From Callorhinchus milii (Eukaryota), in NCBI RefSeq assembly GCF_018977255.1, contig NW_024704743.1, forward strand, positions 15,564,001-15,628,000: a DNA stretch of 64,000 bases, given 5' to 3'. The notes under the pieces are model-generated. The model saw only the letters and a list, made by a program, of their open reading frames with translations, had not been told where the DNA came from and searched no databases. A program made the position numbers and the translations under genes. Within the stretch, counting starts at the first letter, position 1. Each line of letters opens with the position of its first letter. Positions 1-64,000 of the stretch are shown piece by piece.

Positions 1-548
1 GACTGGGATGAGCAGCTTGTATGCCGTGCTTTGATAAATGGGAATATGGAAGGAAGAGTGGTGGGTCAAAATATCCAGCAATCTTTGTATACTTAGATAT
101 TTAGCCTGGGAAGCTCCTGCTGCTGAAGAAATATTTGTTCAGATGCTGTTTCTAAGTGAGCATAATGTTGGAGTGTTAATGACCATAAAGGGTATTTATT
201 TTTGGACTAATTGATTATTGGATCACGGAAATGTATTGCCGAAGCAGTCAAATCTGTTACCTCAATGAATAATCTTTTACATTCTTGAGTGTCTTCAGTG
301 CATGAGTTTTCTCTCACTATTTTTCTTCCGATTTTTTCCCCTCCTCTCCAAAGCTTTTTGATCTTCATCCAGGTGCTGGTTGCACTTTATACCTCACTTG
401 AATGGCCCTTATTCATATCAGCCTTGACAGTGAATGTTCACAATGTACAGTATGTACAGACTTTGTTAGGGAATCACCAACAGCTTGATCCTAACCACAC
501 CTTTCAGCAGGTGTGGTTAACCATCAGGACTATTAAACTTGGCTGATG

Positions 549-582
549 TCCTCCCTCCCTCCCTCCCTCCCTACCTCCCTCC
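549..582 (+). repeat. (CCCT)n microsatellite
   Basis: cctccctccctccctccctccctacctccctcccc. Confidence 0.9.
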
Positions 583-583
583 C

Positions 584-888
584 CAACAACAACAAATTAC
601 ATTTGTGTAGCACCTTTCACGTTAGAAGGGCCTCCCAAGACGCAGGACAGTCAGGCATCCGCACCCGAGCTGGTGGTTGAGATCATGCGGCATGCAGGGT
701 TGGGTAAGAGGGTGACCAAAGGCATGGTCGAAGGGGAGGTCTTGAGATGGATCTTGAAGGAGGCAAGGGAAGGGGCGAGGCGGAGGGACTATGGGATGGA
801 GTTCCAGAGGGTGGGGGCAGAGAGGCTGAAGGCCCACCCGCCAATGGTAGGGCAGGCAAAGAGGGCGTCGTGAAGCAGGCCGGGGAGA
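584..888 (-). mobile_element. L2-clade LINE 3' fragment
   Basis: (caa)n tail followed by attacatttgtgtagcacctttcacgt, the reverse complement of the L2 3' end at 23180-23242. Purine-rich ORF2 C-terminal remnant. Confidence 0.85.
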
Positions 889-944
889 ATTGTAGTATCC
901 CAAGACAATTATAGTATTCCAATTGTTCTCCATTCAACGATCAG

Positions 945-1035
945 CACAAACTGGGTTTGAACCTGCAACCTTATGGTCTGCATGCCTGTCTTCTGCTGCA
1001 GTGGGCAGTGCCTTTACCCACATGGCCATCGGGGT
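945..1035 (-). mobile_element. Degenerate tRNA-like SINE head
   Basis: Reverse strand reads tggccatgtgggtaaaggca … ggttgcaggttcaaacccag (A-box-like and B-box-like motifs). Confidence 0.45.
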
Positions 1036-2954
1036 AAAGCTTACATTAGATACATTAACGTAACACATACCTCCACTTGTGAGAAAGTTGAAAATGTTAC
1101 TTTCTGCTAAAATCACTTCTCTCACGTGACCATTTATGTCACGTGAGAAAATTGATTTCAAACCCTTGTTTGAAATCAACACTTGTTGGGTGGAATGTCC
1201 TGTTTCTATGCTGTAATATCTTATGATCAGTTACAGTTGCCCTTTGAGAGCTGGAACCTGGACTAACTTACACTTTGGCTTATGAATGAATATCTTTTAA
1301 GTAGATGTATGACACCCAATTATTTTGAACAGTGCAGATGAGGTATCTTTAGAGCGGAAATAACTCTGACATTTTTTGTCTTTTCAGTTAGTTAGTCGGC
1401 ACACATTATTCGGCTTATGCTATATTTTTGGTCAGTTTTCATCCTTTTCTAAAGGCATTGGTTCTTTCTGGAGTCTGCTTCCACTGGTACCATCAGAAAT
1501 GTGTGCAAGTAGCCATTCTTCAAGTGAGCCTGGACTGTGAGTGTCAGGAGGCTATTCTGTTTCCAATCAGTTTTTATTTTCATTAAACGGGTTGTTGAGG
1601 CTAGGATTATCCTCCGATTCTTCAAAGTAGTTTCTGATTTTGGACTTTTTGTACAATTTTATGGAATGTCTATCCTTATCTTTGTTTTGAGCACAGAATG
1701 CATCTCTCACACAGTGTGATTCTTAACGTCTGACTGTGATCTTCCGATCTCTTGTTCACCTTGAAAAGGAAGATGATTTTGATTGTCCATCATCAAATAG
1801 TCCCTCTCATTGGATTCCCTCTAAAATTCAAATGTTTAGCGTTCTCTGTATTAATCTGGTGCTCACTGTCTGAGCTCATGCAGGAATAATCTCACTCTGC
1901 TGAACGCTCTTCAGCCTTTTTGATCTCAACCTTACAGAATACCCAAACTACCGTCTGCCCCTCACAGCATCAAGCTGTTTACTTAAATTAAAAAAAACTA
2001 CATCCCACAAAAAATCAGGACATGGAGAAGAGGCAAGTAGGAGGAGAAACAGAACAAAGCAAGTTCTATTTTGCAAACTCTGGTCACCTCCTTGTCTAGA
2101 GATCACAACAATTCAAAATTGAAATACTGTGGGTTGGCAATTTTAATTTTTTTTAAAAATCCATATAATTTCATCATTTGTGACCATGCAATGCAAGCAC
2201 TTCTGGAAAAGCAGCTTCCTGAAATTCAGCTTCCTGTAGTTTCCAGTTAGTTGTCACTGTTATCTTAAAACTCTATAATGGAGCTGGAGTGATGGATATC
2301 ATGGCCATCTAATAAGCTTGCTTTTTTTTAATAATAGGAGCTACAGAGCAATTTCATCGCCTCAGAATTGCCTTTGGCTTTCTTGATGACATTACACCAG
2401 CAGCATACTAAAAATGTATGAGGTTTCTCTTAGCACCCATTCAACTGGGAATTACAATGCCGATGTTAAAGTGTTGGCTTTTGTGCTTTTCCTTCTTAAT
2501 TTTTTTCTTTCCACTTTTTTTTAAAAATGCCCCATTTTTATAATTTCTCTGTAATGCTTTTCATTTCTACGTGGCATTTTTCAACTGGGAAGGTATGGTA
2601 GAACAGGCTTCAGATTTCTCTGACTCTCCTCTTCCTAGTCTATGTCCAACATTGCAGGTATAATAGATGTTGCTCTTTTTATTCTTTTCTTGAGAAGGTA
2701 GGACATCTCTCTATCCTGAAGCTACAGCAGCTTCAAGCTCATGTGGATCATAAGAATATTTTCCTTTTTGAAAACAAAGGGTTTATCTTAGCTGTAGCGT
2801 ACAGATTAGTGATGTGAGCTTGAAGGCTCAAATCTGCATTGATCTTGCTGGAAATTCAGTGTTGTGACTTCAAAGCCAGCAGACTAGAGGTTGCCTTACA
2901 TCCCTTTTCTCTCATTTGGTTGTAGATTTCATGGAATCTCTCAAATAGCCACCA

Positions 2955-3370
2955 CCAAGAACTTGCATTTATATAACACCCTTCATGAGGATAGTGTCTC
3001 AGAGCACTTGACAGAGGAGCAGTGTAATGCAGAACTGGAAAAATAGGGGATGTTACCAAAGGCACAGTCAAAGAGGAAAGTCTTCAGGTGTGACAGGCAA
3101 AGAGGGGGCAAGACGGAGGGATTAAGGCAAGGAGTTCCAGAGAATCACCAGTACTTATAACCAAGAGTTCAATAATGAGCACACGTTACATTTAAGGTGG
3201 CAGAATAGTGTCTATCGGATAAATATTTGAATAGAGAGAGAATATAAACCAGAATGGGAAAAGAGGAGGGAATTGGGATTGGAATAGTGCAGCAGTTAAC
3301 TCCGGTAGAGGAGCTAGCACTGACATGGACTCAGAAGAACAGAATGGCTTCCTCCTATGTTTCTATGATC
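2955..3370. mobile_element. Old L2 3' fragment (-) followed by CR1 3' fragment (+)
   Basis: acttgcatttatataacaccc…ggagttccagag matches the L2 tail. gagctagcactgacatggac…gaatggcttcctcctatgtttctatga is CR1 3' UTR-like. Confidence 0.6.
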
Positions 3371-6300
3371 AGAGTAGTTATGGTTGGTTTATTCAGAGAA
3401 TGGGCCTTACCCTAACAGTCACTACATGGCAGCAAATGGATTTTTTTAATGTTATCAGTTGTATCTGATTGGAAGCCTGCAAACCTACCTCTCTTTACAT
3501 GTAAATTGCTGGGTACAATACATCGCTACTGTAGTTTGAGTTGTTGAAACACTTTTATGCTTTAGGTCTGTTTGTAGTGTATGTCATTGGTCATAAACAA
3601 AAATGACTATATAGTCAATATTTGAACAATCGTGTGCAGTATATTACCTCCACTCTTGTAATCTCAATTGTTCTAACGAGATCTAAAGGAAACCCAGTGA
3701 AATCAGTTCTTCACTCAATATAGACTCGTTCTAGCATTGCTGATACCTCAATAACCTATTGATTATGCTCATCCTGGGAAGCTCAGCTGATGAACACAAG
3801 GCTTGGAGTTAGAGGGCTCTAAGTTTTGTTTCTAGCGGAAACACTCAGTTTTTCATTATTTTGAGGTCAATAAACGGGTAACGTCTTTAAGAAAAATGTG
3901 CTGCGGAGAGGGGCGGGGGTGGAAGATAGTGAGGAGATTGGTGAATTATTTCTGGAGTTGAAGTGGTGCTGATGATACGTGCCTGATAAAGAGCCTAATC
4001 TGATCTGCAGGATTCCAAGGCATTGTTGATGGTTTATCAGCCTGTCTAGGTCAAGGAATAGACATGTCTTTGTACCCTGTGAACCATAGCCCTAACGTAC
4101 AGAGCAGTTCTCACTGTGCAGGTTTGTAAAACCTAGGAGTGTGACGTACTAGTTAGCTGCGTGGTTACTATTCATTTTGCACGGCATGTGATAATTACAG
4201 TTAACGATTGATTCTGTAGTAGAAGGCACTTTCAATTATTTTTGTTTACCACAGAAATGTTTCATATTGAAGGAAAAGCAATTCTGTTTACATTAGTAGC
4301 TTACCTTTGTTCTCTATTGGTTTAGTCATCATTACTAAGAGATTTTGTTGATGTGAATAGCAAATATTTCAACTTTCACCAGCATAACGCAATTTACTCA
4401 AAACAAGTAGAGTGCAGCTTCCAACACTCACATATCTTAAAGGTAGCACATAATGTTTCACTTGGTGGCCATATTATCTCCTGTGACAGCTTTTACTAAG
4501 ATCCATTGCAGTACCCATGAAAGAAGAAAATCCCCCCGTTGGAAGATCAAGTATAGTGTGCTTGTTAAGACATATCTGAAAGGGTATGAGATTGCTTTTT
4601 TTTTGGAGGAGGAAGGAAGAAAGGGATCACAGTGACTTGAAGGATTTGGGATTTTTCTACCACATTGGCCAAGTTAAAAGGGTATCAACTGTTTGCTTGC
4701 ATGAGTGAGTAAGTGCCTCTTACTCTAATTTGTGCTGTATACACTGTGCTCTGTCCTGGTTACCCGGTGCAATTCAAAAGCTCAAACTGTGCTGGAGCCA
4801 AACTTCAGTTACTTTCAGCAGAACTTTAATTCTCATCACTGAGATATAAACGCAGTGATGCGATTCCACTCCCAAATGTGCTCTTGGTACAATCTAATGG
4901 TCAACATTTTAATCATACAACCACTTTTGTAATATCAGTAAAACTTTTCTTGAATTCTCATGAAGCATAGCATGTGGGCATGGAATACTACAGGTTTGTT
5001 CAGTTTTGAATATGCAGAACTTCTGATATCAAATGTTATTTTTTGGCACCAGCCAATGTATTGTGTCTAATCCCTACTGATGGCCTGAATAGAAATGTCT
5101 CTTCCCCTCTGTGAAACAAATGTAGATTACCGTACTTCTTTTACAAAAGATCCTGAGTTAAGAAACATATGAACAGTATACTACTGAGATAAAGGCTCTG
5201 TCAGACGTTTGTCTAGACTCTCTGCACACTGTTGTTGACTTCTTGTAGACAGCAGTGATTGAAAGGTGTGTTTTACATTATAGCAAGTGGCTGATGTATT
5301 GGAATTTCCTGTTTAAAACTAAATTTCCTCTTCTAAATCATTAAGAGGCCAATAAAATCTGCGCAATTATTTGTATTTATCACAGGGCAGCATAGCTGTT
5401 TTGTAGGTGGGTACTAATTGAATTAGTTTGTTAAAACTCTGTGCTTGTCTAATTGAAACTAATGGTGCTGGTTAAAACAACAATTTGGCAATGTTTAATT
5501 ACTTTACCATTAACAGATTTTCATAAGATGTTGTTGAAATTGTTTTATGAAAGAGGGTCGGAAGAAATTAATGTTAAGAATTTACTGTTCAAAGGCATAA
5601 GCATGGGATGAATATTCCTTAAATTGATTTCTTTCTGATATTAAGTTAGTTTATCTGGTTGGATATTCAGTGTTTAGAAATGGAATCCTATTATTCCAAT
5701 ATTAGGAAGTGGAGTGAAATAGATGAATACCCCATACTCCAAATAGTTATTGGTATTTACTGTAGGGATATTAATAGCCATTTTGGTAGAAGAGGTTTAC
5801 ATACTTCATTCCCACAATGTTCTGGAGGTTTCCATTAGGAAAGTTAAGAACATTTCTCAGCAATGTTTGTAGATCTCAAGTTGATTGTAGCCCTGTCTTC
5901 TGGTGTTTCATGTGACCTGTTAAGTGACCCGTGTCAATATAATTGGTTCCATGTGAGTGTGATTGTTTATACAAGTTAGTGTTCTCCCTTTAATCTGCAA
6001 AGTAACACAGGTGTGAAAATGTGCCTGGATATTGGAGAATTCTACCCGAAATAGCATTAAGCCTCGCTTCTTCACCTTAGTAGAAAGAGCAGCAAACGCT
6101 TTAGTTATCCTGAAGTTACTGTAGATTTGAATTTTGTTGCTGGTGAGTGTGGAGAGCAGGGTGCCTTGTCACTGTTGGAGAAAGGCATTTCCTCCCCCCC
6201 AATGTTTTGCGCTCTGTGTGTATATCAGCCTCTCACAGTCAGGTAGTATATATAATAATAATCCTTGCTTTTGATATATCCCCTTACCACATCTTCAAGT

Positions 6301-7227
6301 CATCTCCAAGCGCTTCACACAATATACTGTACAGTGAAGTGACTGTATATTTTATAGGCAAAACATTGTTAGACCAGATGCCTCACAGTCTAACAATGTG
6401 CCCCAATGTTAACATTTAGCAGACAACCCCAATTGCACTGGTATGAATCATTCCATTCCCACAGCAACCATCCTATATCTCTGAGTGCAATTGTAATTTG
6501 TGCAGAATTAGTGATGGTTTTGTGCTGTGGCCTTGTGCTAGCTAGGAACTGAGTTGAGATTGCCCAGGCTCCCCTCGTAGTGGACCATTTTGTCTGGTAT
6601 GCAAGAGGTTCTCATCCCATCATTCACAGTTAGATTGAAGTGCAAGTCTGAGACAGAAAGCTAATGTCCATTGCCCAGTTTTCTTAACTGGTTAATTCCA
6701 TTTGTTTGCAGTTCCCTGGCTTGGTTGGTAATGTATGAATTACATCCTACATTTTCTGATACAACAACACATTTATACAGTGCCCTTCACTCAGGAATCT
6801 TGGAGCATTGTTAAATACAGAAAAAGTATTTTCAATAGTACATTCACTGGTAAAGCTAATATAAGGATCAGTAGCATTTATTTTGATTCTGTGAATTTCT
6901 ATTTTTCTAGTGTGTAAAATCCAGGCCCTATATATTACAGCTTCATCACTTAAGTCTGGCTGCAGTGTTTCCTGAATGTTCCCCTCCCATCCCTGCATAC
7001 ACACATACACTGACTGCTGTTATGCTGAGCTATGATCTAAGCTGTTTATTCAGAAATCTAAGACAAAAAAAATTGATGAACGGAAATCACACAGAATTAT
7101 GAAAATTCTCAGGCTATACACTTGCACATGAGGGCACCCCCTCGAGTGCCATGAAATTAACTTGAGTAAAATAAAGTTGAAATGATAAACTAACATTCTT
7201 GTTTCATCCTTGAAAGTGTAATAAAAT

Positions 7228-7410
7228 TAATAAGCCTTGCATTTGATATAGTGTCTTATGTCATTGAGGTGTTTTAAAGCGCTTCACAGCATATACTGTA
7301 AAGTGAATTGACTGTGTATTTTATGGGCGAAACGCGAAATATTGCACGCTGTAGTGTCCCACAACCAGCCGTGGATTGAATGACCAAATTAATTGTATAT
7401 TTTGTGGGGT
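7228..7410 (-). mobile_element. SINE 3' half (Deu-like domain plus tail)
   Basis: ccttgcatttgatatagtg…gcttcacagcatatactgtaaagtgaattgactg…gtgtcccacaa, matching the full copies at 20325 and 63234. Confidence 0.85.
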
Positions 7411-7459
7411 AATGTGTAACTTGAAAGTGTAACTAAACTAATGGTTGAAAGTTGTTCAG

Positions 7460-8460
7460 TGGATCTTTTTTCTTTGATTTTCAGAAGGTACTTGATAAGA
7501 GTTCCACAGGTGAGCCTTTTGAATAAGGTTTAAAAATCCTGACAAATGAATTGAATGCATTGAAAACTGATGTAGTAGGCGATGATGAATGGGAACAGCT
7601 CATTTGAATGATGGACAGTGATTAGCATAATTCTACAGGGATATGCTTCGATCCCTTTCTGATCAAGCTATTGACAAATAATTTGGAAGAAAATAATACT
7701 TTTTTTGGTATTATTACAACACTGTGGATGCCAGGCTGTGGGTAGGTGAGTAATGTAAAAAGGACACATAGCATCTAAGAAGATCAGTTAAGTACATGAA
7801 CCAAGGGAATGGCAGATGGGTTTTAATGTAGATAAATTAAAGGTGATGTACCTTGGAACAAAGAATATGAAAAATATTCAGTGGCAGCATTGGAGAAGGA
7901 TTTGCATTGAATTATTGATCATTCACTGAAGGTTTCCAGTCAAATATCAGGTCGCTTTTCAAGGACATTTGGTTATCAGTTGAAACAAGTTTTTGTAATC
8001 TTGTATTAGATGATTTGTGTGGCACAGTTGAAATATCATAAGACAGATCCATCACTAACATGAATGTTTAGTTTTAAGTAAAGAGGATATGCTCATTGGG
8101 GAAAGAAAGAGTGAAGAAGGACATAATCCAGGTTGTTAAAATGATGAGAAGCATAGATAATGTTGCTGAAAGAGGGCTATTTCACTTAGATTGTGTGAGT
8201 TGAATTAGAAAGAGATTTAAAATGAAAGACCCTCATAATCCTTCATTTAAAATATGAATAGGCATCATGAGAGTTGTGAGAAAAAGAAATAACTGCCCAA
8301 AACGTCCATAGATACCGAGTCAATTGAGTCGTTCAAAAGAGAGACAGAAAAGTGGTAATTAGGGTATTACGGATGGGGAGAAAAGATGGGAAATGGAATT
8401 AGAGAGAATTGTAGTGGTAGATCAGGTCCTAATGAATTGAATGGATGATTGTTGTCTTCT
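7460..8460 (+). mobile_element. Highly decayed CR1 LINE (RT region to 3' end)
   Basis: Remnant RT motifs: gattttcagaaggtacttgataagagttccaca (DFQKAFDKVPH-like) and tggcagatgggttttaatgtagataaa (WQMxFNVDK). Many stops. Confidence 0.7.
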
Positions 8461-9870
8461 GATGTAGATACTTCGCAACAGTGTTGAACAATGTTGGAGT
8501 AAATAGAGATGGTGACAACCAAATATAATGTATGCCATAGAGGATGGTGAGAAAGAAGTATCCTTTATGGAGAGGAAGAGGACTGGGTTGACCAGTGGAT
8601 ATCTGGAAATAGATCAGTTGTGTGGAATGCAATACCATGCTTAAGTGTATCTAAACTAGCCAGAGTTCCATATAAGTATGCCACCGATACTTGGAAATTT
8701 CCTTGTAATTAGAATGGAATGCACATTCTGCCCCGGAGGGATGCACCTGCTTAACTAATTCTGGAAAATATTTGGTGCAGATTGGGAAGAGCCAAGTCTT
8801 GGGGACCCTGGAGTGTGCATTTGGGGATCAGAAACAGGTTAGCAGAATTTTCCCCCGGAAGATGTATAAGCGCTTGGAGACACTACTTGCATGAAGACGC
8901 TAGAGATGCTATTTACATTGCTATATAAATCCAAATAGTTGTTGTTTGGGGGCGAAACTGATGATAAATTGTTTACTGGTTTATTTTTCTATGTTTTCCC
9001 ATGTTACGGATACTGTTAAAACCAAGAATAAAGCTAAGCATTTATAAACATTCCTGAAGTAACACATATGCTCTGGTGGCTCATTTAATCCTTGTAAACT
9101 GTTGCTAAATGATTTTTACTGCTGTGGTTTCACCGCACATTTGCCAATGAACTGGCTCAATTTTGTCTGCAAACCTGCAGTGTACATATTGGGGTTAGGC
9201 CAGCATGAATCTCACACCAGCACCCAGGTTGTGCCAGTTCCTGGGGGATTTTAAGAGCTGTGCAATTTGGGACTTAAATGCTGCAACCAACAATGTGCTT
9301 GCTCCAGTCTGGGCGGCCTTCTGAATCGTCCCAGGAACATTTAGCGGACCTATTTTTAAAAATGTTCTTGAAGAGCTGATCTCTAATAACATGAAAAACT
9401 TAAAACACCTGCACTTGGTGGTGTCTGATGAAACGATCTTGGGCATAGATTAGTTCTGGGGAACATTTAATGTTGTTCAGGAATTGTTTTGCGTGACCTA
9501 ATAGCTTATTTGCTAGTCGTACTTCCACAGGTTACAATGTGTGTGGGGGATTGCAGCAAAGGCAAAATAGCTGTGCAGAAACTATGCACTGCTCTACATC
9601 TCCATTCTACTAGGATCTCGTGCAAATGTCTTTATTAAATAGGAAAATAGTGTATTGGAAAACATAATAAACTATAGCAATGCTGAGTACCCTGATTTCC
9701 TCTTCATTATAAATGCCTTTCCTTCCAAACAGACCAATTCTAGCCTTATGCATTGTGTGTCCAAAACTAGGAAATAATTCTGATGTCACTCCCAGGAAGA
9801 GCGAGTGTACTTGAATATACTGTGCTACAACACTTCTAGGACTACTGTGCCTGTGGTCATGGAATGTATC

Positions 9871-10270
9871 AGCCTGGCTCAGTGGGTAGTGCTCTTGCCT
9901 TGAGTCAAAAGGTTATTCAATGCCCACATTGAAACTTTGAGCTCATAGTCTAAAGCTGATACTCCAATGCAGTAAGTGCCAGGGAAACTCTGCATTGTTA
10001 CAGATGAAGCATTAAACTGACATTTCATCTGTCTGTTCAGGTGGACATTAAAGCTCTATTCAAAATGAGAAGGGAGATTCTGCCAGTGAACTGGTCAACA
10101 ATCCTCCAGGTAATATTGGTCATTCCTGACTGTTTGTGGGACATTGGTGTGTGCAAATTGGCTGCTGGGTTTGCCTTCAAATATGCAGTCATTACACTTT
10201 ACAGAAGTGTGAAGTGCTTTGAGACATTTTGGCATAAGACGCTATAGCAAATGGAAAGTATTATTATTAT
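9871..10270 (+). mobile_element. Old long Deu-type SINE (SacSINE1/AmnSINE-like)
   Basis: Head ggctcagtgggtagtgctcttgcc-tgagtcaaaaggtt, centre gttcaggtggacattaaag, Deu-like ctgtttgtgggacattggtgtgtgcaaattggctgc, tail gacgctatagcaaatg(tta)n. Confidence 0.8.
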
Positions 10271-13256
10271 AGATGTTCCAGGCATTATTTTATAAATAAG
10301 ATATTTTCAAAGAACCTAATTCAAGCATCGTTGACTTAATATTGGAAGAGGAAAGGACCCCACATCAGACTTGAGTGGCTTCAGCTCCTAAAGTATGAAG
10401 CAGGAATTATGTTACTTAATCGTTTTTTAATTGGTCGCCTCAGATTTTGTTCCTTTTTAGAATGAATCTTAAGCCTCAAACGTTCAGTGGAGTGTAAGGA
10501 AGGAGCTGGCATCTTGCCATCGTCTGCCTTAGTTCCGATTTGCCCTCCCTTTAGGGGCCCTTTTTCCCAGCATCTGATTATCAGTCTCGACTATTTTCTG
10601 GACAACTCTGGAAGGATATTTGTCAAATCTTCCAATCTCTGTCCGGTTTGTTGGCTAACCCACATGTCCCATGTAATCCTGACACCCCTCCAAACTCAGG
10701 AGGTAACAGCATTTGAAACATCTGAAAGGCCCTCCCTCCTTAGTGCTTGTTGGAGGAACTGTTCCTCCCTGCAATTGTTTGGCAAGAGAATGAATGTCAT
10801 GCCATCTTATTATGTTGGGAGGGGAGAGCAGGCGAGTGGACTTTTACTTCCACCTTATCTTCTATCAAACCCGGGTACTGGAAGAAGCTGTTTGGTCATC
10901 AGTGACATTAGAGTCCTTCGTATTAATTGTATTTTACAGCAAATACAAGTTAAATTGAACTTGTTTCTATTAAACCCAATGCAGTCCAGTCACATAAGTG
11001 GTATAGTGGAAAGACTTTCAGTGTGTTATGTGAGATTGTCTTTGTTTAGCTGTACAATCAATGCAAACCAGCAACGAGACTAAGGCTGTGACTTTCACCA
11101 TAATGAGCCAGAGAATCAAAGGGCTGTTGTGCACTTAATGGCCTTGACACTTGGACAGCTTGCAGGCATCACCCTCATAATTTCTATAGCTGCAGCAATC
11201 GTGGTTATCCTTTTCATTGCTGTGACACTGCAAGAAAGCTTCTGTCGAGTAAGAGTTTGTGGTGGTTGGTTTAACTCTTCATTTCTGAACAAACGTTGCA
11301 TTAGTTTGAAACTTTCCATTCCTCAGACCTGTGTAGGAGATGCTGTCTTTGCAATACAGTAAACTGCTGAGAACCCGTCATTCCAAGGGAAAAGGGCTCA
11401 GTGACGAGTTATTCGGAATAGCAAGTTAGGCTTATGTATAAATACATAAATAAATGCAGCCAGGGTATTCATAGCATAATGATTCAAGTGGTAGTGACAA
11501 GTTAAGACAGGGTTGAATTTTCAGAAGTTTACTGTACCAATTGCTCCAATTCCCAGCAAATTTATAAAGATGCTGGTTGGCAAATGTGTAATACTTATGT
11601 ACTTAGATACCCAATATAATATGGAATTGATAAGCCTTTGCACAGTTAATACTCCATTAATGGACTCAGCTTAGTTCCTAACACCGGTTGCTCATCACTG
11701 CTCGCTCTCATTCTGTTCGGACAGTTGGAAGGTTTGAACTGTCACTCATTTTCCAACAAGTAGTGAATTTCTCAGAGGATGGGCTTCTTCTCTTGGTCCT
11801 CAACCGCTCTTCCTCTCCCCAGGCAAAAAAAAACACTTTGCTTCCTTGGTGTGTTCTGATTGAAATCTACCAGCCCAGTTAAAATATGAATAAATAAATA
11901 TTCTTGCATTTGATATAGATTCTTATGTCAAAACACGTCAAAGTGCTTTGCAGAGTTTTTCTGCAGAGTGTAGTGACTATGTATTTCTAAGCATTTAATG
12001 GATATTGAGGTGAACAATGTGTGAATGAGGGTTCCGACTTGGAATCAGACTTGGAGCCTCGTCACAGGAGTCTGCTGTGAGCTACTGGACTGCTGAAAGC
12101 TATTAACATACTGTAGCTAACTTGTACTGACAGGCGGTTGAGGAATATTCTGCATTTTATCAAAAGCTGCAGAAGCTGATGCCAACATTTGTCTTACATT
12201 TTGGTTCCCCGGTGTTTGTTTTTTTTTAAAAAAAGAAATGGAGATTCAAGTTGGGGCTCCAATGTTCTTGAAATGTAGCTTGTTAAGAACATGCCCATTA
12301 AATCTGATTCCAAAAAGGAAATGCCCCAGAAAAAACATGGTTCTCAAATTTCTCCTAAACTTAGCAATTTGTGATTGAAAAAAGGCACTGAGTGAAAATT
12401 GAACGCTTACACCAGGAACCCATATTTCCTCATTATAAATCTAGAGTTTGCTTACTAATGGGTACAAAAAAGCATGTCTGCAAACACTGAATTAACTGTT
12501 TCCTGGCTTTTCCCAGAATACTTTTGGCAGTTCAAAATCCATTTGGAACAGTTTACCTTAATGCAGTACTCCACAATCTGATTTAGCTAGAAATAAATCG
12601 CCTCAGTTCTGTCTCCAAACTTGTTTTCAATTTTTTGTAACATGTTTTCATTTAGAATTTCATGATGAACCAAACCTGAAAATACACTGGAGGCATCGAC
12701 CTTATCAGTGGAGGCTTGAATTCAACAGGTATTTAACACTGAAACCTCACTTGTAGACCTCACTGATCTGCCTGGCGGTGTGTGGTGTGCCTCCTGTACT
12801 GGCATTAGACTGTGCAGTAATATGAGTAGGGAACACATTACTTGTTCTACTGGCTCACATCGCTATAGAAGGGTGTATTTGTAGGCGAACGCGGCAGCCA
12901 ATTTGTATCACAAAATGAATGATTAATTTTATCTGGAGGAATGATGGCCAAAACAATCTTCTCTTTTCCAATAGTTTCTATTTTTAAAGAAAATCTCATT
13001 CTAATTTCTCTTCTCACACCCGCCCCCAACATTTTGACTTTTACGACATGTAGTATCGTTCTACTGGTAACGTCTGCCTTTCAGTACCTTTGGCGGTCAC
13101 TTCATGTCTGAACTCACATTGTATGTTGACTGTGAGGGAGGCATGTACAAACTCAATCCAATTCTCAGTTTGACATCCAGCCAATGCACATCTCCAGCAG
13201 GGGTCTCTGGCTAAATAATAAAGAGAAACATCTGTGATTTTATTCCCCTACCCCAC

Positions 13257-13790
13257 ACACAACAACTTGCACTTATATAGCGTCTTCCACGCAGGGTAAC
13301 GTCTCAGAGTGCTTATCAGTGGCGGAGCCTGACTCCGAGCTGGTGCGGGGAGGTGGCCGTAAGCACGGTCGAACAGGACTTGAAAGAGGGGAGAGAGGGG
13401 GTGAAGCGGAGGGATTGAGGTAGAGTGTTGGGGCGTAGTAGCTGAAAGCACGACCTCCGATGGTGGGGTGGTGGGTGCGAGGGACGAGCAGGAGGCCGGT
13501 GCCAGTTGAGCGAAGGCAATGGGTGGTGAATTGGGGAGTGAGGAGATCGGAGAGGTAGGGAGGTGCCAGGGATTGAATGGATTTGAACACGAGTGTGAAC
13601 ATCTTGAAGTCGATCTATTCGGTGTCCAGTGGAGCCTGGCCAGAACTGGTGAGATGTGGGAGCGGAGTTTGGTCCGGGTCAGTATGCGGGCAGCAGACTT
13701 TTGAATGAGCTGGATCTTGTGAATGGTGGAACTGGGGAGACCGACAAGAAGTGCCTTGGAGTGAATGGATTTGAACACGAAAGTGAACAC
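13257..13790 (-). mobile_element. L2 LINE 3' fragment (second L2 subfamily)
   Basis: ORF remnants LLVGLPSSTIHKIQLIQKSAARILTRTK…HISPVLARLHW and LAPPYLSDLL…IGGRAFSYYAP. Tail (caa)n cttgcacttatatagcg. Confidence 0.9.
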
Positions 13791-15720
13791 ACACCTCAAG
13801 GGTTTCTGTTGTCTTCCTATTGCCTCATATAAGATTTGTAAACAACAGGCAGGGAATTGAACCCAGGACATTCCCAGTTTATGACTACATTTAACTGTGG
13901 GCAATGAACTTACCAACTGAGGTACCTCTGTTTTCAGGTGGAGTGATCATGCTGAGTGCATTGTGTACTTATTATCACAACAGATAACTAGAATGAGGTT
14001 TAACCAGTCACTCTAGGCACAACTGTAATCAAGGCTTTTGTTTTGTTGACAGGAAATGCATTATTTTCCTGTCATCCCCTGCCTGTTTTGTATTGTGGTC
14101 TTGTGGAAGTGGGTATTTGCATTCAACCACTGAGATAATCATCTCTTCCAAGATCTGAGCTATGCAGATGAGCTCTGGAGAGGAACACAATGCACATCAG
14201 TAGCTGTGTAGCGTATCCAAGTGAAGACTTTTGAAGTGTTATTCTGCCACCATTGTGGCTTTGTATTGCACACAGGAAGTGTTTTCTCAGTAAAGCTCCC
14301 TTTCAGTGCTCTGTGTCTCTCTGTTCAAGTGGTTGTAGTTTGCCACTGCTCTGTTTGCCTTTCTAATGAAGTGACCCATTTGTTTAAAAAGGTGGTGGGA
14401 TGTATTTAAACAGGAGCTAAAATAAACTATGGAACAGTTCAAATAAGCCTTGGTTATCAGGTCTGTAAACTTGACGGGAATGTTTGGCCTGACCTTCCCT
14501 CTGGGCTGCGCATTCAGGAAACTATGTAAATAATTTAGTCTATTGAGTCGAGTAATTTGTGATAATTTTTAAAGGGTTTTACAAGTGTTTATTCAAGACT
14601 TTTGTAATCATTGTTTCGCCTACAAATACAGTGAATCCACTTTACAATATATACTGTGAAGCACTTTGAGATGTTGTGACTATGTGATCAGAGGCTATAT
14701 CAAATTATTATTATGCTAAAGTGAAACCAGTTGGCGCACTGTGTGCTTTTATTAATTGTTCTATTTTTGTTTTGGAAATTAAGTATTTCAGTGCCCTGCT
14801 CCATGATTGTTTACAGCTTGAAATATAGCATTGTGTGAGAGTTTAAATCTGGAATAACTAAACCATTTACACGCAACAACTGGTTAGGTAGGTAGTAGGG
14901 TGGCCGAAGTCGCAGTCGAAGAGGAGGGTCTTGAAGGAGGCAAGGGAGGGAGCAAGGCGAAAGGACTGTGGAAAAAATTCAGTGAAGTGCTTTGAGACAT
15001 CCTCCTGACTTGAAAGATTCAGTGTCAAATATAAGGAATATGATTATTACTGCTCTTCACTTCACTGATGGCTTTTTTTAAAGAAGAGAAATTTCACACA
15101 GTGCTCATTTCTCACGACAATTTACAATGGAGGTCTAGCAGATTGTGGCTGAAATCAGTGGGCCAAATGTTTCTCAGCAACATCTGTCATCTCTCATATA
15201 GCGGTATATCAAAGTCGTGGTTTGTGGTAAGTATGGTGGTATTTTCAAAGGGTATGTGGAAAAGTATGGCTTGATTTATAAAGGGAGGAGAGAGAATTGA
15301 TGTTTTGATAGGGGTTGCCCTGGAACATGATATGCAGTAAATGTAGATGTTGCACGCAAAGCCTATATATAGTGAATCACTGTGTAGACTGCTAAGTGAA
15401 ACGGGCGAGCTCGCTTTTGACAGAACCTTTGGAGTGGAGGCAGTTTCCATGTGAAAAGGAAGATCATTTGAAAGAGTTAGAATTAGGCTAGATTTAAATG
15501 TGATGACTGAAGCTCAAATTTCCCTGCCCCCTCACCAATTTTGTTTGATAATTATGAACATGCCCGTGGCGTAAGGAATGTATTTTGTGCTCGCTACTAA
15601 ATTGTTTTCAAGATAAATAAGAGTCTCCAGTTACTGATACAATAAGCGTCTGTTCAAGGCAATAAACAGTAGGTGGTGTGGAGACATTTTTATCTGTGTA
15701 ACACTTTATTTTGTGCTATA

Positions 15721-16091
15721 TTAATAATAATCCTTACATTTGATATAGGGCCTTGTAACGTCTTTGAGACATCTCAAAGTGCTTCACAGAATATACTGTA
15801 AGTTGATTGACTGCATATTCTGTGGTCAAAACGCTGCATCCAATTATGCACAGCAGTGTCCCACAAACAGTCGTGGATTGAGTGATTAAATTATGATTAT
15901 TATTTCTTTGGAGGGATTATTAACCCTAGAAAAGTGATCCACCAATCGACTAACAATCAGGTTCATACTTACTGCGAGATAAACAGAGGCGTGTGGATTA
16001 AGTTGTCCAACGTTTCACCCTGCCTGGGAATCGAACCCAAGTCCTCTTGCTTGCGAGGTGAGTGCTTTAACCACTAAGCTATAGGATTCCA
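15721..16091 (-). mobile_element. Full-length tRNA-Ala-derived SINE (long subfamily)
   Basis: Head on reverse strand ggaatcctatagcttagtggttaaagcactcacctcgcaagcaagagg…gggttcgattccc, central ctctgtttatctcgcagtaagt segment, Deu-like part, (tta)n tail. Confidence 0.9.
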
Positions 16092-17579
16092 CTCGATCAA
16101 CCAGTAGTTATATACATGTACATATAGTCCATATAGTCAACCAGTGGTTATATACTATACAGCTGAGCTTATTTTAAGAGCAGTGCAGAGCCACAGACAA
16201 AGCCTTTAAATAGGAAGGGGAGATTAAATTACACATGCTCCCAGCTCCAATACCTTATCCAGTGGCGCCTTGTTGGAACATGTGCACGACTGGATGTCAA
16301 CTGAGGACAGGACTTGGTTATTATGACTTTTCCCTCATGGTAACTTGCAAAAGTTCGGCGAGCTGGTTGCAAGGAAGATTTGTGTACCGACACTTTAACA
16401 AACTGGAGGGGCCCGTTAGAGGAGCAGAGCCATGATTCCTCACACAGCATTTTCCCAATCTTAATTTGATCACTGGGAAACCATTGGGGAAATTGTCTTA
16501 GCAAAGAGACAAACATATTTAGACTAGATCACTCCAGGGCATTTCTCCTTCTCCTCCCCCCCACCCCATGTCTCTTCTCTCCTTAAACTGCTGGCTTGTG
16601 CTGGAGCTCAGTTCTTATGGGTCCGGCCCTGTGGCAAACATCTTGTATCTTGCCTGAGTGTCCAGTCTTCATGTTTGAAGCTGGAGGGTGAATGTGTGTG
16701 AGCTGTGGGAATGTGCACAGTTATCATAGCCAGGGCCTAATCTTGTTCTCACCTGGTGCTTATTCCAGCAAGAGTCTTTGGATTGTAGTGAGATGCCCAA
16801 ACAGTGACTGATTTTCTTCACATCTCCCCCCACCCCCCAAGGATGCTGAAGACCTTTGTAACATCCTTCGTGCTGCCTAGGCTGAGATCACCGACCTCAG
16901 CACAAAGTTTGACTGGATTTTTCCTGGTCTGTATTGTTCGGTACCACATCAAGCAGTGCCTCTGCCAATTGAACCTTTCCAGTAGGTTGTACTGTCGGGA
17001 ATCTAATGACTCCATTCTTTTACATTAGGGCTTATACAAATGTAATCTTGTTGTTGTCGTTTATACATTTTATTGTTATTATTGTAAATAACCTTTGTTA
17101 TTAATATTATTGTTATTAACATTTGCTCTCTTGAACTATGCACTTTCTTATTTCTGATTATTGTAGAGGAATTTTCCTTTATGAAAATGATGTGCTTCTT
17201 GCATATAATAATTCTTGCAGTGGAGACAGCACCTTATCATGTTGTTGAGCTGTCTCAAAGCGCTTCACAGAATATACTGTAAAGTGAATTCGCTGTATAT
17301 TTTGTGGATGAAATATACACACATCACGCATTTAGCTTGTGTCTGTGCATCAGGGTAGTAATTCCTAGGCAGGAAGAAATGCTTGTTGGGCGTGTTGATG
17401 TTTTGTTTGGGGCCTGGAGTCGGTCTGGGTGGAATTGAAGGCTCCATCGGGAGAAGCAGTCTGGAATCTGGGCCAGGAATATCTAATCCCTCGATAGTTC
17501 CCTTCACTTTTTGAGTGTCTCTCAGGATACGGCTGGATCCCACTTTGTGGTGCTAACCTATGATTAGTGAGATAGCTAG

Positions 17580-17868
17580 AAGCGCTCTATCCGGCCTGTT
17601 CCATGTACCCCGCCCAGTCTGCCCCACCCCATAATTGGCAGTTGGGCCTTCACCTTCTCAGCCCCCACGATTTGGAACTCAATTCCACAGTCCCTTCGCC
17701 TCGCTTCCTCCTTCAAGGCCCGTCTCGAGACTCTCCTACCCTCACCCTCCCTGCTCTCCACCCCTCTTCATCCCAGCCCCCAGCTCGGGTCCAAATCCCT
17801 GACTGTCCAGCACCTCGGGACATCCTCCCGAAGTAAAAGGCACTACACAACAGTAAATTGTTGTTGTT
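17580..17868 (+). mobile_element. L2 LINE 3' fragment
   Basis: cagctcgggtccaaatccctgactgtccagcacctcgggacatcctcccgaagtaaaaggcactacac…ttgttgttg. Confidence 0.85.
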
Positions 17869-18509
17869 CTATCCAGACTGCGTGTTGGTATAGCTTGGTC
17901 ACAAGAGGACACTGCTAAAGCAATACATTTCAGTCGGAAACCATCCTCAGGCCAAGCGTGGGTGAAGGTAGACCACTTCTGTAGTTTGTGTGGGTAAGTG
18001 GTTAGTGCTGGATGGACGAATTTTGCAAAGATTGTAGATATGGGAATTAGTGGTTCAAGGGGATTGTAGGTAATAGTGGAGACTGGAGGCTTATGGCTTT
18101 GGGCTAAATGGAGTTTGAATCATACTGAAACTAACCAAACCACAGACCAAACCTTGGAACTCGGGTTCGATTAATCTTATTCAGAAACAGTACAAGGGAG
18201 TCATGTGTTCCCAGTCTGTTTTACTCAAATTCAAATCTAGTTTTCAGAGGTGTAAGCACAGCTTCCCTGACCCTCTCCCCCATCACCCCCAGCTAGCCAG
18301 TATTTTCCATCGGCATTTTTCTTGTTTAGATACATGATGTATGTGTGTGTTCTGCGGTGGCGGGGGAACTTATGGTGTGACAATATAATTGTCACAAAAA
18401 CAGAAAATGGAATTTTTTTGCTCTTGAGATCTTCTCCTTAATGACAGGTTTGCCACTAAACAATTCCCCCCCACCCTCCCAAATATGGCCCTTTAACCTT
18501 TATTTATAG

Positions 18510-18850
18510 TTTGTATTTGACTTCATAGCTATTTGCTGTGGTGCAAATTGTTTGCCACGTTCACCTATAATAATAATCCTTGCATTTGATATAGCGCTTT
18601 ATCAAGTTGTTGAGAGATCTCAAAACGCTTCACAGGTACTAAAGTTGATTAACTGTATTTTGTGGGTGAAACACTTACTACAAAAGTCTTGACGAAACTA
18701 ACAATTACAGAATATCTTTAAAGTGGATTGACTGTGTATTTTGTGGGTGAAACAAATAAAGTCACTATCTTTACATAAAAACTCTGAAGAGCTTTAAGAT
18801 ATTTCAACAATATGATAAAGTGCTATATCAAATGCAAGGAATGTATGTTA
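18510..18850. mobile_element. Nested SINE fragments: a - strand copy with internal duplication inside a + strand copy
   Basis: A + strand Deu remnant is interrupted at about 18567 by taataataatccttgcatttgat…; gtattttgtgggtgaaaca occurs twice; the + strand tail resumes and ends gtgctatatcaaatgcaagg. Confidence 0.7.
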
Positions 18851-20039
18851 TTAAGTAGATAAAATGCATGTGCATTCTTTAAAAGTTTGTGTTGGCACTT
18901 TTGTTGATTTGCTTTTGTGTAAACGCTTCCTCTTCCTCACCAATGACATGTGGACCTTGACATGAATGGAATTGGTGCCCATTCAGGATTGTTAAGCGCT
19001 TTGAGACCTCCTCTCAACGCGAGCGGTTCTATATAAATGTAAATTGTTTTGTAGAGTCGGTGCATAGCAGCACACTGCTCAGTGCCATCTCTACTCTGTA
19101 TGGAGAGCTGTGTTCTAACCCGGCTTCAAGTTAGCTGTTGGAAGCCATGGTGGAAAAAATGGTTTATGAGCCTTGAGCTCCAAGACTAAGACTCTCTTAT
19201 TTTGAACTTGCCTAAATTAGCATTCCAGTTGCCAGAAATCTTGGGCCACGCATTCCTCAGATTGTTTAAACAAAAAAAAGCACACAGCTTGTTTTATGAA
19301 CTTTTAACCCACCTGCCAACAAAATCCACCATTGCATGCAACTTCCTCATAGCCACTCAGGGAAATGTGAATTGTGAGCAGTGAGAGATGGGGTGGAGGG
19401 AAGCAGTGAACTGTGACAATAACCTTTGCACACTTTTGAAGATGTACTGAGACTTGACCTCTTTATATTTTGAAATGTCCGAGAATCCGGCTGGGGAGTT
19501 TAGAACTGCCTCAGCGTCACACATGCAGAGTCAGTTCCAGCAAAGACTTTGCAAGTGCTGAAAAATAGGGGAATGGGAAAGGCAGGATTTAGTGGGGAGA
19601 TGGTATTTGAAATATGGCCTTGTGCAGATATAGCCAGTGTAGAACTTGCTGACTGAGGAAGTACAGACTGATGCACTGAGCCCTATAGTGGAAGGGGTAG
19701 CAGTTGTGTTGGGTAGTGAAAGGACCAGGGGCCAAACACTCTGCCTGGTATAAGACTAAGGACTATTTCCTTAACATTTCAGAACTGGTGAATTTTGGAA
19801 ACATCTTAAATTCAGTCATAATTTTGAAGCCAGTTTTCCACAGTTTTAAGAACTACAGAAAACTGGCTCCCAAATTAAGATTGAAAAAATACATTTTGGC
19901 CAAAATCTGTACGTTCTGATCTAGGTACTGATCTCTCTGTATTCCAGGAATACTCATGGTTAGTGATTTTAATGTTGTCCTCCAGGCAGGGCAAAACCAC
20001 TTAGTTGTAGGGCACATCTACAACCAGCACAGAGTAGGT

Positions 20040-20680
20040 TATGATGCGGGAGAAACCGGGCAGCAGCACTTGACCTCATAGTCATGGCTTGCACTTCAGA
20101 GCAGTGCTGGAGGAGGGCGAGATTGTCAGAGGAGCTGTCTTTTAGGTAAGACATTGAACCAAGGTCCCACCAGCTTTGTTTTAGGTGGACAATAAAGATC
20201 TCATGACACGATTTGAAAAGGGAGCTTCTCCTGGAGTCTTGGCAAGCTGTCCTCCAGAATTAATCATTCACTTCATGGCTCTTTGTGGGACGTTGGGACA
20301 CTTTGATGTGATAAGGCTCTATTTGGAGGCCTGTAGCTCAGTGGTTAGAGCACTCACCTCGCAAGCGAGAGGTTTGATTCCTGGCAGGGTGAAATATTGG
20401 GCAAGTCTCCTTACTCCACACGCCTCTGTTTAGCTAGCAGTAAGTAGGAAACCGGTTGTTAGTCGATTGGCAGATTGCTTTTCGGGGGTAATAATTCCTT
20501 CAAAAAAAAAAAACTGGTCACTTCAATCCACGACTGTTTGTGGGACACTGCTGTGTGCAAGTGACTGCCGCGTTTTTCCCACAAAATATACACTGAACTC
20601 ACTTTACAGTATATTCTGTGAAGCACTTTGAGATGTCTCGAAGATGCGATAAGGCGCTATATCAAATGCAAGGATTATTT
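20040..20680 (+). mobile_element. Old long Deu-type SINE (20040-20320) abutted by a full tRNA-Ala SINE (20325-20680)
   Basis: gtcagaggagctgtcttttaggtaagacattgaaccaagg…ggtggacaataaagatctcatg, then ggaggcctgtagctcagtggttagagcactcacctcgcaagcgagagg…gcgctatatcaaatgcaaggatta. Confidence 0.85.
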
Positions 20681-21259
20681 ATAGGGTTATTATTTAAAAA
20701 GCAAGTTTGATCTTTGTACGTCAAAGCTGCGAATACCTGGAATTTAAAAGAAATGCCTGCTTGTAATACCTTGCAGGTAGTTTCCTCTCTCACCAAATTA
20801 CTCCCGGGAGAGATGAGCATGCCAATGTCTCTTGCAAGTTGGATAGCTCACCATAGATAGAATAATTCCCAGGGTAGGTAGCAAATAACATTTCACCTGG
20901 TTTCAGATCCCTTGGGGAACTCTGATGAGACAAATAGAGTCTCCCTGTGTAAATAGAACAGCAATTGCAGCCAGCTTCTGTGTAATGTCTTCCACTTTGT
21001 CGCAGTGTAAAGCTGGGGGATGCAGGCTCACAATGACTCAGTCAGTGAAGACACTGCCTGCGCAGAGTCAAAATGACCAGGAGCTCCGTGTTTGATTCTG
21101 GGTTGTTGCTGAGTTAACCAGCAGAGCTGATACAAGTGTCGTTTGCAAACCTGAGGTAGAGAGGAGAAAATAGGCCAGGAATTCTTCTCTTGCATACTAA
21201 TCTGTGACGTATGTGTGCGCGTGTGTGTTTGTCTGCACTTACGTACATGTACCTGTGTG

Positions 21260-21525
21260 TTGGGCGAGGGCTGCATCACATTTGGCTGTATTTCTTTACC
21301 CTCTTCCCATCTGTTCTAGAACCCTACAATCTTCCCACCGTATCAAATGAGTTCAGTGACCTGGCCTCAACCACTTTTCCTGGCGATCTGTTCCAGTCAT
21401 TAATTAACCTCTGGGTAAAGAAAATCTTCCTGGTGTCTGTCCTGAAGTTGTCCTTTGCAACTCTAAAACTATGTCCTCTTGTTCTACGGTCTTGGTGAAT
21501 CTTGAAGTGTTGTTCTAAGTTTACT
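21260..21525 (-). mobile_element. CR1 3' fragment, interrupted by an L2 and resuming at about 23243-23340
   Basis: ORF 21324..21569(-) reads RTRGHSFRVAKDNFRTDTRKIFFTQRLINDWNRSP, a typical CR1 ORF2 C-terminus. Confidence 0.85.
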
Positions 21526-21534
21526 TTTGTGTTT

Positions 21535-23242
21535 ACAGCCACCTCTGCGCCGTCCACAGCCACCCCCACATCACCTCTCCCTCATGACCCACCCCCTACC
21601 CATCCCCCCCTATACTTCTTCAACCTTATCTCTCCCTACTCCCTCACCACGACTGTCCACAAACTAAAACCCACCACCTGCTCCCTCAATCCCATCCCCA
21701 CCTCATCTCACAGCTCCACCTTCTGGCCCCTCTCCTGTCCGACATCATCAACCTCTCCTTGTCCACTGGTTCAGTTCCCACCCCCCTAAAAACAGCCATC
21801 ATCACCCCCATCTTGAAAAAACCTTCCCTGGACCCATCCCTTCTCTCCAGCTACCGCCCCATCTCTAACTCCCATTCCTCTCCAAGGTCCTGGAATGAGT
21901 CGTTGCATCCCAGCTCTGCTCCTTTCTCTCTCGCCATTCCCTCTTTGAACCCCTCCAATCCGGCTTCCAAGCTGCCCACAGCACGGAAACAGCCCTGGTC
22001 AAAGTCACTAATGACATTCTGAACATCTGTGATCAGGGCTCCCTCTGCCTCCTTGTCCTCCTTGACCTCTCTGCCACCTTCAACACTGTCAACTACTCCA
22101 TCCCCATACACCGCCTCCTCTTTATTTAATCTTCACGGACCTGCCCTTGCCTGGTTCGATTCCTATCTCTCTCACCGTCTCCACTTTGTTGCCTCTAACG
22201 ATTTCTCCTCCAGCCCCCGCACTGTCAAGTCTGGCGTCCCCCAGTGCTCTGTCCTTGGCCCTCCCTTTTATATCTACATGCTCCCCCTTGGTGACATCAT
22301 CCGCAGACATGGGGTCAACTTCCATATGTATGCGGATGACACCCAACTCTATCTTTCTGCCTCCACCCTCAACTCCAGGACCACTGCTGTCCTGACAGAC
22401 TGTCTGTCAGACATCAAGTCCTGGATGAGGGCAAGTTTCCTGCAGTTGAATGTGAACAAGACTGAGGCCCTCCTGATTGGTTCGCGCCAGCGCCTCTGCA
22501 CCTCAGGCTCTGGCAACATCAACCTCCATGGTTGCACACTTCAACTCACCAAGCCAGTCAGGAACCTCGGTGTCTTGTTCGACCTTCATCTGTCTTTTCT
22601 TCCCCACATCCAAGCCATGACCCGCTCTGCCTTCCCTCACCTCCGTAACATCGCCCGACTCCGCCACTACCTCACCCCTCAGGCCGCTGAAACTCCTCCC
22701 TCCACAGGCTGCAGATAATCCAGAACTCTGCAGCCCGTGTCCTCTCCCGCACCAAACTCTGTGACCCCATCTCCCCCATTCTCGCCCGACTCCATTGGTT
22801 CCCTATCCTTCAGAGGATTCAGTTCAAGATCCTGGTCCTCACCTACAAAGCCCTCCATGGCCTCGCCCCACCCTATCTCAGTGACCTCCTAACCCCCTAT
22901 CAACCTGCCCGCTCCCTCCGCTCAGCCGGCTCTGGCCTGGTCCACGTCCCCCGACTCACCCGCCCCACCATTGGCGGAAGAGCCTTCAGCCACTCTGCCC
23001 CCAACCTCTGGAATTCCATCCCCCAATCACTCCGCCTCGCCCCCTCCTTAGCCTCCTTCAAGTCCCGCCTCAAGACCCTCCTCTTCGACCATGCCATCGG
23101 CCACCCCCCTTCGCCTCCCCTCCTTTCTCACCCCCCCCCCCCCCCCGACCCCAGCTCGGGTTTGAAATGCTGTATACTGTCCAGCGCCTTGGGACGTCCT
23201 CCTGACATAAAAGGCGCTATACAATTGTAATCTTGTTGTTGT
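21535..23242 (+). mobile_element. 5'-truncated, frameshifted L2 LINE (about 1.7 kb) with RT domain
   Basis: VPTPLKTAIITPILKKPSLDP…[44 protein letters not shown]. 3' stem-loop and (ttg)n tail. Lacks the HAFITSRLDYANSLL segment that is present in the 23771 copy. Confidence 0.95.
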
Positions 23243-23770
23243 TTTTCAAACCCATTTAAAAGTTTACACACCTCTATAGGATTCCCTCTGAGATGTCTTC
23301 TCACTAGGCTGAAGACCCTGAGCTTGTCTAATCATTGTCACCACACTCTGTCTGTGCTCACTGCTGAAGAAAAGCTATTTGGGTACATGGTGCTGGAATG
23401 GACTCTCTACTGCCTGTGAACCTTATGTCAGTGTGGTTCAGAGCCCTTAGGTGAGGAAGAAGCTGGACAAGCTGAGGGTGCTATCATTGGATTTCCTCTT
23501 CTGATCACCACATCCACGTGAAGTGTTACTTGGTACTTGCATTGGCTTGTGCCTGAGAGGAAGTTATTCACCAGTGAATTTCAGTGCAAACAAACACGAT
23601 AGGAACAGGAAATGCTGTGCTCTCAATTAAATAAGGCAGGTTGTTGTCACAGTCTGGTTTGATCTCTGGACACCTGCATTATACTACTACTAATAATAAT
23701 AATCCTTGCATTGGATATAGTGCCTCATCACATCGTTAAGACGACAAGGAACTTCACAGAATATACTGTA

Positions 23771-24849
23771 ACAACAACAAAATTACATTTGTATAGTGCC
23801 TTTCACATTGGGAGGACGTCCCAAGGCGCTGGACAGTCATGTTTCGGACCCGAGCTTCGGGTCAGGATTGGGGAGGTTGGAGGGCAGGGGGGGGGAAAGG
23901 AGGGTGATCGAGAGACACGGTGGAAGAGAAGGGCCTAGAGATGAACCTTGAAGGAGGTAAAGAAAAGGGCGAGGTGGAGGGATTACGGGATGGAGTTCCA
24001 GAAGGTGGGGGCAGAGTGGTTGAAGGCTCACCCACCAATGGTGGGGTGGGCGAGGCAGGGACATGAAGCAGGCCAGAGCCCACTGAGCGGAGGGAGCGGG
24101 CAGGTTGGTAGGGGGTTACGAGGTTGCAGAGGTAGGGGGGAAGCAAGCCCATGGAGGGCTTTGAAGGTGAGGACCAGGATCTTGAACTGTATCCTCTGTG
24201 TGATGGGAAGCCAGTAAAGTCGGGCGAGAATGGGGGTGATAGGGTCACGGAAACTGGTGTGGGGAAGGACACGGGCTGCAGAGTTCTGGATGATCTGCAG
24301 CCTATGGAGGGAAGAATTGGGGAGGCTGACAAGCAGGGAGTTTGCATAGTCAAGCCTGGATGTTATGAATGCGTGTATAAGGGTTTCGGGAGTCTGCAGT
24401 GTGAGACATTGGCGGAGCCGGGCGATGTTGCGGAGGTGGGGGAAGCCAGAGCGGGTCATGACACGGATGTGGGATAGAAACGATAGTTGAGGGTCAAGTA
24501 AGTCGCCAAGGATTCCTGACCGGCTCAATGGGGTGGAGTGTGCATCCTTGGATGGTGATGCTGTCAGCGCCTGAGGTGTGGAGGCGCTGACGGGAGCCAA
24601 TCAGGAGAGCCTCGGTCTTGTTGATGTTCATCTGAAGAAAGTTAGCTCTCATCCAGGACTTGATGTCTGACAGACATTCTGTCAGAACAGCAGTGGTCCT
24701 GGAGTCAAAGGTAGAGGCAGAGAGATACAGTTGGGTGTCATTTGCATACATGTGGAAGTTGACCCCATGTCTGCAGATGATGTCACCAAGAGGGAGCATA
24801 TAGATATTGAAGAGGAGGGGACCAAGGACAGAGTCCTGAGGAATGCCTG
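23771..24849 (-). mobile_element. 5'-truncated L2 LINE (about 1.1 kb) inserted into a SINE, with 9-bp TSD
   Basis: GIPQDSVLGPLLFNIYMLPLG…FHMYANDTQLY…HAFITSRLDYANSLL…RIQFKIL. TSD tatactgta at 23762-23770 and 24850-24858. SINE halves at 23685-23770 and 24850-24930. Confidence 0.95.
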
Positions 24850-27800
24850 TATACTGTAAAGTGAATTGACTGTATATTTTGTGGGTGAAATGTGGCAGCC
24901 AATTGCACTCAGCAGTATCCCACAAACAATTATGTAGGCAATGTGAATGTGATGTGGGGTTGTTCAGATGCATAGGACAGGAATTCCAACCCCTATCCCA
25001 TGCCATGAGTGGCCTGACCTTTAAATAGAGTGAATGTTTGGTGGTGGAAGTGAAATAGCATGACTGCCAGGCATTCAGGCAGTCCAGAAACATTGAAATG
25101 TTCCTTATCTCCATCCATGGTGGCTACAGCTTTTCTGTAAGCTCCGTGAAAATGGATTATTTTGGCTATGTTCAAGGAACATGGCTAATTCTAAACGTTA
25201 AAATCCAAGAAAAAAGAAGCGAAGAAATTGGACTTACTGTTTTGAATTCTACTGATCGCACTTTTGAAATACCACCCATGCCTTCAAACCCCAGCCCAGC
25301 AACAAACACACTAAGATGGTTGCTTGCTGAACCACTCAAGATGGCTGCCCAAGTACCCAGACTGACAATGAAAATAATAATCCTTACATTTGACATAGTG
25401 CCTTTCACGTCGGGAGGATGGCCCATAGTGCCTCATAAGATGTACAGTAAACTGTAGTCACTATGTGTTTTGTGGTTGAACATGGCAGTCGATTTGCATA
25501 CAGGAATATCTTACAAGCAGGCATGAAATTAGTGATCAATAATGGGAACAGCAATACCCATGTATTTAGCTGCCAGTCACCTCCTGTCTGGAAACCAATG
25601 TTCCCGTCATTGTTAGTGGCGTCTAATATTTGCATTTGATGGAAAATGTAACATTGCTACAAGCTTGTGATAGAATAAGCCAATAACTGGCACGCAAATG
25701 TGTTTGTGCAAAGTGAGGATCCTGATCGACTTGTGGTGGTGTGCTTTTCTTTTAATAGGAAATATATGTTCATAGTTTTTATTCAGAACAGTAAGCTTGC
25801 AATTTGTCATGGCCTTTGCAAGCATTTTCTTTTTTTTACAATAATAAATCTATAGTTTTTTTAAAAAATTCACTCGACTCCTCTTATGCTTCATAATTCT
25901 GGCAAGTAATATTCTTTTATTTTTACCTTTTTAAAATAACGTTTATTTGAAAATAGTTTTGCGGACGCCCTCAAGCTCTCCGGTTATGCCAGATTCCACC
26001 GGCTTCACAGATCAGCTATAGTGGCACAGCAGTGTTACTAGAAGAAATTGCTGCAGTTACAATCCGATTACAATTTACATAGTGCCTTTCGCAATGGGAG
26101 AATGACTCAAAAGTGTTTGAATTTTACAGTTTAAGTGCAGTTTACAGTGTTTGCCCATCTTGCCATTAAAATTGTTTGGGAAGGAATAGAGGTTCACAGA
26201 ATGGGTTAGAGGGAAGGGGTGGCAGGGTGTTTGGGGTTATTTTGGGTGAGCTCCAGGAATTCTACTTGGTGACTGACAGCCCAGAGCTAACTTGATTCTG
26301 TGTACTTAAACTGTTTCTGTAAGTTCAAAGCTTTGAGAAGCCATCCTTCTGGTGTGTGAGTGTGTATTTACATTCACAGAAATCCTTCTGGCTATAGATG
26401 TTCCAGAGTCCTGTTACTGGTTAGCATTAGAAATACTAAGAGAACTAATTCCCAGAGTAAAATTGATTCTACTGCTTCTCCCCATTACGCCCGCTGTCTC
26501 CCATTTAGCATGTTAGTTTCCTGACAGTAGAGTACACAGCGCTTAGCAGCTGGTTTGTGCAACCATCAGTCAGGAAATTGTATGATAAATAGCAGGTACG
26601 GGGGTTTAGTGGCATTTTGTTCTGCTTCAGCAGTTTTAGCCTGACTTTGGAAAAGTCATCATGTGGCATTTTGTCAAGGGTTACAACAGAAGATGGTAAC
26701 GGTACAGTAACTTATTACACAGACACTTGAGTTATGATGTTCTCCAGATGTATTGTTCATGTGTAAATAATAAGTCACGAGATGGATAATTATGCTGGAT
26801 CTAGTCACGCAGACCACTTCTAGCCGTACAGGTTGTCCTGAGCACACTGTGCAGCGATGATGGACTGTCTCTGTTTTGTGGCTCAAAGCTGCTGCGTGGA
26901 AACGGGGCAGAAATGAACGATTGCCGGAGGAGCCGAGTTCATTTATTTATAGTTGCATTCTGATAGTAATGAAATTCATTGGTTTTCTTCCATTTGTGAC
27001 AGGTGAAGTGCCTGTGTATGTGTTCAAGCTTGCCTTTGGGTAATTTTCTTTTCTGTGAGAATTGTTAGCGAGATGCTCGTTCAACAGATTTTTAACATCC
27101 CAAGTGCTAATGTTAAAGGGTTTGCATGTTTAAGCATTTTCTTTTTAATATATTATAAACCCTTGCCATGTTGCGGTACTTGGCAAATCAGATTCCTCTG
27201 TTCTGATCTCAAGAGAGACCGTATATAACCATGAATTGCATAGTCGAAGGTAGAGCCCATCTCAATGGTGGTTTGCACTTGGGTCCAGTTCAGAACTCTT
27301 GACAACATGTGCCCTTCACATGCAGACTCCATTCTTTCACTGAACCAATGTTTGACCTGAGATTATTTTCAGCGACTGTTCTGCAGACCTAGATTGTGAG
27401 AAGGGGGGATGATGGGATGTGCGTCAGGAAAACCAGCCCTGTCCCTGTACACAGGTCTAATGCTATTTGCTGTCCAACTTCTTCATGGTGGAGCTTATGT
27501 GGGTGAATGCCAGCCCTTTTTGTTGTTGGTTCTTTGTTCTCAGTGTCCTTTCTAAGCTCCAATTCTAACGCCTGGAGTATTTTCCCTCACCAGAGCTCAG
27601 TGAGACTAGAAGTACAATTGTGAATATCTAGCAAAGAAATGTAGAGGATGCTTTACTGTTTGTTTTGATGACGGCCCACCATTGTGCGTCTCAAAGCAGC
27701 GTGAGAGCTTGCACCACCGCTGGTTACAATTCGGTGCTGGACTCTTTCATGTGCTGTCACTTGATGCTCTTCTAAGCTACCGCACTGAATACTGGATGGA

Positions 27801-28064
27801 AAGAAGTACAAACTATTTGGTTTTTATACTGCCGGCAGCAGCCAAACAGCTCAAAGAACTGCACAGTAATTACTGTCACTTGTAGAGACATTTTTTAATA
27901 GGGGAACACGGCAATGTTGAGTCCAGCAAAGTCACACAAAGTAGTCACGAGGCAATTAATCGAGAACAGGGATGGGCCAACTTGCAAATCCCATGCATAA
28001 AATCATCACCCTGTGGGCTGTAAATTGTCCATCCCTGATCTAGAGTTGGGTGGTACACTGCGAG

Positions 28065-28190
28065 AATGCCCTTCTCGTTTTGAATAGTGTCATGTGATCT
28101 TTAATAACCTTGGTTTAACGTCCCATTCTAAAGACGACATTTCTAGCAATGCAGCACTCTTCCATTTCTGTGTTGGAATGTCAGCCAAGA
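28065..28190 (-). mobile_element. Old long Deu-type SINE central fragment
   Basis: gaatagtgtcatgtgatcttt…ggtttaacgtcccattctaaagacgac…gcagcactc…ggaatgtcagcc. Confidence 0.65.
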
Positions 28191-29360
28191 CAAGGACAGT
28201 GTCCTGATGTGGCCATAGTACTATGCAGCATTCATCATTGCCTAATTGGCCTGTGCTCATTCTTGCTTTGGCTGATTTCACTGTCATTCTCAAGGATTGT
28301 TTGCTGGATTCAAAAAAAACTATCCCGCGTTCAACCTTCACCATCAACACCTCATCACACAAAGAAAAATACAACTTATGAAACTCAGGTTGGAAGTTCC
28401 TCACTTGTAAGTCAGAAGATTCAGTGATTTTTCACGTTGATGACTCAGTGTTTGAAAGATGTATTTGGGTTGCAGGCTCACTCCATTGCTTTGAATAAGA
28501 GAGTATCGTGAAGGAGATGTAGTGTCCAAGTCAGTTTTCAACCAATTTTACGGCCCTAAAAGAGCGAACATTTGTTCTTTTATTCTGGAAACTCACCTTA
28601 GTTCAGTAGCTTGCAGGGGTAAGGCTGCAGATCTCTATTGACGGCCCTGTACTCTAGTGGTATTTCACTGAGTGTACAACACAGGTCAAGGGAGGGACTC
28701 TATCTGATGCTGTATTCTGTGATTTGTGCTATTTTATGCAACTTGTGTTATAACGATAAAAATCCTTGCATTTGATAGAGCGCCTTATCACATCATTGAG
28801 ATATCACAAAGTGCTTCACAGAAAATACTGTAAAGTGAATTGGCTGTGTATTTTGTGGGCAAAATGCCTCAACATGCTTCACAGGTAATTATTGCTGGGT
28901 GAAGCACCTCTCTTTTGTTGAAAATCAGGGTGACCATTTGCACCAGCAAGATAAACAAATGGCAATGGGTTACTCTGGAGGTTTGTTGGAGGGACATGGG
29001 CCTGACTGTTTACAGCTGTGCCACTATTGAAAGCATTTTGTGAAATTAATCTGAAATACACTGCCCCTGGCAGAATCATGGTATGTAGAGGTTTTGTTAA
29101 AGTAAAACAAATGTAGGCTTGTGTTACTCCTCCAAATACACTCACCGAAGGTGCACCGGTAACTTCTCTCCAATATACTTTGGATCAAAGTCTGAGCCCA
29201 TGGTACAGAATCTATTAGTTTGTCAGCGCTGCTCTGCTTTTTACAGATCACCTGTGGATCTATTGCGTAGAAAGGCACCATCAAAGGTGCACATACAATG
29301 ATGAAGCAGTTTGAGATTTGCCTCTAACTTTCTTGCCTTGCATTTTCTTTCATTTTACAG

Positions 29361-29466
29361 CACCACACCCGCTTTTCCCGTCCTTCCACCCGCCTGTTCC
29401 AATCGATGTCCGACATCACGAGGGACGTTACCATTATGACCCCTCTCCCATCGCACCGCTACACGT
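29361..29466 (+). CDS. GLI3: GLI3 coding exon (equivalent to human exon 4), 106 nt, phase 1 to 2
   Basis: Acceptor cattttctttcattttacag| and donor |gtgagt. Translates [35 protein letters not shown](V), compared with recalled human GLI3 [36 protein letters not shown]. Confidence 0.95.
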
Positions 29467-29704
29467 GTGAGTATCACCTGCACCAGAGCCTCTGTGTCTT
29501 GGATAACCTTGTTGCAGTACGAACTGCAGAAAAGTTTGTGGTATTATCGTTAAAGAGGGAATGTCAGCGTCACTTTGAAATCAAACCGAGAATTAGCATT
29601 TGTATCAAATTATTAAAAAAAAGTTAAATTAAAAAAATGTTATATATAATATATATAATGTGTGTGTTGTGAGTATGTGTGTGTATTATATATAATATAC
29701 TGCA

Positions 29705-29835
29705 TATAGGTAAGGAGATCAATTAATAGAGGACAAGACGGGTATTTGGAGTTGAGATACAGATGAGCCATGATCTAATAGAATGGCGAAACAGGCTTGA
29801 GGGGCTGAATGGCCTATTCCTGTACCTATGTTCCT
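29705..29835 (+). mobile_element. CR1 3' UTR end
   Basis: agatgagccatgatctaatagaatggcgaaacaggcttgaggggctgaatggcctattcctgtacctatgttcct, similar to the reverse complement of 53881-53950. Confidence 0.85.
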
Positions 29836-30839
29836 AAAACACACAACTAACCTTTTTGGAGGAACTGGCTGAAAAGCCACTTTCTGATCCAGGCGGAGTG
29901 TGAATTCACATCAACAAAAATGCATGTGGGCAATGAGATTTTCGGCACCTTAGTGCTCTGTGATCAGCAGCCGAGCCCACACACCAGGTCCTGCTCCACA
30001 AGCCTGGGGCTCAGTGCCCCTGTTTTAATTGGGACCGGCTCGGTAGTGATGGCAACGGCAGTACGCTTTTTGGAGCCTATGTTAAGAGCAATCTGAAGCA
30101 GTTCAAGCATTTATTTAATTAATTACTCTCTCACATTCATGCCCACCTCTCTCACTCACTTGCACGCTCTGTCCCACACACCTCACACACTTCACCACAT
30201 GCTCACAAGTACACAGAAATGATCAAGTTGATCAGAAACTATCAAATAGAATACTGTCTTGGAGCACTTGGACTCCTAATTGTGCTAAGGCTCTGTCCCT
30301 CCCCTTAACTCTTGAGTTTCTAAACTTTAATTGTACGTATATTGAGGGTCCGACACGATCAGGATCAGTAGCTCGCTTGAAAATCAAATTGATGATGACA
30401 GTCAATTCTCAATAGTTTGTTACAGCATTGAGTTTTATACATGGTAAATACAGCGAAAACATGGTTTCCCCAGGACATTGTGCAAATGCAAGAACTGTGG
30501 GCGCTTTATTCTTTCTTCACATTCTTTAAACAGTCTTATATACTCCTTTTTCTGTTTCATATAAAATTTTATTTGAATTTACTCAATTAACTGGAAGCAT
30601 GTCTGAATAGCAGTTCTGAATATGACTAAAAGTGCACAATGGTCAGTCAGGAATATGTAGCTCTTAAATTTTGTACTAGAAGGAGAGGGGGTGAATGTTG
30701 CTTTCAGTATGGAGAGAGTTGTCAGTGCTGGGAATTGAAATGTCTTCTACTTGCCGTCGGTATTGCACTGTCGAGTAAAGGGAGAGGCAAAGTACATTTC
30801 CTTTTCCCTGCCTCAGCAATGTACTCAACAAAGCATTGA

Positions 30840-31050
30840 AGAAAGGCATTCGGCTCACAACCCTCTACACGTCTTGGCTTCCCCACTCCACCAGAATTGC
30901 CCACTCTAATCTCAATTCCCTGTACTTCTTCAATTGCTTTTTTAGCATTGTTACGGTCTCAACTTCCATGATCACTTTTGGCAAACCATTCTGTGTCCTA
31001 ACAACCTTCAGAAGAGCACCTCTCTCCTCCCACATTTTGGTATGCAGTTT
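30840..31050 (-). mobile_element. Decayed CR1 3' fragment
   Basis: Reverse ORF remnant KVVRTQNGLPKVIMEVETVTMLKKQLKKY and a 3' end aaggcattcggctca. Confidence 0.6.
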
Positions 31051-31365
31051 TGTTTTCCAAAACATTCAATCTCTCAGGCTTCCTGAGTGAAATTGACAGT
31101 TTAATGGCATTTAGTACTGAAATTGTGGCAATTTGTAGACTTTTGTCCACTAATACCTGGATTGAGTCTGTCCATACTCACTTCATGTGTATGCTTTTGT
31201 TTTCAGCCCATCAGCCTGGGTTTAATTCAAACAAGGTCCCAGAGGACTATTCAATCCCTTGAAACAGATTCTTGAGCTCTGTAAGGTATAACTGATCATG
31301 CCATAAGGAACGACTATTGAGCAATGCAAGTTACAGCTTCCAGAACAACTCATAAACTTTCTGTT

Positions 31366-31664
31366 TGTGGAGTCCTGTAGCTCAGTGGTTAGAGACCTGT
31401 GTTCAATTCCAGGCAGGGCGAAATCTTGGGCAAGTTTCCTTACTCCACACGCCTAATAATAATACCTCCAAAACCAAAAACAATAATAAATTGGTCATTT
31501 TCAATCTACGACTCTTTGTGGGACATTGCTGTGCGAAATTGGCTGCCGTGTTCGCCCACAAATATACAGTCAATTCACTTTACAGTGTGTTCTGTGAAGC
31601 GCTTTGGGACGTCCTCCCGACGTGAAAAGCGCTATATCAAATGCAAGGATTATTATTATTATTA
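31366..31664 (+). mobile_element. Young tRNA-Ala SINE (short subfamily) lacking the anticodon arm
   Basis: Near-identical to the reverse complement of 63234-63558, except for loss of about 21 nt of the tRNA head and about 8 substitutions (counted by eye). Confidence 0.95.
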
Positions 31665-32651
31665 CTTTAAACTCTTGTGTAATACGTTGACATGCTCCCT
31701 CTTGTACTACTTAGGTTTACCCTGTTCTCTTTCTGAGGGTATATTATCACCAGGAGTTGTGTTGTATTCGAACACCTTTGCCTCATTAATTGGAGACACT
31801 TCTGTCAGCTTATGAAATATAGGTCACTTTATCAGAAGCTGCCCACTTTGTTAAAGAGTGAAGAAAATCCACTGTTAAAAGGGACAAATTGCCCTTCCCT
31901 CTCAAGATAGTTGTTGAATCCTGTGGTACAATAAGAATTGGGGGATGAGAGGAAATGCCCATAACATGTAATTCATTTTTCACATTTATAAAACTAACTG
32001 TTAAAACAATGAAAGTCTACTGTAACTCTGGATAATCTGTGATTATCATACTTTCAGCTTTTTCTTATATTAGGAGTGTTGCAAATAGTTGTACCACTGT
32101 GGCCGAGCCACATTCTTAAAATAACATCCCATTCAGGAATATAAGATGTTAGGAGCTAATCAGAAGAAGTGGAAATGCTACTGAGCTGGTTGAAAGATGA
32201 TTACATGAGAGATTTTACTAAGGTTGCATTATGTTTGATATTTGTCATCATTATCGTTGATGTTGTTTTGTAAAGCCAGAGTCTCTTCTTAAGCAGCACT
32301 ATTACCTATAATGAAAATTTTATGCTGCATTTCCACAGTCTCCGCTGTCTGCATAAACAAGCACTGTGTGATTGATGGGGATGTCATCTTAACAAACTAA
32401 CAAATGTAATACAGCAATGGGCTTAGAAGAAGATAATAGAAAAGTGAACCAGAGTGCATTAGATAGGTAATACAAGGTACATTGAAGCTCGAGACAGAGG
32501 AAGATAAATTTACTATAACTGGACTTTGAATAACAAAGATTTATTTCTACTGTACAAAATGTCAGTACTTAAACATATACTTCAATGCATAGATTTTTAT
32601 GGTAACTGATATTAATTGTGTTTATTGAGAAGCTGTATTGCGGATTCTGAG

Positions 32652-32677
32652 ATGATTGATTGATTGATTGATTGATT
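32652..32677 (+). repeat. (GATT)n microsatellite
   Basis: tgattgattgattgattgattgattg. Confidence 0.9.
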
Positions 32678-35600
32678 GTAATCGATTTAAAAATTGTCGA
32701 TTGATCTGTAATTGGGCCAGTCCATGCACACATTCCATCCACTCACCCAGAGAGTCCCCTCTGCAGAAGACTGGTGAGTGCCGCTGTGATAATGGCATGG
32801 TTGCCAAAATACATTTTCCATTGCTAGCTGAGCAACCAACATGCGCTGCATTGGATTAGGAAAGGGGTGTGTAGTGTAGGAGCTGCGTTCTGTTTCCCAT
32901 AGTTAACGCTCCGTTGTGCAAGACACTGAATCCACGGGTAATGTGGAAGCTTGACATTTATAATTGAATCCATCAGAATATTGAATCATTATTCCCCCCA
33001 AAAACCACAAGCATATTTGATTTGGAGAACGCTGCACTCACACTGAATTCCATGTCGCCACCCTAAAATACTATTTGGTTGGCAAGTTTTGTTTAATCTT
33101 CGACTTTCTAAGGTATTGAAGTCTTCACTGAACTGCATCTTCACGCGTATAATCTCAAGCCATTCCTTTCGCTATAAAGCAGCACTTCCAACCTGGATGT
33201 GGGTTTATGCAATCCTAGAGGGGCTTTTTATCAAATCTATGTCCGGTGAAAGAATTAAAGAAACATTACTGTAAGCGTCAGGACAGCAGTTCTCTGATAG
33301 TGGCATTTAAATCTCTCCAGTGGGAAGTGTTACCATCAACATTTAATCATCTTTTTAAATCCAGCATCATTTATAAGGATGATCGAGCATCCTTATTTAC
33401 CAGAAAATCACCTTTAATGCTGTGGGAAATGATTCATGTTATTCAGATGGCACACTTTGTACCCGTGGCAATCAGTTACACTGCAGTAATTATATGGACT
33501 CAGAAGAAAAAATGAAATTGTTTTAAAGCAAGTCCTCCTCAGTGAAGTAATAATTTTTAACACACTTAACGAAGAGCCTAAATTCATGCCTAATATTTTA
33601 CAAATACTTTTCAGATCAGTCTCCTATTACTGACTTGTAATTAGAATGAGAGTTTGCCTGGAGCTAGGTAATAAATCTAGTACAATCTCTATGTACATTA
33701 CAGAGAAATGAGGGTAGTTGTGTACTAAGCTCTAGGAAATCTGTGAGCAGGTTTTGCCACTGTCTGCATGGGCATCTCTAATGTTGCATCTTGAGGTCAT
33801 TTTCTGCTGTTAAAGAATTCATCTGAAAGGGTTTACATGAGGCTGACTAATCCAGATAAAACCACATCTATTAGTGTATCAACAATATGGAACAGAATTA
33901 AATTAAAAGCTTGTAAAATGAAATATGTTTCGTATTAGCCACTTGACACTTAATTTGCCTCTGAATAAGGAAGGAAATCGCAAATTAACCTGCCTGTGTT
34001 TTTGCTAGGCAGGGCTTATTAGAGTTAATAATAACTGCAATTATCTCTGTGATAATATTAACCTATATGTGTATGAATATGTACTCAAGTGTGGCACCTC
34101 TGATGCATTTACGAGTCAAGTTTAACCATCACAGTGTGCTTTTGGTTCATTAAGCAGAATTGCACACGTGCACACCAATGAAAAACAGTGCTGTATAGCA
34201 GAAGGGGTTGTAGTTATGTAAAGGCTTTGAACTTTAAATATTTAACAAACATGTGTTTGCTTAAATTTCATTTTCTGTTTTTGTTTCTCATATATGTCAT
34301 ATGTAAAAGAACGAAGGGATAAAAACTTCAAATTGTTTTCAGTATCTCAGAGGAGGAGAACCAGCCTGCATATTCTCCATTCACTAAACCATACCAAGTA
34401 TAGATTTTCCTTTTAGGATTCAATCTCCCAGGCATCTGCAGTGTATTGTAATGCATTTTGCTGATGGCTCCGTGGGACTGAGTGTGTGCATTGTCAGATT
34501 CAACAATAGTGGTGAAAGGGAGCAGTAGTTTAGTTTTCCTGAGCTTTTCTCCGAGGTACTTTTGGAAATGCAGCCTTTGGTTTGCTCGGTGGCAAAACCT
34601 TATTGATGATTTATTAGGCTGAATTTTTTTAATTATAACATACTTTGAGCTTCCAAAAGACAGGCATGCAAACAGTGCAACCACTCACTCTCCTAATCTA
34701 GGGTCTGATAAAGTATTAAAAGATGAGGATCGAGTATAAGTAAATCTGCAAAAAATTTTGAACAAACAGGATTGTAAATTGGGCATCATGGTGCTTTAAA
34801 AAAATTCGAAGGGACCACAGTAATTACTGTGTGGACACTGATTGAAACCTCTAGTTCTGTCATCAATAATAGCCAAAGAAGCCGTGACTATAAATAGCTT
34901 GTGTTAGTAGAAATGTGCAGCGGCTCCATGGACTAAATTCCTAAGTTGTTTGTGCTGCAGTCAGCAGTATTAGTTGAGTGAGCAGATATTGACTGAAACA
35001 TTCACATTCAGTGAACCAGAATTAAGCTCGCTCTATAGAGGCCACCATTAAACCTGTTGCTGTAGACTGCGAGGAAGTGGACTGTGACAGGTTTCTCAAA
35101 ACACAATGCCCCAACTGAGTTTTTAAAGGAAGACGTTTTCCAGCAGAGCAGTGCAGAGAGAAAATCTATTGTGTTGCTTTCATAGATTGTGGTATGTGAA
35201 GGAGAAACCCTTCCAACTTTGCTCAGCTGAACTTTGCTTTCCAAATTGCCAGAGTGTGGTTTGGATAAACCCACTTCCACTTTACCCGCAGCTGCAGGAG
35301 GTTTTACGAGGTGATTTCAAACACGGCGTCGTTAAATCTCTCAAAGCAAAGAGTGTGGCTGGTATCTGTGTGGTTGAGCCTTCCCGGTCGCCGTGACTTC
35401 CCAGATGTCCGCAGGCTCTTTAGTTTCACGTGTGCACCGTAAAGGGAAAGAAATGGAACGACCTGAGCTGCCTAATTCTTTATAAGCTACAAAAGATGAC
35501 AATTTCTTAGCAATGTATCACTTTCTGTAGGATGTTTGTTCATTTACTTTTTCGGACCAATATTCGGGCAGTGCAATCAGAAATGAGAAGAAATAGGTGC

Positions 35601-37231
35601 AATCAAACTGATCACTAAACTGTGAGACTTTCATCACAAACAACACCACTTATTTGTGGGTTTAAATGGAGGATCGTTTAAATGTCTGCAGCTGCTTTAC
35701 CTCTTCGGCAGATACAGAACAAATGTTGTTTAGAGATTTCTTTCAGAGAAACTTTAGCAGTCTCTATCCCCCTTCTCCTTTAACCCCCCTTCCCTTGCTC
35801 CCACCCTACAGCGTTATTTCGTTATATATTTGTGCAACACACAAGCAAAGATTTGATAGTGATGTCTGGTACAGTAGTTCCGTTTTGACCAACAAGACCA
35901 GGGCAAGATTAAAATTAAAAGTCGGCAGCCTCCCATTGAAACAATTTTAGGTTTTGTGAGAGGTTTAGTATAAATTTGATACTTTTAAAGAACAAAGTTT
36001 TTTTTTTGTGTGTGCTTTTTTTAAATAAAAGGCTTTGTGTTGGCCGTTCACGTCACAGAGCTGACATTGAAGGGCATGTTCATTTGTTGTAATTTGAGCG
36101 TTTCCAGAGTCTCAGCCAGAATACAGCATAGCATGCCTTCTGTGTTGGTTTTGAAGGAATGCTGAAGGGTGGAAGAGAAGGTACCATTTGTTGGACGTTT
36201 TACTGTATCTTGACTGGGGATGAACAAAAGATCTGGATTCAACAGACCTGGCTCAGGGTCATCAACATTTAGAATAACGTCTGCCCATTCCTATGGGCAG
36301 CTATGTTACAGTTTATGCAAAGTGGGTTTTGAAAAGGAATTAAGACTTCTGTCTCTACCTCAGGGTGACAACTTCAGTTCAAATCAAGGAGGCAGGGGAA
36401 TCACCTTAAAAAAACTAAATAACGTTACTTGTGCAGTGTAAAACTTGCCAGATATATAAAGAATGCAAGCAGCATGTTTGAGAAGAGTTCCGTCAGATCT
36501 GAACCACTTGCTTATCCATAGTTGTAAATCTGTCGTTAAACCCAGACGCTCTGATCTGAGCAGGTACTTGATACTATATAAGGAAATCTTTACCACTGCG
36601 CAATTTCTGATTCATTCAGTACAGTACTTAGGATCATAGCAAGTTTACAGAATAGAAAGGGGCCTTTTGACTCATTTAGTCTGTGCTGGTGCTAGCTCCC
36701 TCACACTAATCACTTTGCCCTGTTCTTTCCTCTAGAGGGCACAGGTGAACTGAACCCTAAATAAATCTAGAACAAGGGGACACAGACTCTAGCTCAGAAG
36801 AGGGAAAAATAATAGACCATTTCAATTTAATTACTTTACACATGGGTGAATATAGTACAACCTCCATTTGGGTATGCAGGAGTGGTGATCCAATAACCTG
36901 AATGTCAGCCATCTTGTCTTCCTGCACACCCAGCTGTAAAACTAATAATCCTTACATTTGGTATAGCGCCTTTCATGTTGGGAGAATGTTCCACAGCACT
37001 TCACAGGATTTACTGTAAAGTGGGATGGCTGTGTCTTTTGTTATAACGCTGGTTGGGATTTTATTACTGCAGTATAATGGGGCTCTACACTGTGTGGAAT
37101 CAGCTGCTCAGGGATCTGGTGAAAGCAGATTATTTGTGCAAGCAAATTCCAGAGTGAATTGGATACCTATTTGGAGAGGAATTCAAATCAGGGTTATGAA
37201 GGACTAGAGTATTGTTGGATTATTTAATTAT

Positions 37232-37598
37232 TGTAGTCCTGTAGTGTAGTGGTTAGCGCGCTCACCTCGCAAGCGATAGAACCCAGGTTTGATTCCCGGG
37301 CAGGGCAAATCCTTAGGCAAGTTTCCTTACTCCATACACCTCTGTTTACCTCGCAGTAAGTAGGAACCCATTGTTCAAAAATTGGGAATAGCTTTTTGGA
37401 GACAATAATTACCCCCACTCCAAACAAAAATTTGATCACTCACTTCGTGACTGTTTGTGGGACACTGCTTGCACAATTGGCTGCCGCATTTCACCCACAA
37501 AATGCAGTCAATACACTTTGCAATATATTCTGTGAAGCGCTTTGAGATGTCTCAACAATGTGATAAGGTGCTATGTCAAATGCAAGGACTATTATTAT
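37232..37598 (+). mobile_element. Full-length tRNA-Ala SINE (long subfamily)
   Basis: gtcctgtagtgtagtggttagcgcgctcacctcgcaagcga…ctctgtttacctcgcagtaagtaggaaccc…gtgctatgtcaaatgcaaggactattatt. Confidence 0.9.
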
Positions 37599-38209
37599 TT
37601 TAATTTATTTTAGGATTTGAACAGAAGGGTCACATTGTTTTTCCCCAGTGCTCTTAAATTTTCGTACCCTCCAATATTAACTTTTTTGCTTAGAAGATTC
37701 CTTTTAAAATGTTCTACTCTGATACAACAATCATTTGCAATAAGATATTCCTGTTTCTAAGTCCCTCTTTGTAAAACAAAGGTTTTCTGACTGCCCTTCT
37801 TTCTCTTCTAATCCTCAGTGTTTGCCCTCTTGTTACTGATCTGCCCGCCATTCAATGGAAACACTTATAGTTTTGAAAACAACTCCCGCATTCCCCCTTA
37901 ACCTTCTCTTACAATTGTATAATAATTCAAGCACTCCGAGGCACTACCCCACTTGAATGGCATTATACAAATGCAAGTTCCTGTTGTCTGAATTTTGAAT
38001 GTTATTTTTTCATTCTTACTTAATAGAGCATCTGTGTGCATCTCTCTCTTTATCTTTTCCCCTTTTTTTTGATGTGCCGACCCGGTTTATTCTGAATCAC
38101 TTTTCCCACTTTTGTAATACTATACTATCACTCAGTCATTTGAGGCTTGATATTCTTTAATCTTCCAAATAGCAATCTAATCTCTGTACATCTGTACAGC
38201 TGAGACAGC

Positions 38210-38940
38210 AGCAACAACAAGGACTTGTATTGATACAGCACCCTTCATGTGGGATAATGTCCCAGAGCATCCCACAGTGACGGGGTTGAATGCCGAGAAG
38301 GGTGAGGGGGAGGTGACTATAAGTGCAGTCAAAGGGGATTTAAGGCAGGATTTAAAGGCCGATAAGAGAGGGGGTTAGGCGGAGGGGTAAAGGAAGGGAA
38401 TTCCAGAGGCGAGGGGTGTAGTCACAGCAACAGATGAGTGAAGTTGAAATAGCGAAGATGCCAACATTATATTAAAACATTTTAAATTCCCGACTGCCTG
38501 TCTATCTGTGCGTTTATGTTCAAGCAACTGCTACCTGCCATCATTCAGGCTGCTTCCTTCATCCTCCTGTAATGTAACAACAACAAAAAATCACATTTAT
38601 ATAGCGCCTTTCATGTCGGGAGGACGTCCCAAGGCGGTGGACAGTCAGGGATTTGGACTCGAGCAGGGTTTTGGATCAGGAGGGGTGGAGGGCAGGTAGG
38701 GGTAGGTGGGTGACCGACGACATGGTCGAAGAGGAGGGTCTTGAAGGAGGCAAGGGAGGGAGCAAAGCGAAGGGATTGTGGGATGGAGTTCCAAAGGGTG
38801 CATGCAGAGAGGCTGAAGGCCCGAGCGCCAATGGTGAGGCAGGCTGGGAGGGGGACATGGAGCAGGCTGCTGAGCAGAGGGAGCGGACAGGTTGATGTAG
38901 CGTTAGCAGGTCACAGAGGTAGGAAGGAGCAATGCCGTGG
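38210..38940 (-). mobile_element. Two L2 3' fragments (about 38210-38430 and 38576-38940)
   Basis: Each begins with a (caa)n tail plus atagcgcctttcatgtcgggaggacgtcccaaggcg or an older variant. HGIAPSYLCDLL remnant. Confidence 0.85.
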
Positions 38941-39483
38941 AGTATTATGTGACTCTTGGTGATTGGTTGTAGAGCTTCATTGAGAGAAACTCGGGAGCAA
39001 GTCTCCGGCCCACCGAGCTGTCCAATCCAAGCTACCGACACACGGACTGTAGCAGGCATGGGAGCGAATGGCCCTTGAAGCAGTGTGTGTGGAAAGGGCA
39101 GGGTTGGGTTTTACTGTAACATGTGCATGCATGTATTTAGAGAGTGAGTGAGTGTTTTTTAAAAAATATTTACTCTGCTGTGATCACCTGGCCTTAATAT
39201 GGATATTAATCGATTTTTTCAGCATCCAATTGCTGAAAGCTTGTTTTTGTTTACTTTCTGAGTGAATATTGTGCTGGAACACCAGTGATGAATGGCTTTG
39301 CAGACTGCGGTTCAGTGTCTGTGCTGTTTGCTACTGTGGAGGTCAGAGTGGGAAGCAAGAGGCTGATTTGAGTAGCATTTGGGAAGTTTAGGAAAGAGGA
39401 TCCTTGACTTTTTTGCCCAGTTGGATGTGGCAATGGCAGAGCAGTGCTGTTGCTGCCGTCTCACCTCTTAGGGTAATTAAATA

Positions 39484-39655
39484 TCTTCCTCTTCGACCAC
39501 GCCTTCGGTCATCCTCCTATCCTCACCCTTCCTACCCTCCATCCCTCTTAATCCCAGCCTCAGCTCGGGTGCATATCCTTGACTGTCCAATGCCTTGAAA
39601 CTGTCCACGTCCTCCCAACGTGAAAAGGTGCTATACAATTGTAAGTTGTCATGTT
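39484..39655 (+). mobile_element. L2 3' end
   Basis: cctcttcgaccacgccttcggtc…cagctcgggt…acgtcctcccaacgtgaaaaggtgctatacaattgtaa. Confidence 0.85.
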
Positions 39656-40229
39656 GACAAATGAAACCCGTGTGTCACCTCAGAAAGAGATGGTTTTGTG
39701 TCAGTGATGCTTTAACCACAAAAGGTTTAAGGGCAACTCGCTTGCATCTGCCCTGTCAATTGGGGCCTCGCAAATAAAATGCTTTATTACTACTTAAAGG
39801 GGGAGCAAAATAGATGGCTGAATAGTCCTGCACATCCCTTCCTCTCAGCCGTATCTCTGAGGGATTAAAACTCTGCCCAGTGTGATACGATCCTTGAAAC
39901 CAAAGGGCGGAGGGCGTTACTGCACGGTCGAAGACACTTGTGTAAGCCTGGAGCAGTACTTTGTCATCCAGCAGTGCTTCCATTATACTCCTGGGTCAAG
40001 TGGGATTTTGCTTGCAGCCAAGTCGGGGGAACTATTCTCATCCATTTTGGGGTTGTCTTGCATTCCGGGCTTTAGTGGTGGCCTGCAATGGTCTCTTGCC
40101 CATTAATGCCACCTCAGGCTCTGCCGATTGATGGTGCAACATACTTTTGCAAGTTGCACTCAGCATTTCAAGCTGAGGATGTGACTCTATTGCACGCTCG
40201 TTGCCTGCTCTCCCTTGTTAGGAAGCAAG

Positions 40230-40760
40230 CCCCCCCTAGAAACAACACAAACTGTCATTATAGAGTCCCCAACGTCGTGTTTTTACAGCTGCCCCTTTCA
40301 AATTTGCATTGGGTTCTGAATTTAATTTGCAGGTTGTACCAATTTGGGGGATTAAGCGTTAACTCAAAAAGCCGCGTGTGAGAAGGCGAAGGGGTGGGCC
40401 ACGCAGTAAAGGGGTTTAGCAGAATTGCATCAAAGACTTTCTTAAAAACACAGGAGAGAAGGATTTACAAACTACAGTATTGCCTTTGAACAGCGAACAT
40501 GTCCCTTTATGGCGTTTCTTAAAGGAATATTTAGCGAGTGCTTCATAATATTTTTTTTTACCCGTTCATTGATGTTTTATTTCTTGAGAGGCTTCTTTGA
40601 TGAGTTTTGCCATATCCAGCTCCTGAAGGTTGAATGCATTGGCGCGTGAGAAGGGCCAGCATTTGACTGCCTTTGTTTTCTTTGCCGAACTGTTTATTTT
40701 TCTTTCTTCCCACGCTGTTCCCTGGCCTCACTTTGACAACTGCGTTTCTGCATGATTTAC
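40230..40760. promoter_or_regulatory. Candidate Wnt/TCF-responsive intronic enhancer
   Basis: Repeat-free and CpG-retaining. TCF/LEF motifs at 40429-40435, 40484-40490, 40595-40601 and 40671-40677. Confidence 0.45.
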
Positions 40761-41514
40761 ATTCCTCAGGGCTCCCAGTCTCCTAATTCTTCCAGCTGAT
40801 TTGCTTTTTGCTTGCATGATTACTTCTTCCCTCCAACTTTTGGTTGTCCCTCAGTTATGAGCTAGTTGCTTTGTGCCATCAGCTAAACTCTCAAGTCAGC
40901 TTGATTCTGTCTTTAGCACATGCCAATGCAGTCACTTTTGTCCTCAGAGATAATGTCTTTTTGAAGAGGGTGGACCGTTGGGTGGGAGGTGGGAGAAGTA
41001 TGTAGGAGAAGTGATGGAAGTAAATGTGCTTTGAATGAATCTGGTCCTTGTCCAGAGCACAGTGCCGCTGGTCCTGTGTTCTCTCTGTACCTGAGTGCTG
41101 TGAATGATGTTGTGAATAATATGAATAATGCAACTTGTAGATGATTTTGAAATCACTTTATCTGGATGGGTTCAAAAGAGTTTAAAAGGTAACTTTCGGT
41201 GATTCAAGAAGCGAGTCCTGCACCTCCAGCTGGCTTCTCAGAAGGCCCTGATTGCAGTGTGTGTGCTGAATTCAATTGCTATGGCGCAAATGGAAGAACG
41301 AATGGAGAAAAACTGCCTTAAAAACTTAAAATAGGAAGCTTTAATTTCCTCTCTTTAAGGAGAGCCATGGGTTAAATATAGGCTCTGTATCATTTCCGTT
41401 GGGTCCTAAAACCCACCATGGTACCAGAGTAGTAATGTTTCAAAAGGCCGGTCACTTAAACAAATTTCTTAGCCTCAAATTGAGTCTTGAATAATCTCTG
41501 ACTCCGGAATGCAC

Positions 41515-41925
41515 TTAGAATTTTTGCCTTTGATATTTCAAAGTGCTTCACGGGATTTTACTGTGAAGTTGAGTGACCATGTATTCTATAGGCAAATGCC
41601 ACAGTAAATTTTGCATATAGCAGTGGCCCACAATCAGTCATGAAGTGAGTAACCAATTTTATTTGGGGGATTGTTGGCCAGAACACTAGAAGAAATTCCT
41701 TTCTCATTTCGAATAGTGGTATGGGATCTTGAATAGGCAGGCGGGACCTCGATTTAATGTCTCATCTGAAAGATGATTTAATGTCTCATCTACAAAGCAG
41801 AGCTCCCCCCAGCATTGAATTGAAGTGGTAGCTGAGACTGTGAGTTCAACCTCCTGATGTGGGTGGGGTTTGAACCCACAACCTTTCAACTCAGTGGTAA
41901 GAGTGCTACCTGCTGAGCCAGACTA
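41515..41925 (-). mobile_element. Old long Deu-type SINE
   Basis: cgaatagtggtatgggatctt…gatttaatgtctcatctgaaaga…tttgaacccacaacctttcaactcagtggtaagagtgctacc. Confidence 0.8.
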
Positions 41926-43399
41926 ACCTTAATACACATACTTTTATTACAAAAAAAATCACTGGATTTAACTCTGTTACGTGATTTACAGATTAAACAT
42001 TGGAACCAAAAAGGTGTATGATGTGAAATACTGTAGCTGTTTTTATTTTATTTTCTCTCTCCTCTCTCTCTCTGTCCCATTCCTAAACCAGGAGGCTGGA
42101 CAGAAAACTTTCTTGCAACTCCTTTGTCTGCTTCACTTTTGATCTGAATCCTAGGAGGCACGTAAAAGAGAATGGATTCTCTCTCTCTCTTGTTTCTTTC
42201 TCCCCATCTGATGCCTTACCTGGAGAGGCTGCCTGAGATCAGAGGCAACCTATGTTGGACGTGTAGGTCTGAACCAGAGTGTTCCTGCCCATAGTGTAGC
42301 ACTATCTCCTTTATTCCTGAGTTGTATGAGATGAGGAACAGGAGGAGGCCATTCAGTTCATTGAACCTGTTCTGCGATTTTTTTATTAGATCATGGCAGA
42401 TCTCTTAATCTCATTCCCCCGCCTTTTCCCTATCTCCTTAATGCACAAATTTCCCAAGTCTCTATCTCGCTCTCATTAAAATGTTCGCTTGCAAAACACA
42501 TAGCCACTATACCTTGCAGTAAATCCTGTGAAACTCTTTAAAAAGTGCTATATCAAACGTAAGGGTTATTATTATTTATAAACATCGCTAGTGGTTCTCT
42601 CTGTGTGGCATTCTGGGCAGCGAGTCTGCAGTCTCACGACCCTTTGTGTGAGGAAATGTGATTTACCTTTCACTTTTAAACGCATTTTCTGCTAGAGAAA
42701 TGACATGGTGGTTTGGCTGCCTTCAGTGGTTGGTGATTTGTACTTTCGAATGCATGTCGGCAACAATTATGTCATTTTTTCTTATTCTGCATCCGTCCAA
42801 GCTGGCAAATTTGTCCCATAATGTCTTTCCGCTTGGACACAAGTTCCAAGTTGTGATTGTGAGATGTGAACATGTTGTTAGTAATGCCTGGTGCTTTTTG
42901 CATTTCTAAATGTCGTGGATGTAAGGAGGTAACCAGTGGCCAATGCATACATCCATCTCTGTGGTTAAACGTTCACCTGCTTAGACCAGCCATTGACCAG
43001 TTTTATCAACTTGTAGTGCCCCAAGACAAGAGCTCCAGTTTGTCAACTCGGTACCATTAATATATACTATTAACAAGCAGTGTAACCTTTTCTCACTGAA
43101 ATGTCTTCTACCTTAAGTTAACAATATCTTTACGACTGTGCCCTTTTATTTGAAAGGTTAGTGTTTTGCCCTGTTTTAGAACTTGGGTAACGAAAATGCA
43201 GTTCTGTAACAAATTCAGAACCATTCACCCTTATTCCCTCTTTTTTTCCTCTTTCCTCATTCTGCTGCGGTTGAATGTTCAGTTTTCTGCAGTGCATGAT
43301 CTTACCCTTCAAGCCAGTGGTGGATGGTGGCAGACCAACATAAGAGAGGAGCTGTTCGCTGCTACTGCAGTGGCTCTTTAAGCTTCCTGTGAACGTTTA

Positions 43400-45000
43400 T
43401 AAGATGGAGTGAAAGTTGCTTGAACGAGCTGCTTTCTCACAGTGATGAGCTGGAGTAGTGCCTCTGCACTATTGTGATGTCGAAATCAGAGAATGCAGGA
43501 ATTTTTCAGCTTAATCAGAGCGGAATGAGTAATAAAGACTTGAGTCCATTTGCTTCAGCTTTCTTCGTGTCAGTTCTTTTTTTAACTGGTTAAATCTGAA
43601 ATATGGTTTGCTCAGTGATCTTTGCTCAAACGCCCTGAATTATTGGGCTAATACTTCTTTGTTTAATGGCAAAAACGAATAGCACCGCGATTGTAATTGG
43701 GGGTTTGAGTGACCCCTTTACAAAGTGCTGCTTTCAAGCTATTTTTCTTTTTTCCGGCACAGAATGCCAAAGGAATCTCTTTCTGTAATTCCCAAATAAA
43801 GGATTAGGAACCGTGCAGTGAGTTAGCCAAATTTATTTAGAAAAGAGAACTCTCTGGCAATGAATGAAATGACAAAGAAAGAAGAGAGTAGGTCACTTGC
43901 CACTTGCAATTGTATGCGTGCGGATCAGTGGGACAGCTACTCAGATGGCAAGACTTCATGATTAATGGCGTTTATTCTTGACAGAAGCCCCTTTATTTAT
44001 CTGCAGTGCAGTTTAGTGATCTTATCGGGCTCCTGAATGAAAAATATTCAGTCATACCAATATTGCAGTGTAAATTGAGTAGAGTCACTTTTTATTCTAT
44101 CTTTGAGCCTTATCGTCTGCACAGTAATTTGCTTGCAGAGGCTTGATATGGAGAGGCAGGATTTAGCTGTACTTGACATAAAGCTGCTTCAATTTCCACT
44201 AAAAGGTAGAGCTGCTCTCCGAAATATATGGGAGATGTCTCTCACCTCGGAATAAATGCTGATAAGTATTTCATTAAATATGTAAACAAGTAATAGCTGT
44301 GAAGTGTTAGACCTTCCTGAAACTCAACCACAAACCCACTTGGAGCTTGTTTGCATACATCGCTTGTAGTTTCATTTTCTTCCAATCAATCATCATCCAA
44401 TTCCAATCAGCATACAAGCAGACACTATCATTCATCCTGGGAGTAATTTTTGAGCTGGACACACCAAGCCTATAATGACCATACAGCACATTAGTCACTG
44501 CGATAACGGCCAGCGACACCCGCTGAAAAATTCTCCACATTCCCGTGACGTGCTCGGAAATGAGAACAAATGTTAAACAAATGTTTATTCGATTAGCTAG
44601 TTTAACAGCATTAAGTGTGAGGCGACTGGTGACATTTAAGTGACTGGATCTTTTGGAAGTGCAGTTGCTCGTGCACATCCTCACATTAATGTGGCATTGA
44701 CATGCTGGTCTCTAACATTGGGAGAGGCTTTTGCAATATGAAGAGTTTCAACAACTCAAAGATTAGGGCTTTGCAGCTGTGAAATGCAGCGAGACGTAAC
44801 CAGCCAGCGAGGAATTCAAAGGGTTCCAGAAAATAAAGCTTTGTTCTCTTCAGCTTTGTTTGTTTAGCAGATGTGTCAAATCCCAGTAAATATGAGCCTG
44901 CTTGACCCTTGTTAACCCTTTCAGAACTGTGCCGCTGTAGGTGCAATGCAACAAGATTTGAATGCCCATATTCATTTAAATGATGCCACGTCATGATCTG
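43400..45000. promoter_or_regulatory. Candidate conserved enhancer block with PBX-HOX plus MEIS grammar
   Basis: About 1.6 kb without recognisable repeats. TGATTAATGG at 43959-43968, TGACAG at 43979-43984, CAGATG at 43942-43947, GGATTA at 43801-43806. Confidence 0.5.
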
Positions 45001-45644
45001 TGCCTGACCTCATTGAGTTATAATGTGCAGTGATTCTTCCTGTTTTACACATTAACCTTTTTGTAACCCGAAATCTTTTCTTATTCTGCTGCAAGTCAGG
45101 CATCTATCTATCTCTCTATCTACATTGGCATCTACCTGTGGTCATTTGACCCTATTTGCTTTCTTGTTGCCGGAATAGTGGGACGTCCTCCCAACGTGAA
45201 AGGCGCTCTATAAATGGAATCTTGTTGTTGTAGTGATGTCTCAGGTGAAGAAATAATGCCTATCAACTTACCCCAGGGACTAGGTAGTGCAGTAGGATAG
45301 CATGTGGTCCTTTCCCCTTTAGGATATAGACTTGAATGCAAAGCAGACTGACCTGAAGAAGGCTTCCTCACTGCAGGAAATAGGGGTCAAATTGCCCTTG
45401 TAACCAACAGGACAGCACTACCAGCAAATTAAAACTGAACTAGCAGTGTCACTTAGAGAACCTGTATGAATAGGCTGTGTGGGAAATGGCAAATTTGGTT
45501 CCAATGGTGCTCTTCTAAGGCTGGAATACAGGCACATCATTGGGAAGTAATACAGGGAGCTTTATGCTGCATTTGGTCAGGTTTTCTATTCGTAATCTGT
45601 ACAAGGTGTAAAAAGGGTTCAGGCTTGATGGGCTTTCTTATTAT

Positions 45645-45801
45645 TTTTCGACCATGCCAGCGGCCAACCCCTTCCCCTCCCCTCCCTTCTCCCCCCCTGA
45701 TCCCAGCTCGGGTCTGAAATGCTGTACACTGTCTAGGGCCTTGAGACGTCCTCCCGACTTGAAAGGCGCTATAAAAATGTAATTTTGTTGTTGTTGTTGT
45801 T
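45645..45801 (+). mobile_element. L2 3' end
   Basis: cagctcgggtctgaaatgctgtacactgtctagggccttgagacgtcctcccgacttgaaaggcgctataaaaatgtaattttgttgttgtt. Confidence 0.9.
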
Positions 45802-46049
45802 GAATGGCCTCCCCTGCTTTTAAATGTCACCAAATTAGGCTTTAAACCTCCTTATAAGGAGATTCTGGTGTGTAGTTGCACATGCTGGTAAGAATCTGTA
45901 CTTTCTTAGCATTCAACAATTTTTATTTTCATAAAATTACACATCAAAAATATTAATTTAATTTAAAATTAAATCTGCAGTGCCACATTATGAATCTTCA
46001 CAGTGTAAGAGCAATTTGTCAGTTGTAAATTGTTAGTTGTAAAAAAAAN

Positions 46050-46215
46050 TTGGATTGGTCACTCAATCCATGACTGGTTGCTGTGCGCAATTGACTGCCG
46101 CGCTTCGCCCACAAAACACACAGTCACTACACTTTACAGTACATTCTGTGAAGCGCTTTGAGACGTCTTGAAGACATGATAAGATACCATATCAAATGCA
46201 AGGATTATTATTATT
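46050..46215 (+). mobile_element. SINE 3' half directly after an ambiguous base (n at 46049)
   Basis: ttggtcactcaatccatgact…gaagcgctttgagacgtcttgaagacatgataag…atcaaatgcaaggattattatt. Confidence 0.85.
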
Positions 46216-47462
46216 CAGTTTCCAAGGAATGGCCAATCACCTTGATGATCACAGAAATTCATTAAAAATTGTCAAAAATACAGGAAGAATTGTAGTTGAC
46301 TAGTTAATAAGAATTGAATGATCATTAAGCCTGACTAATAATTAGATTGAACAACAGAGATTGGTCAGGGAGGTACATTTATAGATGATGCCAGCCATTC
46401 ATACTTGTAAGACTAAAGTCGATAAGAGGATCTGTGTACATTTTGTACTTCTAGTTTATAGTCTTGTTACTTTTAGCTTTGAGCTGCAGTGCACCTTGAG
46501 TTGTGTCTGGCGGAATGGCTTATACTGATGGTGAAGCCAGTTATAAAATAAGTCGATTGGATTGTTAGTGATTCCACACTGCCACCTTACAGTACTGGTG
46601 GTTCCTGGGACTGGAAAAGCACTTGAACAGCGGAACTACTAGAAAGAGGGGCCGCAATGTAAACTGCATTTTCTCCACAGAAACATCTTTGTATGTTCGG
46701 CTGACTTGCAAAGCTCCCATCCACTGATTCCCAGCCACTCCCATCTTGTGCACTTCCACCTGTCCATTCCCATGCCGTGACTCCTACCCGCAACTCCCAC
46801 CAAGACCCAATATCTTGTGAATCGGAAAGACGTGAGGGTGTTTCCTGAGCAGAAATGTGGCTGCTGACAAAGCTCATAATGTGTCAGGTGCTTTGCGTGG
46901 CGATCACCTCATTCCAATCATTCCCCCCCTCCCCCCACACCATGCAAATGGGAGAGAGACAGTGAACTGTGCGAGCATCGTCCTGAAGGATGGGTAAAAC
47001 ATGGGTGTAACCTGAGCGAGATTTAGCATCACGTTCCAGTATTCACCATTCTGAAGAACTTAGAAAAGTATTTTGTGTGTGTTGCTAAGTCCTTTTTAAG
47101 GAAAGAAAAGGTTTTAAACTTAGTAACAAAGGATTAGTATTTTTGTTGGGTCAGAAATTAAGTGGGGTCTTTCTTGAGTTATACGATTGTGTGGGCGGAA
47201 GCTTTGAGAAGGCCACGCTACTTTGGGTATTTATGTATGCGAATTAGCTGACTTGCCATTTAAGAGGAATGGAAAGCAGTCGTTTCTAATTAGTGGTTTA
47301 AGTCATCTGCAGAGTAACTGCGGGAATGTCGATCAAACTGTTAGGTGCAATTAGTTGCACCATTTCAGTAACGAGGCCCCGAGTTTGTAAAATCTGTTCC
47401 TGCACTTGCACGGGTCGGCAGAGATCTCACCAGGAGCATGAAAAATGATGCACAGAATTACA

Positions 47463-47890
47463 TATAATAATTCTTGGATTTGATATAGTGCCTTATCAAA
47501 TCTTTGAGACGTCTCAAAGCGCTTCACATAATATACTGTAAGGTGGATTGACTGTGTATTTTGTGGGTGAAATGCAGCAGCCAATTGCACGCAGCAGTGT
47601 CACACAAACAGCCATGGAATGAGTGAACAATTTTATTTGGATGGGTTGTTGGGCAGGACACCAGGAGAAATTCCCTTCACTTTTCGAATAGTGCCATGGG
47701 ATCTTTAACGTCCAGCTGAACAGGCTGGTTTAACATCTCACCCGAAGGACGGTACCTCCGACAACGCAACACACCCCAGCACTGCATTGGAGTGTCAGCT
47801 TAGATTATTTGATTCCAAGAGCCAACTTGGAGGTTGAACACAAAACCTTCTGACTGAGAGGCGAGATTACCACCACTGCACCCGGCTGAG
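47463..47890 (-). mobile_element. Long Deu-type SINE, near full length
   Basis: Tail, Deu-like domain, cgaatagtgccatgggatctttaacgtcc, and head aaccttctgactgagaggcgaga. Confidence 0.85.
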
Positions 47891-48076
47891 TGTGTCACTG
47901 AGTGTAGCTACTGAACCAGGGAAGGGATGAACTTTATCACCTTTCTCAGGGTCTAATTTATAATATTCGTTATAAAGCATTTGCAAACAGTGATTGTGTG
48001 ATTTGTAATGAATTCATTAGAAGAATCACAAATTCATTCAAAAAAATCAAGAATTTGCAAGAGAAATTGAGAATTC

Positions 48077-48970
48077 AACAACAATAACTTGCATTTATAT
48101 AGCGTCCCGGAGTGCTTCACAGTGGTGGAGTATGACAATGAGCTAGTGGGAGATGGAGAGGGGCGGTGACCATAAGCAGGATCAAAAAGGGAGGCTTTAT
48201 GTGTAATTTGAAGGTGGAGGGAGGGGGCAATTCAGAAAACAAATTGATTATTTTTCAGGGCAACCATCCCCCTTACTGATCTGAATGTGCCGGCAATCTA
48301 CCCATATAGAAAGGATCACGGGCACCTTCACGGGAATCAAACGGACTTCTTAGGATGGCACTCTGGGACTATCAACAAGATTAAAGGGTACATTAGAAAA
48401 AACCTGTACACAGAGGGTGGTTGTAGTTTTTATCACAAGTTGAAGCAGAGTCTACAAATTCTTTTAAAAGGCAATTGGTTCAATGCTTGAGGTCAAAGAT
48501 TAATAGAGGGTAAGGAAAGATCCTCACCTTGTTTACAGATTGCTTTGTGCCCTGGCACCTCTCTATCCGTCTGACTTGCTTAGTCCTCACTCCACCACCC
48601 ATTGCCTTGGCTGGCTCTAGCCTCCTGCTTGTCCCTTTTGCTCTCCACTTCACCATCGGCTGTGCTTTCAGCCGCTACATCCTGAAACTATGGAACTCGC
48701 TCCCTCAACCCCTCCGGCTTGTTCCCTCCTTCCCCATTTTCAGATCAAACCTGAAAACCTTTCACTTCGACTGTGCTTATGGTTATCTCCCCCAGTTCGA
48801 TGTCGAACTATGACATTGTTAAGCACTCCGACAAGCTACCCCGCGTGAGGGGCGCTATATAAATGCAAGTTGTTGTTGTTGAGCAGGATTACATTGGTCC
48901 ACACAGGAAGGGGAGGGAGATAAAAGACTCAATGGGCCCAACAGATTATTTCTGTGCTGTCCTGTTCTGT
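48077..48970. mobile_element. L2 end (-, 48077-48230) and a decayed CR1 end (+) split by an L2 fragment (+, about 48550-48881)
   Basis: L2 remnant TIGCAFSRYILKLWNSLPQPLR…LKTFHF with tail ggcgctatataaatgcaagttgttg. CR1-like acacagagggtggt on the left and atgggcccaacag…ttctgtgctgt on the right. Confidence 0.7.
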
Positions 48971-49932
48971 GTTTTATTAATCAGCTTCGATGCTGAGGAG
49001 CAAATCTGATCTAATTTTAGACATCCACAAAGCTGGATTTCTGCCAAAGGAGCCTCATGGTGTCTGACAGACATCTCCACAGGAAGAAGAGTTCCTTCCC
49101 CAGACGGCTGGTCCTTTTTTCACACTTTGGCAGTTTCAGAATTGACGGTCCTTAATCTGACCTCTCTGGCTGCCTGAAGGCAGCTCGAATGAGTGCTTCC
49201 CCATCCCTGTTGCCAATATCAGCCTACACTGTCTCCCCTCCCTGCGTTAGCTTAGTCGAGTGGGCGAATGTCTTGCTCCCAAGGCTGTCAGTCAGTCAGT
49301 GCAGCTCCAAACCAGCTGCTGAGTGTGTGAGCCTGACTCCCTGACCCCTCACTCTCAGTGCAGGAGGACTTGAACTGGCTACTTCCTCACTTACTATAAT
49401 GTGACTGAAATCAGGAACCCAGGGCAGGAGCCATGTTGTTGCCATCGACCTATAACCAACCACATCCCAATATTATTTATTGGTGCTTCAAATGCCAGCT
49501 TCATCTGCCCCTCCTCCATCTTCCCACTTATGTTTTAATTAGATTTTGTTCTTAACAGTGAAGGGAATTTGGTTCAGTTCAGTCCTTTAACGTCTCTTTA
49601 TTGGGACGTGTTTCAGAATCTCTGAAATGAAATGAAAGACCTTCTTTGTAAATTTTCCAGAACAGAATTTCCAGGGCAGGGTTAAAGCATGCAAACATTT
49701 TTTTTCCTTTCTAATGAGGGTCTAGTCAGAAGTTGTAACTGGAATTAACTTTCCAGACTGGCTTGAGAATACTAACAGCTATTTCTCATATTCAGCTCGT
49801 TTGAAGTGTCGAGTTAATATAAACAAAGACTGTGTTTAAAATTTTCCCTAGTTCAGACGGCAACACCTAGAGGCCACAAAAAGAGGCCACAAAAATCAGC
49901 CATTAAAATTGGTGCCCACATCATGATTCATG

Positions 49933-50320
49933 AATAATAATAATAATCCTTGCATTTGATATAGTGCTTTATCACATCTTAGAGACGTCTCAAACAGAAA
50001 ATACTGTAAAGTGAATTCACTGTGTATTTTGTAGGTGAAACATGCCAACCAATTGAGTAAAGCGGTGTCCCACAAACAGTCGTGCATTGAGTGACCAGAT
50101 TATTATTATTACTTTTTTAAAGGGATTATTATCCCCAAAAAGCGAGCCACCAATCAACTAACAACTGGGTTCCTACTTACTGCTACGTGAAAGGTGCTAT
50201 ACAAATGGAATTTTGTTGTTGTTGTAAACTGAGGTGTGTGGAGTAAGGACACTTGCCTGAGGTTTCGCCCTGTCCAGGAATCGAACCTGGGTCCTCTTGC
50301 TTGAGAGGTGAGTGCTTGGA
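49933..50320 (-). mobile_element. Full tRNA-Ala SINE (long subfamily) carrying a ~40-bp antisense L2 tail insertion
   Basis: SINE interrupted at about 50185-50224 by acgtgaaaggtgctatacaaatggaattttgttgttgttg. Confidence 0.9.
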
Positions 50321-50789
50321 CGAATACGTGTAGAAAAAGGTAGCTCGGGAAGTTGGGCTGAGCTCCCCTCGCCTGTTCAATCCACCACTTACAAACACAT
50401 TACACTGGAGTGTCTCCCTCCACTGCTGAAGAGTCAGTCCATTTCTTTGCTGTTACAATGTTGCTGTTATGAATATAGTTATATAAAGAGTAGGGAGTTT
50501 CTCCCATTGTCCCGACCAATGATCTCCCAGATAAAATTGCTCATTCCCTTCATGGCGATTTGTGGGGCAATGTTCTGTTCAAATTGGCTGCCGCATTGGT
50601 CTCTACAAAATATACAGTCACTACACTTCACAGTAAATCCTGCGCAGTGCTTTGAGACATCATCCAGATGTGACAAGGTGCTATATATCAACTGTAAGCA
50701 GTACTATTAGCATCAATTCTGAGTTTTTTTTAAAAAAGCACAAGGTTGTCTCCAAGAGATACAAATCTGGGTTATTGTAAGATCTTTAG

Positions 50790-51600
50790 GTGTCAGCCAA
50801 AGTAAATGAAACAGTTTCACTGGCAAGCTGAATGGCTGTATTCGCCAGATCTCTTCCTCTCTTGACAGTAAAGGTTCTGGGGCATAGAGTGTTGGCACAC
50901 CTGGGTTAAATTTTTTCTCTTGACGGGTACTTTTACGCTGTCGGTCACTTCTCTCGGCTCTTTCAGCGGGTGGTACGGCAAGGTTTTCAAGTCGGCTGGC
51001 ATATTGGTGCATTTCCTTCCGTTCTGCGATGGTTGGCACAGGTTTAAACAGAAGCAAAGCTAAATGTCAACAGATTGTTACAGTGCGGCCAGCTGGAGAA
51101 CGCCAACCACATTGGTCAAATATGGTTGACAGCATGATTACAGCCTATGAAAGTGCCAAACACACCAGCGTGCCAAGCAGACCATTAAATCTGGTTGGTG
51201 TCTCAGGTGAAGTTGACTGATTTAGAAGGGAAAAGGAATGGCCTGTTACCAAATGGTTTAGTTTGGTGGACAGCCAAGTCTACTTTAATCTTCTCCAAAC
51301 TGTTTGAAGTAATACTGTTGATGAAATCTGTGGCAGATTTACATGGCTGTCACTGTTATGATATCCGTGAATTGACCCTGGTTTACATCGAGGGATTGTC
51401 TTGCATGCCAAAAATTCCTGCTGACAATGGCTCTTTCCAATGGACTTGAAATGTGTCAAACAATTCAAGTTCGCATTCACCTTCCTTTGCAAAGCACAGT
51501 ATGTTTTCGAGCAGTGCAGTGTTCGATATTGATCCTTTGCTTGTAAGTTTTAAAATGCCACATTTGTAATAGAGTTTAAAAGATGAGGTGCCCTCGTGGA
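50790..51600. promoter_or_regulatory. Candidate enhancer rich in TALE (TGACA) and NFI half-sites
   Basis: TGACAG at about 50862 and at 51127-51132, CTGTCA at 51347-51352, further TGACA/TGTCA, and repeated TGCCAA. CpG-retaining and repeat-free. Confidence 0.45.
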
Positions 51601-51863
51601 TCTTCAGATTTTTGAGTTTGATAACTGAAATCTGAAATGTTTTATTATATTGCAAGTAGTGGTGGAAGAGGAGGGCTGGATGGGGGGTTCCAGGCACCCT
51701 GAGAATGTACGTTTACAAACAACTTGGTGGAGGAATAGGAAACCGAAACTGCTCAATACAGAAAGGAAAGGGAGAGGAGATGGAGCACAGATTCACTTCA
51801 AGCTATTCTCTGCAAATTTTTCCATATTACTTTCAATAGCTTTGAGAAGGTTACTGCAGACTT

Positions 51864-52190
51864 GATAATAATAATATTAACCCTTGCATTTGATATAGTG
51901 CCTTTTCACGACTTTAATAATAATAATAATCCTTGCATTTGATATAGTGCTTTTCTCGTCTTCTAGACGTCTCAAAGCACTTCACAGAATATACTGTAAA
52001 GTGAATTGACTGTATATTTGTGAGCGAAACATGGCAGCCAATTTCGCACAGCAGTGACCCACAAACGGTCATGGATTGAGTGACCAAATTGTTATTGCTT
52101 TTTTTTTCTTGAGGATTATTATCAAGCGTGTAGAGTAAGGAAACTTGCCCAAGGTTTCACCCGGCCGGGAATCGAACCCAGGTATCTCGC
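51864..52190 (-). mobile_element. SINE (short subfamily, old-type 3' loop) plus an adjacent extra SINE tail
   Basis: ccttgcatttgatatagtg occurs twice, at about 51882 and 51931. The central segment is absent (gattattatcaagcgtgtagagtaagg). Confidence 0.85.
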
Positions 52191-52394
52191 TATTTGAATT
52201 GTGGTTGATTTTATGAAAAGAAACTTCAAAGTGTGGTGGGGGGGTGGGGCGAGGTTCCTTTGATGCTCTCTGATTGTGAGATAAATGAAGGACATTCAGT
52301 AGAAATGAATTTCTCATGTTTGCCGTGGAGCAGTTTGTGCTTACACACACAGGCGATCTGCTGAAGGTGAAGCTGAAGTGTCTGATGTTAATGG

Positions 52395-52522
52395 TCCCTG
52401 CCTTCTTCAAGGCCTGGCTCAAGACCCTCCTCTTTGACATTGCCTTCGGTCACCCTCCTACCCCTACCCTCCACCCCAACCCTGAAAGGCGCTATACAAA
52501 TGTAATTTGTCGTCGTTGTTGC
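52395..52522 (+). mobile_element. L2 3' end
   Basis: ttcaaggcctggctcaagaccctcctctttgac…gaaaggcgctatacaaatgtaatttgtcgtcgttgttg. Confidence 0.85.
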
Positions 52523-53276
52523 TGAAACCAGTGCTTTGCTGCTGGGATAAAGTAACATCCTGCCCGCTGCTTGGCGGCAATATTTAAATACCACAAGGTT
52601 TTGATCAGCAGCCCACAGTTGCATTAATTAGCTCCTTAGACTCATTAGTTTTCCAGCCACTTTTTGGACTGTACAGAGTGATCTAGAAATAAAAGGTGCC
52701 GAAGAGAGTGATAAATAGATACTTGTAGATGAAGATATTGGGGTGTAAATTAATCATTTGATGTGATTCTCACTGATAATAATTATAAGACTGTGGGACA
52801 ATCTGGGTCCTGGCGATAATCCAGTTGATAACTGGCTGTGGGTGAATGTGATCTGAGTTGTTCCAAGCAGTTGCTCAGAAATGTACTTGCAGCAGCCATC
52901 TGAACCTGCTGCCATTGCAATTCCCCGGCATTTCATTGATGGTGCGGGGAATACCAGCTTTTAAAGCCAAGTCAAAACTGAGTATTTCCTGAACTGAAGC
53001 AAACGGGTCCAAAGACACTAACGGCTCAATGGATGCCAATAGCACTCATTTAAACAACGTGGACAGGGACAGAGATGTTCAGTCCACTTTGACCTGAGAA
53101 TTGTGTTCTCAGGTTTTAAATAATCATACCCCATCTGATCAGACTTATGTACAGATAAGTTCTAATCAAAACCATTTCCTCTGCCTAATAATAAATATAT
53201 TGCTTTTGAAATTCTTTTCCACTATGATTGTAGTAAATATCATGCAACAGGATGAAAGTGGTCTGTTTAACTTGGA

Positions 53277-53600
53277 ACAACAACACATTACATTCTATAG
53301 CGCCTTTCACGTTGGAAGAATGTCTCAAAGCACTGGAAAGTCAGGAATTTGGACCCGAGTAGGGGGTTGGGATCAAGATGGGTAGAGGGCAGGGAGGATA
53401 GGGGTAGGAGGGTGACTGAAGGCATGGTTGAAGAGGAGGGTCTTGAGACAGGGCTTGAAGGAGTAAAAGGAGGCAACGAGGTGAAGGGACTATGAGATGG
53501 ACTTCTAAAAGATGGGGGCAGAGATGTGAAGGCCCAACTGCCGATGGTGGGGGGATGGGCGTGGGATGTGGATCAGGCTGGAGCCTGTTGAGCGGAGCGA
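53277..53600 (-). mobile_element. L2 3' fragment
   Basis: aacaacaacacattacattctatagcgcctttcacgttgg…gaggagggtcttgag. Confidence 0.85.
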
Positions 53601-53880
53601 GGCCAGTCATGTGGCCATTTACTGGGCAAAGTACCTGGAAAATCACTGTGTGATAGAAATGGGAACGTCCTCCTGACGTAAAAAGTGCTATACAAATGTA
53701 AATGTAATTTGTTCAGCCTTATTCGGGGAGGGGTGGGGGGAGACAATTGTTATATTCAAGGAGAATTCCCAATCTGGAGATAATCTGTTGAATCTGGAGC
53801 AGACAGCGAGTCGACAGTGCAGCTTAATTTAAGAATGATTCTTGCATTTGATATAGCGCCTTATCACATCGCTTCACAGA

Positions 53881-54967
53881 ACATAGGAACAGGAGGAGGC
53901 CATTCAGCCCTTCGAGCCTGTTCCACCATTTCATTATATCATGGGCTAATCTGTACCTCAACTAATCCTTTCAATTGCAATTTCCCATTTTCTCCCCATA
54001 TCCCTAATACCCTGCACCTAACAAAAATCTATCAGCCTCACTCTTGAAGGTGTGGATGCATCCAGGATCCATGGCCTTTTGGGGGAGAGAATTCCAGATT
54101 TCTACCACCCTTTGAATGAAAAATGCTTCCTGATTTCACTCTTAAATGGCCTGGTTCTAATTTTAAGACTATGCCCCCTTGTTTTGGATTCCCTCACCAG
54201 AGGAAATAGCTTCTCTGTATCTACCCTATTCAATCCCTTTATCATCTTAAATACCTCAATTAAATCACCCCTCAACCTTCTAAACTCAAGGGGATACAAT
54301 CCAAGTTTATGCAGCTTTTCCTCATAACTTAACCCATTTAGGCCTGGTAACATTCTGGTCAACCTGCGCTGCAGCCCCTCCAGGGCCACTATATCTATCC
54401 TGAGGTGTGGTATCCAATACTGAATGTAGTAGATGGGGTCTGACTAACGCTCTATCAGTTGAAGTATCATTTCTTCCCCTTTATATTCCATGCCCCTTGA
54501 GATAAAGGGCAACATTGCATTCGCCTTTTTGATTACTTTTTGTACCTGGGAATTAGTTTTTAGTGATTCGTGGATATGGACACCCAAATCTCTTTGCTCC
54601 TCCACAGTTCTTAATTTCTCCCTATTACGAAAATATTCTGCTTTATCTTTTTTCAGTCCATAGTGGATGACCTCGCACTTCCCTACATTGAACTCCACCT
54701 GCCACATCTTTGCCCACTCGCTTAATCTGTCTAAATCCCTTTGTAGCTTCCTATTCCCATCTACTCAGCTTACTGAGTTTCCGAGCTTAGTGTCATCTGC
54801 AAATTTGGATATAAAACTTTCTATTCCTTCATCAAAGTCATTCACATGTGGCGAATAGCCGAGGTCCCAGTGCAGACCCCTGGGGGACACCATTGGTTAC
54901 GTCCCGACAATAAGAGAACATTCCTTTTATCCCTACTTTCTGTTTCCTGCCTCCCAACCAATTACCA
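53881..54967 (-). mobile_element. 5'-truncated CR1 LINE inserted into a tRNA-Ala SINE
   Basis: ORF remnants NWLGGRKQKVGI…GVPQGSALGP, KFADDTK, WQVEFNVGKCEVIH, LEFRRLRGDLIEVFK…TRGHSLK. SINE halves at about 53835-53880 and 54968-55225. Confidence 0.95.
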
Positions 54968-56146
54968 ATATAGTGTAAAGTGAATTGACTGTGTATTTTG
55001 TGGGTGAAACGTGGCAGCCAATTGCGCAACAGTAGTTGTCCCGTAAACAGTTCAAATTATCATTATTTATTTATTTTTGGAGGGAGGGATTATTACACCC
55101 AGAAAGCGATCCGCCAACCGTATTCCTACATACTGCTAGGTAAACAGAGGTGTGCGGAGTAATGAAACTTGCCTAAGGCTTCGCTCTGCCCGGGAATTGA
55201 ACCCAGGACCTTACGAGAGAGTGCTGTAAACTTAAATGTACAGAATTGGTTGCAGAATTCTCTGAAAACTGAACAGGAGGTTCAGATTCTTTTCTCTTGT
55301 GGTTCTGGCTGCTGTGCCTTTAGTTCTTTGACTCTTCCACATGACATCAGGCGGTAGGTATTCACTTGTGTTGTATAATTTAATTTACTAAAGCGAGGGA
55401 GAAAAGTGCAATAAAAACTTGAGAAGATCAGTTACTGGGAATGCAATGGGAGGCTAGCCTTTTTCACCAGTCTGCTTAATCCATTCCAAATGCAGGAAAC
55501 CACATGGAGGGTTGACACACACACCCTTCAATCCCAAGCTGCTCAGTTGTTGCAGTTTGAGCACTAATCTTTCTAACTTTTGTCAATTTCACAACTACAC
55601 TGATCAGAATACAGTGCAATGACCGTATTCCAACGAAACAACTTGGGGTGAATTCCAGGTGTAATGTTGAATGACTTTTGAGATGAAATCTATATTTAGG
55701 CCTAGATACAAAAAGACTGAAGATTTCAAAATGTAGAAATGGGGGAGGGTTGGGGTTGGCAGAGAGGGTCTAATATGCAGCAATTTCTAATGGGATTCCT
55801 TTTCGAAGACGTGATAAGGTGCTATATTAAATGCAATGATTATTATTATTATTATTATTAATACATTGATGAGTTGGGAAAGACCTGTACAGTTAAATAA
55901 GAATGAAGTACCTTTAGGCCTTACATTGCTGTAAAGCCTAAAGGTAAACAGAGGTGTATGGAGTAATCAAACTTGCCGAAGTTTTCGCTCTGACTGGAAA
56001 CCTTTGGGAGAAGTGTGCAATCGGGGCAGTGTCAACAAATGTGATGACAAACCATTCATCTAGGTTGAGTGCTCATCTTAGAATTCCTTTGTTTGCATTA
56101 TTGCTGTTATTTTTATATCGGAGCATCTTTTCCACACCTGTCATTT

Positions 56147-56895
56147 ATAATAATAATCCTTGCATTTGACATTATCATGTCATCAAGATGTCTCAAAGAA
56201 CAACACAGGATCTACTATAAAATAGTACAAATATGTTATTTTTGGGGGGCGAATGTGGCAGCCAATATGCATTTAGCAGTGTCCCACAAAGAGTCATGGA
56301 GTGAGTGACTAATTTTATTTGGAGAATTGTTAGTCAGGAAACTGCAAGAAACTCACTTCTCATTTAAAATAGTGCCTTGGATTTTTACTGTCAACCTAGA
56401 TGGGCAAATGGAACCTCGGTTTAACGTCTCATCTGAAAGACAATGCAACATCCCCCCAGCACTGCACCAGAGTGTCGGCATAATTAGACTATTTGGGTTC
56501 CAAGTCCCGATTTGGGCTTGAACCCACAACCACCTGATAAGAGGTGAGAGTGCGACCAACTAAGCCAGGGTGGCATTTCATATCCAGAGAACCTCTCAAA
56601 AGCACTGAACGGGATTTCCTGTGAAGTTTAGTGAATGGCTATTTATAGGTGAACACAGGATCCAGTTTGTCCACTGCAATGTCCCATCGGCAGCAATAAA
56701 CTAAATGACCAATTTTATCTGGGGAATTGTTGGCCTGGACCTCGAGAGAAACTTTTTTTCTCTTTTGAGTAATGCCATGGGATCTTTAACTTCCACCTGA
56801 ACATGCGAGTTATGAGTTATGCGAGTTCAAAGTCTCAACATGGGGGCTTGAACCCAGAACCTTCTGACTCAGAGGCAATAGCTGAGTCAGACTGA
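56147..56895 (-). mobile_element. Two tandem long Deu-type SINE copies
   Basis: Repeated blocks gtgccttggatttttactgtcaacct / atgccatgggatctttaacttccacct, and heads cttgaacccacaaccacctga / cttgaacccagaaccttctgactcagaggcaa. Confidence 0.8.
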
Positions 56896-56906
56896 CACAT
56901 TTATAA

Positions 56907-57043
56907 AATAAACAAAAGGCGAAATACTACAGATGTTGGAAATCTGAAATAAAAACAGAAGTCGCTGGGAACACGTAGCAGGTCTGGCAGCATCTATAGA
57001 GATAGCCTGATCTGTTGCGTGTTCCTAGCGACTTCTGTTTTTA
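56907..57043 (-). mobile_element. 137-bp Penelope-like terminal fragment with inverted duplication and 14-bp TSD
   Basis: TSD tgacacatttataa at 56893-56906 and 57044-57057. Inverted arms at 56949-56988 and 57005-57044. Family assignment rests on recalled similarity to shark pLTR-type repeats (agatgctggaaatctgaaataaaaacaga…). Confidence 0.65.
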
Positions 57044-58419
57044 TGACACATTTATAACTTGGGTAACTGCGGTGCAATTTTCTTTTTACGTGTATGTACA
57101 ACATTGGAAATTATACTTTAAGTCATGTTGTTTCATCCAGTGGTGGAATTTCCAAACTTGGTGCTTCCTTCACATGTTGGAGCCGTAACCTCTTCACCAA
57201 AAATGCCCTGGCAATGCTCCATTGCTATGCCCACTGGGACAAGCAGCAGGAATCATATTCCGCAGCAGCATTCATGGCCTATTGCATTTATAGCAGTCAG
57301 TTGCCAGGGAGGCTGCTACAGGATTGTTAAGTGTTGGCTATTGCAGGTGCATCTTAATTCATTGATGCTCTTTTCGCTTCTGCTGTAGTGAAGTCATATT
57401 TCTCATAAGCCATGTCTGGAACTGCGTGGGCGCTCCTGTGAGTTTGTAAGCATTCTGTGAAAATATTCGTGAAGAATGCCTTTCTCCCTCTGTATCGAAC
57501 AGAGGAGTGTTATGTTCTTGGGAGTGTAATGTTAGAGACAAATGAAGAGAGGGGAGAGGCACGATCCACCACATCATGACCCTCCTAGTTTGTTTTAGTG
57601 AGTTTCAGTCCCCCCTGGAGATTAGCTTTGATCTTTGTCGGATTCAGATATTTCTAGTCCCCTGTAACTGATAACTGAGTGGAATTGGCTTCTCACATCA
57701 GATTACAGTCTGTCATGGTGATTGGTGCCAACAGCAAACGCTGATGATCACGGTCTGCAAAAAATCTGCTGCTTGCATTCTCATAGCATCAAAGGAATGT
57801 GCTCCCCCCACTACTCTCACAGCTGCTCCCAGTGGCTTTTTCTTACACAGTAAATTAATTGGAAAAACAAGGGACAAAAGGCATTAGGTGGGGTCAGCTT
57901 GCTGTGCTGCAGCGAGCACATGACAGGCTTAATCACTGTCATTTCTGGGAGGAACCAGGTTATCAAGAAAAAAAGCACTCCAATAGAGAGGGAGAGACAG
58001 AGTTGTGCTAACATCGCAGCACACTCACTGATCACTGGCTTTAAACACAGGTTTTCAGCATGAGGGTCTGATGACAGAAGGGTGTCAGAAATGCGTGCTT
58101 ATCAGGAATCTTAGCAGAACATAGGTTCCAGCCTTCGCTTCTAAAGATTACTTTTGTTTAAAAAAATTGTGTAAAGGGTGCTGATTCTGAGCTTACATTT
58201 TAGTTTATTGCCAAAGGCTCCTTAATACTGAAAGAAGTTGGCATTATTTTAAGGGGAAAGATCTCGAATTTAGATATGCTTGCCCGTGTTTACAGGTACA
58301 CACAATTGTCCCCGGTGCACCTGCCTTTGTAACTTATTGTTTGTTTAGTTTGTAGATCCCAGTCGATTTTTCATGCCAATAAATCTTCCCAATCTTTGTT
58401 TTTCTTCTAACATTACATT

Positions 58420-58563
58420 CGTACTGTGAACATGCCTGCCGCCACCTCCCTTTCCCCATCTCTCCCACCCCTCCATCCCCTCCCCTTTGCTCGGTACCAA
58501 CCCCCTCCCTCTAAAGATGTTGCTCTACGTGAAAGTGCTATATAAATGCAAGTTGTTGTTGTA
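58420..58563 (+). mobile_element. L2 3' end ending about 32 nt upstream of the exon 5 acceptor
   Basis: ctacgtgaaagtgctatataaatgcaagttgttgttg. Confidence 0.8.
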
Positions 58564-58594
58564 GTAACCAACACTCATTTCTATTCCCTTTTAG

Positions 58595-58797
58595 GCCTCC
58601 CATTTCAGGTAGTCCGGCGTTTTCTGACATCTCGCTCATCAGAATTTCCCCACACCGAACGCCTACTGGTGCTTCAGAGCCAGTATTTAACCCTCCTCAC
58701 CCATATGTTAACCCCTATATGGACTACATACGGTCTCTGCACAGCAGCCCTTCTCTGTCTATGATCTCTGCAGCCAGGGGACTCAGCCCTGCTGATG
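58595..58797 (+). CDS. GLI3: GLI3 coding exon (equivalent to human exon 5), 203 nt, phase 2 to 1
   Basis: Acceptor tttctattcccttttag| and donor |gtgggt. Translates (V)[86 protein letters not shown] is the GLI3-type sequence. Confidence 0.95.
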
Positions 58798-59125
58798 GTG
58801 GGTGTTGTCTGAATATTTGTTTCCTTGAAATGAGTTACAATGTGTAACATTTTTAAAGAATATATATTTTTTAATGAGTTCCAAGAAGTAATAATGAATC
58901 CACAAAGATTTTTGAGCTTTATCATAATCACTGGCAGTATTAAAACATTTTATGTTATATTCATTTCATACAGCGTTTAAGCAACTTAACTTGTACTTTA
59001 AAGCTATATTGACCCAATAATCTGGTTGCTTTTTGTTTTATAAAGAAAAGGTTGTTGTGAATTTTAAAGTCTTGACTGATAAAATTTGTCTGACTGTTCC
59101 GATTTTCTCCTTCGGTAAATCGCTA

Positions 59126-59300
59126 GGGTCTAATATGCGACAATTTCTAACGGATTCCTTAATGAGGAAACTGAAATAACATCGTGTTCACTTGCAGGAA
59201 CTCTGCGCCAATGCAGACTTCCCGTGGGTCACTACTAAAGTACTTTTGGTCAAGATTCCTCATTAAGGAATCCCATGAGAAATCATTGCATTTTAGACCC
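59126..59300. mobile_element. MITE-like element, 175 bp, with ~50-bp imperfect terminal inverted repeats
   Basis: Left end gggtctaatatgcgacaatttctaacggattccttaatgaggaa; reverse complement of right end gggtctaaaatgcaatgatttctcatgggattccttaatgaggaa. A solo end also occurs at about 55766-55800. Confidence 0.8.
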
Positions 59301-60584
59301 CATTATTGTTCTTTAACCCAGACATTACACTGCAGAAATCAGGAGAACAGAATAATTGCTTGAAGGATTGAAGTCTCTTTTATTGAATTCATGGGATGGG
59401 ACGGCAGAGGGTGCATACTCAACGAAGCTCTCAAATACAAACACAAATACTGGATCCACTTCAGATCAATCAGCGGTCTTAAGTGAAAAATAGGTTAAAC
59501 TTCAGGTCAGATGAAGTGATCCTAAGTTATATGTTAACCTATTTGTCTGTTACAGCTGCTCACTGTGAAGTGATGTAGATTGCCTGCCTTTTTAGTACTT
59601 AGAATGACAGTTTCCTCTTTATATCTTTAGCAAAAAAGATATAGTTCATGAAAGAGATGGACGCACAGGTTCAGCAGAAGCTGCATAGCATTAAACAGTC
59701 CCTCATCATGCATTTGCAGAACGTTAACTTAATAACAGTTTTAAAGTGACTCAATAAAACACTTCCAGTTTTGCTCTTGGCCTTTTCTGAATCCCTCGAC
59801 TGGGCCACAGACTTGAGATCAGTAATGAGCAAACCTCAGCATCCTGCTTTCTCGTCCAGAAGTCCAAAAACAAAATATGTTGAAGCAAAGAATTGAATGG
59901 TTTCAGTGAAAATCTTCTGGAATTCATTTCACTGAAATGAAAAAGAATCTCTGAAACTATCTGAGACATTGATGGGAATTACTGTCAGCGTTAACCAGAG
60001 GTGACGCATGTGTTTTTAAATGTCACCTGTGATTTGCTAGGAGTGACGCTGTACTTTCTCATTTAGTTTTGCCACAGACCTGTCCTTCATATTGCAAATC
60101 CCCATCAGTTGCAGAGACCTGTGCTGCTCTCAAATCACTCACTGGCTAAATGCACTGTGCAGTATGTAACTGAAAGATACAGTGCAGGAAGGTCAAAGCT
60201 TTAATCCCTGCTCTCTGCTGGATTTCCCAGAGTGCTGCTTTTGTGGGCTAGCGGAATATTCAGTTGGTTTGCAACCCAATAAACCCTGCTGAGAATGTAT
60301 AGGTGAATGAGGGCAGAATTGGGCTTGAATCTGACACTTGAACAGCCTCCCAACACAATCCATACGCACTTGAAGGATGACCACTTAGACCAGAGCTTGT
60401 GTGGAACTAAACCTCAGGATTAGGATCAGTCACCATCTTCAGGAGAGATGGGTGGGGAGAGGGAAAATTCTGCATTAAGTTGATATGAATATTTTATGAC
60501 TATTTCAATTTAATATTAATATAATAATACATTTATTAATATTAATATAATAATATAATTACAATAGGGAAATAATCATTCCCC

Positions 60585-60715
60585 AAAAAATTTGGCTGCC
60601 TTTTTTTGCCACAAAATACAGTCAATCCACTTTACAGAATATTCTGTGAAGCGCTTTGAGCTGTCCCAACGATGTGATTAGGTGTTATGTCAAATGTATG
60701 TATTATTATGATTAT
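60585..60715 (+). mobile_element. SINE 3' part in intron 5
   Basis: tttggctgcc…cacaaaatacagtcaatccactttacagaatattctgtgaagcgctttgag…tcaaatgtatgtattatt. Confidence 0.85.
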
Positions 60716-60795
60716 TATGAATATGCAGATGCTTTTGTCTATTTCAAAGCCGTCTAGTTATGTTTTTTTTGTTTGTGTAACCCTCAACTCCGCAG

Positions 60796-60831
60796 AACTA
60801 TCTAAAGGATGGAATGTGTTTGGATTTTCAG
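60796..60831 (+). CDS. GLI3: Putative alternative in-frame 5' extension of exon 6 ([12 protein letters not shown])
   Basis: Upstream acceptor tgttttttttgtttgtgtaaccctcaactccgcag| lies 36 nt before the second acceptor, with an open frame and no stop. Confidence 0.55.
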
Positions 60832-60978
60832 CACCCCATGCTGCAGTCAGCCCAGCAGAATACTACCACCAAATGGCTCTGTTAGCAGGCCATCGCAGCC
60901 CATATGGTGACATCCTTCCTCCAGCCAATGCCACCAGTGCCGGTGCTCTTCACATGGAATATCTCCATGCCATGGAGG
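60832..60978 (+). CDS. GLI3: GLI3 coding exon (equivalent to human exon 6), 147 nt, phase 1 to 1; possible 5' extension to 60796
   Basis: Acceptor ggattttcag| and donor |gtgagt. Translates [49 protein letters not shown], compared with recalled human [49 protein letters not shown]. Lies within ORF-track entry 60687..61019. Confidence 0.93.
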
Positions 60979-61459
60979 GTGAGTGGTCGAGCAGAGAGAT
61001 GTCAACTGTGTGGCGTTAAATGAAATGTTTTGTTGAAACAAACCATCTATGGGAAATTAACAATTATTGCAAAGTTACATTGTCATACCAATCAAATTAT
61101 ACTTTGAGGAAAGAAACCCCTCAAAAAACAAGCTCTGGTTTGGTCGTTAAATTTAACTCTGTTTATTTATGGGGAAAGATCAAAGATAGTTTCAGAAACA
61201 TAACATTGTTTTTATTTTAGCTAGTCTTATTTTGAGTTTTAACTTATTAGATCTGGGAATGGGCTTCACATTAGATAAACCTTTGGCCATTTTAGGAGGG
61301 TCAGAATTATGAGTTTCTCCAACAACATATCACGTGGTCTGTTGGAATATGTTTGCATGGACCTATGGCAGGTCTAGAAATCTGTCATGTCTCTGAAAGT
61401 GAGCTTATAATGGAACAAAAACATCCAACCCTAGAGGAAGGGAGTGAAAATACAGTTGG

Positions 61460-61700
61460 CTGGATTCGATTGGTTGCATTCTTGTCTTGGTGTCAGAAGG
61501 TTGTGGGTGCAAGCCCCACATCAAACCCGAACTCACAGTCTAGGCTGACACTCCAATGCAGAGCTGGGGTGTTCTGCATCACTGGAAGTGCCATCTTTCT
61601 ATTCAGGTGGATATTAAAGATCCCATGGCACTATTCAAAAAGATGGTGGAGTTTCTCCTGGTGTCTGGTGAGCAATCCTCCAAATCAGGGCTGTCTTTGT
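61460..61700 (+). mobile_element. Long Deu-type SINE 5' part, interrupted by CR1; Deu part probably resumes at about 63030-63110
   Basis: gtcagaaggttgtgggtgcaagcccca…ctaggctgacactccaatgcag…caggtggatattaaagatcccatggcactatt. Confidence 0.75.
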
Positions 61701-62900
61701 CATAGAATTATACAGCACAGAAGGAGGCCATTTGGCGCATCGTGTCTGTGCTGGCTCTTTGAAAATAGCTATCCAATTCAATCTGATTCCCCCATTCTCT
61801 CCTCATAGTCCTGCAAACATGTCTTCCCCAAAAATTATCTACTTCTCTCTTAAAAGCTGTCATCGAATCAGTTTCCACCACCCTTTCAGGCAATGCATTC
61901 CAGATCTGAACAACTCGCTGTGTAAAAAAATTTCTCCTCACCTCACCTCTATTTCTTTTAACAACTATTGCCCTTGGATAACTGACCCACACTCCAATGG
62001 AAATAGTTTTTCCTTGTTCACCCTATTGAATCCCCTCATAATTTTCAAAACTTCTATTAAGTCTCCTCTTATCTTTCTCCGCTACAAGGAGACTAATCCT
62101 AGCTTCTCTATCCTCTCCACATAACTGAAGTCCCTCATTCCTGGTACCTTCCTGGTAAATCTCCAATGCCTTGACATCCTTCCTAAAGTGTGGTGCCCAG
62201 AACTGAACACAGTACTCGAGCTGAGGCCTAAGCAGTGTTTTATAAAGGTTCATCATAACTTTCTGACTTTTGTATTCTATGCCCCTATCTATAAAGTCCA
62301 GTATCCTGTATGCTTTTTTAACAGCTTTATCTACCTGTCCTGCCACCTTCAATGATTTACTTATATGAATACCCAGGTCTCTCTGTTCCTTCACCCCCTT
62401 TAAGAGTCTACCATCAGCTTATATTGCCTCTCCTCATTCTTCCTCCCAAAATGCATTACTTCGCATTTCTCCACATTAAACATCATCTGCCACACGTCTG
62501 CCCATTTTACCAGTCTGTCTATGTCCATTTGCAGTCTGCTACCATCCTCCTCACTGTTTATTACTTTTCCTAGCTTAGTATCATCTGCAAACTTGGAAAT
62601 TGTACTCCTTATGCCCAAGTCCAGGTCATTCATATAGATCAAAAAGAGCAATGGTCCCAATACTGACCCTTGGGGGACACCACTGCACACTTCCTTCCAG
62701 TCAGAAAAATAACTGTTCACCACCACTCTCTGCTTTCTATTTCCCAGTGAATTCTGTATCGATGCTGCCACTGTCCCTTTAATACCGTGGGCTTCTATTT
62801 TGCTTACAAGTCTACTATGTGGCACTTTATCAAACGCCTTTTGAAAATCCATATAAACTATATCAACTGCACTACCTTCATTCACCCTGTCCATTAGTTC
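61701..62900 (-). mobile_element. 5'-truncated CR1 LINE (about 1.2 kb) with RT domain
   Basis: VDIVYMDFQKAFDKVPH…GVPQGSVLGPLLFLIYMNDL…KFADDTKL…WQMMFNVEKC, LYKTLLRPQLEYCVQFWAP, RRNFFTQRVVQIWNALP. Frameshifted. Confidence 0.95.
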
Positions 62901-63233
62901 ATCATATGGCCGTGGGGTGATATTTGGCGGTTTGTCCATTAGTTTCTAAAATCACATTGATAAAATTGCAACACATTAGTGGAGCCCTGCCACTTGTGGT
63001 CTGGCAAGCTGCTCATCCAGGCATCCTCAATGGGGTGTTTGTGGGATTCTGTTACCTGCAATTGGTTGTTGCATTCACCCACAAAAACATAGTCACTATA
63101 CTTTACAGCAATTAACTGAAACAGTTTGACTTCATAGGTGTACACCATTCTTACATGTCCCAAGAGAGACTGAAAATAGAGCTGACCTAGCAGGTTTTTT
63201 GCCCAATATGGTGGTTGAGAAATAGTGCATGTC

Positions 63234-63558
63234 ATAATAATAATAATAATAATCCTTGCATTTGATATAGCGCTTTTCACGTCGGGAGGACGTCCCAAAG
63301 CGCTTCACAGAACACACTGTAAAGTGAATTGACTGTACATTTGTGGGCGAACGCAGCAGCCAATTGCGCACAGCAATGTCCCACAAACAGTCGTAGATTG
63401 AAAATGACCAATTTATTATTGTTTTTGGTTTTTGGAGGGATTATTATTAGGCGTGTGGAGTAAGGAAACTTGCCCAAGGTTTCGCCCTGCCTGGAATTGA
63501 ACTCAGGTCTCTCACTTGCAAAGCGAGTGTTCTAACCACTGAGCTACAGGACTCCACA
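63234..63558 (-). mobile_element. Young, complete tRNA-Ala SINE (short subfamily, L2-type 3' loop)
   Basis: Reverse strand: ggagtcctgtagctcagtggttagaacactcgctttgcaagtgagagacctgagttcaattcc (A box, TGC anticodon loop, B box) … gggacgtcctcccgacgtgaaaagcgctatatcaaatgcaagga(tta)n. Confidence 0.95.
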
Positions 63559-64000
63559 ATTAGAAGGGGAAGGGGTTTAAAAGGCGTGGAGCGGGAGAAA
63601 TAATGAAAATTGGGCAGGAAGAACAGTGTGGGTAATTGTTCCTTAATCTCTTGTACTTCAACAGAGGCTGTAACATCAGATTGGCATCGCTGCTAAGTCA
63701 GAGTGAAAAGCTGTTGGTTGTCAGTGCGATTTACCCCCTCCCTTCTTTCCCTCATCCCCGCCCCCCACCATACATGTACATGCATACAAACACCCTTACA
63801 CATAGTTCCAATATCAATTGGACTGTTGGATGGGGTGATTTGATACCATTAGACCAGACTGAAGGACAAGTCAGACACTGGTTGCTTGTCAGTTCACTTG
63901 TGAGCCTCCAACAACCAGCACAGGAACTGCATTGAGGGACTCGGTGTAGGCTGTTGTTCTTATTTCAGAACTGGGCAGTGGTGTTTGGCTCTGTGAGGAT

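What the first reader, a model, noticed from the sequence alone, without database searches (positions are those of the whole stretch)
60761..60840. In-frame tandem acceptor at GLI3 exon 6 encodes a GLI2-like 12-residue segment
Seen: two AG acceptors 36 nt apart (…ccctcaactccgcag|60796 and …ggattttcag|60832) with an open frame between them. The upstream one has a T-rich tract and a branch-like gtaac, and it is the first AG after that motif. Using it gives …[19 protein letters not shown]. Recalled knowledge: mammalian GLI3 reads SPTD-APH with no insert, whereas GLI2 has SPAD-VAQEHLKERGLFGLP-APG at the same junction, and that GLI2 segment is removed by an alternative acceptor in some isoforms. 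VFGFSAP aligns with LFGLPAP. Inference: this GLI3 may retain an ancestral GLI2/3 alternatively spliced micro-segment in the repressor domain, dating from before the paralogues duplicated and absent from the canonical mammalian GLI3 protein.
Basis: partly seen in the sequence, partly recalled or inferred. Interest (0 to 1): 0.75.

Follow-up and report, generated by a model that had tools for sequence, protein, structure and literature searches.

The report
Chimaera-only extension of GLI3 exon
In this cartilaginous fish the developmental gene GLI3 can be spliced to add 12 amino acids that were seen in no other species' GLI3; the variant is real and already in gene-prediction databases, but its likeness to the sister gene GLI2 is more likely chance than an ancient relic.

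Summary
Acceptors AG|60796 and AG|60832 lie 36 nt apart, in frame. The gene is GLI3; the best hit is Callorhinchus milii GLI3 at 100%. RefSeq isoforms X1/X3/X5 already carry the 12 residues and X2/X4 lack them. One spliced contig in 1 of 4 runs joins 58797 to 60796.

The relic reading is weaker than proposed. GLI2's segment is present in 84 of 85 junction-spanning records, and the published human GLI2 alternative acceptor is at exon 9 (PMC1435915). GLI2's segment lies after the exon-opening xPH motif, which GLI3 keeps; the new 12 residues lie before it. GLI2's K-[DE]-R-G core is not kept. Only this species has the insert (6 of 162 GLI3 records).

For the relic: the in-register likeness beats shuffles (P 0.004-0.008) and shows a codon-like DNA pattern.

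Best reading (0.65): a lineage-restricted upstream acceptor, tolerated in a disordered repressor region. Relic about 0.2.

The parts
58595..58797 (+). GLI3 exon 5 homologue (203 nt), ending in a phase-1 donor
58798..60795 (+). Intron 5 when the upstream acceptor is used (GT..AG, 1998 nt)
   Evidence: joint 58796-60795, 'skips 1998, GT..AG (cut +1)' in run X4
60758..60795 (+). Upstream acceptor region: T-rich tract, branch-like GTAAC (60777-60781), C-rich run, CAG at 60793-60795
   Evidence: sequence; single copy in the genome search, which skips common words; branch-site role inferred from recalled consensus
60796..60831 (+). 36-nt alternative extension coding 12 residues; also the 3' intron end of the ordinary acceptor (branch-like CTAAA with its A at 60805, weak in-frame AAG at 60805-60807, TTTTCAG)
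60832..60978 (+). GLI3 exon 6 core (147 nt), starting at the ordinary acceptor; donor GTGAGT at 60979
   Evidence: the 9-residue junction form is in 147 of 162 GLI3 records
29363..29467 (+). Upstream GLI3 coding exon (exon 4 homologue, approximate ends)
   Evidence: tblastn residues 153-187 at 100%

Best explanation
An alternative 3' splice site gained in the chimaera lineage. Intron 5 of GLI3 normally ends at CAG|60832, the acceptor that corresponds to GLI2's. In this species a second CAG 36 nt upstream, behind an AG-free T/C-rich stretch, is also used (shown by one spliced contig and RefSeq models). It turns the old intron end into coding sequence and adds 12 residues after the residue matching mammalian D226. 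That is inside the mapped repressor region (106-236), which is disordered, and away from its known key residues H141 and H157. The insert is most likely tolerated with little effect (inferred). Its F-G-F-S end is what a TTT-GGA-TTT-TCA-G acceptor tract spells, and the likeness to GLI2 is mostly chance (inferred).
For: Use of 60796. Restriction: 6 of 162 junction-spanning GLI3 records carry it, all C. milii; none from 19 shark and ray species, gar, bowfin, sturgeon, reedfish, teleosts or tetrapods. Position: 21 of 21 distinct GLI3 short junctions score higher against GLI2's exon start than against its columns 16-18. GLI3's first six residues score 22.0 against the lamprey exon start and 1.4 against the lamprey residues in register with EYY. 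MAFFT in two modes puts the insert in its own columns before xPH. Amphioxus SPHDGMTAA aligns without a gap to GLI3's nine residues (mean 24.4). Core lost: the insert scores 9.7 against 18 GLI2/lamprey segments, whose own leave-one-out scores are 27-54. Other species-restricted variants occur at this junction (pipefish, gar). A stop-containing intron end of GLI1 in the same genome also reads like this exon, so such look-alikes may arise by chance. Disorder and boundaries: PMC3798401 (abstract), PMC2697317 (parts 1-2 of 3).
Against: The insert scores 11.3 in the one ungapped register with GLI2's EYY anchor, and -11 or lower in the 12 other registers. Shuffle P is 0.004 (exact register) and 0.008 (best of 13); 13 of 2391 window 36-mers reach it. 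DNA identity to own-genome GLI2 by codon position is 6/12, 8/12, 2/12, a coding-like pattern (P 0.003; not independent of the protein score). None of 29 read-through intron ends of other GLI3 genes reaches it (maximum 3.5). The xPH argument against gnathostome GLI2 rests largely on one histidine, because the first residue is constrained by the phase-1 G and the proline matches either way. No other chimaera and no shark intron DNA was available.
Confidence: 0.65

Rival explanations
1. Ancestral relic. The early vertebrate exon carried the segment as in GLI2. GLI3 lost it when a new acceptor arose at the pyrimidine-rich L-F-G-L-P codons (nCA-G). Chimaeras alone kept 12 of the 15 residues behind a second, shifted acceptor.
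For: Ungapped, in-register likeness: 4 of 12 identities plus L/V and L/F; P 0.004-0.008; codon-position pattern 6/8/2. A lamprey GLI has the segment, so it is older than jawed vertebrates on at least one GLI branch. Histidines occur in the proline run of lamprey GLI and of own-genome GLI2, so an internal PH is possible.
Against: It needs two acceptor shifts, a separately derived PH, independent loss in bony vertebrates and in sharks/rays, and decay of the most conserved residues while the frame survives. Score 9.7 against 27-54 for true members. The lamprey gene falls with GLI1+GLI2 in the best tree (61/54, unresolved; AU p 0.14-0.31 for the alternatives), so it does not prove that GLI3's ancestor had the segment. 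Amphioxus lacks it. GLI2's segment is constitutive in 84 of 85 records.
Confidence: 0.2
2. The upstream acceptor has become the main one in this species, and the short form is minor or partly an annotation carried over by homology. This concerns usage, whatever the origin.
For: The only junction displayed is the long one, and its contig runs unbroken across 60832. RefSeq gives the long form in 3 of 5 isoforms. The upstream site has the longer AG-free zone and the higher pyrimidine share, 0.63 against 0.53.
Against: One contig at depth 5.79 in one run. Contigs drop rare variants, one joint row was hidden, and a filter removes human-like records. RefSeq X2/X4 and three UniRef records use the short form.
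Confidence: 0.1
3. Splicing noise: a rare mis-splice picked up by gene prediction, with no meaningful protein product.
For: Open in-frame upstream acceptors are common (175 of 754). RefSeq X-isoforms are predictions, and this species' X1/X2 also carry another 28-residue insert that X3/X4 lack.
Against: A rare event would hardly be the assembled path in a low-depth run.
Confidence: 0.05

Closest known systems
RefSeq predicted isoforms X1/X3/X5 of Callorhinchus milii GLI3 (XP_007896289, XP_007896292, XP_007896294)
   Same: Exactly this 12-residue insert at this junction; X2/X4 are the short form.
   Different: Predictions only. I found no paper on the isoform (listings only).
GLI2 exon-start segment (xPH-EHLK[DE]RGLFGL-proline run; human exon 5) and its lamprey counterpart
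   Same: Same junction, same phase, similar length; 4 of 12 identities in register; within the part of GLI2 needed for repression (PMC1435915).
   Different: Constitutive in 84 of 85 records; lies after xPH, not before it; the K-[DE]-R-G core is nearly invariant there and absent here.
Human GLI2 51-nt alternative acceptor (17 aa, intron 8/exon 9; PMC1435915)
   Same: An in-frame upstream alternative acceptor in a GLI gene; mouse lacks the extension, so it is lineage-restricted. This is the closest mechanistic parallel.
   Different: Another junction and another paralogue.
Lineage-restricted alternative 3' splice sites (exon extension into the intron end), a general known class
   Same: Two competing in-frame AGs, a short 3n extension in a disordered region, one lineage only.
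   Different: Here the extension resembles a paralogue's constitutive segment more than shuffles do.

Membership tests
Alternative 3' splice site (in-frame exon extension) | Two AG acceptors sharing one donor, spaced 3n, without a stop | tested here: met
Alternative 3' splice site (in-frame exon extension) | Upstream acceptor used in transcripts | tested here: met
   one spliced contig in 1 of 4 runs; RefSeq X1/X3/X5, which may rest on the same kind of data
Alternative 3' splice site (in-frame exon extension) | Downstream acceptor also used in this species | tested here: inconclusive
   annotated in X2/X4 and UniRef; no such joint displayed (one row hidden, contigs only)
Alternative 3' splice site (in-frame exon extension) | Inclusion level and tissue regulation | not testable with these tools
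   only contigs were offered
Homologue of the GLI2/lamprey exon-start segment | Similarity above chance in register | tested here: met
   score 11.3; P 0.004 exact register, 0.008 best of 13; weak, and the case was picked because of the likeness
Homologue of the GLI2/lamprey exon-start segment | Conserved K-[DE]-R-G core | tested here: not met
   only K kept; 9.7 against 27-54 for members
Homologue of the GLI2/lamprey exon-start segment | Position downstream of the exon-opening xPH | tested here: not met
   21 of 21 short junctions and both MAFFT modes favour GLI3 xPH = GLI2/lamprey exon start; an internal second PH cannot be excluded
Ancestral GLI2/3 alternatively spliced segment | The segment is alternatively spliced in GLI2 | tested here: not met
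   84 of 85 records keep it; the exception is a gene prediction; human GLI2 variants described in PMC1435915 are elsewhere or skip whole exons; few mammalian GLI2 records were seen
Ancestral GLI2/3 alternatively spliced segment | Segment older than the GLI2/GLI3 split | tested here: inconclusive
   lamprey has it but is unplaced; amphioxus lacks it; own-genome GLI1 shows no such exon
Ancestral GLI2/3 alternatively spliced segment | Traces in other GLI3 orthologues | tested here: inconclusive
   0 of 156 GLI3 records without the insert show the segment, including the short C. milii ones; 0 of 29 read-through intron ends; other chimaeras and shark intron DNA not available

The most novel reading that the evidence does not exclude
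The 12 residues are a decayed survivor of the segment that GLI2 and a lamprey GLI still carry. GLI3 would then have lost part of its repressor region by moving a splice acceptor into coding sequence, and chimaeras would keep the intermediate two-acceptor state after more than 400 million years, giving a natural long/short pair for asking what the segment does to GLI repression.
Probability: 0.2. Interest if true: 0.55.

Novelty: already known. Interest (0 to 1): 0.25.

Why it matters
As most likely read, it matters little: one species has a short extra stretch in a disordered region, and RefSeq already predicts it. It does show that an intron end can mimic a paralogue's peptide. If the relic reading were true, it would be a rare preserved intermediate of splice-site shift between vertebrate paralogues. 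It would also show how GLI2 (mainly activator) and GLI3 (mainly repressor) came to differ by 15 residues in the repressor region, which could be tested in a simple reporter assay.

Tried and rejected
Run search: no RNA holder listed on record; five runs that hold a small share were guessed to be RNA. Three of the four runs laid (X1-X3) showed no contig over most of exon 5 or over exon 6; their depth sits on two repeats. This is no evidence either way.

Repeat origin of the extension: a DNA search of 60715-60835 found only itself, and that search skips common words. Not supported, not excluded.

Other chimaeras: three protein searches and one representative search returned no recognisable one. 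One search listed 120 of 266 hits and one search listed 150 of 216.

A turtle model with an 8-residue insert (P0174, P0099) looked like support. I rejected it because it matches donor-side intron read-through seen in P0310 and P0316. Pipefish 6-residue inserts are unlike GLI2. The 12-residue difference between lamprey isoforms X1 and X2 lies at another exon. The shortened junctions in P0296 (cobra GLI2) and P0278 (monkey GLI3) are single gene predictions.

Trees did not place the lamprey gene. One search kept the trait columns and two partial GLI2 rows. One search removed the trait columns and left out six rows, among them P0410, P0286 and P0328. PMC2235844 (passages) reports (GLI1,(GLI2,GLI3)) by neighbour joining; my trees gave GLI1+GLI2 at 84-88, unstarred. 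The order is open.

Paper searches gave nothing on this junction in their listings. No structure or complex prediction was run, because the region is disordered.

Full report
WHAT IS THERE. The window holds three coding exons of a GLI3 gene. The best protein hit is Callorhinchus milii GLI3 at 100% identity. Exon 5 (58595-58797) ends in a phase-1 donor. Intron 5 can end at CAG|60796 or CAG|60832, 36 nt apart with no stop, giving either the ordinary junction or one with 12 extra residues, [12 protein letters not shown]. Two further in-frame AGs exist (AAG|60808, CAG|60847). The T-rich tract lies upstream of the branch-like GTAAC, whose A is 16 nt from the AG. The 36 nt hold a second branch-like motif 27 nt before the ordinary acceptor. 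These branch-site readings rest on a recalled consensus. The geometry alone is unremarkable: 175 of 754 pyrimidine-preceded YAG sites in the window have an open in-frame YAG 12-60 nt upstream.

IS IT USED. The 12-member C. milii cluster holds six records with the insert (RefSeq X1, X3, X5 in two versions) and six without (X2, X4 and UniRef models). I laid 4 of the 12 listed runs. Run X4 has one 246-nt contig, depth 5.79, that joins the exon 5 donor to 60796 with GT..AG ends, covers the whole long exon and runs on into the next exon. No joint to 60832 was displayed, but one row was hidden, contigs drop rare variants, and human-like records are filtered out. X1-X3 had no contig over the exons. 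So use of the upstream site is shown once; the ratio of the forms is unknown. RefSeq's models may rest on similar data and are not independent support.

DISTRIBUTION. Of 446 proteins held, 256 spanned the junction by my pattern; the rest were fragments, other exons or pattern misses and were dropped. After moving four pipefish GLI2-like rows that the script misfiled, there are 162 GLI3 records: 147 with the 9-residue junction, 6 with this insert (all C. milii) and 9 other variants. These records are redundant (isoforms, database copies). The 19 shark and ray species seen all lack the insert. No other chimaera turned up. Of 85 GLI2 records, 84 keep the segment; one cobra gene prediction lacks it. 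Few mammalian GLI2 records were among them. PMC1435915 (parts 1-2 of 5 read) puts the human GLI2 51-nt alternative acceptor at intron 8/exon 9, describes whole-exon skipping in the repressor region, and finds exons 4-5 needed for repression.

IS THE INSERT HOMOLOGOUS TO GLI2'S SEGMENT. For: with the EYY anchor fixed and no gap, the insert pairs with GLI2 columns 4-15 at 4 identities and a mean BLOSUM62 score of 11.3, while all 12 other registers score -11 or lower. Shuffles give P 0.004 for that register and 0.008 for the best of 13; 13 of 2391 YAG-ending 36-mers of the window reach the score. At DNA level the identities to own-genome GLI2 by codon position are 6, 8 and 2 of 12 (P 0.003), the same signal seen another way. 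None of 29 in-frame read-throughs of other GLI3 intron ends (unnamed records, bony-vertebrate-like by their exon sequence) exceeds 3.5. A lamprey GLI has the segment. The case was chosen because of the likeness, so these P values overstate it.

Against: true members, lamprey included, score 27-54 against each other, the insert 9.7, and the K-[DE]-R-G core is reduced to K. GLI2 and lamprey exons open with xPH and carry the segment after it; GLI3's ordinary exon also opens with A/V-P-H. All 21 distinct GLI3 short junctions fit GLI2's exon start better than columns 16-18. GLI3's first six residues score 22.0 against lamprey APHDGL and 1.4 against the in-register alternative. MAFFT in two modes sets the insert in its own columns before xPH. 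Amphioxus SPHDGMTAA matches GLI3's nine residues without a gap (24.4), although MAFFT aligned its SPHD with the end of exon 5, and I could not see its intron position. If the exon starts are homologous, the 36 nt are intron in every GLI gene and cannot be the GLI2 segment. A caution: against gnathostome GLI2 this argument rests mostly on one histidine. A further warning comes from own-genome GLI1, which shows no exon 6 homologue, yet whose intron end reads in frame as V-P-H, a stop, an aromatic pair and a proline run, scoring 56 locally against lamprey. Either C-rich intron ends mimic this exon by chance or that is another remnant; I could not tell. Trees left the lamprey gene unplaced: best with GLI1+GLI2 at 61/54, and no alternative rejected (AU p 0.137, 0.307, 0.204). 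PMC2235844 (passages) supports GLI2+GLI3 as sisters, my trees weakly GLI1+GLI2. So an origin before the GLI2/GLI3 split is not shown.

HOW IT MOST LIKELY WORKS. Shown: two in-frame acceptors, and use of the upstream one. Inferred: branch-site choice upstream or inside the 36 nt decides which AG is used. The long form adds 12 residues after the position of mammalian D226, inside the minimal repressor region 106-236 (PMC2697317, parts 1-2 of 3). That region is intrinsically disordered, with key residues H141 and H157 (PMC3798401, abstract). Predicted SUFU contacts lie elsewhere (bioRxiv 10.64898/2026.01.06.698042, passages; its supplements are closed and could hold alignments of this region). 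An insert there is probably tolerated, which fits a near-neutral gain in one lineage (0.65). The relic model (0.2) is mechanically possible, since L-F-G-L-P codons can form a pyrimidine tract and CAG. It needs two acceptor shifts, a separate PH, two losses and decay of the core.

NOVELTY. The isoform is already in RefSeq as a prediction. My searches of the held library found no paper on it (listings only; also PMC5010894, abstract, on the rarity of splice-site shifts in oomycetes). The scan's earlier notes hold nothing on this place or on GLI genes. Verdict: real, annotated, species-restricted as far as seen; ancestral reading possible but unlikely. Interest 0.25.

Noticed in passing
L021:6860-6960 (own-genome GLI1, contig C27): GLI1 keeps homologues of exons 4, 5 and 7 but shows no exon 6 in the 1-kb intron. 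The intron end, after an AG at 6876-6877, reads in frame as V-P-H, a stop, then an aromatic pair and a proline run, resembling the lamprey/GLI2 exon start. Chance from a C-rich tract, or a remnant.
   Followed up: partly
window 58535-58567 and 60609-60700: High-copy repeat fragments (SINE-like tails by eye) just upstream of both the exon 5 and exon 6 acceptors; they dominate the laid contigs.
   Followed up: no
window 60806-60807 and 60845-60846: Two more in-frame AGs at this junction; use not seen.
   Followed up: partly
P0125 residues 42-69 (outside the window): C. milii GLI3 X1/X2 carry a further 28-residue insert that X3/X4 lack.
   Followed up: no
P0410 (unnamed, 429 aa) and P0276 (unnamed, 259 aa): Divergent vertebrate-type GLI proteins. 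P0410 has a short junction without the GLI2 segment and a GLI3-type RKRT motif; it could be a jawless-fish GLI3-like gene, but its branch was too long to place.
   Followed up: partly
P0087/P0136/P0138, P0167/P0173, P0278, P0296: The same junction shows other annotated variants: a 6-residue insert in three pipefish species, loss of all 9 residues in gar X3, and predicted forms in a monkey GLI3 and a cobra GLI2 that start at the glycine, like amphioxus.
   Followed up: partly
P0341/P0415 against P0419/P0416 (lamprey GLI): Lamprey isoforms X1 and X2 differ by 12 residues at an earlier exon junction, unrelated to this finding.
   Followed up: yes
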